A stretch of DNA of 49,102 bases from Armatimonadota bacterium. Its GTDB lineage: Bacteria > Armatimonadota > Fimbriimonadia > Fimbriimonadales > Fimbriimonadaceae. The position numbers were made by a program, and so were the translations under genes. The notes below the pieces were generated by a model. That model saw nothing but the letters and a program-made list of their open reading frames with translations, ran no database searches and was not told where the DNA came from. The DNA lies in contig JANNQV010000054.1 of NCBI GenBank assembly GCA_031400935.1, forward strand, positions 1 to 49,102. The letters run 5' to 3'. Each line of letters starts with the position of its first letter. Positions within the stretch are counted from its first letter, which is position 1. Positions 1 to 49,102 of the stretch are shown here, in pieces.

Positions 1-258
1 AATGCTCGGAATTCGGTCTGCCGCATTGAGACCAGGCAACTAGGCCCGTTATGCCTTCGATGTCGCCCGAAATGTATACGTTCATGTATTTTGGGAGTGC
101 GCGGGCTTGACCGCGCTTTGAAAGGTTGAAAAATGTATAGATGCGCGGTCAAGCCCGCGCACTCCCAAAATACATGAACGTATACATTTCGGGCGACATC
201 GAAGGCATAACGGGCCTAGTTGCCTGGTCTCAATGCGGCAGACCGAATTCCGAGCATT
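1..258. repeat. Perfect 116-bp inverted repeat (1-116 / 143-258, 26-bp spacer) at the window edge
   Basis: Bases 1-116 are the exact reverse complement of 143-258, which includes the first codons of the dppA-like gene. Confidence 0.95.
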
Positions 259-1016
259 TTGACTTTGACTTTGCCCGACGAATGTACACCTACGACATTA
301 ACGCCGCGATTCGCGGCGCCCGCCAGGCGGGAGCAGGGCGGATTGTCGTCAAGGACTCGCACGGCAACAGCAAAAACCTCCTGATTGACGAGTTGGAACC
401 CGGAATTGAGCTGGTCACTGGCTATGGGAGCAAATTTGAAGGCATGATGGTTGGGATTGATTCGTCCTTTGACGCCGCTATGCTCATTGGCTATCACGCA
501 ATGGCTGGAACGCTTCACGGCGTCATGGAACACACAATTTCTGGCAGGGTTCATCGAATGTGGATTAACGGAAAATTGACAGGAGAAATTGGTCTATCAA
601 CCATCACAGCCGGACAATTTGGCGTTCCTCTTGTTGCCATTTCCAGTGATGCTGCCGGATGCGCTGAGGCTCTTGACTTGATTCCTCAAGTTAAAGAGGC
701 CGTTGTTAAGGATGGATTTGGCAGATATATGTCACAGGTCAAACATCCAAACGAAACTGGGCCCATGATCGAAGAAGCCGCTTGCGAAGGGGCGGAAATG
801 GCAAATTCGATACCGCCATATCGAATTGAGTCGCCCTACACGGTTCGAATCGAATTCAATCGGACGGAAGAAGCAGACATGGCCGGCAGAGTTCCTGGGA
901 CATCTCGTAAGGACGCCTATACGATTGAGCGCACCGGCGACGATTGGGAAGACTTGCACAGGTCAATTTGGTGCATGATTTCGATGGCGGAGGCTGGAGC
1001 GCAAGCGAATAATTGA
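174..1016 (+). CDS. dppA: M55 family D-aminopeptidase (DppA-like)
   Basis: N-terminal VYISGDIEGITG, DSHG, IGYHA and MEHTIS motifs; start taken at ATG 174 (MNVYIS). Confidence 0.9.
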   Translation: MNVYISGDIEGITGLVAWSQCGRPNSEHFDFDFARRMYTYDINAAIRGARQAGAGRIVVKDSHGNSKNLLIDELEPGIELVTGYGSKFEGMMVGIDSSFDAAMLIGYHAMAGTLHGVMEHTISGRVHRMWINGKLTGEIGLSTITAGQFGVPLVAISSDAAGCAEALDLIPQVKEAVVKDGFGRYMSQVKHPNETGPMIEEAACEGAEMANSIPPYRIESPYTVRIEFNRTEEADMAGRVPGTSRKDAYTIERTGDDWEDLHRSIWCMISMAEAGAQANN

Positions 1017-1017
1017 T

Positions 1018-1097
1018 GTGACATCGGCGGCCCGCCGACGAAAGATTCAAGTTGAATTCCTTTGGTCAAACCTTCATCGGCGAGACGCCGATGCCAC
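1018..1097. repeat. Inverted pair of GTGG-type REP-like palindromes between convergent genes
   Basis: GTGACATCGGCGGCCCGCCGACG (1018-1040) and, on the minus strand, GTGGCATCGGCGTCTCGCCGATG (1097-1075). Confidence 0.65.
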
Positions 1098-1099
1098 GC

Positions 1100-2758
1100 T
1101 TATGAAATCGTCTTCTTCATTCTTCCTTCCGGCCTTTGCCCGGATATAGGACGTACTGCCACTACGGACTCAGGCTCAATATCCAAGAGCTTTAACCAAT
1201 CGTCTTGTGTATCCGATTTCGGGAAGATCTCGTTCTCTCGAAACTCGTCAGCGATTGCTTTAGACAAATCTTCGGCGGTAACGCCGTGATCGCCGTCCAA
1301 ATCTGCGATCGCCCTTCGAATTGCCGTATCCTTAGCCCGACCCACTACCGATTTCAAAAGCGCTCCACTCACCAAATCGCGCCAGTACAAAACTGAACTT
1401 GTTCCGTTTCGATACATGATTTTGAGAAATTCAGTACTTGAATTTGCTGTCCAAAGTGCTTCAATTGTTCGGTCCAGAAGCTCGATTCTGGCGGCTTCCG
1501 AATCGCATTTATGTTTGGCTAGGAGAATTGGGTCAATGGGGATCGAATCATGTAGATAGAGCCCCAAAATCTCCCGGGAAGCATCTCGATCCGGCCTGCC
1601 GATCTTGATTTTCCGATCAATGCGCTCAGGGCGAAGAATTGCCGGGTCAATGTAATCGGGTCGGTTCGAAGTTAGCATCAAAACAACATTGTTAAGAGCA
1701 ACTAGGCCGTCCAATTCTGCACAAAACTGAGGCACTACCGTATTGCTGATATTGAGCCATCTACCGGAGGAACGAGTTCTCAAAACGGATTCAGCTTCAT
1801 CCAAAAAGATAAAAACTAACCTTCCTTCCTTCGCCTTCTCCCGGGCAATTCTGAAGATTTCTCGAACCATGCGTTCCGTTTCGCCGAGCCACATATTGAG
1901 GATTTTGGGGCCGGAAATATACATGAAATATTCGCGAACTTCATGACCAACACTCTTTGCATACTCCTTTGTTAAATTTGAAGCCGTTGCCTTCCCAATA
2001 AGAGTCTTTCCGCATCCAGGAGGACCGAACAAAAGAATTCCCTTTAGAGGTTTTTTGTCATATTTCTCATAAATCTCTGGATGAAGTAGTGGTTGCTCGA
2101 TCGTTTCTCGAATGAGTCGAATCGCCTCCTCTTGTCCCCCAATGGCAGACCATGGCGTATCAGGGATTTCTTCAAAGAAGAAGTCTTTGTTTTCTTTCTC
2201 TTCAAATAGCTCGACCGCAAGCCGACCAGTGCTATCTAAACGAACCGAATCACCCGCTTCAATGATTTTCTCGTCAAGAGCTTGCGAGCGCCCAATGATT
2301 CGCCCTTCCGCCCCAGGGGCACCAGATGAAATTCTTAGTCTCCCAGCATCCATAGCGGCATCTACTTTGACGACTGAACCGATTTCCGACGAGGGTGCTT
2401 CGCCCAGAATGGCATACGCCTCGTTCAGCCTGACTTTTGAACCTGAAGCGATCAGAGAGCGATCAATTTTGGGATCGGCATTGACGACGTACTCCGAATC
2501 TCCGATCACGACCAATCCTGTTTCGTCATCGAGCCACTTCAAAAAGAGTCCAGTTCGGTTTGCGGGAGAAGTCAGCTTTGTATAAGCTTCTTCAAATTCT
2601 GTGATTTGCCTCTTTAGCTCTTCCGTAACTTCGATTGAACTTCGAAAGTGATCCTCAAGCGTGCCAAGCAGCAACACTGCCTTTGGATCGTTTTCCGGCA
2701 AAATGCGGCGAAGCCTTTCAATGATTTCAACAATATCATCCGTCGAAGCAGAACTCAT
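1100..2758 (-). CDS. arc: Proteasome-associated AAA ATPase, ARC/Mpa-like
   Basis: N-terminal coiled coil and OB-like region; Walker A GPPGCGKT; Walker B IFLDE; IDPAILRPERID; ARC-type IMYRNG..VLYWRDLVSGA segment. Confidence 0.8.
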   Translation of the reverse strand: MSSASTDDIVEIIERLRRILPENDPKAVLLLGTLEDHFRSSIEVTEELKRQITEFEEAYTKLTSPANRTGLFLKWLDDETGLVVIGDSEYVVNADPKIDRSLIASGSKVRLNEAYAILGEAPSSEIGSVVKVDAAMDAGRLRISSGAPGAEGRIIGRSQALDEKIIEAGDSVRLDSTGRLAVELFEEKENKDFFFEEIPDTPWSAIGGQEEAIRLIRETIEQPLLHPEIYEKYDKKPLKGILLFGPPGCGKTLIGKATASNLTKEYAKSVGHEVREYFMYISGPKILNMWLGETERMVREIFRIAREKAKEGRLVFIFLDEAESVLRTRSSGRWLNISNTVVPQFCAELDGLVALNNVVLMLTSNRPDYIDPAILRPERIDRKIKIGRPDRDASREILGLYLHDSIPIDPILLAKHKCDSEAARIELLDRTIEALWTANSSTEFLKIMYRNGTSSVLYWRDLVSGALLKSVVGRAKDTAIRRAIADLDGDHGVTAEDLSKAIADEFRENEIFPKSDTQDDWLKLLDIEPESVVAVRPISGQRPEGRMKKTIS

Positions 2759-2797
2759 AGAAGAATCATACGCTCAAACTGAAAAATATGCTCGTGC

Positions 2798-4102
2798 TCA
2801 ATCAAGAAATCTTGCAACAGCCAAGATAGTCGCATCTGCCGCCGCCATGATATGCCCTTTTGATGTTCGTGTTTCAGCCATTACAGGGGTTTCCACTCCG
2901 TTCTGCCAAGCCCAACCTCGCACCAGAACTCGGTCTTCCATGCCTTCTGAATGATGCAGAGAAACATCGCCAATGCGGTAACGCAGTTCTTGACGAAGGC
3001 GATTTATGGCGTTTGCCGTGGCCGTCGCAACAGATTCGATCGCCGACACTCCGCTTGCTCGGGCATGAACGCCTCGCACAATTTCGCCGTTGACCTCCAA
3101 AGTGACCATACTCACGCCTCGGTCGGAATTTTCATCAACTGAGACTTCCGTAACGACAGGCAAATTGGCTGCATCAGGTACTGGACTTGGACTGGGTCCA
3201 TCTAGCGATTCCAATTGACTTTCTGATTGAACAGCTTCTTGATGAGCTTGAAATGTAATTTCTTTCGGCGATGCGACAACTGGGGTGCTCGTGCCCTTTG
3301 CTTCCATGCACTTTCGGCTTGCAATGTTGATCAAATTGTCTACAGTGGCGGCGTAGTGAACCTTTTCTCTTTCATGAGTTCGGCGGCCACCAAAAACGCC
3401 TATTGAAGCCGAAATGGATTGTTCAGTCTCCATGAAGACAAGTCCATTGACTGCTTCGCGTACATGTTTTGCAAGTGCTTCGGCATCGTCTCGAAGCAGG
3501 TTTGTCCCTATTGCAAACTCGTCGCCACCATATCGCACCAGCACGTCCGTTTCGTGATTCACCACTTCTCGCAGGCGATGCGCGACTGCCTGCAATACTG
3601 TATCGCCAATGATATGGCCAAATTTCTTGTTGTATTGACCAAAGTCATCAAGGTCAAGGAACAGGATTGATATCTCCTGCCCTTCTTTGAGCTGTTCAAT
3701 TCCCCATTCTCTCAAACGATCTGACCACGGAAGCTCTGTCAACGGATCCCAAGTTCTTGCCATGTCCGCCAGAAGCATAGATGCCGTAAGAATGCCTCTA
3801 AATTGGCCATCTTCAGTGACGGCAACGTATTCTCGGCCAGAATTGGCAACAATCCCTGCTGCTTCACGAATTGACATTGTGTAGTCAACTGTTTCTCCGA
3901 GGTCGCCCATCACATCTTGAACCTTGCCGGCATCGTTTGCGCTCATCAAATTCTCAATGGAAAACATGCCCACTAATTCGGAGCCCCGCATCACACCAAC
4001 AGCTCTTACCAGATGACCCGTCAAAACGTGCCTGGCCGTTTCAACGAGGTGATCAGGATTCACCCAAATGGGTTTAAGCTTGCATTGTGCAACAGTCTTC
4101 AA
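2798..4102 (-). CDS. CBS-pair + GGDEF diguanylate cyclase with extra C-terminal domain
   Basis: Two CBS-like repeats; DPLT, FLDLDDFGQYN..GHIIGD and intact RYGGDEF. Confidence 0.85.
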   Translation of the reverse strand: MKTVAQCKLKPIWVNPDHLVETARHVLTGHLVRAVGVMRGSELVGMFSIENLMSANDAGKVQDVMGDLGETVDYTMSIREAAGIVANSGREYVAVTEDGQFRGILTASMLLADMARTWDPLTELPWSDRLREWGIEQLKEGQEISILFLDLDDFGQYNKKFGHIIGDTVLQAVAHRLREVVNHETDVLVRYGGDEFAIGTNLLRDDAEALAKHVREAVNGLVFMETEQSISASIGVFGGRRTHEREKVHYAATVDNLINIASRKCMEAKGTSTPVVASPKEITFQAHQEAVQSESQLESLDGPSPSPVPDAANLPVVTEVSVDENSDRGVSMVTLEVNGEIVRGVHARASGVSAIESVATATANAINRLRQELRYRIGDVSLHHSEGMEDRVLVRGWAWQNGVETPVMAETRTSKGHIMAAADATILAVARFLD

Positions 4103-4282
4103 TTCCGCCCCTAACTTCAGATCGCCAAAAACTAGTCAACCATTACTAGTCTTAGTTTTCAGGTTTCTCCCATTCAACAACAATCATTTGTGAAAGCAAA
4201 TTACATTGCTTTGCACGCACCCTTTAGGATATCTTTGATTGATCAGCAATCTACACAGGTGAAATACCTGCTTTTTGGCTAA

Positions 4283-5293
4283 TTAGAGATCGGCAACTAT
4301 ACTTTGAACGAATTTCTCAGCAATTTGCCCAATTAGCGGGTCAGATTGTACTTTCTCTGAGAACCTTGTCGCAAACACGTATGCCTTTGACTGCTCAATA
4401 CGAAAGAACTTCGCAACGTCAGCTTCTCCTAAAAGTGCGACCTTGAGCATTACATAGATGGCAAGGTCAAAAGGCACAACATTTCCCCATTCAGAAGGTT
4501 GAAGTTGCTTTGCCTTTTCAGCAATGTGCTCCCGTAGGTCCCATCCAGAATTCGCGCTAAAGAACGGATTAAGAATCCCACAAGCTTGCAATGCTGATTC
4601 CGGACTTTTCCAATCCGATTGCGCGAGCCGAAGCCGTTTAATGGCGCCGAGCATATTGCGCCCATTGCCTTCTAGCCTGGATGCCAAAATCCTTTCGAGC
4701 GTTGCCGAAAGCTCCACGCATTCCCTTCTGCCAAGTTGTCCAAGAATTCTTTGGCGTTCCTCACCTGGTGCAGCCTTGATCGTTGCTACGACCCATTCGC
4801 GAGAATTCGGCAATGCATGCCGAATAGCTCGTGTAACTTTTGAATCTGTAAAGCTAAGCAATGTGGGCCTTCCGCCCTTTAGCCTTCGTTCGAGCATGAT
4901 TTGAAATTGGTTTCGAGTTCGGGATTTCTGGATTAACTCTTGTGCATTATCTAAAATCAGGGTTCCGTTCGTGACTCGAGTTCTATTGTTTGCGACCCAG
5001 TCTTGGGCAGAAATAACTTGCACGAGGCCACGATCTCTGTCGCGACTCATTTGGTCTGCCGCCGCTAACAATAAATGGCTCTTGCCCCACCCACTCGGAC
5101 CAATTATCGCGACGAAGGGATTGATTCCGCTCGAAAAACGAATAGCGGACTCCACTGCACGAATATTTGAGGGTACTACTCCAAAATTAGCGAAGTCCTT
5201 TTCAGCAAATGAAAACAAGATGTCCGACATTCTCGGACGAATTGCAATCGGCTGAATGGGATAATTTAGAGTTGCGCTCGAACTTCGATCCAT
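4283..5293 (-). CDS. Short DnaA/Hda-like AAA+ ATPase
   Basis: FANFGVVPSN..A motif; Walker A GPSGWGKSHLL; LILDNAQ; sensor GNGRNMLGAIKRL; no DnaA domains I/II. Confidence 0.7.
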   Translation of the reverse strand: MDRSSSATLNYPIQPIAIRPRMSDILFSFAEKDFANFGVVPSNIRAVESAIRFSSGINPFVAIIGPSGWGKSHLLLAAADQMSRDRDRGLVQVISAQDWVANNRTRVTNGTLILDNAQELIQKSRTRNQFQIMLERRLKGGRPTLLSFTDSKVTRAIRHALPNSREWVVATIKAAPGEERQRILGQLGRRECVELSATLERILASRLEGNGRNMLGAIKRLRLAQSDWKSPESALQACGILNPFFSANSGWDLREHIAEKAKQLQPSEWGNVVPFDLAIYVMLKVALLGEADVAKFFRIEQSKAYVFATRFSEKVQSDPLIGQIAEKFVQSIVADL

Positions 5294-5509
5294 CGTGAAT
5301 ATATCTTCCTGAACCCTGAATTTCCCCTTCGCTCAATTGCAAACATTGAACACCTACATTTTTCGGAATCGTGGTCAAGTGGTCAAGTGGCGCATAATGG
5401 CAGTTTTAAGCTATCTATCGCTTGTTTTCTGCGATTATCTTGCAAAAAGTCTGTTTATCAGCTTTTGCAAATGTTTTCCACAAAACTCGATTTTAGTTTG
5501 TTTTGCATA

Positions 5510-6766
5510 CTAGTGCCGAATCTTGGGCCAAAATTTCGCAAACTCAAACTGTGGACTGTGGTCCGGAACATGGCAAGGCTGGCATGACTTTCCACCGACT
5601 TTCGGCAGGCGGAATTTCATCGGAGTCTTTGAATGGTCTAAACCAGGGCCATGACATGATTCGCAACCCACATTCGCCAGCTGTGGCGTTGCTTTGAGGC
5701 TCTTAAACCCAGGACTAGAATTGAGGCCAACAACATGGCATCCGACGCAATCTGGGTCCCAATCCTGCTTTGTCTTGGCAAGCGTAGCGAGTGCCTTTGC
5801 ATGTTTTGAGTCTTTCCAGACCCTTGCGGCTGTTGGGTGACAGGACATACATTTGGCATTTCCGGCAAAGCTCTTTCCATGCTTTCGAGGCACTTTTGCG
5901 AGGAGTCCTGCACCCTTTACTCTAGCTAAGTATCGTTCAAAGACAGTCTTTGTAAAAGCATCGTCCTTCGTGCTTGCCACTATCTCAACCGATCTCGCTT
6001 GAGAAAATTGGTTGCCATCAAAATCAATCGCCAATAGGTATTTCCCCTTCTCTCCAGGTGAAAAGAACTTGCAACTGCCAAGCTGCTCTACTCTTGAGAT
6101 TGCTGGGCCGTTGGATGTATAGATCACTATATCTACCTTCTCCACACCAGGAAGCTCCTTGGCAGTCGCAAGCGGCCCATCAAATATCAGCACTGATAGG
6201 GCTTCGGCATCTTGTGCCGTCGAAACCAAATCGCCTATCGCAGCGCCTTGAGTCCGTGCTTTTTCTCCTAATATAGAAGGGATGAACTTGGGCGGATCAG
6301 TTAGCGACCCAATTACAAATCCTCGATGAAAGATCAAGGGTTCTATTCTTGGCCTGTTATCGGGCAAAAATTCCGAGTGAACCAGCTTCGGGCCAACCAG
6401 ATTTTGCAAGGAGACAATGGCTCCGATTCCGAGTCCAACTTCTCGTTTCGTTATTGCAATTGCTGCGACGCCAAGTTTGGCTGAAACTTCACCAATCGCT
6501 TCTAATTTGAGCTGATCTTGTTTAGAGTTTCCATGAACCAGCGGCCCCGTTTCAATAATTGTTGCTGCCTTCCCGAAGGACAGTTGGCGAACGAGAGTGC
6601 TTCGCCGAAGAATGCCACCTGACATTGGCTTGGTGCATCCGCAGGGAGAGAGATAACCGCCAAGATTTCCGCCAACAATCAGTACGGTGTGGGCCGAGTC
6701 TCGTCGGAAACCAAAGATTGTGTACAGAACGCCTAAAATACCGACAAAAGCCGCAACGAATTTCAT
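5510..6766 (-). CDS. Exported tetraheme c-type cytochrome with UshA-like N-terminal domain
   Basis: Four CxxCH motifs (CMSCH, CVGCH, CESCH, CQPCH); N-terminal GYLSPCGC..GGILRR; hydrophobic N-terminus. Confidence 0.8.
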   Translation of the reverse strand: MKFVAAFVGILGVLYTIFGFRRDSAHTVLIVGGNLGGYLSPCGCTKPMSGGILRRSTLVRQLSFGKAATIIETGPLVHGNSKQDQLKLEAIGEVSAKLGVAAIAITKREVGLGIGAIVSLQNLVGPKLVHSEFLPDNRPRIEPLIFHRGFVIGSLTDPPKFIPSILGEKARTQGAAIGDLVSTAQDAEALSVLIFDGPLATAKELPGVEKVDIVIYTSNGPAISRVEQLGSCKFFSPGEKGKYLLAIDFDGNQFSQARSVEIVASTKDDAFTKTVFERYLARVKGAGLLAKVPRKHGKSFAGNAKCMSCHPTAARVWKDSKHAKALATLAKTKQDWDPDCVGCHVVGLNSSPGFKSLKATPQLANVGCESCHGPGLDHSKTPMKFRLPKVGGKSCQPCHVPDHSPQFEFAKFWPKIRH

Positions 6767-8391
6767 TTCACGATGCCAGTAACGGGAATCTCGATTACGG
6801 GTTGTTCGGGATCATCCGTCTTGATTCTTACCATTGCCCCCATCGGACCGGTAGGCTGTGTGCCATCTAACACCACCGTGATTCGGTATTCAGTCTGGCC
6901 CTTGGATTCGATAACTTTTCCAGTGAGGAACGGAGTGTTTCCAGCTACAGAAAGAATTCGAAAAGGTTTGTTAGGACGGGCAAGGAAAAATGAGCCTCGT
7001 CTAGAACTTCGATCAATTTCTCCAAAATAGACTTGCTCAGGTTGAGCCACAATCCCTGTCTGCACGCTGAAAGAATGTCGCACGACTGGAAATTCAGCTG
7101 AGTCAGTGGCGATCATAACGGTCACACCGAATCTGCCCTTTGGTACACCCTTTGCAACTTTTACATGAACTTTGTATCCAGTTCTGGGAATGGTGCTCTC
7201 TCCAAATTCCGGATCGGGAAGTTCGCCCTTCCAAGGTTCGATAGTTGCCGTTGCAGGAATTCCAGCCGTAGTAACGCTCACAGCTTTGAATTTTGCAGTT
7301 GGATTTAAGGTGAGGAATATGTTTGTTTCAGTTCCATTCTTACCTACCAAGAGCGTGCTTCCTGCAGGCATTAGTGTTCTGTACAAAGGTGCAACCGAAA
7401 TATGAACAGGAATTTCAAACGATGCCTGATTTGGATCGTTTGTTGTGATCAAGAACTTCTTCGCCAAAACACCGACATATTCGTGAGTATCCACTCCGCC
7501 TTTGATCAGTGCAGTTCGGCCAGGTTCGATGTTGATCGTCGGATCTATGAAAAGACACCCGCAATCTGGCCTTGCTTGAACGATCAAGAGCCCTGTTCCA
7601 CTATTTGTAATCTGGAATGAAAGAGGAACAATGTCGCCTTGAACATGATTTCCCAATTGAAAACTTGAAATGTCAAATTGAGCGCTCGACTCCACGTGCC
7701 GAATTTTTGTCTTTTTATCAATGGACTGCTTTAGCGAGTCAACAAGCATCATTGTCTTGCGATAAAACAGCCGATCTGCCGGACTTATTCTTCGCCTTTC
7801 GCGCGAAGCCAAGTCTGATCGAAATCCCAACTCGGCGGACACCGGAGTCGGTTGGCGGCCAAAGTATTCCAAAACCGCATGACCAATCTCATTGTAAACG
7901 TCAATCTGCTCAACAGGTGAGGGCGGGTTACCGCGAAGCAATGAAATGACAGCTTCGACTCTCGGTTCGCTCGCATCCGGCGAAAAGAAAAGGACTGCGC
8001 CCTGGGGCATCAAGTTCTTTTCAGGCAACTTCGGGGAGAAGCTGATTTTTACTCCGCCTGGCTTCTTGAGTTCGATGGTTAGTTCCGGTAGCCCTTCAGC
8101 CAAATCTGCGATCACTTGATTTCGGGCAGATTCAAACTCTGCTTTTCGATTCGCTGGCACCCCCGAATCATCCCATTCAAGTTTCACGTTTCTGCTCGGA
8201 AGTGCCTGCCACGCCTTTGAAGCAGCTTCAAAGTTTCCAAGTTCCAACTGGGACTCCACGCGCTTGCAAAGTTCATGAAAATTTGGGTTTAGACCAGGAT
8301 GCTTGATAGGACCCATTGGAATTTGGGCTAGGAAAATCGAAGCAATTGTAACAAGCATAACTAAAGCTACCTTACGAACGATGATTCCCAA
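6763..8391 (-). CDS. Exported DUF1573-like Ig-fold protein
   Basis: Signal peptide; FQITNSGTG..PDCGC..IEPG motif and ITTNDP / IKTDDP repeats; 4-bp overlap with the cytochrome gene. Confidence 0.65.
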   Translation of the reverse strand: MGIIVRKVALVMLVTIASIFLAQIPMGPIKHPGLNPNFHELCKRVESQLELGNFEAASKAWQALPSRNVKLEWDDSGVPANRKAEFESARNQVIADLAEGLPELTIELKKPGGVKISFSPKLPEKNLMPQGAVLFFSPDASEPRVEAVISLLRGNPPSPVEQIDVYNEIGHAVLEYFGRQPTPVSAELGFRSDLASRERRRISPADRLFYRKTMMLVDSLKQSIDKKTKIRHVESSAQFDISSFQLGNHVQGDIVPLSFQITNSGTGLLIVQARPDCGCLFIDPTINIEPGRTALIKGGVDTHEYVGVLAKKFLITTNDPNQASFEIPVHISVAPLYRTLMPAGSTLLVGKNGTETNIFLTLNPTAKFKAVSVTTAGIPATATIEPWKGELPDPEFGESTIPRTGYKVHVKVAKGVPKGRFGVTVMIATDSAEFPVVRHSFSVQTGIVAQPEQVYFGEIDRSSRRGSFFLARPNKPFRILSVAGNTPFLTGKVIESKGQTEYRITVVLDGTQPTGPMGAMVRIKTDDPEQPVIEIPVTGIVK

Positions 8392-8510
8392 ATATGACGG
8401 GATGAAACTCCAATGATTTCATTTACATCGTCTCGAACTTTAAAAAATGATGGTTTCTCTAAGATTTTGGAACTATTTGCGCCTGCAAGTGTCTTTTCCT
8501 GTAGATTCTT

Positions 8511-9404
8511 ATGGTGAACCGAAAAGGAATTATTCTTGCTGGCGGGTCTGGTAGTCGTCTGTATCCGCTGACTATCGCTGTTAGCAAACAACTGATGCCG
8601 GTTTTTAACAAGCCGATGATCTACTATCCGCTCACGACTTTAATGCTTGCCGGAATTCGGGAAATTCTAATTATTACGACTCCTGAAGATCAATCTGCGT
8701 TCAAAAAATTGCTCGGAGACGGTTCTCAGTGGGGAATCTCGATTTCTTACGAAGTTCAGCCTCAGCCTGGCGGGCTTGCCCAAGCGTTCCACATCGGCAA
8801 AGATTTCGTCGCGGGTGGGCCGAGCACCCTTGTCTTAGGGGACAACATCTTCTATAGCGAAGGATTTTCTGAAAAACTTGCGGAAGCAAATTCAATTGAC
8901 AAAGGGGCAACGGTGTTTGCATACTACGTCCATGATCCGGAAAACTACGGCGTAGTGGAATTTGATGAAGACCAGCGGGCCAAGTCAATCGAGGAGAAGC
9001 CCAAGGTTCCAAAATCGAATTTTGCCGTTACTGGACTCTATTTTTACGATTCTGATGTAACCCAATTTGCAGCAAATCTGAAGCCATCTGCACGAGGCGA
9101 GCTCGAAATCACCGATCTAAATCGTTGCTACCTAAATCGTGGCGACCTTCATGTGGTCAGATTGGGAAGAGGTTTAGCGTGGCTTGACACGGGAACGCAC
9201 GAAGCCCTGATCAAAGCTTCGAATTTCGTCGAAACAATCGAAAGCAGACAGGGGCTCATGGTGGCTTGCCCTGAAGAAGTCGCTTTTCGCAAAGAGTTCA
9301 TCTCGATTGACCAACTAAGAGCACTCGCAGAGCCGCTAAAAAAGAACTCGTATGGCCAATATCTGCTTGCCATCGCGGATCATGGACTTGATAGGCTAAT
9401 CTGA
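8511..9404 (+). CDS. rfbA: Glucose-1-phosphate thymidylyltransferase
   Basis: [39 protein letters not shown]. Confidence 0.97.
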
Positions 9405-9405
9405 A

Positions 9406-9870
9406 ATGAAAATGTTGAAGGATGTTCAAATAAAAGAGCTTGTCACGCATTGTGACGAGCGCGGATTCTTTCGCGAGATCATTCGCAAAACTGATCCAAT
9501 GTTTGCCGCAGGGTTCGGACAATGGAGCGTGTCAAGGATGAATCAGGGAGTCATCAAAGCGTGGCACCTGCATCAGGTGCAATGGGATTGGTGGTATATC
9601 GGAGGCGGCACGCTAAAGGTTGGGTTGTACGATACTCGAGTAGGTTCAGAAACGTTCGGGCAGACTCAAGTTGTGCTGATGGGTGACCCAAATCCAGCGG
9701 CTGTGCTTGCTATACCCCCAGGAGTCGCACATGGGTGCAAAGTCCTTCAAGGCCCATCACACCTCTTTTACATCACTTCGCAAGTTTACGATCCAAATGA
9801 TGAAGGCAGAATTCCTTACGACGATGCTGAAATCGGGTTCGATTGGCTTGCTTTGCCGCCGATAACGTAG
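9406..9870 (+). CDS. rfbC: dTDP-4-dehydrorhamnose 3,5-epimerase family
   Basis: DERGFFRE, KAWHLH, IPPGVAHG; follows rfbA. Confidence 0.85.
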   Translation: MKMLKDVQIKELVTHCDERGFFREIIRKTDPMFAAGFGQWSVSRMNQGVIKAWHLHQVQWDWWYIGGGTLKVGLYDTRVGSETFGQTQVVLMGDPNPAAVLAIPPGVAHGCKVLQGPSHLFYITSQVYDPNDEGRIPYDDAEIGFDWLALPPIT

Positions 9871-9999
9871 GTTGGATGGTTTGGATGGGGTCAAAGATGC
9901 GACAGTGGATCGAATATTAGAAAGAGGTTGTTGAATTGTTGAACTGCCACCGCCAACTGCAGGCTGACAATCATCAACCAATTACCCAATTACCCAAAA

Positions 10000-11955
10000 A
10001 TGTGCGGCTTAACCGGCTTTTTCGATAGATCTGCGAACCTTTCCGAACAGGAAGGACTATCTTTGCTTGCCAAGATGGGGGAGACCATTCAGCATCGTGG
10101 CCTAGACGATCACGGAGAATTCTATGAACCAAAGCATGGAGTTGGCATTTCGTTTCGCAGGCTTGCAATCCTTGACACCAGCCCAACCGGCCATCAACCT
10201 ATGAAAAGCGCCTCAGGACGCTTCACAATGGCCTACAACGGCGAAATCTACAACTACAAGCGATTGGAGGCAGAACTGTTAAGCCAGAGTCTTCTGCCCA
10301 CTCTAAGAGGCAGTTCCGACACCGAAATCATGCTGGCCGCCTTTGAAGCCTGGGGAATTCAAGAATCTGTCCAGAAATTTATCGGAATGTTTGCGATCGC
10401 ACTTTGGGATCATCAAGAAAATTGCCTCTATCTGATTCGAGACCGTGTTGGCGTAAAGCCGATGTATTACAGCTGGTTCGGAACGACGCTTGTTTTCGGC
10501 TCCGAACTCAAGGCACTACGATGCCACCCGGCGTTTCAGGCCGAAATTGATAGGGACTCGCTTGCGCAATTCCTTCAATTTAGCTATGTTCCATCGCCTC
10601 ATTCGATTTACAAAAACGTATCCAAATTGCCATCTGGAACCATTCTCAAGATCAATGCTGACGGGAATTGTGAAGGTCCAACGCCATTTTGGAGTTTTGA
10701 TCAAGCAGCTTCCGACGGCCAGACCAATCGTTTCTCTGGTTCAAAAGAAGATGCAGTTACCAAATTAGAGGAGTTGCTCACCGACTGCATTGGCTTGAGA
10801 ATGATTGCCGATGTTCCTTTAGGGGCTTTTCTTTCTGGAGGCGTTGACTCGTCTTTGGTTGTCGCGTTAATGCAAGCTCAATCTTTGATACCGGTCAAAA
10901 CCTTTTCTGTTGGATTTCAGCAAGGGGAATATGACGAAGCTGTTTTCGCAAAGGAGGTTGCCAAACACTTGGGAACGGATCATATCGAACACTATGTGAA
11001 CGATCAAGACGCTTTGGATGTAGTTCCGCTCCTGCCGACGATGTTCGACGAGCCATTCGGCGATCCCTCTCAAATTCCAACCTATTTGGTCTCGAAAATG
11101 GCGCGTCAGCATGTAACGGTGAGCCTTTCGGGCGATGGTGGAGACGAACTGTTTGGCGGATACAACCGGTATTCGGTAGCTCGGAAACTTTGGAGAATGA
11201 ATCAGAAATATCCGCAAAAAATGCGGAATATATTGATCGCTACACTAAAGGGATTGCCACCATCAACTTGGGAATCGGTATATGGACTTTTTCGTTGGGC
11301 GATGCCAAGTCGCTTAAGAATCAAGCGAATTGGAGAAAGGATTGACGTTCTTGAATCTGCGCTCGCAGCCAAGAGCCAAATGGACCTTTACGAAAGAATC
11401 ATGTCTCATTGGGATTCGCCAGAAGCGACGGTCATTGGCGCAAGCAGACTAAATCCCATTGGGTTTGAGGCTCAACTGTTTGCCGACACGTACGAATTTT
11501 CAGAAGCCATGATGCTCACCGACATGAAAACCTACATGCAAGAGGACGTTCTTGCTAAAGTGGACAGGGCAAGCATGGCAGTGAGTTTAGAGGCAAGAGA
11601 GCCGCTATTGGATCATCGTCTCATCGAATTTGCGCTTACATTGCCCCCAGAAATGCGGACGACTCGAGAATCGTCCAAACAGTTGCTTCGAAGTGTCCTT
11701 TATCGCCACGTTCCAAAGGACCTGATTGAGCGTCCGAAACAGGGATTCGCCGCGCCAATCGGAGAGTGGATCAATGGTGCGCTGAGAGATTGGGCTGACA
11801 AACTCTTGGATAAAAGCCTGCTTGAAAACCAAGGTTTTCTCGACCCAAAACCCATTCAGAAAATGTTGAAGGAGCACAGATCAGGAAAGCGAAACTGGCA
11901 ATTTGCGCTTTGGAACGTGCTGATGTTTCAGGCTTGGTTGGAAGAGAATTCTTAG
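10000..11955 (+). CDS. asnB: Asparagine synthase (glutamine-hydrolysing) family amidotransferase
   Basis: N-terminal MCG, HRGLDD, YNGEIYN, FLSGGVDSS, LSGDGGDELFGGY. Confidence 0.93.
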   Translation: MCGLTGFFDRSANLSEQEGLSLLAKMGETIQHRGLDDHGEFYEPKHGVGISFRRLAILDTSPTGHQPMKSASGRFTMAYNGEIYNYKRLEAELLSQSLLPTLRGSSDTEIMLAAFEAWGIQESVQKFIGMFAIALWDHQENCLYLIRDRVGVKPMYYSWFGTTLVFGSELKALRCHPAFQAEIDRDSLAQFLQFSYVPSPHSIYKNVSKLPSGTILKINADGNCEGPTPFWSFDQAASDGQTNRFSGSKEDAVTKLEELLTDCIGLRMIADVPLGAFLSGGVDSSLVVALMQAQSLIPVKTFSVGFQQGEYDEAVFAKEVAKHLGTDHIEHYVNDQDALDVVPLLPTMFDEPFGDPSQIPTYLVSKMARQHVTVSLSGDGGDELFGGYNRYSVARKLWRMNQKYPQKMRNILIATLKGLPPSTWESVYGLFRWAMPSRLRIKRIGERIDVLESALAAKSQMDLYERIMSHWDSPEATVIGASRLNPIGFEAQLFADTYEFSEAMMLTDMKTYMQEDVLAKVDRASMAVSLEAREPLLDHRLIEFALTLPPEMRTTRESSKQLLRSVLYRHVPKDLIERPKQGFAAPIGEWINGALRDWADKLLDKSLLENQGFLDPKPIQKMLKEHRSGKRNWQFALWNVLMFQAWLEENS

Positions 11956-11995
11956 ATTGAGTGGGACCTTTGACTTTAGCTGAATTCGAACAGAG

Positions 11996-12640
11996 TCATT
12001 TTTGTATCCGTAACGGCAATCGAAATCTACCTATAATAGTCCAATTGCCTAACACGTCTTCTTCCGCCACGCCAGCCCCAATATTGTGGATCACGAAAGG
12101 AAACCCATTCAAATTTCGCTTGGTCGAAAGCACTCCGACATGATCTTTTCCGCCAAATAGTTTCCAAAAAACGATGTCTCCTGACTTCCACTCAGACGGG
12201 TCTTTGAGTTCAATATCGATGGCGTTCGCATATTTTTGAAAGTATGCCGACATATTTGGGCATCGGCGATGGTCAATGTTCGAATCGAGCTTAGAAATCC
12301 GCGGATACCGGCTTGGAAACTTCTTCGCATCTTCGTGAATCGCTTTTTGCAAGTCCGTTCCAACTTCACGCAAAGCACGAATGACTACATCGGTGCAAAC
12401 ACCCTTTTGCAAGGGAACATCTCCATTTGGGTATGGAATCTTCACATATCCTGGGCTGTATCTCGTCGTGACTCCGATTTGGCCAATAGCTGCATGGACA
12501 AATCTGTCTGCCTCGGTTTTTGGCTGAAGAACCAGCCGTGGCGCCGAAACAAGTGCAGGGGAATTGGGCAAAATTGCCCAAAATGAACCAGCTGCCGCCA
12601 GAAAAGTAGCCGCAAAGAGTCCAATCGTCCGCCGATCCAT
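11996..12640 (-). CDS. DUF1287 (YijF-like) protein
   Basis: YPNGDVP..GVCTDVVIRA, NIDHRR, HNIGAG. Confidence 0.85.
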   Translation of the reverse strand: MDRRTIGLFAATFLAAAGSFWAILPNSPALVSAPRLVLQPKTEADRFVHAAIGQIGVTTRYSPGYVKIPYPNGDVPLQKGVCTDVVIRALREVGTDLQKAIHEDAKKFPSRYPRISKLDSNIDHRRCPNMSAYFQKYANAIDIELKDPSEWKSGDIVFWKLFGGKDHVGVLSTKRNLNGFPFVIHNIGAGVAEEDVLGNWTIIGRFRLPLRIQK

Positions 12641-12685
12641 AGCTAGAGCAACGCATAAAAAGAAACTTTCATTCCTGGACGAGAA

Positions 12686-13177
12686 TTATTTCGACTTTGA
12701 GCTCGAATCCAAAAAGCGCCTTGTTTGATCCGGCGAAAGTATAACGACGTTCGGATGGGTATTTTCCAAAAATTCTTCCAATGTAGTTCCTTGAAGTTCA
12801 CCCGTCTCGCAAAACTCGTCAAAAATTGCTCGAAGAACTGTTGCCTTTGAAGGCTCTTCGGAAAATGCTTCCATCCATAGCCCTGGCATGGATTCGTGGC
12901 TCTTGTATGCGACCGCCGCAACAGAAAAGTTACCCGAGTCAGGTTCAGCATCTGACTCCATCCATTCACCATGGATGACTTCAAATCCGGCCTTCTTCAG
13001 AACAGCCGAAACTATCTTCTCTGCTTTGTTTGAAGTGCTGGAAACAATGTGGAAACCACCTTTGTCCGTTGCTGTGATACGAATGCCCAGTCGGTCGGAA
13101 GAAATAGCAACAATTGGGTTGTCCAAGACGCAACGCACCGATTCAGCGAATTGCTCGAACTCAACACGAAGAACCAT
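12686..13177 (-). CDS. Hypothetical protein
   Basis: Open frame with protein-like composition; likely start ATG 13177 (MVLRVEF). Confidence 0.6.
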   Translation of the reverse strand: MVLRVEFEQFAESVRCVLDNPIVAISSDRLGIRITATDKGGFHIVSSTSNKAEKIVSAVLKKAGFEVIHGEWMESDAEPDSGNFSVAAVAYKSHESMPGLWMEAFSEEPSKATVLRAIFDEFCETGELQGTTLEEFLENTHPNVVILSPDQTRRFLDSSSKSK

Positions 13178-13336
13178 AGTCGAGAGTTTGGCAGATGTTT
13201 GCCACGGAGCGCGGGCACTCAGCCCACACAATGTCCGCGAACGCTTGGTTCGCAAAGCTTAGAATGGCAGTTTGAACTGATGGAAGTTAATTGGGCTAAA
13301 ATCAGATCATAACTTGCTTCAATTTGAGGTCGATTT

Positions 13337-15430
13337 ATGTCCGATGCCATCGAAACCCTTCTTGCCGAAAACCGAAAATTCCCGCCTACAGACGACTTTG
13401 TTGCAAGAGCAAACGTGAACGATCCCGGAATTTATTCAGAGGCACTCAAAGATAGCGTCAAGTTTTGGGAGAATTGGGCGAAGAAGCTAGACTGGTTTGA
13501 GCCTTGGCATACCGCACTTGAATGGAATCTTCCAGATGCGAAATGGTTTCTCGGCGGCAAATTAAACGCTTGCTACAATTGTGTGGATCGCCATTTAGCT
13601 AAGAGCGGCAACAAAACAGCAATTGTTTGGGAAGGAGAGCCGGGTGAAACGCTCCATATTACTTACAACAAGCTATATGAGCATGTGTGCAAAACGGCGA
13701 ACGCACTCAAATCTCTTGGAGTGATAAAAGGAGATCGGGTTTGCATTTATATGCCCATGGTTCCGGAGCTAGCCTACGCAATGTTGGCTTGCGCTCGAAT
13801 CGGAGCCGTCCATACGGTAGTGTTTGGCGGGTTTTCGGCTGAATCTTTGGCCGAGAGAATTAACGATTGCTCGTGCAAACTGATCATAACCGCTGATGGC
13901 GGGTACAGGCGAGGGAATGTAATTCCGCTTCAAATGATTACGGAAGATGCTCTGACACTAGGTTGCCCGACTATTGAAAACGTTCTCATTTTGGGCAGGA
14001 TAAATCCTGCGGTCCAGGTGCAGACAGAAGTTGGAGCTCTTTTAAAAGATGCAAATTCGATGACAACCGATCCACACTCAGCACTCAGCGTTCAGCACTC
14101 AGGAACCCTTAATCCAAAATGGATTTCCTGGCAGGAACTCGTCCCCCAACAGTCCACCGATTGCCCATGTGAACCGATGGATAGCGAAGACCTTCTCTAC
14201 GTCCTCTACACATCGGGCTCAACCGGAAAGCCAAAGGGAATCGTGCATACCACAGGCGGTTACATGACAGGCGTTTATGCAACATTCCAATGGGTGTTCG
14301 ACATCAAGGATGACGACATTTTTTGGTGTACAGCCGATTGCGGATGGGTAACGGGCCACAGCTATGTGGTTTACGGGCCGCTCGCAAACGCCGCCACCGT
14401 TGTGATGTACGAAGGCGCACCCGATACTCCCGACAAAGATCGCTTTTGGCGGGTCATTGAAAAGCACAAGGTTTCGATTCTTTACACCGCCCCGACCGCC
14501 ATTCGTACCTTCATGAAATGGGGAGATGAGTATCCAAATCGTTGCAATTTGAGTTCGCTAAGGCTATTGGGCTCAGTTGGCGAACCCATCAATCCAGAAG
14601 CTTGGATGTGGTACCACGATGTGATCGGCAAAGGAAAATGTCCGATAGTTGACACCTGGTGGCAAACCGAAACGGGGGCGATCATGATCACTCCGCTTCC
14701 GGGAATTACGGCCACTAAGCCAGGTTCGGCAACACAAGCATTCCCTGGAATCAAGGCGATTGTTGTGGATGAGAACGGCAACGACGTGACCCCGATTCAT
14801 GGCGCTTTGGGCTATTACGGTTGTTCAAATGGCACAGATGCTCCCGAATCCGGAAAGGCGCAAGGCGGGATTCTTGCAATCACCGATCCCTGGCCCAGCA
14901 TGACCCGTGGAATCTACGGCGACCCAGATCGGTTCACGAAAGTGTATTGGAGCAAGTTTCCTGGCTTATATTTTCCGGGCGACGGCACAAAGGTGGATGA
15001 AGATGGCTATTTCTGGCTTCTCGGGCGGGTTGACGACATCATGCTGGTCGCTGGCCACAACATCTCGACCATGGAAGTCGAAAGCGCTCTTGTAGATCAT
15101 CACGCTGTGGCTGAAGCAGCAGTGATCGGACGATCCGACGATATCAAGGGGCAAGCGATTGCCGCGTTTGTGATAATTCGATCGCACATTTCGATTGACG
15201 ATGGATTGATTTCTGAACTCAAAGCTCACGTGTCAAAAAAAATTGGTGTCGTTGCCCGTCCCGACGATGTTTTCCTTTGCGCCGAGCTTCCAAAAACTCG
15301 TTCTGGAAAAATCATGCGTCGACTCCTGAAAGATGTCGCTGAAGGGCGTGCACTGGGCGATACAACTACGTTAGCCGACCCCGCTGTCGTTACTTCACTC
15401 AAAGATCAGTACGAAGCGACGGAGGGGTAG
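13337..15430 (+). CDS. acs: Acetyl-CoA synthetase
   Basis: YTSGSTGKPKG, TADCGWVTGHSY, DTWWQTETG, LPKTRSGKIMRR. Confidence 0.97.
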   Translation: MSDAIETLLAENRKFPPTDDFVARANVNDPGIYSEALKDSVKFWENWAKKLDWFEPWHTALEWNLPDAKWFLGGKLNACYNCVDRHLAKSGNKTAIVWEGEPGETLHITYNKLYEHVCKTANALKSLGVIKGDRVCIYMPMVPELAYAMLACARIGAVHTVVFGGFSAESLAERINDCSCKLIITADGGYRRGNVIPLQMITEDALTLGCPTIENVLILGRINPAVQVQTEVGALLKDANSMTTDPHSALSVQHSGTLNPKWISWQELVPQQSTDCPCEPMDSEDLLYVLYTSGSTGKPKGIVHTTGGYMTGVYATFQWVFDIKDDDIFWCTADCGWVTGHSYVVYGPLANAATVVMYEGAPDTPDKDRFWRVIEKHKVSILYTAPTAIRTFMKWGDEYPNRCNLSSLRLLGSVGEPINPEAWMWYHDVIGKGKCPIVDTWWQTETGAIMITPLPGITATKPGSATQAFPGIKAIVVDENGNDVTPIHGALGYYGCSNGTDAPESGKAQGGILAITDPWPSMTRGIYGDPDRFTKVYWSKFPGLYFPGDGTKVDEDGYFWLLGRVDDIMLVAGHNISTMEVESALVDHHAVAEAAVIGRSDDIKGQAIAAFVIIRSHISIDDGLISELKAHVSKKIGVVARPDDVFLCAELPKTRSGKIMRRLLKDVAEGRALGDTTTLADPAVVTSLKDQYEATEG

Positions 15431-15519
15431 AGTGCGCAGGATGCTGGGACTGTGAGATGCAGGGATGCCCAGAATGATGCATGCATTCGAGCATCCAAGA
15501 GTACATTTTGTTACACCGT

Positions 15520-15873
15520 TTAAGACGGCTTCTTCGCTTTCGGCTTTGCCTTCGCTTTAGCTGGCGCCTTCTTTACAGCTGGCTTTTTTGCAGTAGTCTT
15601 TACGGCAGGATTCTTGGCAGTTCTAAGTTTGCTTGAGGCAGCTTCGTCTGGCTTGGCGGCAGGTTTGGCTGGCTCAGCCTTAGCTGCGGCCTTCGCTGGC
15701 CCTTGGTCAACTTCATCATCTTTCAACCACTTGCCAAATTTCTCCAACTCTTCGCCGAGTTTCTTAGCCAAAGGTTTCGACTGCTTCACTACTACCGGAA
15801 TCGCCGCAGCAGCAACAGCTAGTGCTGCAACACGGGTTAATAGAAACAGCCCTCGTATTGGAATGTGTACCAT
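15520..15873 (-). CDS. Small protein with hydrophobic N-terminus and Lys/Ala/Pro-rich tail
   Basis: ORF with AKKPAVKKAPAKAKAKPKAKK tail; -10-like TAGCCT 5 nt before the ATG. Confidence 0.65.
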   Translation of the reverse strand: MVHIPIRGLFLLTRVAALAVAAAAIPVVVKQSKPLAKKLGEELEKFGKWLKDDEVDQGPAKAAAKAEPAKPAAKPDEAASSKLRTAKNPAVKTTAKKPAVKKAPAKAKAKPKAKKPS

Positions 15874-15957
15874 AGCTTAGGCTACGTCGCCAGCGGCCAG
15901 TTAGTTGCAAAGTGAGTTTGGCCCGTCACTATGGTTAACAGTACTGGGCCGATGTCA

Positions 15958-16905
15958 CTAGCAGGACGGAGCAAAAGCGGAGCCGCCACGAACGACCCTT
16001 AACCAATTGATCGGATCTCCGTAGTCAAGTCCTACAACACCAAGCGATCGAAGCGCAGCCAGTGCCAGTTGCCTGCGATGTGCTGAGAACACGATGATAT
16101 GGGCGACAACAGCCCCGTATTCGAAACGAACGTGGTCATCACAAAGGGCATCAACAAATTCGGATTCCCATAGGTCTTGGGACTCGACGTCATTAAGCAA
16201 TTGGATTAGCCGTTTTCCAACGGAATCGTGCGTTGCAATGAGTTCAGAAACAGTTGGTTTCGACTCGATTGCTGGAAATTCAGTTCCATCGAAGGCAGCA
16301 ACCCATATTGCTTCTGTAGCGACAAGGCATCTTGACAATCCTCTCAAACTAGGTTCGTAGGTTTCCCACGGAACGCCTTCAGTTGCAGCAACAGTGGCTC
16401 GGTCCAGGTCCGCATCATCAAGGGTCTCAAGGTGCCTTAGAATCGCTGACGTTTCGTCAACATGATGCCGAATCAGAATTTCACTTAGTTTCATTGAAGT
16501 TTCTCCTTGTCGCCTTACGATAAGCCCATTTGGATGAAAATGCACGCCAGATGGTGCAGACACCCAATACGACCTGCCGGCTTGCAATCGGAAATCCCTA
16601 GGAGCAAGCCCAAATGTTGATCGAAATGCCTTGGTGAATCCTTCCGGAGTTTCGAAACCGACTTCAATCGCAACTTCTCCTATCGAGAACTTGCTCCGGC
16701 GAAGCAGATATGCACCGGCCTCTAATTGAAGTCGGCGTCTAAAACTTCTAGCTGACTCACCAAACTTCGCAGAAAACGTTCTACTAAAGTGGCTTCGGCT
16801 ATATGAAGCGCGAGCTGCCGCAATTCGAACTGGACACTGCGAGGCAATGAACCACTCGATGAATTTTGGGATTTCGAATGAGTACCGCATGGCGACAGTG
16901 AACAT
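15958..16905 (-). CDS. AraC-type HTH regulator fused to a DinB-like domain
   Basis: SRSHFSRTF and IGEVAIEVGFETPEGFTKAFR..FG HTH; C-terminal AHIIVFSAHRR DinB-like motif. Confidence 0.8.
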   Translation of the reverse strand: MFTVAMRYSFEIPKFIEWFIASQCPVRIAAARASYSRSHFSRTFSAKFGESARSFRRRLQLEAGAYLLRRSKFSIGEVAIEVGFETPEGFTKAFRSTFGLAPRDFRLQAGRSYWVSAPSGVHFHPNGLIVRRQGETSMKLSEILIRHHVDETSAILRHLETLDDADLDRATVAATEGVPWETYEPSLRGLSRCLVATEAIWVAAFDGTEFPAIESKPTVSELIATHDSVGKRLIQLLNDVESQDLWESEFVDALCDDHVRFEYGAVVAHIIVFSAHRRQLALAALRSLGVVGLDYGDPINWLRVVRGGSAFAPSC

Positions 16906-16951
16906 GATATGCGGACTTGATTCCGCAAACCTGTCCGATTGTGCCTAATTT

Positions 16952-17458
16952 CTAAGATTGAATTGATTCGGCTTCTACGTTCGATTTTTCTTTTGAAGCA
17001 AATGATTCCAAGCCCCAGACTACAATAAGCATTGCAGCACCAACAGTAATGCACGAGTCAGCCACGTTGAAAACAGGAAAATTGACAAACCGCAAGTGAA
17101 ACATATCGGTTACCTTGCCATGAATCAGCCTGTCGTAAAGGTTCCCAAGGGCACCTGATGCCACCAAAGACATTCCGGCATGAACCCAGAGTGTCTCTTT
17201 GGCATGCCGATAAGAATAGTAAGCGGCTCCGGCTGCTATACCGACCGCTACAGGCGTCAAAAAGATTGCTTTCCCTTGAAACATACCGAACGCTACACCT
17301 TCATTAAAAGTAAGCGTCAAGTCTAGTACATTTGGCCAGACGGACATAAACGTTCGGCCTTCTACGTCGCCAGCCGCATTTCGCGTCCAAAGTTTTACGA
17401 CTTGATCCAAGACCAACATCGAGATAAAGAGGAGCCAAAACAGTCGTTGATGCTTCAT
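16952..17458 (-). CDS. lspA: Lipoprotein signal peptidase II
   Basis: LDQVVK, NEGVAFG, GALGNLYDR, VTDM, FNVAD; follows ileS with an ATGA overlap. Confidence 0.95.
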   Translation of the reverse strand: MKHQRLFWLLFISMLVLDQVVKLWTRNAAGDVEGRTFMSVWPNVLDLTLTFNEGVAFGMFQGKAIFLTPVAVGIAAGAAYYSYRHAKETLWVHAGMSLVASGALGNLYDRLIHGKVTDMFHLRFVNFPVFNVADSCITVGAAMLIVVWGLESFASKEKSNVEAESIQS

Positions 17459-20340
17459 TTCCACCCGATGGCGCGACGGTCGCGGGCAGAGAGAAAATGC
17501 TCGCCAGCCATTTCAACGTCCTTGCGCCTGATTCGACTTCGTTCGCACTTTTCGTAGTTCGAAGCAGCAAAACCCGCAGCCTCATTCCCTTCAATCAAAA
17601 AAACTTCGCTGAACTTGAATAGAATGGCCAATTCGTCACTTAGCGTTTCCAAAATCAGTTTTTGCTCATTTGGCAAGGAAAGAGTTACAACAAAATCTTG
17701 GCTGTCCTTCGCATTGTTTGCGGCCTTCCACGGCTCAAATTGGGCGAAAGCAAAAGCCCGCCATTCCAAAACTGCAGCAATTTGTCGTTGCAGCAATCCA
17801 TCTTGGATCTCTTCCAATCGCTCCGAAGTTGGCCGAGAAAGCTGCGTCATATGAACAGAATTCGGTTCGTTGATCAAGCCAGGTATTCGTAGCCAAACTT
17901 CCTCTGCTGTGTGAGCAAGTATTGGCGCAACCAGTTTTGTGAGCTTCACTAGAACTTGATGGCAAGCAACCTGCCCACTTCGACGAGTGTTCCAATCTGT
18001 GCCATCGCAATACATCCGATCCTTGATTGCGTCCAGATAAAACGAGCTAAGTTGTTCAGCGCAGAAATTGTGAATTGCGGTGATTGCCGCCCCGAAATCG
18101 TATTCGCCATAGGCTCTCAAGCAGTCTTCAATGAGCAAATAAGTTTGCTCGATAATCCATCGGTCGAGCGGTAAAAGGTCATGCTCTGTCGCCCAAACGT
18201 CATCGTTCTGCTTCAAATCGGCTACGGTTGCATTCCAATTGAATCGCTTGCCATCGGTTGTGGGGAGGTCGCCTTCTGTGGGATAGTCGCTCAAATTTGA
18301 CAGCAAGAATCGAAGCGTGTTTCGAATTCTTCGGTACGAATCGCCCATTTGAGCGAGCAAATTCGGACCGCAAGGCGCATCGTTTTTCCAGTCAACGCTT
18401 GCAACCCACAATCGCAAAATGTCCGCTCCATAGGTATCGCAAGCCGTAACCGGATCAATTGAGTTCCCAGATCGCTTCGACATCTTTTCGCCTTTTTCAT
18501 CGTCAACAAAACCGTGAGTCAAGACGGTTTTGTAAGGCGGTTCCCCTTTGATCGCAGTGCCAATGATCAACGAAGTGTTGAACCAACCCCGATGCTGATC
18601 CGAGCCTTCCAAATACAAATCTGCCGGCCAATTTTCTTTCCATTGCGGCTCGACGGTTCCATCCAAAACGCAAATGTTTGTGCATCCGCTGTCGAACCAA
18701 ACGTCTAAAACATCTGTTTCCTTTCGAAACTCGGTTTCCCCAGTTTCCGGGTGAGAATAGCCTGCCGGCACGAAGTACGAGGCGTCCTTTTCAAACCAAA
18801 CATCTGAACCTTCGCTTTCGACTTTTTGAGCGATGGACTCGATTACCGTCGGGTCCATGATAGGCTTTCCAGACTTCGCCCCGTAGAGGATCGGAATTCC
18901 AACTCCCCAAGGTCGCTGGCGACTGATGCACCAATCTGGGCGGTTTCGGATCATCGCCTCGATTCGGTTGTAACCGTTTGCAGGAAGCCAAACTACGCCT
19001 TCCTCGCCATCATTCAACTTGTCAAGCGATTTGTTCTTGATTTTTGAAAGCATTTGTTGCCGCAGATTGTTGGTATCAATTCCGACGAACCATTGCTCAG
19101 TCGCTCGAAAGATGACTGGTTTTCCATCTCGTTCGGCATGAGGGTACGAATGCGAATAGTCGGAAACTGAGAGAAGATTTCCAACTTCTTGCAGCCTCTC
19201 GACAACACGAGAATTGCAATCCTTGTAGCTGATTCCTTCAAATTCGCCAGCCTCGGCGGTCATCATGCCGCGCTCGTCCACTGGACACAGAATTGGCAGA
19301 TCGTTCTTGATTCCTGTGTAAAAGTCGTCTCGGCCATGTCCAGGCGCCGTGTGAACGATGCCAGTGCCGTCTTCGGTCGTCACGTATTCCGCCATGACTG
19401 CAATGGATTCACGGTCAAAAATCGGATGTTTGAACTTAGATCCTTCAAACGAAATTCCCAAAAAGTCCGCGACCACTGTCCATTCGTCTGCTTCGATGGC
19501 TTCTCGAACCGTTTCGCTCAGCTCTCGCAAAACTAAGTAGTGTGCATCGCCAGATTTCACCACCAAGTACTCAAAATTAGGGTGAAACGCTACAGCGAGA
19601 TTGGCAGGAATTGTCCAAGGCGTCGTCGTCCAAATGATCGCGTTCAGGTTGTCAAACCGCTTTGACCAACCGTTGGCATCGCTAACTAAAGGGAAACGCA
19701 CATAAATGGATTTGGACAAAAAGTTTTCGACATAAACGATTTCGGTATCGGCAAGGGCCGTTCGCGAAGTCGGCGACCAAAGCGTTGGCCGAAGCCCTTT
19801 GTAGACGTATCCGCTTTCGACCATTCGCTTGAAAACGCGAATGATTTCTGCTTCATATTTGAACTCCATTGTCGTATACGGCCGTTCCCAAAGTCCAAAA
19901 ACTCCAAGCCTTTTGAATTGGGCGGTTTGAATGTCAATGTATTTTGCGGCATGCTCTCTGCAAGCTTTTCGCAAAGTTACAACATCTGGCGTTTCCTTCT
20001 TTTCATGAAATGCTCGCATTACGGCTTGTTCAATGGGCAGGCCATGGTTATCATAGCCTGGGACATACGGTGCCCGATAGCCCATTACGGTTCGGGATTT
20101 CACCACAAAGTCCTTCAGTAGCTTGTTCAGCGCGGTTCCGATGTGGATGGGCGAATTTGTATAGGGTGGGCCATCATGCAATACAAAGCTTGGGGCATCT
20201 TTGCGCGATTCCTGGATGCGATGATAGATTTTTTGCGCATCCCATGATTTTTGAATCTCAGGTTCGCGCAATCCAAGGTCGGCCTTCATCGGAATGGTGA
20301 AGGCTGGATCGGGCAAATTTAGAGTCTCTCGAAAGTCCAT
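17455..20340 (-). CDS. ileS: Isoleucyl-tRNA synthetase
   Basis: LHDGPPY..HIGT, WTTTPWT, DWCISRQR, EGSDQHRGWF, KMSKR. Confidence 0.97.
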   Translation of the reverse strand: MDFRETLNLPDPAFTIPMKADLGLREPEIQKSWDAQKIYHRIQESRKDAPSFVLHDGPPYTNSPIHIGTALNKLLKDFVVKSRTVMGYRAPYVPGYDNHGLPIEQAVMRAFHEKKETPDVVTLRKACREHAAKYIDIQTAQFKRLGVFGLWERPYTTMEFKYEAEIIRVFKRMVESGYVYKGLRPTLWSPTSRTALADTEIVYVENFLSKSIYVRFPLVSDANGWSKRFDNLNAIIWTTTPWTIPANLAVAFHPNFEYLVVKSGDAHYLVLRELSETVREAIEADEWTVVADFLGISFEGSKFKHPIFDRESIAVMAEYVTTEDGTGIVHTAPGHGRDDFYTGIKNDLPILCPVDERGMMTAEAGEFEGISYKDCNSRVVERLQEVGNLLSVSDYSHSYPHAERDGKPVIFRATEQWFVGIDTNNLRQQMLSKIKNKSLDKLNDGEEGVVWLPANGYNRIEAMIRNRPDWCISRQRPWGVGIPILYGAKSGKPIMDPTVIESIAQKVESEGSDVWFEKDASYFVPAGYSHPETGETEFRKETDVLDVWFDSGCTNICVLDGTVEPQWKENWPADLYLEGSDQHRGWFNTSLIIGTAIKGEPPYKTVLTHGFVDDEKGEKMSKRSGNSIDPVTACDTYGADILRLWVASVDWKNDAPCGPNLLAQMGDSYRRIRNTLRFLLSNLSDYPTEGDLPTTDGKRFNWNATVADLKQNDDVWATEHDLLPLDRWIIEQTYLLIEDCLRAYGEYDFGAAITAIHNFCAEQLSSFYLDAIKDRMYCDGTDWNTRRSGQVACHQVLVKLTKLVAPILAHTAEEVWLRIPGLINEPNSVHMTQLSRPTSERLEEIQDGLLQRQIAAVLEWRAFAFAQFEPWKAANNAKDSQDFVVTLSLPNEQKLILETLSDELAILFKFSEVFLIEGNEAAGFAASNYEKCERSRIRRKDVEMAGEHFLSARDRRAIGWK

Positions 20341-20410
20341 GGGGAGACTCGATTGTACCTGGAAGGCTGTTGATGACTAGGACATGTGTCACTTAAGAGA
20401 GGAGAGATGT

Positions 20411-21496
20411 TTACAAAACATTCAGTTCCATAGGACCAATTCTAATCGAAACTATGTAGGGTTCTTCTCCCTTCGCCCAATGGCCATAGGTCGTCGTCAC
20501 AATTGTCCCGTCTTTCAAAATCTCAAGCCCTGGGTAGCCGCAGTCCCAGCTATCTATGTTGTCCATCAATCGGATTCGAAATTGCCCCTCGCGGCGATTC
20601 ACGATGTCGTCCAAAGTGCCGATCCACGCAACCCAATCGCCTTTCCACGGCGAGTCTTGAGCCATGTCGCGGAAGGTTACAAATAGCCTTCCGTCTTTCA
20701 TCCACTTGGCAGTGTGCCTGTCGCCTGTCAGGACGCGGTTCACATCGGCAAACTCAGACCAGCTCTGCTTTTCAGAATCAAAGACTCCGAATCCGCTTTC
20801 GTGCTTTCGCGAATTCTCTCGAAAGAAAACGCCAAATTTCTTGGATTTGGGAATGGGGAATGCGCCCGGTTCGCAGTAATGGAATTCCTGGCTCGAAAAA
20901 TACGGTTTTGGCTCTTGCCAGGTCACTCCCCCATCCACTGAAATCGAGGAATAGTTGATGAAAGTAACCGGATTCGTCACATCTTTCTTTGCAGAAAAAA
21001 ATCTCCCATCGTCATGGAAAAGCGCCAGATATGAGCCTTTCTCCGGTAAGGAAATCATGGTTCCCATCACGACAATCCCTCCCCAGTTGCCAACTGACTC
21101 TAGCGGTGACCAGGTTTTGCCGTCGTCTTCGCTGATTGCTACCTTGGCGGGATATAGCCCCGAGAACATCACGATGCGCCGTTTCCCCTTTTGGTCTACG
21201 GTTTGAAACAGCGTTGGTACTTCCTGTGAATCCTTCCAGTTTTCCGGGGTCGGCAGCCTTTTTGACCACGTCTTTCCACCGTTGCTGCTCTTCTTGTAGA
21301 CAATGGCGCCCTTTCCATGGCCCTTTGGATAAACGCATAAAATCGTTTTGCCATCGCGCAAAAGCGCTGTTGTGGGATGGCCGAGGTATTGGCCAGGTTC
21401 TCGGTCTACTATCGTTTGGAGCTTGGTGTGCGCGCTTAGGTCTATCCATGCCGCTTTAGGCGATTGCAAGATGAATGGAATAATTGGCAAAAGCAT
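20411..21496 (-). CDS. Sialidase-family / BNR (Asp-box) protein
   Basis: Asp-boxes SSNGGKTW, SEDDGKTW, SVDGGVTW; C-terminal DCGYP. Confidence 0.8.
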   Translation of the reverse strand: MLLPIIPFILQSPKAAWIDLSAHTKLQTIVDREPGQYLGHPTTALLRDGKTILCVYPKGHGKGAIVYKKSSNGGKTWSKRLPTPENWKDSQEVPTLFQTVDQKGKRRIVMFSGLYPAKVAISEDDGKTWSPLESVGNWGGIVVMGTMISLPEKGSYLALFHDDGRFFSAKKDVTNPVTFINYSSISVDGGVTWQEPKPYFSSQEFHYCEPGAFPIPKSKKFGVFFRENSRKHESGFGVFDSEKQSWSEFADVNRVLTGDRHTAKWMKDGRLFVTFRDMAQDSPWKGDWVAWIGTLDDIVNRREGQFRIRLMDNIDSWDCGYPGLEILKDGTIVTTTYGHWAKGEEPYIVSIRIGPMELNVL

Positions 21497-21601
21497 TTGG
21501 CAGGATTCTACCGGTTGATGCTTTCGAAAATGTCCAAACCAAACAGAATTGACATAGCGAAACTCTGCGAACCAAACGTGAGAATCGGTTTTCTCTTTGC
21601 A

Positions 21602-22723
21602 TCACGATACGTTCAATTGGTTTGCAACTCTTTTCCCAAGCGTTGCAAACCCTTGTTGAACCCCTAACCCGATTAATTCACCGTTTTCAGAACCAGGAGT
21701 GAAGCACGTCATCGGAACAAACTCTCTGGTATGGTCGGTCGAGGCATCTGTCGGATCGCAGCCGTGGTCGGCGGTGAGGATGAATAGGTCATCCGGCGTC
21801 AACTTTGAAAGGATTGAACCAAGAAAAGTGTCAAACGTTTTTAGGCATTTGGCGAACCCAATGGGGTCGTTCCGATGTCCATAGAGCATATCAAAGTCTT
21901 CAAAATTCGCAAAAATGAACCTAGCATCCGAGTCAAGGGCTTCCAAAAGCATCACCTCATGCTCGGTGTTTGACTGAGTCCGTCGAACGGGCCGAAACCC
22001 GCGCCCACCGAACAGTTCCGGTACTACGCCAATTCCAAAAACGTCGCCGATTTCATCAATTAGGTTATGTGGCGGAGTCAATGGATAATCCTTCCTGCGC
22101 TCAGTTCTTTTGAACTCTCCTGGCTTGCCCAAAAACGGTCTTGCAATCACTCTTTGCACGTGGTCTGGCGGCACGCAAATCTCCCTTGCAATTCCGCAAA
22201 ACTCATAAAGCTTTTCAATGGGCACGACTTCTTCATGGCATGCGATTTGAAACACCGAGTCAGCAGAAGTGTAAACAATAGGGAAGCCAGTTTCGAGGTG
22301 CAGATTTCCAAGTTCGGCGATAATCTGAGTTCCGCTTGCAGCCCGGTTCCCAATCGTCTGAGTTCCTATACGAGTTTCGAATTCTTTGATGAGGGGAATC
22401 GGAAACCCATTTGGATAGGTTGGAAACGGCGCATCTTCAACAATTCCCATCATTTCCCAGTGGCCGGTGACTGAATCTTTCCCGCCCTTTGAGAGAGGCT
22501 GCAGCCTGCCAAAGCTTCGACTTCCCAGCAAATCTGGGGCATCAATTAGGATTCCTCCAGCCTGCAAAAAACCTAGTGATGCTAGATTGGGAGCATGAAA
22601 CCCGCCCGATGCCTCCCAAACGTGCTTCAGCGTGGATGGCTCTCCTGGATCGCCGAATTCTTCTGCATCGGGAGCAAAGCCCGCTCCGCAGCCGTCCAAG
22701 ACGATCACAATTGCCCTTTTCAT
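21602..22723 (-). CDS. deoB: Phosphopentomutase
   Basis: IVLDGCG, GKDSVTGHWE, YTSADSVFQIA, TADHGCDP, TDHTRE. Confidence 0.95.
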   Translation of the reverse strand: MKRAIVIVLDGCGAGFAPDAEEFGDPGEPSTLKHVWEASGGFHAPNLASLGFLQAGGILIDAPDLLGSRSFGRLQPLSKGGKDSVTGHWEMMGIVEDAPFPTYPNGFPIPLIKEFETRIGTQTIGNRAASGTQIIAELGNLHLETGFPIVYTSADSVFQIACHEEVVPIEKLYEFCGIAREICVPPDHVQRVIARPFLGKPGEFKRTERRKDYPLTPPHNLIDEIGDVFGIGVVPELFGGRGFRPVRRTQSNTEHEVMLLEALDSDARFIFANFEDFDMLYGHRNDPIGFAKCLKTFDTFLGSILSKLTPDDLFILTADHGCDPTDASTDHTREFVPMTCFTPGSENGELIGLGVQQGFATLGKRVANQLNVS

Positions 22724-23565
22724 TTCACCTGTTCTACCAGGTTCATGACGATTCGCTCGTAAGCTGCTGGGTCTGTTACGTACCCTTCAGCATGTTTCGA
22801 GCCGGGAATCATCTGCACATCCACTCCTGCTGCCTCAGCCAGTTTCTTTGCATTTGAAAGTGGAACCAAGCTGTCAAATTCGCACGACAGAACAATTGCG
22901 GGGCGGCCCCGAAAAACACCTGCCCCATCAACCGGGCGAATTTTCGCAACTTCGATTCCGCTCATTTTTTCTGCAAACGTTGCGGCTGGAGCCAAAACAA
23001 CATCGCCAAACGGAAACCTGCCAGCGTTCCAAGTTGGGATAGCCTCGGAAAGTGTCGCAAATGCTCCTTCTGAAACGATGCCATCAAAAGTCGAAGGATC
23101 CTTTTCGGATGCGAGCCAGAGCGTCGAACCGCCCATGCTGACTCCGATTCCAATCACTCTTTTGCAGCCTCGCTTTCTAAGTTCAGATGCTAATTGTATA
23201 GCAATATCCGACTCTCTAACTCCAAAAGTCGTGATTCCAGCTTTGTTTGGAGCATGGCCAGGAAGTGCAGGAATAACTACCGAATATCCTTTGCTCGCCA
23301 AAAATTGGCCGAGCCCGGCCCATGTTGACTGCCCGCCTCCCCAACCGTGAAGCAACACGAAACCGATTTCGCTATCTTTTAAATCTAGATTCGCTGCCAA
23401 AACAGGAGTTGAAGCAAGTTGGATCTGCTGCCAATCCTGGGCGGCAAACTCTTTTGGCATCGGCCCAGCCAACTTTGGCGGATGCAAGTAGCCAAAGGCT
23501 GCGATAGCGCAAACGGCTAGGTAGAGTCCGGCGCCTCCTCCGACTATTGCCAAAAACACAAACAT
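22720..23565 (-). CDS. Membrane-anchored alpha/beta hydrolase
   Basis: LLHGWGG, GVSMGG nucleophile elbow, C-terminal Asp/His; start ATG 23565 just after the folD stop. Confidence 0.8.
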   Translation of the reverse strand: MFVFLAIVGGGAGLYLAVCAIAAFGYLHPPKLAGPMPKEFAAQDWQQIQLASTPVLAANLDLKDSEIGFVLLHGWGGGQSTWAGLGQFLASKGYSVVIPALPGHAPNKAGITTFGVRESDIAIQLASELRKRGCKRVIGIGVSMGGSTLWLASEKDPSTFDGIVSEGAFATLSEAIPTWNAGRFPFGDVVLAPAATFAEKMSGIEVAKIRPVDGAGVFRGRPAIVLSCEFDSLVPLSNAKKLAEAAGVDVQMIPGSKHAEGYVTDPAAYERIVMNLVEQVK

Positions 23566-23566
23566 C

Positions 23567-24421
23567 TTACGCCAACGTTTTTTCCGCTGCTTCAACACAA
23601 TTGCTTAGCAAACTGGCGACCGTCATCGGGCCGACGCCGCCGGGCACGGGCGTAATCCAGCTTGCGACCTCCTTGGCGGCTTCAAATTCGACATCTCCAA
23701 CATCCTTATCGCGGCCTTCCACTTTGTTATAACCAGCATCAAAAACAATCACTCCCGGCTTGAGCCATTCGGCCTTGATCAACTCGGCTCTTCCAATTGC
23801 CGCTACGAGCACGTCTGCCTCGCCAACTAGTGCTGCCAAATTTTCCGAGTGCGAATGGGCAATTGTGACCGTCGCATTTCGTTCTAGAAGCATCAGCGCG
23901 CCTGGCTTTCCTAGAATAAAGCTACGTCCAACCACAAGTGCGCGTTTCCCTTTGACATCAATTTGATAATGGTCGAGCATTTTCATCATGCCGAGCGGAG
24001 TAGCGCAACGAAATCCACTCATGCCGGAAACTAATCTCCCTAGTGACTGAGGCGTGATTCCGTCCACGTCCTTTTGGTGTCCAAGGTGGGTTAGTGCATC
24101 TTGTTCGTCGAGGTGCTTTGGCAAAGGATGCTGAACTAAGACTCCGTGAACTACAGGGTCGGCATTTAGTTGATCAATCGTTCGCAGGACCTCGGCTTGA
24201 GTCGTTTTTGAGGAAATTTCAAATGCCTCGCCGATCATTCCGATCTGCTCAGCCCAGCGTCTTTTCATTCGAACATACGCAAGGCTTGCTGGGTCTTGCG
24301 CCGCTACGACTACATCAAGGCGAGGCGTAACTCCTTTGGAAATGAGAACGTCAACGCGCTCCTTGAGTTCGGCTCGGACAATTTTGGCTAAGTTTGAACC
24401 ATCAAGAATCTGGGCACTCAC
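23567..24421 (-). CDS. folD: Methylene-THF dehydrogenase/cyclohydrolase
   Basis: QHPLP, KDVDG, ATPLG, TPVPGGVGPMT; GTG start overlaps the nusB stop. Confidence 0.95.
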   Translation of the reverse strand: MSAQILDGSNLAKIVRAELKERVDVLISKGVTPRLDVVVAAQDPASLAYVRMKRRWAEQIGMIGEAFEISSKTTQAEVLRTIDQLNADPVVHGVLVQHPLPKHLDEQDALTHLGHQKDVDGITPQSLGRLVSGMSGFRCATPLGMMKMLDHYQIDVKGKRALVVGRSFILGKPGALMLLERNATVTIAHSHSENLAALVGEADVLVAAIGRAELIKAEWLKPGVIVFDAGYNKVEGRDKDVGDVEFEAAKEVASWITPVPGGVGPMTVASLLSNCVEAAEKTLA

Positions 24422-24993
24422 GAAGGCTTTTCCTCCGCGCGAAGAGTCCATGCACCGACTTTGGCCAGTTCTGCCATCTCTGGCGAATTCTCACTGATTT
24501 CTACGACAACCGGCTCGGAATCGTCCTCGATTGCAATTTCCTCGGCAAGGGATTCGTTTTCAACCAACGCCTTTCCATTTGCCTTGGGCGATTCTTTTAG
24601 TACTCCACCCAATACACCGTTTACAAATTTTCCACTTTCAGCAGTTGAGTATTTTTTGATAATCGTGACTGCTTCGTTGATTGTCACTGCAGGGGGAACT
24701 TCAGGGCAATATAAAAGTTCGTAAGTTGCCATTCTCAATATGTTTCGATCCAAAGCGACAAGCCTTTCAAGCGTCCAATCGTTCAAATTTCTTGTGAGGT
24801 ATTCGTCTAGTTCGTCAACTTTTTCAACAACACCTTCAATAAGGCGAATCGCGAATTCCAAAATCTCTGGCGGAAGCTCGTTATTTTCGTTCAAATTTTC
24901 GATTCCAGCAACCTTGTTAAATCCGCCAACTTCCATCTGGTACAGCGTGCGAAGCGCGGCCTCTCTTCCTTGCCTTCGATTTCTAATTGGCAT
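24418..24993 (-). CDS. nusB: Transcription antitermination factor NusB
   Basis: RRQGREAALRTLYQ, DRNILRMATYEL, INEAV, FVNGVL. Confidence 0.93.
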   Translation of the reverse strand: MPIRNRRQGREAALRTLYQMEVGGFNKVAGIENLNENNELPPEILEFAIRLIEGVVEKVDELDEYLTRNLNDWTLERLVALDRNILRMATYELLYCPEVPPAVTINEAVTIIKKYSTAESGKFVNGVLGGVLKESPKANGKALVENESLAEEIAIEDDSEPVVVEISENSPEMAELAKVGAWTLRAEEKPS

Positions 24994-26341
24994 GTGCCGC
25001 CTCGAACAGGTTCGGCACAAATGCGGTAGAAAAGTCGCCTGCGAGCCACTGGGTGTTCTGCACAATCTTGCGAAGGAACGGGATATTTGTGTGGATCCCA
25101 GAGACATGAAATTCGCTCAATGCCGAGGTCAATTTTGCTGCGGCTTCTGCTCGGGTTCTGCCCGTTACGATGAGCTTTGCGATCATCGGGTCATAGTATG
25201 GGCTGACACTAAATCCCGCATAAACATGAGTTTCCATTCGGATTCCGCGACCTGCGGGTGGAATCCATTCCGTGATCAAACCTGTGCTGGGCGCAAAGTC
25301 ATTTTCCGGGTCTTGAGCGGTGATTCGAACTTCAATTGAATGCCCCTCCAACCGAATATCGTCCTGCGTGAATGGTAGCGGTTCACCGTTCGCAACTCGA
25401 ATCATAGTCTGAACAATGTCAATTCCTGTGACTTCCTCTGTGATTGGGTGTTCGACCTGGAGCCGAGTGTTCATTTCCAGAAAATAAAACTTGTAATCTT
25501 GGTCAACAAGAAACTCAACAGTTCCTGCGTTCTGATAGCCAACGGATGATGCAACCCGAATTGCAGCCTCTCCCATCTTTCTGCGAACTTCGGATGGAAA
25601 TCCTGCGAAAGGAGCTTCTTCAATGATCTTTTGGTGCCTTAGATTTTGAATGGAGCACTCTCGTTCGCCCAAATAGACCATGCTTCCATGAGAATCTCCG
25701 ATGACCTGAATTTCCACATGGCGAGGCTCAAGAATGCACTTTTCGACAAGCATCTCGCCGCTCCCAAAACTTGCCGATGCCTCCGCTTGAGCAGTCTTCC
25801 AGTTTCCTGGGAGTTCGTCGGGCGAATCAACTCTGCGAATTCCCCTTCCGCCTCCACCAGCAACCGCCTTAAGCAAAACGGGATATTCAATCTGGTCGGC
25901 AATTCGAAGAGCCTCTTGATCGTCGGCAACAACGCCTTCTGAACCCGGAACAACAGGGCAATCTACCGCGATTGCGGCTTGTTTTGCCGATGCCTTGTCC
26001 CCCATTGCTTCGATTGCCGCAACGGGAGGGCCGATGAATTTGATGCCAATTTGTTCAAGTGCTCGTGCGAAACCTGCTCGCTCGCTAAAGTAGCCGTAAC
26101 CCGGATGCACGGCATCGGCTTTCGAGATTTCGCAAGCCATCAAAATGTTTGCAAGATTCAAATAGCTGTCGCCATTTGTAGCGGCCCCAACACAAATTGC
26201 TTCATCAGCCATCCGGACATGAAGACTTCCACTATCAGCTTTAGAATAAACAGCGACGGTTTCAATGCCCATTTCACGGCATGCGCGAATAACTCGGCAC
26301 GCAATTTCACCACGGTTTGCAATAAGAACTTTTGAGATCAT
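24983..26341 (-). CDS. accC: Biotin carboxylase
   Basis: KVLIANRGEIA, HPGYG, GGGGRG, FLEMNTRLQVEHP, YDPMIAKLI. Confidence 0.95.
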   Translation of the reverse strand: MISKVLIANRGEIACRVIRACREMGIETVAVYSKADSGSLHVRMADEAICVGAATNGDSYLNLANILMACEISKADAVHPGYGYFSERAGFARALEQIGIKFIGPPVAAIEAMGDKASAKQAAIAVDCPVVPGSEGVVADDQEALRIADQIEYPVLLKAVAGGGGRGIRRVDSPDELPGNWKTAQAEASASFGSGEMLVEKCILEPRHVEIQVIGDSHGSMVYLGERECSIQNLRHQKIIEEAPFAGFPSEVRRKMGEAAIRVASSVGYQNAGTVEFLVDQDYKFYFLEMNTRLQVEHPITEEVTGIDIVQTMIRVANGEPLPFTQDDIRLEGHSIEVRITAQDPENDFAPSTGLITEWIPPAGRGIRMETHVYAGFSVSPYYDPMIAKLIVTGRTRAEAAAKLTSALSEFHVSGIHTNIPFLRKIVQNTQWLAGDFSTAFVPNLFEAAHAN

Positions 26342-26721
26342 CAGTATTTTTCGTGCCCTGGATGCGGACATTTCACTTTGAGAGTTTGAGCGTCAAGTTC
26401 GTATGTTTCGCTGCCAATTGGGCAATTTCGCATCGAAGCTGGAAGCCCGCTTACTTGATCAATCGAGTTTGGGCGATTTGCTTGATCGTCGCCATTTGTT
26501 TCAACTTGAAGATAAATGAGTTGCCGAACTTGGCTCAAATTCGATTTGCAAGCCGCATCTTTTGACTTCATCATCGCGGCGCCGACCGTTGTGACTCCTT
26601 TGCCGTCTTTTCGGGTGGAAACGCCTCCGTTTGGCTTGAGATATACGACCGCCAGAATTGCAATGATTGCGATCGCAACGAGCAACCCCACCAACGTATT
26701 TCCAGTTCTTGTCGAATTCAT
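26341..26721 (-). CDS. Small pilin-like protein
   Basis: RTG|NTLVGLLVAIAIIAILAVV resembles a type IV prepilin leader; ACKSNLSQVR helix; C-terminal Cys residues. Confidence 0.65.
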   Translation of the reverse strand: MNSTRTGNTLVGLLVAIAIIAILAVVYLKPNGGVSTRKDGKGVTTVGAAMMKSKDAACKSNLSQVRQLIYLQVETNGDDQANRPNSIDQVSGLPASMRNCPIGSETYELDAQTLKVKCPHPGHEKY

Positions 26722-27128
26722 GAGTTCACCTTGATTCGAAAAAGCGGCTGCCCGAATTCAACAGGCTGTTCATGCTTTGCAAGAACATCCAAAACTTCTC
26801 CGCCGATTTTTACCTCTACGTCGTTAGAAAGTCCTAGAGCAAAAATCGTAGCTACAACTTCACCGTCTGAGATTGGCTGGCCAATTTGCACGGGTGTCTT
26901 TGTATGCCGAAAATATCCGACGCAAGGGGCACAAACTTCGACCATCAGATCGTCCGAAACAGAAGGATCGCCTTCTTCAATTGCAATGATTGAACCCAAT
27001 TTAGGGTTGACAGCAACCTTCTCAAGTGTTGCCGAAAAGCTGATGCCGCTCACATCTGCTTCAACTTCACGAAAGCCGTGTTGCTTGGCAAGTTCCAAAA
27101 CTCTCCGAATCTCGTCGAATTCGAGCAT
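26718..27128 (-). CDS. Biotin carboxyl carrier (AccB)-like protein lacking the biotinyl-lysine
   Basis: VCAPCVGYF..., GEV, QPVEFGQPLFRI match BCCP; IFALGLSND sits where IEAMKxMNE is expected. Confidence 0.8.
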   Translation of the reverse strand: MLEFDEIRRVLELAKQHGFREVEADVSGISFSATLEKVAVNPKLGSIIAIEEGDPSVSDDLMVEVCAPCVGYFRHTKTPVQIGQPISDGEVVATIFALGLSNDVEVKIGGEVLDVLAKHEQPVEFGQPLFRIKVNS

Positions 27129-27373
27129 GAATTTAAGTGTACCGCGAACCTGATTGCATCATTCCGAAAAACAACAAGCAGAAAAAAGGGTCTGCGTTGA
27201 CCTATGTTGTCGCACAGTCAGTTATTAGAGTGAAATGATCCTAAGAGATACCTCTTTTGAGGGTGTCCAACCTGAAAGTAATACGGGCAGTTAAGAATGC
27301 CGCTTGATGGAAAGAAATCTAATAGGAAATGGAGCGAGAAGGATTGGGGAATCCTTCTTGGGAGGAATTTTAG

Positions 27374-28003
27374 ATGATGGCAATGGGAAATGTTTCATTA
27401 GGCCTTGTAGAACTTTCGGCAATCAGAGAAATGGCAAATGCGGGCCTTGCGCATGCGACCAAATCCCTGTCCGAATTTACTGGCCACAAATTCAACGTAG
27501 ATGTTCCGTACGCCCAATCGGTCGCGCTTACGCGGATACCAATGTTGTTAGGCGACGGTGAACAAATCTATGTAGGAATCTACTTGCCTGTTAAGGGCGA
27601 AGTTGAAGGTCATATTGCATTTCTCCTTCCGTGGGAAAGTGCCCAGTTGCTTTGGAAAATGGTAATGGGTCGAGCTCCAAGGACCCCAGCGGAAGTTGAC
27701 GAGGATGCTGCGTCGGCGATGCTTGAAGTCGGCAACATCTTCAACGGCAGTTTTCTAGAAGCGATTTCGGACATTGCAAAATTTGGCTTTAGTACAACTC
27801 AGCCAGTTTTGGCAATAGATTCTTGTTCAGTTATCTTGGCGGCGATTGTTAGTGAAGCAAGTCAAGGTGATGCAGATTCGATGGCAATTGATACAGAATT
27901 TTTTGACGACGAGCATACGACTTCTGGAATATTCCTCTTTTTGCCAACCGTTTCAGGTCTAAGGTCGTTATTCTCTGCTCTTGGCATTTCGAAGGCGGCC
28001 TAA
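27374..28003 (+). CDS. cheC: CheC-family phosphatase
   Basis: Two E-x2-N motifs (SAIREMAN, SAMLEVGN); adjacent to cheD. Confidence 0.85.
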   Translation: MMAMGNVSLGLVELSAIREMANAGLAHATKSLSEFTGHKFNVDVPYAQSVALTRIPMLLGDGEQIYVGIYLPVKGEVEGHIAFLLPWESAQLLWKMVMGRAPRTPAEVDEDAASAMLEVGNIFNGSFLEAISDIAKFGFSTTQPVLAIDSCSVILAAIVSEASQGDADSMAIDTEFFDDEHTTSGIFLFLPTVSGLRSLFSALGISKAA

Positions 28004-28005
28004 CC

Positions 28006-28536
28006 ATGACAACAACTGCAGTTACAGTGGGGATGGCGGAGATTCACGTTACAAAGGGAGTTGGAATCTTTACATGTCCTGGTCTTGGAAGTTGCATCGG
28101 AGTTTGCGCGATTGACCCAATCACTAACGTTGCGGGCTGCGCGAAAATCATGTTGCCTGAATCATTCCCAGATAAGCAGGTTGACAAGCCTGCAAAATTT
28201 GCGAACACCGGAATTCCCGAATTGATAGGCATGATGGAGAGACTTGGTGCCGAACGAACAAGAATTGCAATCGCAATCGCTGGTGGCGCCCAAGTATTCA
28301 GATTTGGATCAGATTGCGCAACAAGCAAACACGATATCGGATCAAGGAATGTTAAGGCAGTTACGGACGCATTGAACCGATATGGATTGGAACCAATGGC
28401 CAACGATGTAGGCGGAAGCAATGGCCGCACTATTACTTTTACTGTGGAAACTGGAATCGTGACGGTTCGTACCGCTATTTCGACGGAAAAGGCACTGGCA
28501 AACTTGAGAGACTTAACTGGAAACGAGGATGTTTAG
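28006..28536 (+). CDS. cheD: CheD-family protein
   Basis: GLGSCIGV, IMLP, KFAN, IAGGAQVF, IGSRN, DVGG..GRT. Confidence 0.88.
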   Translation: MTTTAVTVGMAEIHVTKGVGIFTCPGLGSCIGVCAIDPITNVAGCAKIMLPESFPDKQVDKPAKFANTGIPELIGMMERLGAERTRIAIAIAGGAQVFRFGSDCATSKHDIGSRNVKAVTDALNRYGLEPMANDVGGSNGRTITFTVETGIVTVRTAISTEKALANLRDLTGNEDV

Positions 28537-28539
28537 AGA

Positions 28540-29406
28540 ATGAGCGGCACATTGACACTTGACGATATCGTGGCGAAGACAACCGATCTTCCTGCTATTC
28601 CCGCAGCTGCAATTGCTGTAATGCGTGAGACAGATCTATCCACTAGTACTGCAAGATCGGTTGCCGAACACTTGTCATGCGACCAAGCTTTGAGTTCCAG
28701 GGTACTTCGCCTCGCTAATTCTGCATACTACGGAATGTCGAGACAGGTGACGGACTTGCAGGAGTCGGTTGTGTTACTCGGCATGCGTTCCGTAAGAAAT
28801 CTTGCTGTAATCGCCGCCACCTACACCTGGATGCAACGTCCGATGAATGGTTATGCACTTGAGCCAAGCTCAATGTGGAAGCATAGCTTTGGTGTTTCAA
28901 TTGCTGCCCAACTTATCGCGAAGAAAAGCAAATCTTGTGATCCTGATCTTGCTTTCACTGCTGGACTTTTGCACAATCTAGGCAAAGTAGCGATGAACAT
29001 CTGGCTGGATCGGAAATTAGCAGCCGTGATCAGTCTCGCACAGCGAGATCAGCTCGCTTTTGACGAGGTTGAACGAAAGATATTAGGTTATGATCACGCC
29101 GAAGTTGGAGCACATCTCGCGGAAATCTGGAACTTGCCCGAGTCGCTCGTTGTTGCAATTCGCTACCATCACCGCCCCAATGACGCGGACCCAACTAGCC
29201 CAGTTACGGATTGCGTTCATCTCGGAGACTTCTTGACTATGAGCATGGGATATGGACTTGGCGGCGATGGCCTTTACTACAATTTCTGCCCGGAAGTATT
29301 CACACGGCTGGGTATCGAATCATCGGCGATTGATGAAATCACGGATCAATTCATGGATGCATATTCCAAATATGATAGTCTCATTGAAGAAATGACTGCG
29401 GCTTAG
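28540..29406 (+). CDS. HDOD domain protein
   Basis: LPAIP, DQALSSRVLRLANSAYY, WKHS, AGLLHNLGK, DHAEVG..W.LP. Confidence 0.9.
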   Translation: MSGTLTLDDIVAKTTDLPAIPAAAIAVMRETDLSTSTARSVAEHLSCDQALSSRVLRLANSAYYGMSRQVTDLQESVVLLGMRSVRNLAVIAATYTWMQRPMNGYALEPSSMWKHSFGVSIAAQLIAKKSKSCDPDLAFTAGLLHNLGKVAMNIWLDRKLAAVISLAQRDQLAFDEVERKILGYDHAEVGAHLAEIWNLPESLVVAIRYHHRPNDADPTSPVTDCVHLGDFLTMSMGYGLGGDGLYYNFCPEVFTRLGIESSAIDEITDQFMDAYSKYDSLIEEMTAA

Positions 29407-29447
29407 AAACCACTTTGAAAATCGAAGAGGATTTCTTCGCCGTTTCG

Positions 29448-31418
29448 TTATTCATTGGCTTCTAGAACAAGCTCGACTACATCCTTCAAAGCTATAATTT
29501 CGCCTGCAATTTGCTTGATAGAAGCATCTAACATGATTCGGCAAAACGGACACGCCACAGCAACCGTTGTTGCGCCAGTTGCGAGAAGTTCTTCTGTTCG
29601 TTTGTTTCCAGGCCGTTGTTCAGGCGGCTCTTCCATGAACATCCTCCCGCCTCCTGCTCCGCAGCAAAGCGACTTTCTTCCAAAATGTGCCGGTTCTGGT
29701 TGATTTTTCATTCCACTTACTGGATAGGCAGATTCGTTCAGGTTCGTTGCTTCTCCGAACAATGATCGGGGAGCGTCAGCCTCGTTGTTTACCCTCGCCA
29801 GATAGCAAGGATCGTGCAGCACCGTCGAGCCTGGGAGTAACTTTGCACCTTTGATCTTGCCTTCAGAAATGAGCTTCTGCAAGAACTGCGTATGGTGCAA
29901 GACTTCGGGTCTAAAATCGAATTGGTGATATTCGTTTTTGAGGGTGTTGAGGCAATGCGGGCAGGCGGTTAGAACTTTCTTCACCCCATATGCCGTCATG
30001 ACTTCCGCCATTGTTGCAGCCTTTTCTTGGAATAGAAACTCGTCCCCTACGCGCCTTGCCGGGTCGCCTGTGCAAGCCTCTTCGCTACCTAAACAAGCGA
30101 AAGAAACGCCAGCTTTCTTTAGCAAGCTTGCGAAAGCCTTTGTCGCTCGAACCGCCGCTGGGTCGGTCGCTCCAGCACAGCCAACCCAAAAAAGATATTC
30201 AAACGGCTCACCGCTCCTGCAAAGCGGAATATCGAGATCGCGCATCCAGTCTTCGCGGCTCGAACTCGGTTGCCCCCATGCATGGCCGGTTGATCCTAAT
30301 TGGCGGAGCATAACTGCTGCGGTTCCTGATAGCTTTCCTTCTGCCAACAGGTTTCTGCGCACATCAACGATCAAATCTACATGGCGAATGAGAACGGGAC
30401 AGGCTTCGACGCATGCATTGCACGTCGTGCAAGCCCACAGCGCTTCTTCCGAAATGGCTTCCGCAACGCTTGATTCTTTGGCCATCACTCCGCGGATGCT
30501 TTGCACGACGAGCTTAGGATTTAGGATTTTCCCCGCGTTGTTCGCTGGACAAACATCCGTGCATCTTCCGCATTCCATGCAGGCATCGAGGGACATCAAG
30601 TGCCATCGGGAATAGTCCTTTGCCAAGCCGACGCCAATTTGTCCCGTTCTCTCGACTTCTTCGATGGAAATTGACTTCAGTTCACCCCATGGCTGGTTGG
30701 CGTCATAACCGTACGAAGTCAGTATCGCCATCACGATATGTCGGAGCCTCATCCTTGGTATTACGGCAAAGAACACGGCAACCCAAACCATGTGGAACCA
30801 CCAAATGAATTTGTAGGTTTCAGGCTGAATCGAGCCTAGAGGCTTTGCTAGAGCGAAGCCAACCCACGACCAATTGTCCCAAGTTTGTGGCTGATTTGCG
30901 ATTCTGCCCGCTTCTAATACAAATCCGGTTACAGCTAACGTCAAGAGCAATGCAAGAGCCCACCAATCGCCAGATTCGTTTGCAATGCTCTTCGGTCGAA
31001 ACCAAATTCGCCTCCCCAGCGCCCATGAGCAGCCCACAACAAACAGCAATCCGAACGAATCGAAGATCGCCTCATACCAAAGATAAAACGTTCCTTGATG
31101 AAATTTGACTGGCCCATAAGAATTGACCGCCAGAATCGTCGTCGCTACGAATAGTGCCGCGAAGCCATAGAAAATCGCCATGTGCATTGGCGCACCCGAT
31201 TTTATTCGGCTGGTCTTGACTTTTCGTTGAGCAACGACGTATTTCCACCAGGCGCCAAGTCCGGCTGGCTTCCAATCAATCGGCTTGCCCGACATCCATA
31301 TTTGGCTTCTTTCCCAGATTTGCAAGGCCATGAATCCGAGCGAAGAGAAGATCAGAACATAGAAAACGATCTTTTCAGGAAAGGAAATATGCAAAAACTC
31401 TTGGCGAGTTGGCGTCAC
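29448..31418 (-). CDS. Membrane Fe-S oxidoreductase (FadF/heterodisulfide-reductase-like)
   Basis: N-terminal TM helices; CMECGRCTDVCP and CTTCNACVEACP; CCG domains (HDPCYLAR, CCGAGGG). Confidence 0.88.
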   Translation of the reverse strand: MTPTRQEFLHISFPEKIVFYVLIFSSLGFMALQIWERSQIWMSGKPIDWKPAGLGAWWKYVVAQRKVKTSRIKSGAPMHMAIFYGFAALFVATTILAVNSYGPVKFHQGTFYLWYEAIFDSFGLLFVVGCSWALGRRIWFRPKSIANESGDWWALALLLTLAVTGFVLEAGRIANQPQTWDNWSWVGFALAKPLGSIQPETYKFIWWFHMVWVAVFFAVIPRMRLRHIVMAILTSYGYDANQPWGELKSISIEEVERTGQIGVGLAKDYSRWHLMSLDACMECGRCTDVCPANNAGKILNPKLVVQSIRGVMAKESSVAEAISEEALWACTTCNACVEACPVLIRHVDLIVDVRRNLLAEGKLSGTAAVMLRQLGSTGHAWGQPSSSREDWMRDLDIPLCRSGEPFEYLFWVGCAGATDPAAVRATKAFASLLKKAGVSFACLGSEEACTGDPARRVGDEFLFQEKAATMAEVMTAYGVKKVLTACPHCLNTLKNEYHQFDFRPEVLHHTQFLQKLISEGKIKGAKLLPGSTVLHDPCYLARVNNEADAPRSLFGEATNLNESAYPVSGMKNQPEPAHFGRKSLCCGAGGGRMFMEEPPEQRPGNKRTEELLATGATTVAVACPFCRIMLDASIKQIAGEIIALKDVVELVLEANE

Positions 31419-31478
31419 AGCTTCTGATTTTCCCTGAAATCGGTTTAGTTTGCTCTAGGCTCAAACATTCCACAGAGT

Positions 31479-32273
31479 TTATGCTTCAAAAATGAGGGCA
31501 GAAGGCATAAGAAGTTGATTCGAATAAGTAAGAATCGGCGCAACTTGAAGGCTCATTTTTCGAGCCAACAGCCAATCTAGGAATAGTGAATGTTCTCTCG
31601 CGTCTATAGCTGAATCGCCCGATCCCACGCCTCGGAAACTAAAAATCGCCCAACTTCTCTCTTCGATCGCTCTTTCAGCGATGGATTCAAGTTCTCGTGA
31701 CGAAACCCCAAATGCATCGAAAGAATTTAGTTCGCTGACATTAAAGTCGGTCTGCGAGTTTGTGCCAGGCTTCACGGTTTTTGCGACCCGAAAAAGCTTG
31801 TTTACTACTGAATCGTAAGTCGAAGGAATCTGATTGTATGGCGAGTGGACGCAACCGCATTCAGCTCCAGGATAAGCAAAGGCAAAGTCCGTCTGATACG
31901 GAAAAATCTCTGTTAGTAACTTCCGGCTCATCCTCAAATCTTCTTCGACCATGTCTAGAGTCCAGTTTGATAGATTGCCTCGCTCATCGGTGAATCCATC
32001 TAACGAATGGCTTCCGATTTCGAATCCTTGCGATTGAGCCGCCGCCCAAGCTTGCGGATTTTCTAGCAATTGAAGTGAAGGAAGGAAGAATGTTGCGTCT
32101 ATATCTCGTTCTGCCAAGGCTGGAATCACGGTTTCAAGATGTGAAGGATCGCCGCCATCGTACGTGAGCGAAATCGCTCCCGTTCGCGATGACGCGCGTT
32201 GAACCTCTTGTCTATCCTCGGCCATTATTGGCTTCATTATATGTCTTATGCCGTAAATGTGCCTAGCAATCAC
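31479..32273 (-). CDS. Polysaccharide deacetylase-family protein (possibly degenerate; start uncertain)
   Basis: ISLTYDGG, ATFFL, EIGSHS, FAYPG. Confidence 0.7.
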   Translation of the reverse strand: MIARHIYGIRHIMKPIMAEDRQEVQRASSRTGAISLTYDGGDPSHLETVIPALAERDIDATFFLPSLQLLENPQAWAAAQSQGFEIGSHSLDGFTDERGNLSNWTLDMVEEDLRMSRKLLTEIFPYQTDFAFAYPGAECGCVHSPYNQIPSTYDSVVNKLFRVAKTVKPGTNSQTDFNVSELNSFDAFGVSSRELESIAERAIEERSWAIFSFRGVGSGDSAIDAREHSLFLDWLLARKMSLQVAPILTYSNQLLMPSALIFEA

Positions 32274-32435
32274 ACTGGGGAGGGGATTTTTTGATAAAGT
32301 TGTTTAGGGGATTCATTTGGGAGTGCGCGCGTTATTCGGATTGATTTCAATGGGTTCGGTAACGTGAGAGCTAGTTTCAGCCAAGTTCAACCTTCATTTT
32401 CATTCACCCAATTCATGTCGTTCACCCAATTCAGA

Positions 32436-33137
32436 TCACGTCCCCCTCTCATTCCCCCAAAGCTCAACATGTAGACGAGGCGAAAGCCGCCAGCCTCGAT
32501 CCAAGCAAATCGGAGCCAACAAACGTTGCCTCCGAACCTGGGTCTCATGGTCAATTCCTTCCGCCATGAGCAAGATTCGATCCTTTTCAACCCTAGGAAG
32601 CTTGCTTAGGAGCGAATCAATCTCATAAAGATCATTTCCAATTTCTGGATTCACAACGAATTTGAGCTGAAATTCATATTCATTCATCAAGTCTGTGAGA
32701 ACTGCAAAATTCAGCCTTGTAGCTTCGTGCCTTTCTGCCCAACCAATGCCAGCTGATTCATCTGGAGTCGAGTTCGAAAGTTTCGGGCTGATTGACATCA
32801 AATCGCATGCCAAATCTCGACAAATTGTCCCGGCTGTTTCAATCGTGATTCGGTGTCCGTTCGCTTTGAGTTTGTCGCAGAGTTCAGCAATTGGCTCAAA
32901 CAGCATCGGCTCTCCGCCTGTGACAACGACGTCGCAAATCCCCGCTTTTTGAACCTGGCTTGCTATCGCATCAGTTTCTATTTTTGGTCCTTCAGGATTC
33001 CAGCTTGCATATTTTGTATCGCACCATGAACAACGAAGATTGCATCCGCTAACTCGGACAAATGTCGAAGGCGTCCCAACCCAAATTCCCTCGCCCTGAA
33101 TGCTTGAAAAAATTTCCGAAATTCGTAATTTGCTCAT
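32436..33137 (-). CDS. queE: 7-carboxy-7-deazaguanine synthase (radical SAM)
   Basis: [29 protein letters not shown]; coupled to queC. Confidence 0.92.
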
Positions 33138-33892
33138 GGATAGGAAGACCCTTCCTTAGACGACAAAGGAGGCTGAGGAGGGAGTCCGGACAAAGCAGGA
33201 TCTTCGATTCCCAACTCCCCAAAAGCCCTCGCCCTTAGTTGGCACGAGTCGCACCTGCCACAAGCATTGCCATCAACCGGATCATAGCAAGAATGAGTCA
33301 TCCCGTAATCTACGCCAAGATCAAGCCCATTTTGAATTGTTTCAGTTTTAGACAAATGAACAAGCGGAGCGTGAATTGTGATCTCAGCTCCTTCAACCCC
33401 GGCTTTTGTTCCCAATCGCGCCATTGCCTGAAACGCCTCCAGGAATTCTTGCCTGCAATCCGGGTACCCGCTGTAATCCACTGCGCTGACGCCTATGAAA
33501 ATGTCATTTGCGCTAATGACTTCTGCATAAGCCAAAGCTAGCGAAAGGAAAATTGTGTTTCGAGCCGGGACGTAGGTGACTGGAATGTCAATTAATTTTC
33601 CTTTCGGAAAATCTAGACAGGATGAATCCTGGCCTACGCATGGCTGGTCTTTCGGCACGTCAATGTCATCAGTCAATGCCGAGCCGCCAAATTGATCGAG
33701 AGGAATCGAAATCATCCGGTGCTCTTTAGCTCCCATTGCGGTTGCAATTCGGCGTGACGCATCTAGTTCAATACTGTGCCTCTGCCCGTAAGCAATCGTG
33801 AGCGCAAAGACCTCAAATCCGAGGTCTTTGGCAATGGCAAAAACTGTTGTGGAATCAAGCCCTCCGCTCAGAAGGACGACGGCGCGTGGCAT
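33134..33892 (-). CDS. queC: 7-cyano-7-deazaguanine synthase
   Basis: [33 protein letters not shown]. Confidence 0.95.
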
Positions 33893-33930
33893 TCTCTCAT
33901 TATGAACTGGGAGAATTGGGTGACCGCCAT

Positions 33931-34000
33931 CCATCAACCGCCATCTGCTTACTGCTAACCGCCATTAACTTGCTAACCACCTGCAAACCACCTGCCAACG
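33931..34000. repeat. Degenerate heptamer tandem repeats
   Basis: CAACCGC/CATCTGC/TTACTGC/TAACCGC units. Confidence 0.6.
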
Positions 34001-34006
34001 AAACGC

Positions 34007-34873
34007 TTAAGCGCTCTTCTTCTCATCCCTCGGATAATCACCTGCCAAAATTCTATCGAATTCGCCGCTCAAAACCCATCTTTCGAGCATTTGCGTTCGG
34101 TGGACTGGCATCGGATGCGTGTAAGTTGCGCTCATCAAAGTAAAAATTAGAATCTTGCCAACTGCGTCCCAACCCGTCATATCCTGATACGCCCGAGCCT
34201 GATCCATGAATGCATCGCGGCTCATTTCGTGCGAGAGGCGGTTTGGCCCTGCCGTCAAAGCGAGGTTAGCATCAATCGAAAGGTCAAGCGACTGCGAAAC
34301 CAAAAGCCCAGAACGGTCTGCTGTGATTTCCGCTTGCCGCATCCATTCGTAAAAAGCCAGCATCAGACCGATGCTTGCAACATCGCCAAGGCCAAAGGTG
34401 CGCCTACCGATCATTTCCAAAAGAGGCAAAAGCACCCTTGCCACCGAAAAATACAAAATGTGTCCAGCTTTGATGTGCCCAAGTTCATGCCCGATCAGGT
34501 GGTAAAGCTGCTCGTCGTTCAGCGTGTCTATCATCGAAGATCGCAACGTAATGTAGTTGCGCTCCACCCCGCCCGCGAATGCATTAGGGAAAGGATTGCT
34601 GGTCACATAAAGCTCTGGCTCGGGCATGTCGAGCACGTCGCACGATTCGCGCAAAATGTTGTAAAGCGTCTTGTATTGGTTCGGCCCGCACCTTACTGAC
34701 ATGGACATGTTGTAGCAATACATCCACCTGTCGAAGCCAAATTCATGGAACTTGCCCACGATTTGGGGCAGAAGCGGAATCCTCTGAAGCGCGTTCAGCG
34801 CCGCCTTATCGCCATCTGAAACGAAGGCGTCGGTCGAAATCCCGGTGAGTATCTTGCGCTTTGTTTTTGCCAT
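34007..34873 (-). CDS. M48 family zinc metallopeptidase
   Basis: PNAF, HELGH, AEITADR, THP..R. Confidence 0.88.
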   Translation of the reverse strand: MAKTKRKILTGISTDAFVSDGDKAALNALQRIPLLPQIVGKFHEFGFDRWMYCYNMSMSVRCGPNQYKTLYNILRESCDVLDMPEPELYVTSNPFPNAFAGGVERNYITLRSSMIDTLNDEQLYHLIGHELGHIKAGHILYFSVARVLLPLLEMIGRRTFGLGDVASIGLMLAFYEWMRQAEITADRSGLLVSQSLDLSIDANLALTAGPNRLSHEMSRDAFMDQARAYQDMTGWDAVGKILIFTLMSATYTHPMPVHRTQMLERWVLSGEFDRILAGDYPRDEKKSA

Positions 34874-34920
34874 TTGTTTTTGGTACGGTGGGAACGGGGA
34901 ATAGGTTTCGGCGGCGCTTT

Positions 34921-35017
34921 GTTATCGGTTGTTAGTTGTTGGTTGTTGGTTTTCTCGACCCGCTAACCGCCAACTGCTAACAACCAACAACCAACAACCA
35001 ACAACTGACAACTGAAC
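34921..35017. repeat. Inverted arrays of heptamer repeats (GTTGTTG)n / (CAACAAC)n
   Basis: GTTATCG GTTGTTA GTTGTTG GTTGTTG ... TAACAAC CAACAAC x3 TGACAAC. Confidence 0.85.
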
Positions 35018-35019
35018 GT

Positions 35020-36408
35020 CTACCGAATAGAAACGATGGAAAAACCTTCGTTCCAGCGTTCTTTGATCCAATCGGCGGGCAGGTAACTACCCTCCCAAAA
35101 AGCCTGGCTGCCTCTGTCCATGCCTCGCGCCATGCCGATTACCCACCTCTTTTCTTTCTCGATGTAGCCAACAGCGGAGACCGAATATCTATCATCCCAA
35201 GCACTTCGAATGTCGCGTGTTGGAACCGAGGATTCAACAAAGACCTTCTGAGAAACGGAACCGGTTCCAAATCGGGTTACAACATGGAGGACGTAGTCTT
35301 TATCTGAATCAACATCAGTTAGTATAAATCCTTTTTCGGCAAAGCCCTTTACATAGTCTTCGTCAAATTTTGAGCCGACGCGATAGGCTTGCTGAGCGAT
35401 TTTCTTTGACTTCGACATCACTACAATCCAGTCGCCTTTCGAGCGGGCGACGCTTGTTATTGAGAGTTTTTTCTTCCAATTGTCAGAAACCCAATCTCGT
35501 GGGAATTTGGAGCTGACTGTGTAAGCCTGATCGCTGAACTCGTTGCCTTCCGAAAGCACGAACATCCAGCCTTTGTCTCCCTTGCCAACTTGGTCAATGT
35601 AGTAGCCTCGATATTTGCTCATCCAATCAATCGTCTCAGAAGTCTTGCCAGAAACCTGCACCAATCTCTGATTCTTCTTCTCTTTGGTTGCGACGACAAA
35701 CCAGCGTCCTGAATCTGGCGTTGCAGTTGAACCGGAACCTGAATTAGAACTTGAAGAACCCGACGATCCGGAGCCGGATGAGGCGCTTCCGCTGATTGCT
35801 TTTGGATCAACGGCGTCAATCATCAGGCAAAATTTGAGGCCTTCGGTGTCTTTTAATCCGAAATTGACAATCGCAACCAGTTTGCCGTCATGGGTGAAAA
35901 CCGGGCCGCCGCTGTTTCCCGGGTTGATCGCCGTGTCGGTTTGAATATGGTTGCCGCGGAGCGCACTTACAATTCCTGTGCTGACACTAAATTTGAGCCC
36001 CTTTGGGCTGCCGATCACAAACAGGCCTTGCCCAAGATCGAGTCTCTTGGCTACCCCAGTAGTTGCTGCTTTGAATTTGGAACCGCGAATTTGCAAAATC
36101 GCATAGTCTTTTGCAGAATCCTTCATCACGACTTCGACCGAATACCGTTTCCCATCGCTGAACGTGGCTTCGAGCGAGCTTGACTTATCTACGACATGTG
36201 CGGCAGTCAGGGCCAAGCCGTCCTCTCGCAAAACAACGCCAGAACCGATTGCTTTGCCTTTTGAGGTCTTTGCCTCTAGGTGAAAAACGGAGGGCATTAC
36301 GGCTGCGACGGGTTTTGCGAGGTCTTGCTCTGTACCGATAGCGGTGCTAAAAGTAAGTCCAAGTATCAAAAACGCACAGGTGGATAAGGCTCGATTTCGT
36401 GATTTCAT
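35020..36408 (-). CDS. Exported trypsin-like serine protease with C-terminal Trp-rich repeat domain
   Basis: TAAHV, D, NPGNSGGP triad; Ser/Gly linker; repeats like FPRDWVSDNW..SITSVA..WIVVMS. Confidence 0.85.
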   Translation of the reverse strand: MKSRNRALSTCAFLILGLTFSTAIGTEQDLAKPVAAVMPSVFHLEAKTSKGKAIGSGVVLREDGLALTAAHVVDKSSSLEATFSDGKRYSVEVVMKDSAKDYAILQIRGSKFKAATTGVAKRLDLGQGLFVIGSPKGLKFSVSTGIVSALRGNHIQTDTAINPGNSGGPVFTHDGKLVAIVNFGLKDTEGLKFCLMIDAVDPKAISGSASSGSGSSGSSSSNSGSGSTATPDSGRWFVVATKEKKNQRLVQVSGKTSETIDWMSKYRGYYIDQVGKGDKGWMFVLSEGNEFSDQAYTVSSKFPRDWVSDNWKKKLSITSVARSKGDWIVVMSKSKKIAQQAYRVGSKFDEDYVKGFAEKGFILTDVDSDKDYVLHVVTRFGTGSVSQKVFVESSVPTRDIRSAWDDRYSVSAVGYIEKEKRWVIGMARGMDRGSQAFWEGSYLPADWIKERWNEGFSIVSIR

Positions 36409-36501
36409 AGTTGCTCCCAAGTTCAATCTAGCATACGCCTAAAAGTTGAAAAGGTCAAGTGGAATGTTGAGTCTCTGTTCTGTTCTGTCGCATTTTATAA
36501 T

Positions 36502-37434
36502 TTACGGCTTGATTGGCTTTCCTACCCTTTTCAGCTTCAATTTGAAATACTTTTGCAAATCTTTCCAGACATCAGCTCCCACCATCTTTACGTGGCCATC
36601 AGCGTATCCGACCAGAAAGTTTCCAGTTGGCCAAGCTGTCGGGTCGAACAGCATTGGAGTTTGGGCAACTTCGGGAATGGAGGTAAACGGAACCCCTCCT
36701 AAGCACATATTAAAGTGGAAGGGGCCGGGCTTGTTTGGGTTCAAGGTTGAAAAAACCGTGTTGTTTTTGATGTAAGGGCTCGTAACCGTATGAATGGTCT
36801 TCACACTATTCACATTAGGCAGAATATCGTCGTAGTCGGTCGCATACATGATCAGACCTAGGGAAAACTGCTTGAGATTGCTAATTGACTGAGTTTGTGC
36901 TGCCGGGGACGCCACTTTTCGCGTATCACTCTTCTTTTGGAATTCATCCAGCTTGGCTAAGTAATTATCGCGAGTGAGCCCTGGGAACGGTTCGATTGTG
37001 CCGATTTGATTCGATTTTAGGAGCTTTAGCTTTAATTGGATATTTTTAAATGCGCCACCCTCAGCAAATGCGCTGATCTCCTCAATTGATGGCTCCCAAA
37101 TGTATGTGACCAGAAATTTTTCACCGTAGAGTTCGACGATTTGATTGTCTGTCCAAGAAACTGGAAGTAGTTCGAAGATCTCGCTCAGCGACTTTCTTGA
37201 TCCCGAACTTCCTGAACTGAATCCTAAACCTGCATATTGGAACGCATACGAAGAATAGTAATCGCCCAATGCTCCGCTGCTCTGCTCCTTGATCTTTATC
37301 GGGAAATAGCTTGCTCCTAGCTCACGAGGTGTCTTTTCGATCGGCAAATTGGTTCCTGGAAATAACGGAACCTGCTGCGCCAAACAAATGCAGGCTGCCG
37401 TGGTTGCGAGAATGAGGAAATGGATCTTTTTCAT
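36502..37434 (-). CDS. Exported protein with H-X9-DG/DUF1559-like C-terminal region
   Basis: SISNLKQFSLGLIMYATDYDD.LP and VGYADGHVK; AGGAGG SD before ATG 37434. Confidence 0.7.
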   Translation of the reverse strand: MKKIHFLILATTAACICLAQQVPLFPGTNLPIEKTPRELGASYFPIKIKEQSSGALGDYYSSYAFQYAGLGFSSGSSGSRKSLSEIFELLPVSWTDNQIVELYGEKFLVTYIWEPSIEEISAFAEGGAFKNIQLKLKLLKSNQIGTIEPFPGLTRDNYLAKLDEFQKKSDTRKVASPAAQTQSISNLKQFSLGLIMYATDYDDILPNVNSVKTIHTVTSPYIKNNTVFSTLNPNKPGPFHFNMCLGGVPFTSIPEVAQTPMLFDPTAWPTGNFLVGYADGHVKMVGADVWKDLQKYFKLKLKRVGKPIKP

Positions 37435-37485
37435 AAGATGCCTCCTATGAATTAGCATAGCTCAAAGAACAGAGAGTAAGTTCTT

Positions 37486-37533
37486 CACGGGCTTGTGAGC
37501 CCGTGCCGCTCTCGGGAGGGACGCCCGAGCCAC
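37486..37533 (-). repeat. Tandem REP-like hairpins (possible terminator)
   Basis: Minus strand GTGG-CTCGGGCGTCCCTCCCGAG and GCGG-CACGGGCTCACAAGCCCGTG immediately after the stop at 37535. Confidence 0.65.
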
Positions 37534-37534
37534 G

Positions 37535-39169
37535 TTACATTGTCCTCGTAGGCAAAACCCGAATCCTTCGATGAGGCTCATCCCCCACCGCTTCGCTTGC
37601 AAGCCTTCTTGACTCAATCAAGTGATGCTGCACCTTGCGAATTGGAGCCGACTGGGGAGACAACTCAACAGCCTTTCCCGTTTGCAAAACCTGATCAATG
37701 GCTTTCTGGCATTCTTCAAGCGACTCGGATTCGTCGGCATGAGTTTCACCCGACTGCTTCAGCAAATCGTCTAACGCCTGTGCGATTTGGCCATAAGTAT
37801 TCGATTTGATGACGATAGTGGGAATCGGGCGCCCAGAGAGATCGCGAAGCTTCTTCGGCTTGCTTTGGAAAGTAGTTCGAATCGCCAAAATCACTTCGGC
37901 ATGGGTAATTTCGTTCACGACGTAAATCGGCAGCTTTTTGTCGCGAATCGCCCGCTCTAACCGGGTTCTAGCGATGCCGTAAGGGTAGAGCTTCAACATT
38001 CCCGTCACGCTGTTCGGTGTAGAAACAGGCGGCTCCGTTGGCTCGGGATTTCGAGACAATGCCGGATACCGCCTGTTGAATCCTGGCTCGTTTACTTCAG
38101 TGGATTCTTCTGTTTGAACCACTTCAACCTTTCCATCCAACCGAGTTCGAATCTCAGGACGAGGCTGAATTCCCCGAAGGAACACGTCCACCGTCTTCAT
38201 GACGTCACGATGAACTGCCAGCCGGTCAAAATCAATCAGCTCGATCAGTACATCAAAGGTGGGAGGTGCCTTTCGCTCCAAAACGGTCTTTTGCGTCCCT
38301 CGCCTTCTAGCTTCATCGTCTGAAAGCGTTACCGCCTGAATTCCGCCAATGAGGTCTGCCAACGACGGATTCAACATCAAATTCTCAAGGGTTTGGCCGT
38401 GAGCGGTCCCGATAAGTTGAACGCCGCGCTCGGCAATCGTTCGAGCGGCTAGAGCCTCTGCCTCGTTGCCGATTTCATCAATCACGATAACCTCTGGCAT
38501 GTGGTTTTCGACAGCTTCGATCATCACTTGATGCTGCTCGCTAGGCTGTCGAACCTGCATTCGCCGCGCTCCACCGATACCAGGATGCGGCACATCTCCG
38601 TCGCCAGCAATTTCGTTGGAAGTGTCTACGATGATGACCCGCTTTCCAACTTCATCAGCAAGTACCCGTGCTACCTCGCGAAGCTTTGTGGTCTTGCCAA
38701 CGCCAGGGCGGCCCAAAATGAGAATGGACTTTCCTGAGCGAACGATGTCATCAATGATGTCAATCGTGCCTTCGAGGGCGCGCCCAACCCGGCAAGTAAG
38801 CCCGACAACCTTTCCATGCCGATTGCGAATACATGAAATTCGGTGGAGAGTTCGCTCAATGCCAGCCCGGTTATCGAACCCAAATTCGCTGATCTGCTTG
38901 ATCACCGCTTCGAGATCATGCTCAGTGACAATCACATCGTCGTACCTTTCAACCCGGTTTCGGTAACGCACCTCGGCGGGACGGCCGTAATCGAGAACAA
39001 TCTCGATGAGCCGGTCAATTTCGGCAGTCCTTTCAATTCTCTCTCGAACAACAGCAGGCAATACATCCAAAAGTTGGAAAACGCCGTCGTCGTCAAGTGT
39101 CAGAAAAGAAGGTTCCGAAGCTACATCGGTTTCGTCCTTCTGGGGACGAATAGGTTCATTGTTTGACAT
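37535..39169 (-). CDS. Ycf45/SpoIIIAA-like AAA ATPase with R3H domain
   Basis: NRAGIERTLHRIS, GRPGVGKTT, VDTSNEIAGDGD, IVIDEIG, TAHG; C-terminal RKVQH. Confidence 0.88.
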   Translation of the reverse strand: MSNNEPIRPQKDETDVASEPSFLTLDDDGVFQLLDVLPAVVRERIERTAEIDRLIEIVLDYGRPAEVRYRNRVERYDDVIVTEHDLEAVIKQISEFGFDNRAGIERTLHRISCIRNRHGKVVGLTCRVGRALEGTIDIIDDIVRSGKSILILGRPGVGKTTKLREVARVLADEVGKRVIIVDTSNEIAGDGDVPHPGIGGARRMQVRQPSEQHQVMIEAVENHMPEVIVIDEIGNEAEALAARTIAERGVQLIGTAHGQTLENLMLNPSLADLIGGIQAVTLSDDEARRRGTQKTVLERKAPPTFDVLIELIDFDRLAVHRDVMKTVDVFLRGIQPRPEIRTRLDGKVEVVQTEESTEVNEPGFNRRYPALSRNPEPTEPPVSTPNSVTGMLKLYPYGIARTRLERAIRDKKLPIYVVNEITHAEVILAIRTTFQSKPKKLRDLSGRPIPTIVIKSNTYGQIAQALDDLLKQSGETHADESESLEECQKAIDQVLQTGKAVELSPQSAPIRKVQHHLIESRRLASEAVGDEPHRRIRVLPTRTM

Positions 39170-39173
39170 GATA

Positions 39174-40313
39174 TCAAAAGCTCTGGATAGGTTCAACCAA
39201 AGTGACCGACGCCGTTTTGGTTTCTCCCTTGCTCCAATAAGTTAGACTTATCTTATCCCCAGGACGCTTGTCAATAAGGGCTTTTGTCAGATCAATTGGT
39301 AATTTTAACAGGATGCTATCAATTTTGATCAAAATGTCAACTTCCTTCAAGCCAAGTTTTGCCCCTGCCGAGCCTTCCATAACCGCTCGAATAATCAGGC
39401 CGTCCTTTGGAGGCGTGGCCCCTGTGAATTCTTGAACTTGATTTCTTGCAAAGTCCATTTGAAGTAATCCTGGCCTTTCAACAACTTCCACGCCAAGGGT
39501 TCCGTATTGCACTCTTCCATGTTTGATGATGTCGGCTACCACGCGCTTTGCTCGGTTAATGGGGATCGCAAAGCCGAGGCCGATGCTTCCGCCAGAATTC
39601 GTCGCAATCGCACTATTGATTCCAACGAGTTCGCCCTTTGCGTTGGCTAATGCCCCGCCCGAATTCCCCTGATTGATGGCAGCATCTGTCTGAATGAGGT
39701 CCACCAAAAGCGAATTTCTCCCGGTCTGCAAGCTTTTGTTCAGATTGCTAACGACTCCAACACTAACTGTGTTTGAATATCCAAGCGGATTTCCGATAGC
39801 GATCACCCATTCTCCAACTTCGACCTTTGAACTGTCGCCAAGCACCGCGACGGAAAGGTTCTTTTCTTCCACTTTGAGTACAGCCAGGTCAGATCGTGGA
39901 TCGGTGCCGATTACCTTCGCGCTGAAAGTTCGGTCATCCTTTGATCGAATTTGAACCCGTGCTGCGCCAGATACCACATGGTTGTTCGTGAGAATGTAGC
40001 CATCTGCGCTTATGATGACGCCAGAACCTGTGCCAGTCTGTTGCTCGCCTCGCGATTCGCCAAAAAAGTCTGTAACTTGGTCAAAGCGGTCAACGCTGAC
40101 AACGGCGGGTGAGATTTTGGCAACAGGTGCACGAAAATCTGCGGGAGCAGAGCCAGACTCAAATGCAACGGAACTGGCTGGAGTTGCGCTGAGTACGGAT
40201 TGGATATCGTTCGCCGCGCTACGTTGATTAATGAAGCGGTTGACCTGCAGCGCTCCTAAGACTGCTGCGAAGACGGCGATTCCAACGAAAATGTATTTGC
40301 TTGCGCTTTTCAC
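39174..40313 (-). CDS. HtrA/DegS-type serine protease with PDZ domain
   Basis: GSGVII, TNNHV, DLAVL, QTDAAINQGNSGG; C-terminal PDZ. Confidence 0.92.
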   Translation of the reverse strand: MKSASKYIFVGIAVFAAVLGALQVNRFINQRSAANDIQSVLSATPASSVAFESGSAPADFRAPVAKISPAVVSVDRFDQVTDFFGESRGEQQTGTGSGVIISADGYILTNNHVVSGAARVQIRSKDDRTFSAKVIGTDPRSDLAVLKVEEKNLSVAVLGDSSKVEVGEWVIAIGNPLGYSNTVSVGVVSNLNKSLQTGRNSLLVDLIQTDAAINQGNSGGALANAKGELVGINSAIATNSGGSIGLGFAIPINRAKRVVADIIKHGRVQYGTLGVEVVERPGLLQMDFARNQVQEFTGATPPKDGLIIRAVMEGSAGAKLGLKEVDILIKIDSILLKLPIDLTKALIDKRPGDKISLTYWSKGETKTASVTLVEPIQSF

Positions 40314-40388
40314 ACTCTTTCATACGTTCGACACGTACGCATTTGAAGCATCATCTAGTCCAAAAGACATAATTGCTGATTCATTGTT

Positions 40389-40778
40389 TCAACCAAGCAC
40401 CTGGCCAAACGTAATATCGCGATCATCAAGATCTTGGATTCCGAACTCTCGCGTGCCCCAAGGAGTGTCATAAAGCGTGTTATCGATGATCGCTCCGCGC
40501 TCAATCAATTCTTGATACAACGACTTGGCATCGTCCACCCAGATGTAAACATTGTTCGTTTTGTCTACGACTCGCCAATTTGGAACTGGAACCTCGAGTC
40601 CATGAGGGCTTTGGGCGAGCATGATCGTGATACCGTCTCTCTCAGGCATCGCGAAGTTCACAGGTTCGCCATACTGACGAGAAACATCGAACCCAACTCC
40701 GTTTCGCCAGTATTCCAGTGATTTCTGCATATCGGAAACAATCAAAACGGGGGCAATGGAAAGTAGCTTGGTTGCCAT
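40389..40778 (-). CDS. VOC/glyoxalase-bleomycin resistance family protein
   Basis: PVLIVSDM..SLEYW, TPWGTREFGIQDLD. Confidence 0.85.
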   Translation of the reverse strand: MATKLLSIAPVLIVSDMQKSLEYWRNGVGFDVSRQYGEPVNFAMPERDGITIMLAQSPHGLEVPVPNWRVVDKTNNVYIWVDDAKSLYQELIERGAIIDNTLYDTPWGTREFGIQDLDDRDITFGQVLG

Positions 40779-40887
40779 TGTTTTGATTGTACAGGGACTG
40801 TCAAAGAAGCAGTTCATAAAGGACTCGTAATTTTGCCAATTCTTATTTGCCCAAAAGCGGAGCATAATGCAGGAATCTGGAGAATAC

Positions 40888-42471
40888 ATGAGTCGCAATA
40901 ACCTTTTTCATCAAGTATGTCAATCCATGAAGGTCGCAAGTTTCTGCGAGGATCACAGCATTTCGACTCAAGATGGGATTGAGCGGCTAAGTGAAAGCCG
41001 CTCATCTCGACGAACATTTCTTGGAATGACTGCTGCCGCGGGCTTGGCTACTATTCCAGGAATGTCATTCGCTTCTGGCCGGAAGTCAGTGCCAAGAATT
41101 GCCATCATTGGCGGCGGCTTGGCCGGCCTGACCTGTGCAGACAAGCTGGAATCGAAGGGGTATCAAGCCGCTATCTATGAGGCTGGCTCCCGACTAGGAG
41201 GACGATGCTTCTCAAATCGAACATTGGTTCCTGGAATGGCTTGTGAGAATGGTGGAGAGTTCATTGATACCGGGCATCGAACGATGCTCAACTACGCGAA
41301 CGAATTTGGATTGGCCCGCGAAACGGTAACCCATCAAATCGGCGAAGAAAGATTCTATTTTGCTGGACAAAATTGGTCTGAAATCGAAGTTGTGGATCAA
41401 TTGCGAGAAGTTGTCGCAAATATGCAAGGGGATTTGCATGCCATTAGCGGTGGAGCGAGCTTTTATTCTAAGAATTCTGCCGACATTCAGTTTGACAACA
41501 CGGATTTGGCATCCTATTTCCACTCAAGATGCGCAGGTTATCCCCTGATCGAAGCAGTTCTGAACGAGGCATATTTAGCTGAGTACGGATTAGAAACAAG
41601 TGAGCAGTCCACGCTCAATTTCCTTGGCTTCATGAGGCTCAACAAACAGTCGAAATTTGAGCCATTTGGAACCAGCGATGAGCGATTCCACCTTGTCAAT
41701 GGCAACGACGGAATTGTAACGGGGCTCGTAAACAAGATCAACTCATCCATTTCTACTGGAGCAAGGCTCACTCGGCTTGGAAAGAACTCATCTGGAAAGT
41801 ACTTGCTCTATTTCAACGGTTCATCTTCACCTGATATGGCAGATTCCGTAATAATTACAATTCCGTTTTCCGTATTACGCGGAATCCAGCTTGACGCATC
41901 TTTGGGCCTTACAGCGGATAAACGTCGTGCGATCAACACTTTGGGTTACGGCATGAATGCAAAGACAATGGTCGCGTTCAACGGCAGGTATTGGACAACT
42001 CTTGGAGCCAGCGGGTTCTGTCTGAGCGATCTAAACAATCTACAAAATACATGGGAAACGAATCCTATTAATGCGGGCGCGCGGGGAATCCTAACAGATT
42101 ACGCAAGCGGCATTCGTGGCGCAAGTCTAAGAACCAATAAAGTCCAAACTCAAGTGAATTCGTACTTGAACGACATGAATATCGTGTTCCCAGGAATCAA
42201 GGCAACCGCACTCAAGAACGGCTCAAACTATGTGGCTCACCTTGAACATTGGCCATCGAACCCACTTTCACAAGGGTCTTACACTTGTTACAAGGTCGGA
42301 CAATTCACGGGAATTGAGGGATTGAATGCCGAACAGAGCGGGCTTCTTAAGTTCGCTGGCGAGCATGCGGACTCATTCTATTCGTGGCAAGGCTTCATGG
42401 AAGGAGCTTGTCTGAGCGGTATTCGCACTGCGAATGAAGTTTTGGCTGATATTCGCGCAGGAAGGCTCTGA
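40888..42471 (+). CDS. Flavin monoamine oxidase-family protein
   Basis: SRRTFL twin-Arg-like segment; IIGGGLAGL..YEA..RLGGR; FAGEH..GFMEGA. Confidence 0.88.
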   Translation: MSRNNLFHQVCQSMKVASFCEDHSISTQDGIERLSESRSSRRTFLGMTAAAGLATIPGMSFASGRKSVPRIAIIGGGLAGLTCADKLESKGYQAAIYEAGSRLGGRCFSNRTLVPGMACENGGEFIDTGHRTMLNYANEFGLARETVTHQIGEERFYFAGQNWSEIEVVDQLREVVANMQGDLHAISGGASFYSKNSADIQFDNTDLASYFHSRCAGYPLIEAVLNEAYLAEYGLETSEQSTLNFLGFMRLNKQSKFEPFGTSDERFHLVNGNDGIVTGLVNKINSSISTGARLTRLGKNSSGKYLLYFNGSSSPDMADSVIITIPFSVLRGIQLDASLGLTADKRRAINTLGYGMNAKTMVAFNGRYWTTLGASGFCLSDLNNLQNTWETNPINAGARGILTDYASGIRGASLRTNKVQTQVNSYLNDMNIVFPGIKATALKNGSNYVAHLEHWPSNPLSQGSYTCYKVGQFTGIEGLNAEQSGLLKFAGEHADSFYSWQGFMEGACLSGIRTANEVLADIRAGRL

Positions 42472-42525
42472 GTCTTTTCGATACCTGTTGAATTTGTAGG
42501 TAAGTCGTTCGCATGATAATGCCGT

Positions 42526-43020
42526 TCAGCTGTTAGAGCACTTTCTCAACCGTTCCCAACTCTCATCCAAACTCTGCGGCAAGACCCTAACATCGCCGAC
42601 CGTAGTCATAAAATTCGTGTCGCCATCCCAACGCGGCACAATGTGCCAATGGACATGATCCGTTATCCCTGCGCCTGCAGCTTTGCCTAAATTGACGCCG
42701 ATATTAAACCCATCTGGGTGGTAACAATCTGTGATCCACTCAATGCATTTCGCAACTAGCTGGTTGATTTCAAGAAGCTCTGAATCGGAAAGTTCGGATA
42801 GAGAAGCTGTGTGCTTGTACGGTGCAACCATGAGGTGGCCGTTTGTATATGGGTAGGCGTTTAGCATGACAAAGGCGGTTTCGCCTCTGTACAAAATCAG
42901 GTTCTTGCGGTCATCCGTTTCGGCTGGAAGATCTACGAAAATGCATCCACCAGAACTGCCTTCTTCAGAAGCTTTTTCGACATAGCTCAACCGCCAGGGA
43001 GCCCATAACCTTTCCGACAT
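42526..43020 (-). CDS. HIT-family hydrolase (Ap4A phosphorylase-like)
   Basis: LWAPWR, CIF, NAYPYTNGH, HVHWHIVPRW. Confidence 0.9.
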   Translation of the reverse strand: MSERLWAPWRLSYVEKASEEGSSGGCIFVDLPAETDDRKNLILYRGETAFVMLNAYPYTNGHLMVAPYKHTASLSELSDSELLEINQLVAKCIEWITDCYHPDGFNIGVNLGKAAGAGITDHVHWHIVPRWDGDTNFMTTVGDVRVLPQSLDESWERLRKCSNS

Positions 43021-43169
43021 GGATTGAGTATGGCAGGGCACTTGATTGCAAAATTCTCTAAGGTTGGTCTAAATATCTGTTTCACACAGAGGACGAGGAG
43101 TATCGCAGATCCATCGCCGCGAACCTTAGCGGACTCCGCGTGAGATTCCGTGTCAATAATCGAGAGCAT

Positions 43170-46100
43170 TCAACTGCTTTCGACGAATGCCAGAGTCAAC
43201 CCCTGTCCCGACGACATTTTGAGAGGTTTTTCAAACTTGACGACGCCATTCTCAAACTGAGCATGTAGCTTTGATTTACCAAGAGTTGTATTGATCAGTC
43301 TCATGCCCTTCGCATGTCTAATTGCGATTTGAGTCAGACTCAACTTTCCAAAATTTAGAGTCAGCGAAGCAATCAAACCCTTTTCACTCTTGACTTGCTC
43401 GTAACTCCCCCAGCCTTCGGCAGCGGTGAACGCGCATTTGAACCTGTTTCCTGGCATTTTTGGGTCAAACGCCATCTCGCCCTTCGGACCGTGATAAGAA
43501 AAGCCGCAAGCGGTTAGAAAAGCACCATACGATGCCATAGACCGCGAATAGTGGTCGCTGCATTCCACTTCGTTATATGGATTTCGCGTGCCGTTTGTAT
43601 AGCGAGAATGTAATGCATGAACGATGGCCAAGCCCTCAGTCACCATGCCGTCAGCAATCATGTGCGCGGCGGCTTGATATTCGAATCCGTTCATACATTC
43701 GTTGAAGTAGCCCACCATCCAATCTGGGTTGCCTTCTCCTTTGCTTTCCTTGGCTCCGCCTTTGGGAAATGAGGTCATTAAAAGCCCAGGCTCGCCCGGC
43801 ATTGCGTACCACCTGCCGCCCTTGATGACAGACTGCATCGCCTTCATGTACCCGCCAGCATCGGGGGTGTAATTGTATTTCCAAATGGACTTCAGTCCGC
43901 TTTTCACCTCATTCTTGGGCAGATTCGGTGGCAAGCCGACCATGTGGAGGAAGCTGTCGCCGAAAACTTGGTCAATGTGGCATCCGGGCCCGTGTCCCGG
44001 TGCTCTCGGATGTGCGGGGTCGCGAACCATTGCAAAGTACTCCCCGTTATAGGTTTCTTTCACGATCAATTTCGCTCCGCTTTCCGTGATTTTCATTAGC
44101 TCTTTGGCAAAATCGGGATCTCCCATTTCATTTGCCATTTCAACTCCGGCACGAAGGGCAGCAATGTACAACGAACTGATCCAGCTGATTTTTCCGTACC
44201 AGGAAGAATCCAAAGTGTTGTACTGTTCGCCTTCCCACATGCCATCCTTGTTCGGGTCGTCGGCAATCAACCGTTCTATAGATTTCTTAATTTTTTGCCA
44301 GTTTACAGTTAGGAATTTAGAATCCTTAGACGTCGAATGTTCTCGGTATGTGCGGAGGATGGTGCCAGCCTGCCCATCGTGCGCCATATGCCGTCCTGAT
44401 TCCCCGCGATACCAAATGGTGCCGTCTGGCTGCCATGAAATTCCATAGTCTGCATGTACCCTGGCTGATCTTTCAAGATCGGGAAAGAGCCTTGCAGCCG
44501 CCTGTGCGTAGTTCCACACATGCTGGCATGTTCCGGGGCAGCAGTAAACTCCTTCCCAGCCATAGAATCTTCCGCTGTCAAATCGGTGCGATGTAGCCGT
44601 TTGGAGGCAGTCTATAGGAATGATTGAACGTTCGAGGAAGTAGTGGGGAAGGGTCGAGTCGTACCACGTTTTATCCCAGAGCCTAGTTGCATCAGATAGC
44701 TTCCTTTCATGTTTTGCAAAATAGCGAAGAACATCGAGTGCAGACCCGAATCGCTTCGCATAATGTTTTTTGAGCTTCGAAATTCCCGTGATTTCAGCAA
44801 AGGAGTCGGTTGGCCGGCCGTAGTTTGGAAAGAACCAAGCCAAAAGAAACGAGATAGATTTTGTTTCTCCTGGCTTCAAATACAATTCTTGATAAAGCTG
44901 GGCTGTTTCTTGATTACTTCCACGGTAACGAACAACTTTTCCTTCGGCTTTCGAGCAAACGGCTATCGCCATTGAACCAAATTCTTGGTGTTGATCGGCT
45001 GGAACCTCGTCGAGGTCAGGTGCATCTTCAAATCGAATATGATCCACCGTAATGTGTCCCCATCCGCCAGTTTCTTGGTCCAGAATTTGAATCTGCGCTG
45101 TCTTTCCTGCAAATCGTTTGACGTCGAAGCTCGCTTTTCTGAGTTGTAAGGAATTGCGTCCGGTCTCCGATAGAACAACTTTTCCATCAATCAACAAATT
45201 GAGACAAGTTTTGCCGGCATGTGCTCCACCGCCAATCCAAAAGTTGATGAAGTTCCTCTCAATTTTGAACTCTCGACTGAGTAAAGTTCCAACGTGTTTG
45301 TCAGCGTTCACTGAATCTTCGCCTGATCGCGATTGATGGCTGTTCACGAAGGCAGTTCCCACAGGATTCGCTGACTTGTACCGATCTGGAAGCTCTTTTG
45401 ACAACATCGGTCCCTCCCCAAATGCGGTTCCGGTCACTTTCCATCCGTCGTAGCTGGACTTGGAAAAGTCTTCAAAAACAATCCGAGGTCGAAGGGTTTG
45501 CACTTCCGTTTCAGGTTTGACCACTGATTGGAACTGTATCGCTGTGAAGCGTGGCTCCTGAATCTCTTTATGTTGCGACAGGATTCTCTTGTCCTGTCGC
45601 ATAGGTGATCCAATAGGATCTTGTAGGCGGCATCGCATCGCAACCCAAACATTCTTTTGAGAATCATTGGTTACGGAGAAGCGCTGAACAATCAGTGGCA
45701 AGCTAGAATCTTCTGTCTCTAGCGGAATAAATGGAGAGAATGCCTCTTGGACAATCCGAATTGGCAAATCCTTGGATTGATACCGAACAATGCCAATTGG
45801 ATAGTGGTTTTCGAATTCGCAGTTCCATAGTTTGTTTGGCAGGTCAATTTCAACATTGTCGTCTATTTGAACTGTAAATCCATGTCCAATTGGAAAATGC
45901 GGCACTATCGGATTCGCATAGTGCTTACCGCTTGAGAGCCCGCTCATATCCCATCCGGTTGGAGTTGTACAAATATCCCAATGCCAAAGTTGCCCGTCGC
46001 CACCTAAGTAGACCTGTCCGCAGCATAGGCCGCCTATTGGCATTCCGATGAATTTCAGTTGATCGCCAGCCCACTTTGAAGGGGCTCCTCGCTCGTACAG

Positions 46101-46265
46101 CGTTTGCACTACTTTAGGGTCGAGGTTCTTTTCTTGCGGGACGAAGGACTGGAATTCTTCCGACATTGCAGCACCAGCCTGATTAGATACAAGTGGCAAA
46201 GCTGAAGCTGCTGTGGCTAGTTTCAGGGCTGTTCGCCGCGAAAAGTCCAATTTGGGTTGAGACAT
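43170..46265 (-). CDS. Tat-exported GH116-family glycoside hydrolase
   Basis: SRRTALK signal; GMPIGG, AFSPFIP, EQYNTLD, NPYNEVECSDHYSRSMAS. Confidence 0.85.
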   Translation of the reverse strand: MSQPKLDFSRRTALKLATAASALPLVSNQAGAAMSEEFQSFVPQEKNLDPKVVQTLYERGAPSKWAGDQLKFIGMPIGGLCCGQVYLGGDGQLWHWDICTTPTGWDMSGLSSGKHYANPIVPHFPIGHGFTVQIDDNVEIDLPNKLWNCEFENHYPIGIVRYQSKDLPIRIVQEAFSPFIPLETEDSSLPLIVQRFSVTNDSQKNVWVAMRCRLQDPIGSPMRQDKRILSQHKEIQEPRFTAIQFQSVVKPETEVQTLRPRIVFEDFSKSSYDGWKVTGTAFGEGPMLSKELPDRYKSANPVGTAFVNSHQSRSGEDSVNADKHVGTLLSREFKIERNFINFWIGGGAHAGKTCLNLLIDGKVVLSETGRNSLQLRKASFDVKRFAGKTAQIQILDQETGGWGHITVDHIRFEDAPDLDEVPADQHQEFGSMAIAVCSKAEGKVVRYRGSNQETAQLYQELYLKPGETKSISFLLAWFFPNYGRPTDSFAEITGISKLKKHYAKRFGSALDVLRYFAKHERKLSDATRLWDKTWYDSTLPHYFLERSIIPIDCLQTATSHRFDSGRFYGWEGVYCCPGTCQHVWNYAQAAARLFPDLERSARVHADYGISWQPDGTIWYRGESGRHMAHDGQAGTILRTYREHSTSKDSKFLTVNWQKIKKSIERLIADDPNKDGMWEGEQYNTLDSSWYGKISWISSLYIAALRAGVEMANEMGDPDFAKELMKITESGAKLIVKETYNGEYFAMVRDPAHPRAPGHGPGCHIDQVFGDSFLHMVGLPPNLPKNEVKSGLKSIWKYNYTPDAGGYMKAMQSVIKGGRWYAMPGEPGLLMTSFPKGGAKESKGEGNPDWMVGYFNECMNGFEYQAAAHMIADGMVTEGLAIVHALHSRYTNGTRNPYNEVECSDHYSRSMASYGAFLTACGFSYHGPKGEMAFDPKMPGNRFKCAFTAAEGWGSYEQVKSEKGLIASLTLNFGKLSLTQIAIRHAKGMRLINTTLGKSKLHAQFENGVVKFEKPLKMSSGQGLTLAFVESS

Positions 46266-46330
46266 ACGCCTTGATTCGATACGAATAGTTTGAATTCCTG
46301 TTGGAAATTGGTTTTTTTGGTTGTCCTTCG

Positions 46331-46380
46331 GTTCTCAGTTATCGGTTGTCTGTTGTTAGTTGTCAATTGATAGTTGTCAG
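46331..46380. repeat. Heptamer tandem repeats of the same family as 34921-35017
   Basis: GTTCTCA GTTATCG GTTGTCT GTTGTTA GTTGTCA ATTGATA GTTGTCA. Confidence 0.75.
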
Positions 46381-46456
46381 TATCCTGTACTCACAAATAT
46401 CCGATCTCCACTCTCGTCTCTCCGCTCTATCTCCGCCGGTAGTGTCCTAATTTGAT

Positions 46457-47083
46457 TTATGGTGGCGGATCGTACTCTGTAGGTCGTGTCGCCCAAACAG
46501 CACCGTCAGGCCCAAGGACTTGCTCTGGCATCACGCAAGCTTCGATATGATTCCAGTTCAATGTAATAGCCCGTGAACAGGCAGCAAAGTTCTTCTTGCT
46601 GGGTCGCTTGGTGGGTGGCGCGACCGTCACTAGTTCGATATTTGGGAATTCCGCCGAGCACATCCTGAACGCAGGCGACAAATCAGAGTCACTGCTAATC
46701 ACGTAAGCGACATCCATCCGCGCGTATCGCGCATCGTTGAGAAGATGGATTGCGAGGTTGACGTCGCTCTCTTTTTCCTCGTTCCCTGTGAAGGTCTTTT
46801 TGCAAAGCTTGCACCGCACAGGCTTCGCTTTGAATTCGCCCTTCACACATTCGCAACCCGTGGCCTCCCAGGCACGAAGTACTCGACGATGCCGAACCAT
46901 CGACGCAGGAAGGTGAGTTGCAAGAGCTGTGAAAACCTTGACGCTAACAAGCTGCTCGCCGGAGCGTGGGAGCAGCATCGTTGCTAGGTCCCAGTAAGAC
47001 ATCCATTTCAAATGCGGTCTTTGATGTCGCGCGATAGGATGATAGACATTGAATCCGTCAATATAAAAGGCGGCTCGTTTCAC
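46457..47083 (-). CDS. NYN (PIN-fold, LabA/DUF88-like) ribonuclease
   Basis: FYIDGFNVYH, EEKESDVNLA, ISSDSDL; inserted CKLC pair; GTG start 47083 after AAAGGTGG. Confidence 0.88.
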   Translation of the reverse strand: MKRAAFYIDGFNVYHPIARHQRPHLKWMSYWDLATMLLPRSGEQLVSVKVFTALATHLPASMVRHRRVLRAWEATGCECVKGEFKAKPVRCKLCKKTFTGNEEKESDVNLAIHLLNDARYARMDVAYVISSDSDLSPAFRMCSAEFPNIELVTVAPPTKRPSKKNFAACSRAITLNWNHIEACVMPEQVLGPDGAVWATRPTEYDPPP

Positions 47084-47097
47084 CGGGCCACCTTTTT

Positions 47098-47158
47098 TGA
47101 GAAAGAGCCCAGAGGTCTGCCCCTGGGGGGCCACAAGTAAACCTGTGGCGTGTTCTCA
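47098..47158 (-). ncRNA. Putative structured RNA leader upstream of the NYN gene
   Basis: Two 8-bp hairpins (47108-47127, 47130-47149) enclosed by TGAGAA/TTCTCA; both stem mismatches are G-U only on the minus strand. Confidence 0.5.
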
Positions 47159-47225
47159 GTACATATTATGACGCATAAATGTGCCTTTTGTATACTAGTT
47201 TTCAGAAAATTGGGTTCAATTAGGT

Positions 47226-48056
47226 TCAACATTGCACCGCATCCAGTAGGTCCGAAACGGTCCATGGTTGGTAAACGACACCCGCCGCAACCGCTGGAGT
47301 CGTCTTAATCGTTCCATGGATTCGGCAAAGATTGTAATGTGCGAAGTGAAGCGCGGTTGCCGCTTGCAGATTTTCGAGCTTCTTTGAGAAGCAAAGCGAG
47401 AGTCGCGTCAACCTTTTCATGTGCGTTCGCATAGTCAAATTAGAACGCTCTATGTAGCTTGTGCTGAAATACGCTTTTTGGTCGTGGTTGCCATGAATCG
47501 TCTTACGGTCAATGGCAGACACCCTTGGAGGGGCGTAGCGGCCTGGTCCAATCGGCTCTGCTTCGTACGACTTTACAACTTGTCCGAAATCCAGGTCGCC
47601 ATTGAATGCATACCAAGCGGCATCAATATATGGACCCCATGCATCGGCTGAAAGCTGAATTCGGTTTTCAAGGCGACTCGCTAAATCCTTCATGAATTCC
47701 TGAGTCGAAGCAATGTTTCGTTTGCCGATAAGAAAAGATGGGATTAGTTTGGTTGCCTCGTCAATCGCAACAAAGATGTAGAAGTCGCCCATTCGGGTCA
47801 CATCGTCTTCGCTGGTTAAGTGCCCTTGCTTCTTTTGAACGAAACTCCAAATCTCATCAACTTGAATTCGCTTGCAATCGAGCCCACGCATTTCCTCGTC
47901 CATGAGTTTCGCGCAACCTTCGCCGACTCTGACCATGTACCGCATGATCGAATCGCGGTGAACGTCGACGATTCTTTCGGTAGCTCGAATGCTCGTCCCA
48001 TCGACAAGACATTTGATGATCGCTTCCTGCTTTTCACGCTTTAGGATGTTACCCAT
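47226..48056 (-). CDS. IS1-family DDE transposase (HTH + catalytic domain, no N-terminal Zn finger)
   Basis: GTSIRATERI HTH; QVDEIWSFV, LSAD, STSYIER.NLT.R...RLTR..FSKK, TPAVAAG. Confidence 0.88.
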   Translation of the reverse strand: MGNILKREKQEAIIKCLVDGTSIRATERIVDVHRDSIMRYMVRVGEGCAKLMDEEMRGLDCKRIQVDEIWSFVQKKQGHLTSEDDVTRMGDFYIFVAIDEATKLIPSFLIGKRNIASTQEFMKDLASRLENRIQLSADAWGPYIDAAWYAFNGDLDFGQVVKSYEAEPIGPGRYAPPRVSAIDRKTIHGNHDQKAYFSTSYIERSNLTMRTHMKRLTRLSLCFSKKLENLQAATALHFAHYNLCRIHGTIKTTPAVAAGVVYQPWTVSDLLDAVQC

Positions 48057-48101
48057 ATCAATAGTATATCACATTTCTATCAAGATATGGAAAAGATATG
48101 G

Positions 48102-48127
48102 TTGACACGATAAAATTGTGGTATTAT
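48102..48127 (+). promoter_or_regulatory. Probable sigma70-type promoter for the tRNA-like gene
   Basis: TTGACA at 48102-48107 and extended -10 TGgTATTAT at 48119-48127 (spacing is a short 14 nt). Confidence 0.5.
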
Positions 48128-48146
48128 TTCGTCAGTTCGGAAAAAC

Positions 48147-48242
48147 GGAGTGGGAGCCGTTCGCTGGTGCGATTAATGGGCTTTACATCCAAAGGCCGCG
48201 TGCTGATACCACGTAGGGGTTCAATTCCCACCCACTCCGCCA
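48147..48242 (+). tRNA. Non-canonical tRNA-Sec-like (allo-tRNA-type, 8/4) gene, anticodon UUA (ochre)
   Basis: Acceptor GGAGTGGG/CCCACTCC + G-CCA; D-arm TCGC-TGGT-GCGA; anticodon arm TGGG-CTTTACA-TCCA; long variable arm GCGTG/CACGT; T-arm GGG-TTCAATT-CCC. Confidence 0.75.
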
Positions 48243-48301
48243 GTTAATCCGAACTCAATTATACCATCGGTTCAAAATGGACCAAAATGGAGGTAGACCA
48301 A

Positions 48302-49102
48302 ATGGCAGATAATACAGAAACAATCGAGAATCAGGCGGATAAGAAAAAGAGGCACCGAAGTCCCCCATACCCTTCCGCGAGCCTCCCGGAGGCTGTCGGC
48401 TTCGCCAATACATACTATCAAGCGCAACGAAGAAATACCGTCTACCTTGAGGCCGCAATGAAGTCTCTAGGGTACAAGCCGGACAGTAGCGGCGGTTTCA
48501 GAGCTATTGCTGCAATGATTGCTTTTGGCTTGCTGGAGGATGAAGGTTCTGGCAAAACAAGAAAGGTGAAATTAAGCGATCTTGGGTATAAGTTGATGGT
48601 TCTACCAGACGGTGACCCTGACCGGATTCCACTATATCAGGAAGCCGCAAGAAAACCAACCATCTACACTGAGTTGCTAAAACAATGGGCAGATGGATTG
48701 CCCTCCGACGATGCGATTTCGAAGTACTTGATTCTGGAACGCAACTTCAACCCGGCTTCCGTTTCTCCGTTGCTAACTGATTTTCGTAGGACTTTAGAAT
48801 TCTCGAAGTTGACTTCTGCTGGTATTATATCAGAAGAGCTAGAAGACAACGGCGGGAAACCAGACGGCAGGAAAAACACCGGCCAAGATGGAAAACGTCA
48901 CTCAACTGGCGATGGAGAAACTATCATGACTTCATTGGTCATACCTATTCGTGAAGGAGTGGAGGCTGAATTCCGATTTCCTGCAAACTTGAATAAAGAC
49001 GAGTTCGGCGATATGAAAGACTATATCGACACTTTCCTAAAGGTTCAGGAACGAAAGATCAGTCGAACTCCCGCGCAAACAAACCCACAAGCAGAGGATT
49101 TA
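48302..49102 (+). CDS. Uncharacterised protein, possibly winged-helix; 3'-truncated by the window end
   Basis: GGAGGT SD then ATG 48302; 267 codons open to the end (MADNTETIENQADKKKRHRSPPYPSASLPEAV...AFGLLEDEG...); absent from the ORF track because it has no stop. Confidence 0.8.
   Translation, partial: MADNTETIENQADKKKRHRSPPYPSASLPEAVGFANTYYQAQRRNTVYLEAAMKSLGYKPDSSGGFRAIAAMIAFGLLEDEGSGKTRKVKLSDLGYKLMVLPDGDPDRIPLYQEAARKPTIYTELLKQWADGLPSDDAISKYLILERNFNPASVSPLLTDFRRTLEFSKLTSAGIISEELEDNGGKPDGRKNTGQDGKRHSTGDGETIMTSLVIPIREGVEAEFRFPANLNKDEFGDMKDYIDTFLKVQERKISRTPAQTNPQAEDL

What the first reader, a model, noticed from the sequence alone, without database searches (positions are those of the whole stretch)
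46438..49102. Candidate system: IS1-like transposon carrying NYN RNase + structured RNA + allo-tRNA + unknown protein
Seen: putative terminus, then NYN(-), RNA leader, transposase(-), a divergent promoter region, tRNA-like gene(+) and an uncharacterised ORF(+). Established: IS1-family derivatives lacking the Zn finger (ISMhu11-like) can carry passengers, and PIN/NYN-fold nucleases include RNA-cleaving toxins and defence effectors. Inference: a mobile addiction or anti-phage module in which the tRNA-like RNA is a decoy, antitoxin or readthrough switch. The NYN gene ends in TAA, the codon this tRNA would read, while the transposase ends in TGA. I cannot show that the passengers are functionally linked.
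Basis: partly seen in the sequence, partly recalled or inferred. Interest (0 to 1): 0.75.

Follow-up and report, generated by a model that had tools for sequence, protein, structure and literature searches.

The report
IS1-like transposon carrying an allo-tRNA
This is one complete small transposon that carries, besides its transposase, a tRNA look-alike with a stop-codon anticodon, a candidate defence RNase and two unknown proteins; these passengers look like swappable cargo, not one machine.

Summary
The window is a whole contig. Its end overlaps another contig of the same assembly by 87 nt. Across that join lie the second inverted repeat (17 of 18 matched) and a 9-bp target duplication. The element is 3,116 bp, and a same-genus genome lacks it between the same two genes.

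It holds five genes:
- an NYN RNase of the HEC-09 candidate-defence family;
- a single-ORF IS1-family transposase;
- an allo-tRNA-like gene (anticodon loop CUUUACA, G73, CCA);
- ORF274, a winged-helix protein of a large unnamed family;
- a roughly 96-aa protein just outside the window.

The "structured RNA leader" is not supported. Thirty-one related complete elements carry very different cargo, including GmrSD, methylases, PIN toxin-antitoxin pairs and STAND NTPases. NYN recurs twice without the tRNA, and the tRNA recurs four times without NYN, so a joint NYN/tRNA/ORF274 system is unlikely.

The new point is narrower. The allo-tRNA and the small protein are confined to this transposase's own clade (5 and 9 of 12 members, 0 of 46 outside it). 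Compensatory base changes support the cloverleaf. Its function is untested.

The parts
46429..46437 (.). Left copy of the 9-bp target-site duplication, ATCTCCGCC
   Evidence: The identical 9-mer directly follows the right inverted repeat on contig C34 (L001 14454-14462). The flanks are contiguous in same-genus genome G001.
46438..46455 (+). Left terminal inverted repeat (IRL), GGTAGTGTCCTAATTTGA
   Evidence: 17 of 18 positions are complementary to the right repeat at L001 14463-14480. The same or a near-identical repeat bounds related elements.
46457..47083 (-). NYN-domain RNase gene of the HEC-09 candidate-defence family. The ORF is open up to 47134; the likely start is GTG at 47083; the stop is TAA.
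   Evidence: PADLOC HEC-09: E 9.2e-42 over profile positions 2-201 of 203. Pfam NYN: 27 bits against a cutoff of 24.2. Aspartates of the IDGFN, EKxxDV and SxDSD motifs are invariant in the 3 cargo copies.
47084..47225 (-).
   Evidence: Fold z-score is -0.82. No Rfam family matches beyond a chance-level hit.
47226..48056 (-). Single-ORF IS1-family DDE transposase, 276 aa, with an N-terminal helix-turn-helix, no CxxC zinc finger and a TGA stop
   Evidence: Pfam PF03400: 39.4 bits. NCBIfam IS1: 60 bits, below its cutoff of 100. 6452 homologues were found. It is single-copy in the assembly.
48088..48116 (+). Promoter-like site upstream of the tRNA-like gene (weak evidence)
   Evidence: TGGAAA-17-TAAAAT matches 9 of 12 positions; the region's count is not above shuffles.
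48147..48242 (+). Allo-tRNA-like gene: 8-bp acceptor stem, 6-position D stem with a UGGU loop, anticodon loop CUUUACA (anticodon UUA, C37), long variable arm, 3-bp T stem, G73 and an encoded CCA
   Evidence: tRNA-Sec model: 38 bits. Homologues in L005, L089, L004 and L003. 92.5% of cells are paired and 14 of 26 pairs show compensatory change. The host's own tRNA-Ser and tRNA-Sec score only about 32 bits on model R2, against 92.9 for this gene.
48287..49102 (+). ORF274 (274 aa; the last 2 codons and the TAG stop lie on contig C34): a winged-helix protein of a large family without a Pfam model. Beyond the window on C34 lie the small-protein gene (L001 14618-14908, minus strand), the right inverted repeat (L001 14463-14480) and the right target duplication (L001 14454-14462).
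   Evidence: No Pfam, NCBIfam or PADLOC family matches. 3939 representative relatives at E<=1e-3. AlphaFold model pLDDT 86.8. Only weak winged-helix matches in the PDB, best E 0.012.

Best explanation
The stretch is the left 86% of one complete 3,116-bp IS1-family 'transporter' insertion sequence, meaning an IS that carries passenger genes between its inverted repeats. It inserted between a GH116 glycosidase gene and rpmB.

How it moves: the single-ORF DDE transposase binds the two 18-bp terminal repeats and moves everything between them as a unit, duplicating 9 bp of target.

The contents fall into two layers.

(a) A clade-typical layer.
- A ~96-100 aa alpha/beta protein found only beside this transposase clade. 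Here its start codon is ATA, where relatives have ATG.
- An allo-tRNA-like gene with the conserved anticodon loop C(U/G)UUACA.

(b) Facultative, exchangeable cargo. Here that is an NYN RNase of the HEC-09 candidate-defence family with an intact acidic active site, and the winged-helix protein ORF274. Each most likely acts on its own.

Shown: the ends, the target duplication, the empty site in a relative, the gene families, the modular cargo, and the conserved cloverleaf.

Inferred: the tRNA-like RNA is transcribed from its own promoter and processed to a tRNA-shaped RNA that seryl-tRNA synthetase could charge (long variable arm, G73). My rough odds for what it then does:
- 0.35: a weak ochre (UAA) suppressor.
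- 0.40: a non-translating tRNA mimic that benefits the element.
- 0.25: a decaying relic.
For: Transposon. An 87-nt identical overlap joins the 3' ends of C54 and C34. Across the join lie the inverted repeats (17 of 18) and a 9-bp target duplication. In same-genus G001, GH116 and rpmB lie about 130 nt apart, against 3.2 kb here. Thirty-one further complete relatives of 2,059-4,728 bp have GGTAGTG... repeats. Exact 8-bp duplications were found by script in 17 of 21 of the first set and 9 of 10 of the second.

Modular cargo. Pfam on 87 ORFs from 21 elements finds GmrSD, Mrr_N, N6_N4 methylases, P63C, PIN_10 with DUF433, NYN, nSTAND1 with HicA/B, DUF3800, FGE-sulfatase and others.

Clade-typical layer.
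- On the transposase tree of 58 rows, the window sits in a clade of 12 (support 97/93).
- The small protein is in 9 of those 12 and 0 of the other 46.
- A tenth copy lies on another contig end of L080's genome.
- Searching with the small protein itself in 401 genomes of the phylum finds 2, both beside this transposase.
- The allo-tRNA is in 5 of the 12 and 0 of the other 46.

Fold. 92.5% of cells are paired, 14 of 26 pairs show compensatory changes, and 0 of 500 shuffles reach the covariation score.

Precedent. [quoted passage not shown]
Against: - No transposition has been seen, and the element is single-copy in this assembly.
- The join rests on an 87-nt overlap, where this assembly's usual end overlap is 141 nt. 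Public contigs of the source-like samples break inside the element and show higher-depth variants.
- The cargo-independence argument rests on few cases (3 NYN-bearing elements, 5 allo-tRNA loci). These group into about 3 lineages: L003/L004 and L005/L089 are close pairs.
- The window's tRNA has one mismatch in the 12-bp acceptor/T branch (A.A or G.A). Its anticodon stem has only 4 pairs, one of them G-U. It has a pyrimidine at position 37, which from recalled knowledge is rare in decoding tRNAs.
- The small protein's ATA start may mean it is no longer made here.
- HEC-09 gave no protection against any phage tested (bioRxiv 10.1101/2024.01.29.577857, passages read).
Confidence: 0.8

Rival explanations
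1. One reading: one integrated addiction or anti-phage module. The NYN RNase is the toxin or effector. The tRNA-like RNA is its decoy, antitoxin or a readthrough switch for the NYN TAA stop.
For: All the genes lie inside one mobile unit. The NYN active-site aspartates are intact. The family is a candidate defence gene (paper passages). Allo-tRNAs are reported near toxin-antitoxin systems (PMC5389517, section 16). From recalled knowledge, some NYN/PIN nucleases process tRNA precursors.
Against: The 2 other NYN-bearing elements (L088, L133) have no allo-tRNA. The 4 other allo-tRNA loci have no NYN. HEC-09 was defined as a single-gene candidate. Readthrough of the TAA would add only 9 residues running into the inverted repeat (my reading). 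No recurrent TAA-interrupted ORF was found in the 5 allo-tRNA elements.
Confidence: 0.08
2. The small conserved protein and the allo-tRNA form a two-part protein-RNA device belonging to the transposon itself. It might control transposition, charge, modify or sequester the tRNA-like RNA, or act as a type-III-like toxin-antitoxin pair. NYN and ORF274 would be unrelated cargo.
For: All 5 allo-tRNA loci also encode the small protein. Both are confined to the same 12-member transposase clade. The small protein was found only beside this transposase (2 of 2 hits in 401 genomes). Five contig-length coincidences link its homologues with transposase homologues.
Against: The small protein occurs without the tRNA in the complete element L002, and in L006, L074 and L112, the last three incompletely seen. 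Order, spacing and orientation of the two genes differ in every lineage. The window's copy starts with ATA. The fold gives no functional lead: best VIA-align Z 6.3, and no Foldseek match at E<=0.001.
Confidence: 0.2
3. The tRNA-like gene is a captured and decaying host tRNA-Ser or tRNA-Sec fragment with no function.
For: It has a mismatch in the acceptor/T branch, a weak anticodon stem and C37. ARAGORN does not call it, and the tRNA-Sec model scores it below threshold. Mukai et al. report allo-tRNA pseudogenes.
Against: Compensatory changes occur in all five helices, and the UACA loop positions are invariant across loci from different phyla. It is not close to the host's own tRNAs: 92.9 bits against about 32 on model R2. 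G73, the T-loop and the D-loop GG are kept, and CCA is encoded in the window and in L003.
Confidence: 0.12
4. Assembly artefact: the element is a chimera of two organisms' contigs and is not a single insertion.
For: The window ends inside the element. Public contigs show branch points at about 47089-47220, 48132-48212 and 48819-48848, with 2-4x higher depth, and two joints that skip 912 and 607 nt.
Against: The two flanks are adjacent in the same-genus genome. The inverted repeats and a perfect 9-bp duplication match across the join. The ORF274 reading frame continues across it to a stop.
Confidence: 0.03

Closest known systems
IS1-family insertion sequences, single-ORF / ISMhu11-type subgroup with passenger genes (ISfinder classification; recalled, since no paper in the library holds 'ISMhu11')
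   Same: The DDE transposase matches Pfam DDE_Tnp_IS1. The terminal repeats begin GGnnnTG. Target duplications are 8-9 bp. Passenger genes lie inside the repeats.
   Different: There is no InsA/InsB frameshift and no zinc finger. The score is below the NCBIfam IS1 equivalog cutoff (60 against 100). This clade has its own conserved ~100-aa accessory protein and a tRNA-like gene.
allo-tRNAs, (8/4) and (9/3), of Mukai et al. 2017 (PMC5389517)
   Same: It is found, as theirs were, as a sub-threshold tRNA-Sec model hit. It has an 8-bp acceptor stem, a short T stem, a long D stem with a tetraloop, a long variable arm, G73 and a UUA anticodon. It is associated with a transposable element.
   Different: The anticodon loop is CUUUACA (C37), whereas the published UUA species I read have CUUUAAA or CUUAAAA. 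No anticodon loop in their table holds TTTACA: the 2 occurrences are both in variable arms. The anticodon stem has 4 pairs, not 6. The window copy has one mismatch in the 12-bp branch. The host is a freshwater-sediment assembly, and relatives include Myxococcales and alphaproteobacterial assemblies rather than Acidobacteria.
HEC-09, the NYN-domain candidate defence gene (Payne et al. 2024 preprint; PADLOC-DB)
   Same: Full-length profile match at E 9e-42, with conserved aspartates.
   Different: Here it is cargo of a transposon rather than embedded in an Hma system. A defence role is unproven even for the prototype.
Suppressor and other tRNA genes carried by phages and plasmids (recalled)
   Same: A mobile element brings its own tRNA-shaped RNA with a stop-codon anticodon.
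   Different: The vehicle is a 3-kb DDE transposon with no translation-heavy gene set of its own, so a codon-supply role is implausible.

Membership tests
IS1 family (broad, ISfinder sense) | DDE transposase of the IS1 type | tested here: met
   Pfam PF03400 scores 39.4 bits against a cutoff of 24.1, but over a short stretch (residues 196-228).
IS1 family (broad, ISfinder sense) | Terminal inverted repeats beginning GGnnnTG (feature recalled) | tested here: met
   GGTAGTG... on the left and GGTGGTG... on the right, 17 of 18 matched; the same holds in relatives.
IS1 family (broad, ISfinder sense) | Target duplication of 8-9 bp (feature recalled) | tested here: met
   9 bp here. Exact 8-bp duplications in 26 of 31 relatives by script, plus L003 by eye.
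Classical IS1 (InsA / InsAB') | Two ORFs joined by a -1 frameshift, with an N-terminal zinc finger | tested here: not met
   One 276-aa ORF with no CxxC pairs in the N-terminus. The NCBIfam IS1 equivalog scores 60 bits against a cutoff of 100. It is therefore not classical IS1 but the single-ORF subgroup.
Transporter IS (tIS) | Passenger genes between the repeats of an otherwise IS-like element | tested here: met
   Four non-transposase genes lie inside the repeats; the same holds in 31 relatives.
allo-tRNA (Mukai 2017) | 12-bp acceptor branch arranged as 8/4 or 9/3 | tested here: inconclusive
   The window has 8 + 3 Watson-Crick pairs, and the twelfth is A.A or G.A. L003 and L004 fit 8/4, L089 fits 9/3, and L005 fits either.
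allo-tRNA (Mukai 2017) | Long D stem with a tetraloop | tested here: met
   GUUCGC / UGGU / GCGAUU, with one U.U mismatch. This arm is degenerate in L003 and L004.
allo-tRNA (Mukai 2017) | Long variable arm and a G73 or U73 discriminator (serine identity) | tested here: met
   A 5-bp variable-arm stem with compensatory changes, and G73 in 5 of 5 sequences.
allo-tRNA (Mukai 2017) | Anticodon stem longer than in canonical tRNAs | tested here: not met
   Only 4 pairs hold; the two outer positions are A.A / A.A here and mismatched in all 5 sequences. I therefore call it 'allo-tRNA-like'.
allo-tRNA (Mukai 2017) | Active in translation (aminoacylated and decoding) | not testable with these tools
   No RNA run is listed for this sequence; this needs a reporter or charging assay.
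HEC-09 / NYN nuclease | Full-length match to the family profile and conserved acidic residues | tested here: met
   PADLOC PDLC04163: E 9.2e-42 over positions 2-201 of 203. Invariant D9, D107, D132 and D134 in alignment A8.
Toxin-antitoxin or multi-gene defence system formed by NYN + tRNA-like RNA + ORF274 | Components co-occur across related loci | tested here: not met
   NYN with the allo-tRNA: 1 of 3 NYN-bearing elements, which is the window itself. ORF274 with NYN: the window only.

The most novel reading that the evidence does not exclude
One clade of IS1-family transposons has made a tRNA mimic part of its own equipment. The conserved ochre-anticodon allo-tRNA (loop C-N-U-U-A-C-A) and the clade-specific ~100-aa protein would work together as a transposon-borne translational device. 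It could be a switchable stop-codon suppressor, or a decoy for tRNA-targeting nucleases. Either would stabilise the element in the host or protect its defence-rich cargo. That would give allo-tRNAs, whose natural role is unknown, a vehicle and a function.
Probability: 0.15. Interest if true: 0.8.

Novelty: new variant of a known kind. Interest (0 to 1): 0.55.

Why it matters

Here one sits in a fully delimited, apparently recent transposon insertion. Homologous copies sit in related transposons in hosts from other phyla, always together with one small unknown protein. That turns a loose association into something testable. The transposon can be cloned, moved, and assayed with or without the tRNA gene and the small protein.

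Separately, the survey shows that this low-copy IS1-like family is a carrier of defence and toxin-antitoxin genes (GmrSD, methylases, PIN pairs, a STAND NTPase, HEC-09). That is relevant to how defence genes travel on the smallest mobile elements.

I found no paper describing either point in five searches. Subscription journals and ISfinder/TnPedia pages were not searchable.

Tried and rejected
- ARAGORN on the window found no tRNA. The gene is seen only by covariance models.
- The 'structured leader' at 47084-47225 is rejected.
- Readthrough idea. With TAA read as sense, no recurrent TAA-split ORF appears in the 5 allo-tRNA elements or in L002. Open frames in these GC-rich elements are long by chance.
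- A -1 frameshift or readthrough fusing ORF274 to the small ORF was considered because the small ORF lacks ATG, GTG or TTG. It is rejected because homologues start with ATG at the position of the window's ATA, behind an AGAGGA Shine-Dalgarno-like site.
- Fold searches gave no functional lead. ORF274 has only weak winged-helix hits, best E 0.012. The small protein has nothing at E<=0.001 by Foldseek and a best VIA-align Z of 6.3.
- The protein atlas returned only unnamed clusters, with one DUF5343 lead at 0.90 that a Pfam scan at E<=10 did not reproduce.
- The PDB sequence search with NYN found nothing at E<=1.
- Model R2 on 150 other genomes of the phylum: the best 19 loci are ordinary tRNA-Sec (18) or tRNA-Ser (1), so no further allo-tRNA was found there.
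- No RNA holder is listed among public runs; there are only 2 DNA runs from one freshwater-sediment study.
- Earlier findings of this scan: nothing returned.
- An ARAGORN-only 'tRNA-Gln' in element L134 did not reach the Rfam tRNA threshold and was not counted.
Full report
WHAT IS THERE

The window is a whole contig (C54, 49,102 bp) of a 2.97-Mb, 67-contig assembly. Its last 87 nt are identical to the reverse complement of the last 87 nt of contig C34. The usual end overlap in this assembly is 141 nt, so the join needed independent support.

Joining the two contigs in a script lets ORF 48287 run on for two codons to a TAG stop. After it come a further small open frame, about 140 nt of spacer, then rpmB (Pfam Ribosomal_L28).

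A same-genus genome (G001) has the GH116 gene (84% identical protein) next to rpmB, with only about 130 nt between the two homology blocks. Here the gap is 3.2 kb. So the join is real and the region is an insertion.

ENDS OF THE ELEMENT

- The left inverted repeat, GGTAGTGTCCTAATTTGA, lies at 46438-46455.
- The right repeat, TCAAATTAGGACACCACC, lies at joined positions 49536-49553 (L001 14463-14480).
- The two are complementary at 17 of 18 positions.
- ATCTCCGCC directly flanks both ends, at 46429-46437 and joined 49554-49562.
- The element is 3,116 bp.

CONTENTS

1. NYN gene, 46457-47083(-).
- The ORF is open up to 47134, but relatives begin at the position of the GTG at 47083.
- It matches Pfam NYN and, over its full length, the PADLOC HEC-09 profile (E 9.2e-42).
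- The aspartates of its three acidic motifs are invariant among the three cargo copies.
- In the passages I read of the preprint that defined it, HEC-09 is a single NYN gene found embedded in Hma systems. It protected against none of the phages tested.

2. Transposase, 47226-48056(-), 276 aa.
- Pfam DDE_Tnp_IS1 scores above its cutoff. The NCBIfam IS1 equivalog scores below its cutoff.
- The N-terminus shows no zinc-finger cysteines.
- It is single-copy in the assembly.

3. tRNA-like gene, 48147-48242(+); see the next section.

4. ORF274.
- No library family matches.
- An exhaustive HMMER search finds 3,939 representative relatives.
- The AlphaFold model (pLDDT 86.8) has an N-terminal winged-helix-like domain, with only weak PDB matches.

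5. A small protein just outside the window (joined 49108-49398).
- Homologues (729; about 100 aa; no Pfam family) start with ATG where the window has ATA. An AGAGGA site lies 10 nt upstream.
- Its model (pLDDT 91; helix, four strands, helix) has no convincing structural relative.

The spacer between the transposase and NYN is not significantly structured (z = -0.82).

THE tRNA-LIKE GENE

ARAGORN misses it. The Rfam tRNA-Sec model gives 38 bits against a gathering score of 47. According to the paper, allo-tRNAs were discovered in just this way.

Its features are these:
- an 8-bp acceptor stem;
- a 6-position D stem with a UGGU loop;
- a 4-bp anticodon stem closing the loop CUUUACA (anticodon UUA, which reads UAA);
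- a long variable arm;
- a GGG/CCC T stem with a UUCAAUU loop;
- G73 and an encoded CCA.

A covariance model built from it finds homologues in 4 of about 110 other loci: L005, L089, L004 and L003. On their alignment:
- 92.5% of cells pair;
- 14 of 26 pairs show changes on both sides;
- no shuffle (0 of 500) reaches the covariation score;
- slid controls fall to 33-58% paired.

Two caveats apply: there are only five sequences, and the alignment was fitted to the model.

The loop is CUUUACA in three sequences, CGUUACA in one and CCGUACA in one. The twelfth pair of the acceptor/T branch fits 8/4 in L003 and L004, 9/3 in L089 and either in L005. It is a mismatch in the window.

The published table of allo-tRNAs lists UUA species with loops CUUUAAA or CUUAAAA, and none with this loop. 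The host has a full tRNA set including a normal tRNA-Sec. Its own tRNA-Ser and tRNA-Sec score about 32 bits on the five-sequence model, against 92.9 for this gene. So it is not a local duplicate.

THE ELEMENT FAMILY

Transposase-anchored scans gave 77 metagenome loci and 20 genome loci. A search of 401 genomes of the host's phylum found 14 genomes with a match, usually one copy each.

A script looking for repeat pairs around near-full-length transposase genes delimited 21 distinct further elements. It delimited 10 more in the phylum set. With the window that makes 32 elements:
- they span 2,059-4,728 bp each, 108,397 bp in all;
- exact 8-bp duplications occur in 26 of the 31 by script;
- L003 has one after a 1-nt shift, by eye;
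- L025, L083 and L124 have none;
- L044 is a contig that equals its element.

The cargo is heterogeneous and rich in defence or toxin-antitoxin families (listed under Best explanation).

tRNA(-like) genes lie inside 7 of the 32 elements:
- four are allo-tRNA-like;
- L004 adds a 7/5-type tRNA(UUA) in tandem;
- L044 has tRNA(ACU), L009 a short-arm tRNA(GCU) and L018 tRNA(ACC).

That is 8 genes, where the host's tRNA density (47 in 2.97 Mb) would predict about 1.7. All have anticodons or body types that are unusual for bacteria (my reading).

DO THE PASSENGERS BELONG TOGETHER?

- NYN: 3 of 32 elements (window, L088, L133), and only the window has the allo-tRNA.
- ORF274: besides the window, only L044 among the transposase-anchored loci. 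There it sits next to a different odd tRNA.
- Fourteen ORF274-family loci from the phylum search show no transposase of this clade, no NYN and no small protein within 1.5 kb.
- One of those 14 (L139) lies beside an IS1595-family transposase. Others lie near HerA-like ATPases, Uma2 or MazF.
- By contrast, the small protein and the allo-tRNA map to one well-supported clade of 12 transposases out of 58. The small protein is in 9 of the 12, plus a copy on another contig end of L080's genome. The allo-tRNA is in 5 of the 12, and neither occurs outside the clade.
- Among the five complete elements of the clade, 4 carry the tRNA, and L002 does not.
- The five tRNA carriers amount to about three lineages.
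- Gene order and orientation differ between lineages, so the tRNA is not a fixed part of the transposition machinery.

READING

The transposon itself is established. I rate the single "NYN + tRNA + ORF274 system" as unlikely. The best-supported picture is a transposase with a clade-specific accessory protein, a frequently retained allo-tRNA-like gene, and exchangeable defence-type cargo.

Whether the RNA suppresses UAA, mimics a tRNA for some other purpose, or is on its way out cannot be decided by sequence. Conservation of the fold and loop argues for function. C37, the weak anticodon stem and the branch mismatch argue against efficient decoding.

CAVEATS

- Public contigs of two DNA runs from one freshwater-sediment study cover the element but break at three places, where depth is 2-4 times higher.
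- Those contigs contain 59-nt records that join 47219 to 48132 (removing the transposase) and 48211 to 48819. A related, more abundant variant therefore probably coexists, which would explain why the assembly stopped inside the element.
- The sides of these joints are only 29-30 nt long, so I treat them as a lead.
- Relatives are not independent samples, and the counts are small.

Noticed in passing
window 47219/48132 and 48211/48819: Public contigs of two DNA runs hold short records that join these positions directly, skipping 912 nt (the transposase) and 607 nt (the tRNA 3' part and most of ORF274). Depths are 52-72, against 27-37 for the full element. The segments 47089-47220, 48132-48212 and 48819-49102 are 2-4x deeper and carry 5 single-base differences. 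This suggests a related deletion derivative in the same samples, and a reason for the contig break.
   Followed up: partly
L034 2659-2735(+) and L087 2495-2567(+): Rfam int-alpA RNA motifs score above gathering (44 and 42.7 bits) inside two related IS1-like elements. This is another structured RNA travelling as cargo.
   Followed up: no
L004 3702-3785 and 3790-3876: A canonical-shaped tRNA with a UUA anticodon (55 bits on the Rfam tRNA model) sits in tandem, 4 nt apart, with an allo-tRNA-like UUA gene just upstream of the transposase. It resembles the 'polycistrons of irregular tRNAs' of Mukai et al..
   Followed up: partly
window 48134-48146 and 48243-48255: A 13-nt inverted repeat (85% complementary) brackets the tRNA-like gene and would extend the acceptor helix in a precursor.
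   Followed up: no
window 47435-47449: A 15-nt stretch inside the transposase gene is 87% complementary to the left inverted repeat. It may be chance or an internal transposase-binding site.
   Followed up: no
L139 219-1295 and 1492-2493: An ORF274-family gene lies directly downstream of an IS1595-family transposase (Pfam DDE_Tnp_IS1595 and its zinc ribbon). So this unknown family is also found next to a second, related transposase family.
   Followed up: no
L074 1801 and 4431: After the right end of one element (repeat at 1801), a second left-type repeat, GGTAGTGTCCTAATTTGG, starts at 4431 on the same contig. This may be two elements close together.
   Followed up: no
L088 1670-1723(-): A guanidine-II riboswitch match (34.4 bits against a gathering score of 32) lies outside the element in a Rhodospirillaceae assembly. 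It is unrelated to the finding.
   Followed up: no
L125 4803-4887 and L087 5768-5841: Two related elements are inserted within about 100 nt of ordinary host tRNA genes: tRNA-Ser(tga), 78 nt from the left repeat of L125, and tRNA-Met, 100 nt from the right repeat of L087.
   Followed up: no

Follow-up and report, generated by a model that had tools for sequence, protein, structure and literature searches.

The window analysed here, a 49,102-nt stretch of a contig (C54) from an Armatimonadota bacterium, contains a 96-nt gene for a 9/3-type allo-tRNA at positions 48147 to 48242 on the forward strand, assigned by the tRNA-Sec model, its fold and the alignment of its family. The acceptor stem pairs 48147-48155 with 48230-48238, the ninth pair being an A.A juxtaposition (A48155.A48230), and is joined by a D arm (48161-48172) with a UGGU loop and four clean pairs, an anticodon arm (48177-48191) with four standard pairs, a long variable arm of five pairs (48198-48214), and a T arm (48217-48229). 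The anticodon loop, CU-UUA-CA (48181-48187), is closed by a G.U pair and presents the ochre anticodon UUA (48183-48185) and C37 (48186). The gene ends in G-CCA, comprising G73 (48239) and an encoded CCA (48240-48242). Of these elements, the cloverleaf ending in G-CCA, the UGGU loop, the long variable arm, the anticodon, the 4-bp anticodon stem and C37 had been described in the initial annotation and are present in the sequence. A 13-nt inverted repeat with 85% complementarity, formed by a 5′ leader (48134-48146) and a 3′ trailer (48243-48255), brackets the gene exactly, as expected of a leader/trailer helix.

The tRNA gene is single-copy in the host assembly. ARAGORN reports no tRNA gene in the window, and the match to the Rfam tRNA-Sec model (RF01852; 38.0 bits, E 4.6e-5) does not reach the gathering score of 47. 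Both searches had been proposed in the initial annotation, along with the homologue covariation described below, which was borne out. The cloverleaf has a fold z score of −2.20, with 4 of 200 shuffles equally good, and a family model that includes this sequence scores the copy at 85 bits, within the family range. The segment is a real, if unusually built, tRNA gene and, since relatives in similar transposons keep its shape and loop, probably not debris.

The gene lies inside a mobile element, as had been proposed from the sequence. On the left, one copy of a 9-bp target-site duplication (46429-46437) adjoins the 18-bp terminal inverted repeat GGTAGTGTCCTAATTTGA (46438-46455). An NYN-domain (PIN-like) passenger gene occupies 46457-47134 on the reverse strand (Pfam PF01936, E 7.1e-6, over the cut-off; start codon uncertain), and an open frame of 276 amino acids for an IS1-like DDE transposase (47226-48056, reverse strand) is divergent from the tRNA. 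The transposase matches Pfam DDE_Tnp_IS1 (PF03400) over the cut-off (E 9.2e-10), its best NCBIfam match is transpos_IS1 (NF033558; E 2.7e-16, below the cut-off), and its acidic motifs were located. Downstream of the tRNA, ORF5 (48287-49102, forward strand) encodes a passenger protein with a distant DUF5343-like lead and no Pfam or NCBIfam match; its TAG end lies just inside contig C34. The end of the window is an 87-nt overlap with C34, the sole such overlap in the assembly, and across it the element measures 3,116 bp, with 18-bp terminal repeats (right near-copy at G000:C34:63418-63435) and a 9-bp direct repeat, the right copy of which adjoins the right terminal repeat. Just left of the element, window positions ~46300-46380 have weak matches on several other host contigs and are probably an intergenic repeat.

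The NYN gene, the transposase, the tRNA and ORF5 are accompanied in the element by an ORF of ~100 amino acids, located 3′ of ORF5 in the first 380 bases of the reverse strand of C34. This small ORF is conserved (a relative copy is L030:3071-3379), belongs to no known family and marks many of these elements; the copy in the window's element has no ATG, GTG or TTG at the usual start. Its protein is predicted with confidence to adopt an alpha/beta fold (pLDDT 92), for which no Foldseek match was found at E<=0.001 and the best VIA match (Z 6.4, rmsd 3.0, 69 aligned) is to a common arrangement. An Atlas search with the small ORF returned unnamed clusters only.

Two promoter-like boxes face each other across the tRNA gene. 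An extended −10-like box on the forward strand (48117-48127), 19 nt 5′ of the gene, is the probable promoter of a tRNA/ORF5 transcript; near it, a generic promoter scan gives a neighbouring 9-of-12 site only. On the reverse strand, a consensus extended −10 box (48258-48266) lies 18 nt past G73, with 0 of 300 shuffles as good, and is also found in L071 and L103. Transcription from it would produce an RNA complementary to the tRNA over its full length and continuing into the transposase gene, and this RNA would serve as the transposase mRNA. The antisense side outscores the sense side in 16 of 21 members (3 reverse), compared with 21 of 46 host tRNAs (22 reverse), on a home-made weight matrix whose scores are inflated in several loci by overlap of the box with the stop codons of converging genes. 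Many members have no clear sense promoter, and in many of those that do not encode CCA a hairpin immediately precedes the gene.

Related elements and their passengers

Both ends and a target duplication were located in 7 of the 15 loci or locus pairs tested (the window, L020, L071, L082, L135, L226 and L234), and the duplications in these seven elements are all 8 or 9 bp; in the other eight, most of which are cut short, no ends with a duplication were found. Its position between terminal repeats with target duplications marks the tRNA as a passenger carried by elements that have undergone transposition. IS1-family target duplications are 8-9 bp long, and the elements share with that family this duplication size, an IS1-like DDE transposase and short terminal inverted repeats. 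They differ from known IS1-family insertion sequences with passenger genes in that the transposase is single-frame and scores under the NCBIfam cut-off, the length is 2.2-4.8 kb and the passengers are variable, tRNA-like genes included. The passengers of the relatives comprise a Panacea antitoxin, IrrE/HTH, P63C and HNH proteins and others, a Pfam family being over or near its cut-off in 9 of 18 proteins.

The tRNA is present in just 1 of 40 transposase-anchored loci and in 6 of 17 small-ORF-anchored viral loci, one of these being the query's own. Near the 20 listed tRNA loci, many of them on short contigs, the small ORF is found at 14 and the transposase at 12. A plasmid collection contains five transposase records and no match to the small ORF or the tRNA, and ORF5, used as a metagenome anchor, gave 66 candidates, none of them confirmed. 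Other irregular tRNA-like genes (L241:6005-6179, L287:7545-7651, L122:979-1072, L022:4661-4734 and L188:3857-3948) lie within or next to elements that have this terminal repeat or transposase, so that tRNA-like passengers may be numerous in such elements.

A deletion form of the element is visible in public contigs from two DNA runs of one study. In it, 47219 is fused to 48132 and 48211 to 48819, so that the transposase, the sense box and the 3′ third of the tRNA are lost, and the flank left of 47079 is different. Its depth, which does not measure copy number, is about twice that of the full form; each side of a joint spans 29 letters, and the two runs may derive from the source sample. This form hints that inactivated derivatives of the element exist, possibly as non-autonomous copies missing from the assembly. 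In the same two-run contigs, no variant is listed at pair 9 or base 37.

The tRNA family

The first relative, L020 from a Myxococcales MAG, came from a transposase search without bias from the RNA, and its tRNA has the same loop as the window copy. A metagenome pattern search with the anticodon left free returned at least 119 matches, and at least 20 of the matches listed belong to the family by acceptor pairing, 17 of them distinct; 99 of the 119 listed were rejected as unlike the family by acceptor pairing, among them L173, which has 9 of 9 acceptor pairs but scores just 26.9 bits. Three duplicates were dropped, and L054 and L047 are excluded from the 20-member counts. In L054 (2972-3066), other sequence takes the place of the 5′ acceptor strand and D arm, the 3′ two-thirds being intact. 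Further finds from viral sequences and genomes bring the family to at least 26 distinct members. It is sporadic, with one true copy per 401-genome sample: pattern searches of 401 genomes from the host's own phylum and 401 from that of L020 each returned the known copy, one non-family match and nothing else. A DNA search of 60 relatives gave nothing beyond short T-arm-type or chance matches, and model R1, applied to 19 transposase-bearing genomes, recovered the L020 copy and five matches with UCA anticodons. The Rfam tRNA-Sec gathering cut-off is passed by 1 of 14 relative loci (L121, 50.7).

The 21-row alignment of the family (A1) has 94.5% of cells paired, compared with 79.0% after shuffling (0 of 500 shuffles reach 94.5%) and 45-59% in slid controls, with two-sided changes at 14 of 22 structure pairs. 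Covariation is seen in the acceptor and D stems, with none of 500 shuffles as high in a control that takes no account of relatedness; the search pattern fixed the T stem and the inner anticodon pairs, which are invariant. At pair 9, both sides change in 12 of the 21 rows. The initial annotation had proposed an allo-tRNA of the 8/4 or 9/3 type, with an 8-bp acceptor stem and a T stem of 3 bp plus a G.A pair. Because pair 9 is complementary in 19 of the 20 listed members, this copy being the sole exception, the gene reads as a 9/3 fold, not 8/4, and the class assignment holds in its 9/3 form. In the 20 listed members, the acceptor branch has 9 + 3 pairs, of which this copy retains 11 of 12; the A.A at pair 9 probably makes it weaker still than the family. 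The variable arm has 5-7 pairs in 20 of 20 listed members. The D stem, capped by a tetraloop, has 4-5 clean pairs in most of them, its longest extension being broken in this copy, and the anticodon stem has four standard pairs, extended solely via A.A or A.G juxtapositions.

The host assembly contains 47 ordinary tRNAs, its own tRNA-Sec among them. CCA is encoded in 45 of these, compared with 3 of the 20 listed family members. G1:C72, A3:U70 and G73, positions absent from every search pattern, are found in all 20 listed members and G2:C71 in 15, and the same acceptor ends (G1:C72, G2:C71, A3:U70 and G73) are shared by all four host tRNA-Ser. A3:U70 is a serine identity element. The serine identity proposed initially from the long variable arm and G73 is supported by this conservation and by the likeness to the host tRNA-Ser, which make the tRNA a candidate for charging with serine.

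The anticodons of the 17 distinct members among the matches listed are UUA in eight, CUA in seven, and UUG and UCU in one each. UUA or CUA thus accounts for 15 of 17, with bases 35-36 hardly varying, and all 26 distinct members have a pyrimidine, U or C, at base 34; variation confined largely to the wobble base is the pattern that codon reading would be expected to leave. Three sister pairs differ by UUA/CUA, on a tree that is weakly resolved (2 of 17 branches strong). C37 was fixed in the main search pattern, which makes its conservation in that set circular, and it was not used; among the finds made independently of the loop (L020 and six small-ORF loci), YUA-C-A-U is present in 7 of 7. Base 39 is U in 24 of 26 distinct members and in 16 of the 17 where the pattern allowed U or C. 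It is kept opposite U, A and C at base 31 in L226, L234 and L225, base 31 being G, A, U or C overall, which points to sequence recognition and not to stem pairing. C37, U39 and the short anticodon stem are family traits and not decay. The earlier caveat, that C37 and the 4-bp stem might mark a decaying gene, does not stand on those grounds, yet this copy does have one private mismatch, at pair 9. The gene belongs to a conserved, transposon-borne 9/3 allo-tRNA subfamily with stop anticodons.

Several related genes depart from this pattern. The UCU member (L156:269-572, the same as L138) heads an array in which it is followed by a 7/5 tRNA with the loop CUUUAAA and another with CUCUAAA, so that its neighbours have ochre and amber anticodons (UUA and CUA). 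Two tandem 9/3 tRNA-like genes are found at L225:2855-3048 (minus strand), the upstream one with an unusual loop. The family model, although trained on C37 sequences, picked up at 48.8 bits a 9/3 tRNA-like gene with a UAU anticodon and A37 (L278:3784-3879, minus strand) in an element with the same terminal repeat.

A probable further helix of 2-3 bp encloses the D and anticodon arms; in this copy, 48156-48158 would pair with 48194-48196, adding −1.6 kcal/mol. Bases 10-11 have Watson-Crick partners just 3′ of the anticodon arm in 19 of the 20 listed members, and on the raw alignment pairing at these two positions reaches 83%. The telling members are the two with UC, which match their own partner in 2 of 2 and the linkers of the others in 2 of 18, and L121, in which both strands of the helix are absent; cross-member controls are uninformative for CC, GC and CG (6/7, 13/17 and 17/19), and a permutation p-value was discarded as circular, the partner window having been picked as the best match. 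L234 folds a longer form of the helix, and the neighbour of L225 folds a six-pair helix that encloses the D and anticodon arms.

Comparison with known tRNAs

The 8/4 and 9/3 allo-tRNAs, ochre ones included, were defined in Mukai 2017 (PMC5389517), where sheet 1 of the table has 10 ochre (UUA) rows. Similar to the published 9/3 type, the subfamily has a 12-bp branch split 9/3, a D tetraloop, a long variable arm, an ochre anticodon, a tRNA-Sec model match below the cut-off and G73, one of the two discriminators (G73 or U73) accepted in that definition (PMC5389517). The anticodon stem of 9/3 allo-tRNAs is described there as longer than canonical, whereas here four standard pairs are followed by A.A/A.G juxtapositions, and the D stem has 4-5 clean pairs in most members rather than the six described in PMC11231383. 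The loop CU-YUA-CA, C37, G31.U39, the longer linkers and the probable extra helix also set the subfamily apart. Published UUA rows have a purine at 37, and a text search of the Mukai 2017 table (PMC5389517) finds CTTTACA once, outside a loop, and CTCTACA nowhere; CUA, common here, occupies two rows of sheet 1, of another type. The linkers exceed those of the 9/3 rows examined in that table, and the extra helix may be new, although the "five-stem-junction structures" of Mukai 2017 (Figures 4A and S5) may be relevant both to the helix and to the link with transposons. Published examples of ochre 9/3 allo-tRNAs near transposons already exist (PMC5389517); the loop was not found in the table text searched. 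In the literature within reach, most subscription papers lying beyond it, no description was found of this subfamily or of tRNA passengers in IS1-like elements.

The allo-tRNA(UAU) group of Mukai 2017, linked to a transposon gene and toxin-antitoxin loci (PMC5389517), resembles the subfamily in its mobile context, its toxin-antitoxin-type neighbours and the doubt about translation, and L278 is a related 9/3 gene with a UAU anticodon. Those tRNAs are mostly 8/4, about 84 nt long, with an Ile anticodon and A37 (PMC5389517), compared with the stop anticodons seen here, and in the present family the RNA has been located between terminal repeats flanked by target duplications in seven elements. The tRNA-Sec family (RF01852) has in common with the subfamily the D tetraloop, long variable arm, G73 and a stop anticodon; it differs in a 13-bp rather than 12-bp branch (PMC11231383) and in UCA rather than UUA or CUA, the score here is below gathering, and the host has a separate tRNA-Sec. 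A pyrimidine at 37, linked to the non-proteinogenic tRNA-Gly of Staphylococcus aureus (PMC6103715), is shared with that tRNA. The S. aureus tRNA loses T-arm EF-Tu determinants (PMC9976931), whereas in 6 of 7 loop-independent members here the pair that appears to correspond to 51-63 is G-C.

Candidate functions

The reading favoured here, with a probability of roughly 0.4, is that the tRNA is a serine-charged weak suppressor of UAG and UAA, a passenger of an IS1-family transposon that is held down by antisense transcription. It would be transcribed from the box at 48117-48127, trimmed out of the leader/trailer helix, charged by host SerRS via the long variable arm, G1:C72, G2:C71, A3:U70 and G73, and delivered by EF-Tu. 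UAG and UAA would then be read inefficiently, decoding being weakened by C37, the G31.U39 closing pair and the four-pair stem, and the opposing transcript from 48258-48266 would keep the tRNA level down. The outcome would be mild host-wide serine readthrough, a latent stress or toxic activity among toxin-antitoxin-type passengers, and not dedicated recoding of one gene. A serine-inserting UAA suppressor had been suggested from the window alone; the family switches between UUA and CUA, and the codon that both would read is UAG. Consistent with suppression are the stem covariation, the invariant serine set common to the host tRNA-Ser, the encoded CCA and leader/trailer helix of this copy in a host where nearly all tRNAs encode CCA, and the UCU member arrayed with UUA and CUA tRNAs. 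A long variable arm and G73 are serine determinants (PMC9976931), and Ser is inserted by other 9/3 allo-tRNAs, which can be toxic to E. coli (PMC5389517).

Against suppression stand the pyrimidine at 37, where 47 of 47 host tRNAs have a purine and the tRNA-Gly precedent is non-proteinogenic (PMC6103715), the retention of U39 regardless of base 31, the scarcity of CCA and of clear sense promoters among relatives, many of which follow a hairpin, and the 2 of 17 distinct listed members with sense anticodons. U/C switching at base 34 could partly reflect transition bias, and six transposon-linked allo-tRNA(UAU) were inactive as suppressors in E. coli (PMC5389517). The search for a readthrough target found none: in-frame stops occur in 6 of 118 alignments, those among tRNA carriers being solely a TAG in the small ORF of L103 (1386-1589), a locus with a UUA member, and a near-terminal TAA in L143; no stop-codon avoidance is evident in element genes. 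C37 and U39, which decoding leaves unexplained, are accounted for by a close rival, tentative but nearly as likely and in line with the decoy role also raised in the initial annotation, in which a non-decoding and probably charged tRNA mimic offers its U-Y-UACAU loop as bait or target to a nuclease, toxin or another protein, for example a MazF-type RNase or an anticodon nuclease, and acts as decoy, antitoxin or sensor. MazF enzymes cut UACAU-type motifs (PMC10893535), the passengers include the Panacea antitoxin, IrrE/HTH and NYN proteins, the probable extra helix sets the RNA apart from the canonical core, and non-translational roles were proposed for transposon-linked allo-tRNAs (PMC5389517). 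Such a mimic would leave unexplained both the pyrimidine at base 34 in all 26 members and the invariant serine set. In addition, the loop reads UACAUC rather than the characterised UACAUA (PMC10893535), UACAU is little depleted in host frames (0.92, rank 144 of 1024), no partner gene is shared by every locus, the small ORF coming closest at 14 of the 20 listed, and no PemK/MazF match was found in the host genome (95.6% complete), one of the two genomes searched having one.

Facing −10 boxes, the near-perfect antisense box in the three CCA-bearing members of this layout (window, L071 and L103), the excess of antisense over sense scores, with the inflation from stop-codon overlap noted above, and the hairpin 5′ of many members would also suit a cis-regulatory device, in which overlapping sense and antisense transcripts control the transposase or passengers and the tRNA fold is a scaffold or processing signal with an incidental anticodon. 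That arrangement is quite unlikely: the transposase is antisense to the tRNA in nine of 12 loci and sense in three, the presence of the tRNA in 1 of 40 transposase-anchored loci implies that transposition does not need it, and the serine identity bases would need no conservation. It is, if anything, a shade less probable that the family is functional and this copy a dying pseudogene. Its private A.A at pair 9, the broken D-stem extension, the small ORF without a usual start and the deeper deletion form point that way, against which the identity bases, loop, CCA, both boxes, leader/trailer helix, open transposase and perfect target duplication are intact and the 85-bit score, from a model that includes this sequence, is within the family range. 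A change of the host's genetic code (stop reassignment, selenocysteine or pyrrolysine) is largely refuted. The best Rfam match is tRNA-Sec and the anticodons are stop-reading, but the host has its own tRNA-Sec and an intact RF1, uses all three stops on long frames (TAG 649, TGA 564, TAA 500), and the pattern, searched in 401 genomes of the phylum, turned up in this one alone apart from a single non-family match.

A broader proposal, which is unlikely as a whole, treats the subfamily as widespread transposon-encoded effector RNAs, stop-reading, with a nested helix, a fixed U-Y-UACAU loop and their own antisense transcript, in an RNA-based addiction or anti-phage module of which they would be the toxin or decoy; loss of the antisense RNA, or of a partner such as the small conserved protein, would release readthrough. 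If the tRNAs suppress, transposons carry a tuned means to alter host termination, and decoding tolerates C37; if they do not, they are tRNA decoys that have been conserved along with a defined loop motif. Allo-tRNAs serve genetic code expansion, and either way the subfamily, which is invisible to ARAGORN and mostly below the Rfam cut-off, offers new 9/3 scaffolds in natural amber and ochre versions. Its ties to complete transposons with defined ends make the role testable on a 2-3 kb element. With no ribosome-binding site evident by eye, the complement of the conserved loop (in the window, the opposite strand of 48181-48190) reads AUG-UAR, a start followed directly by a stop, and its variant in L103 reads GUG-UAA.
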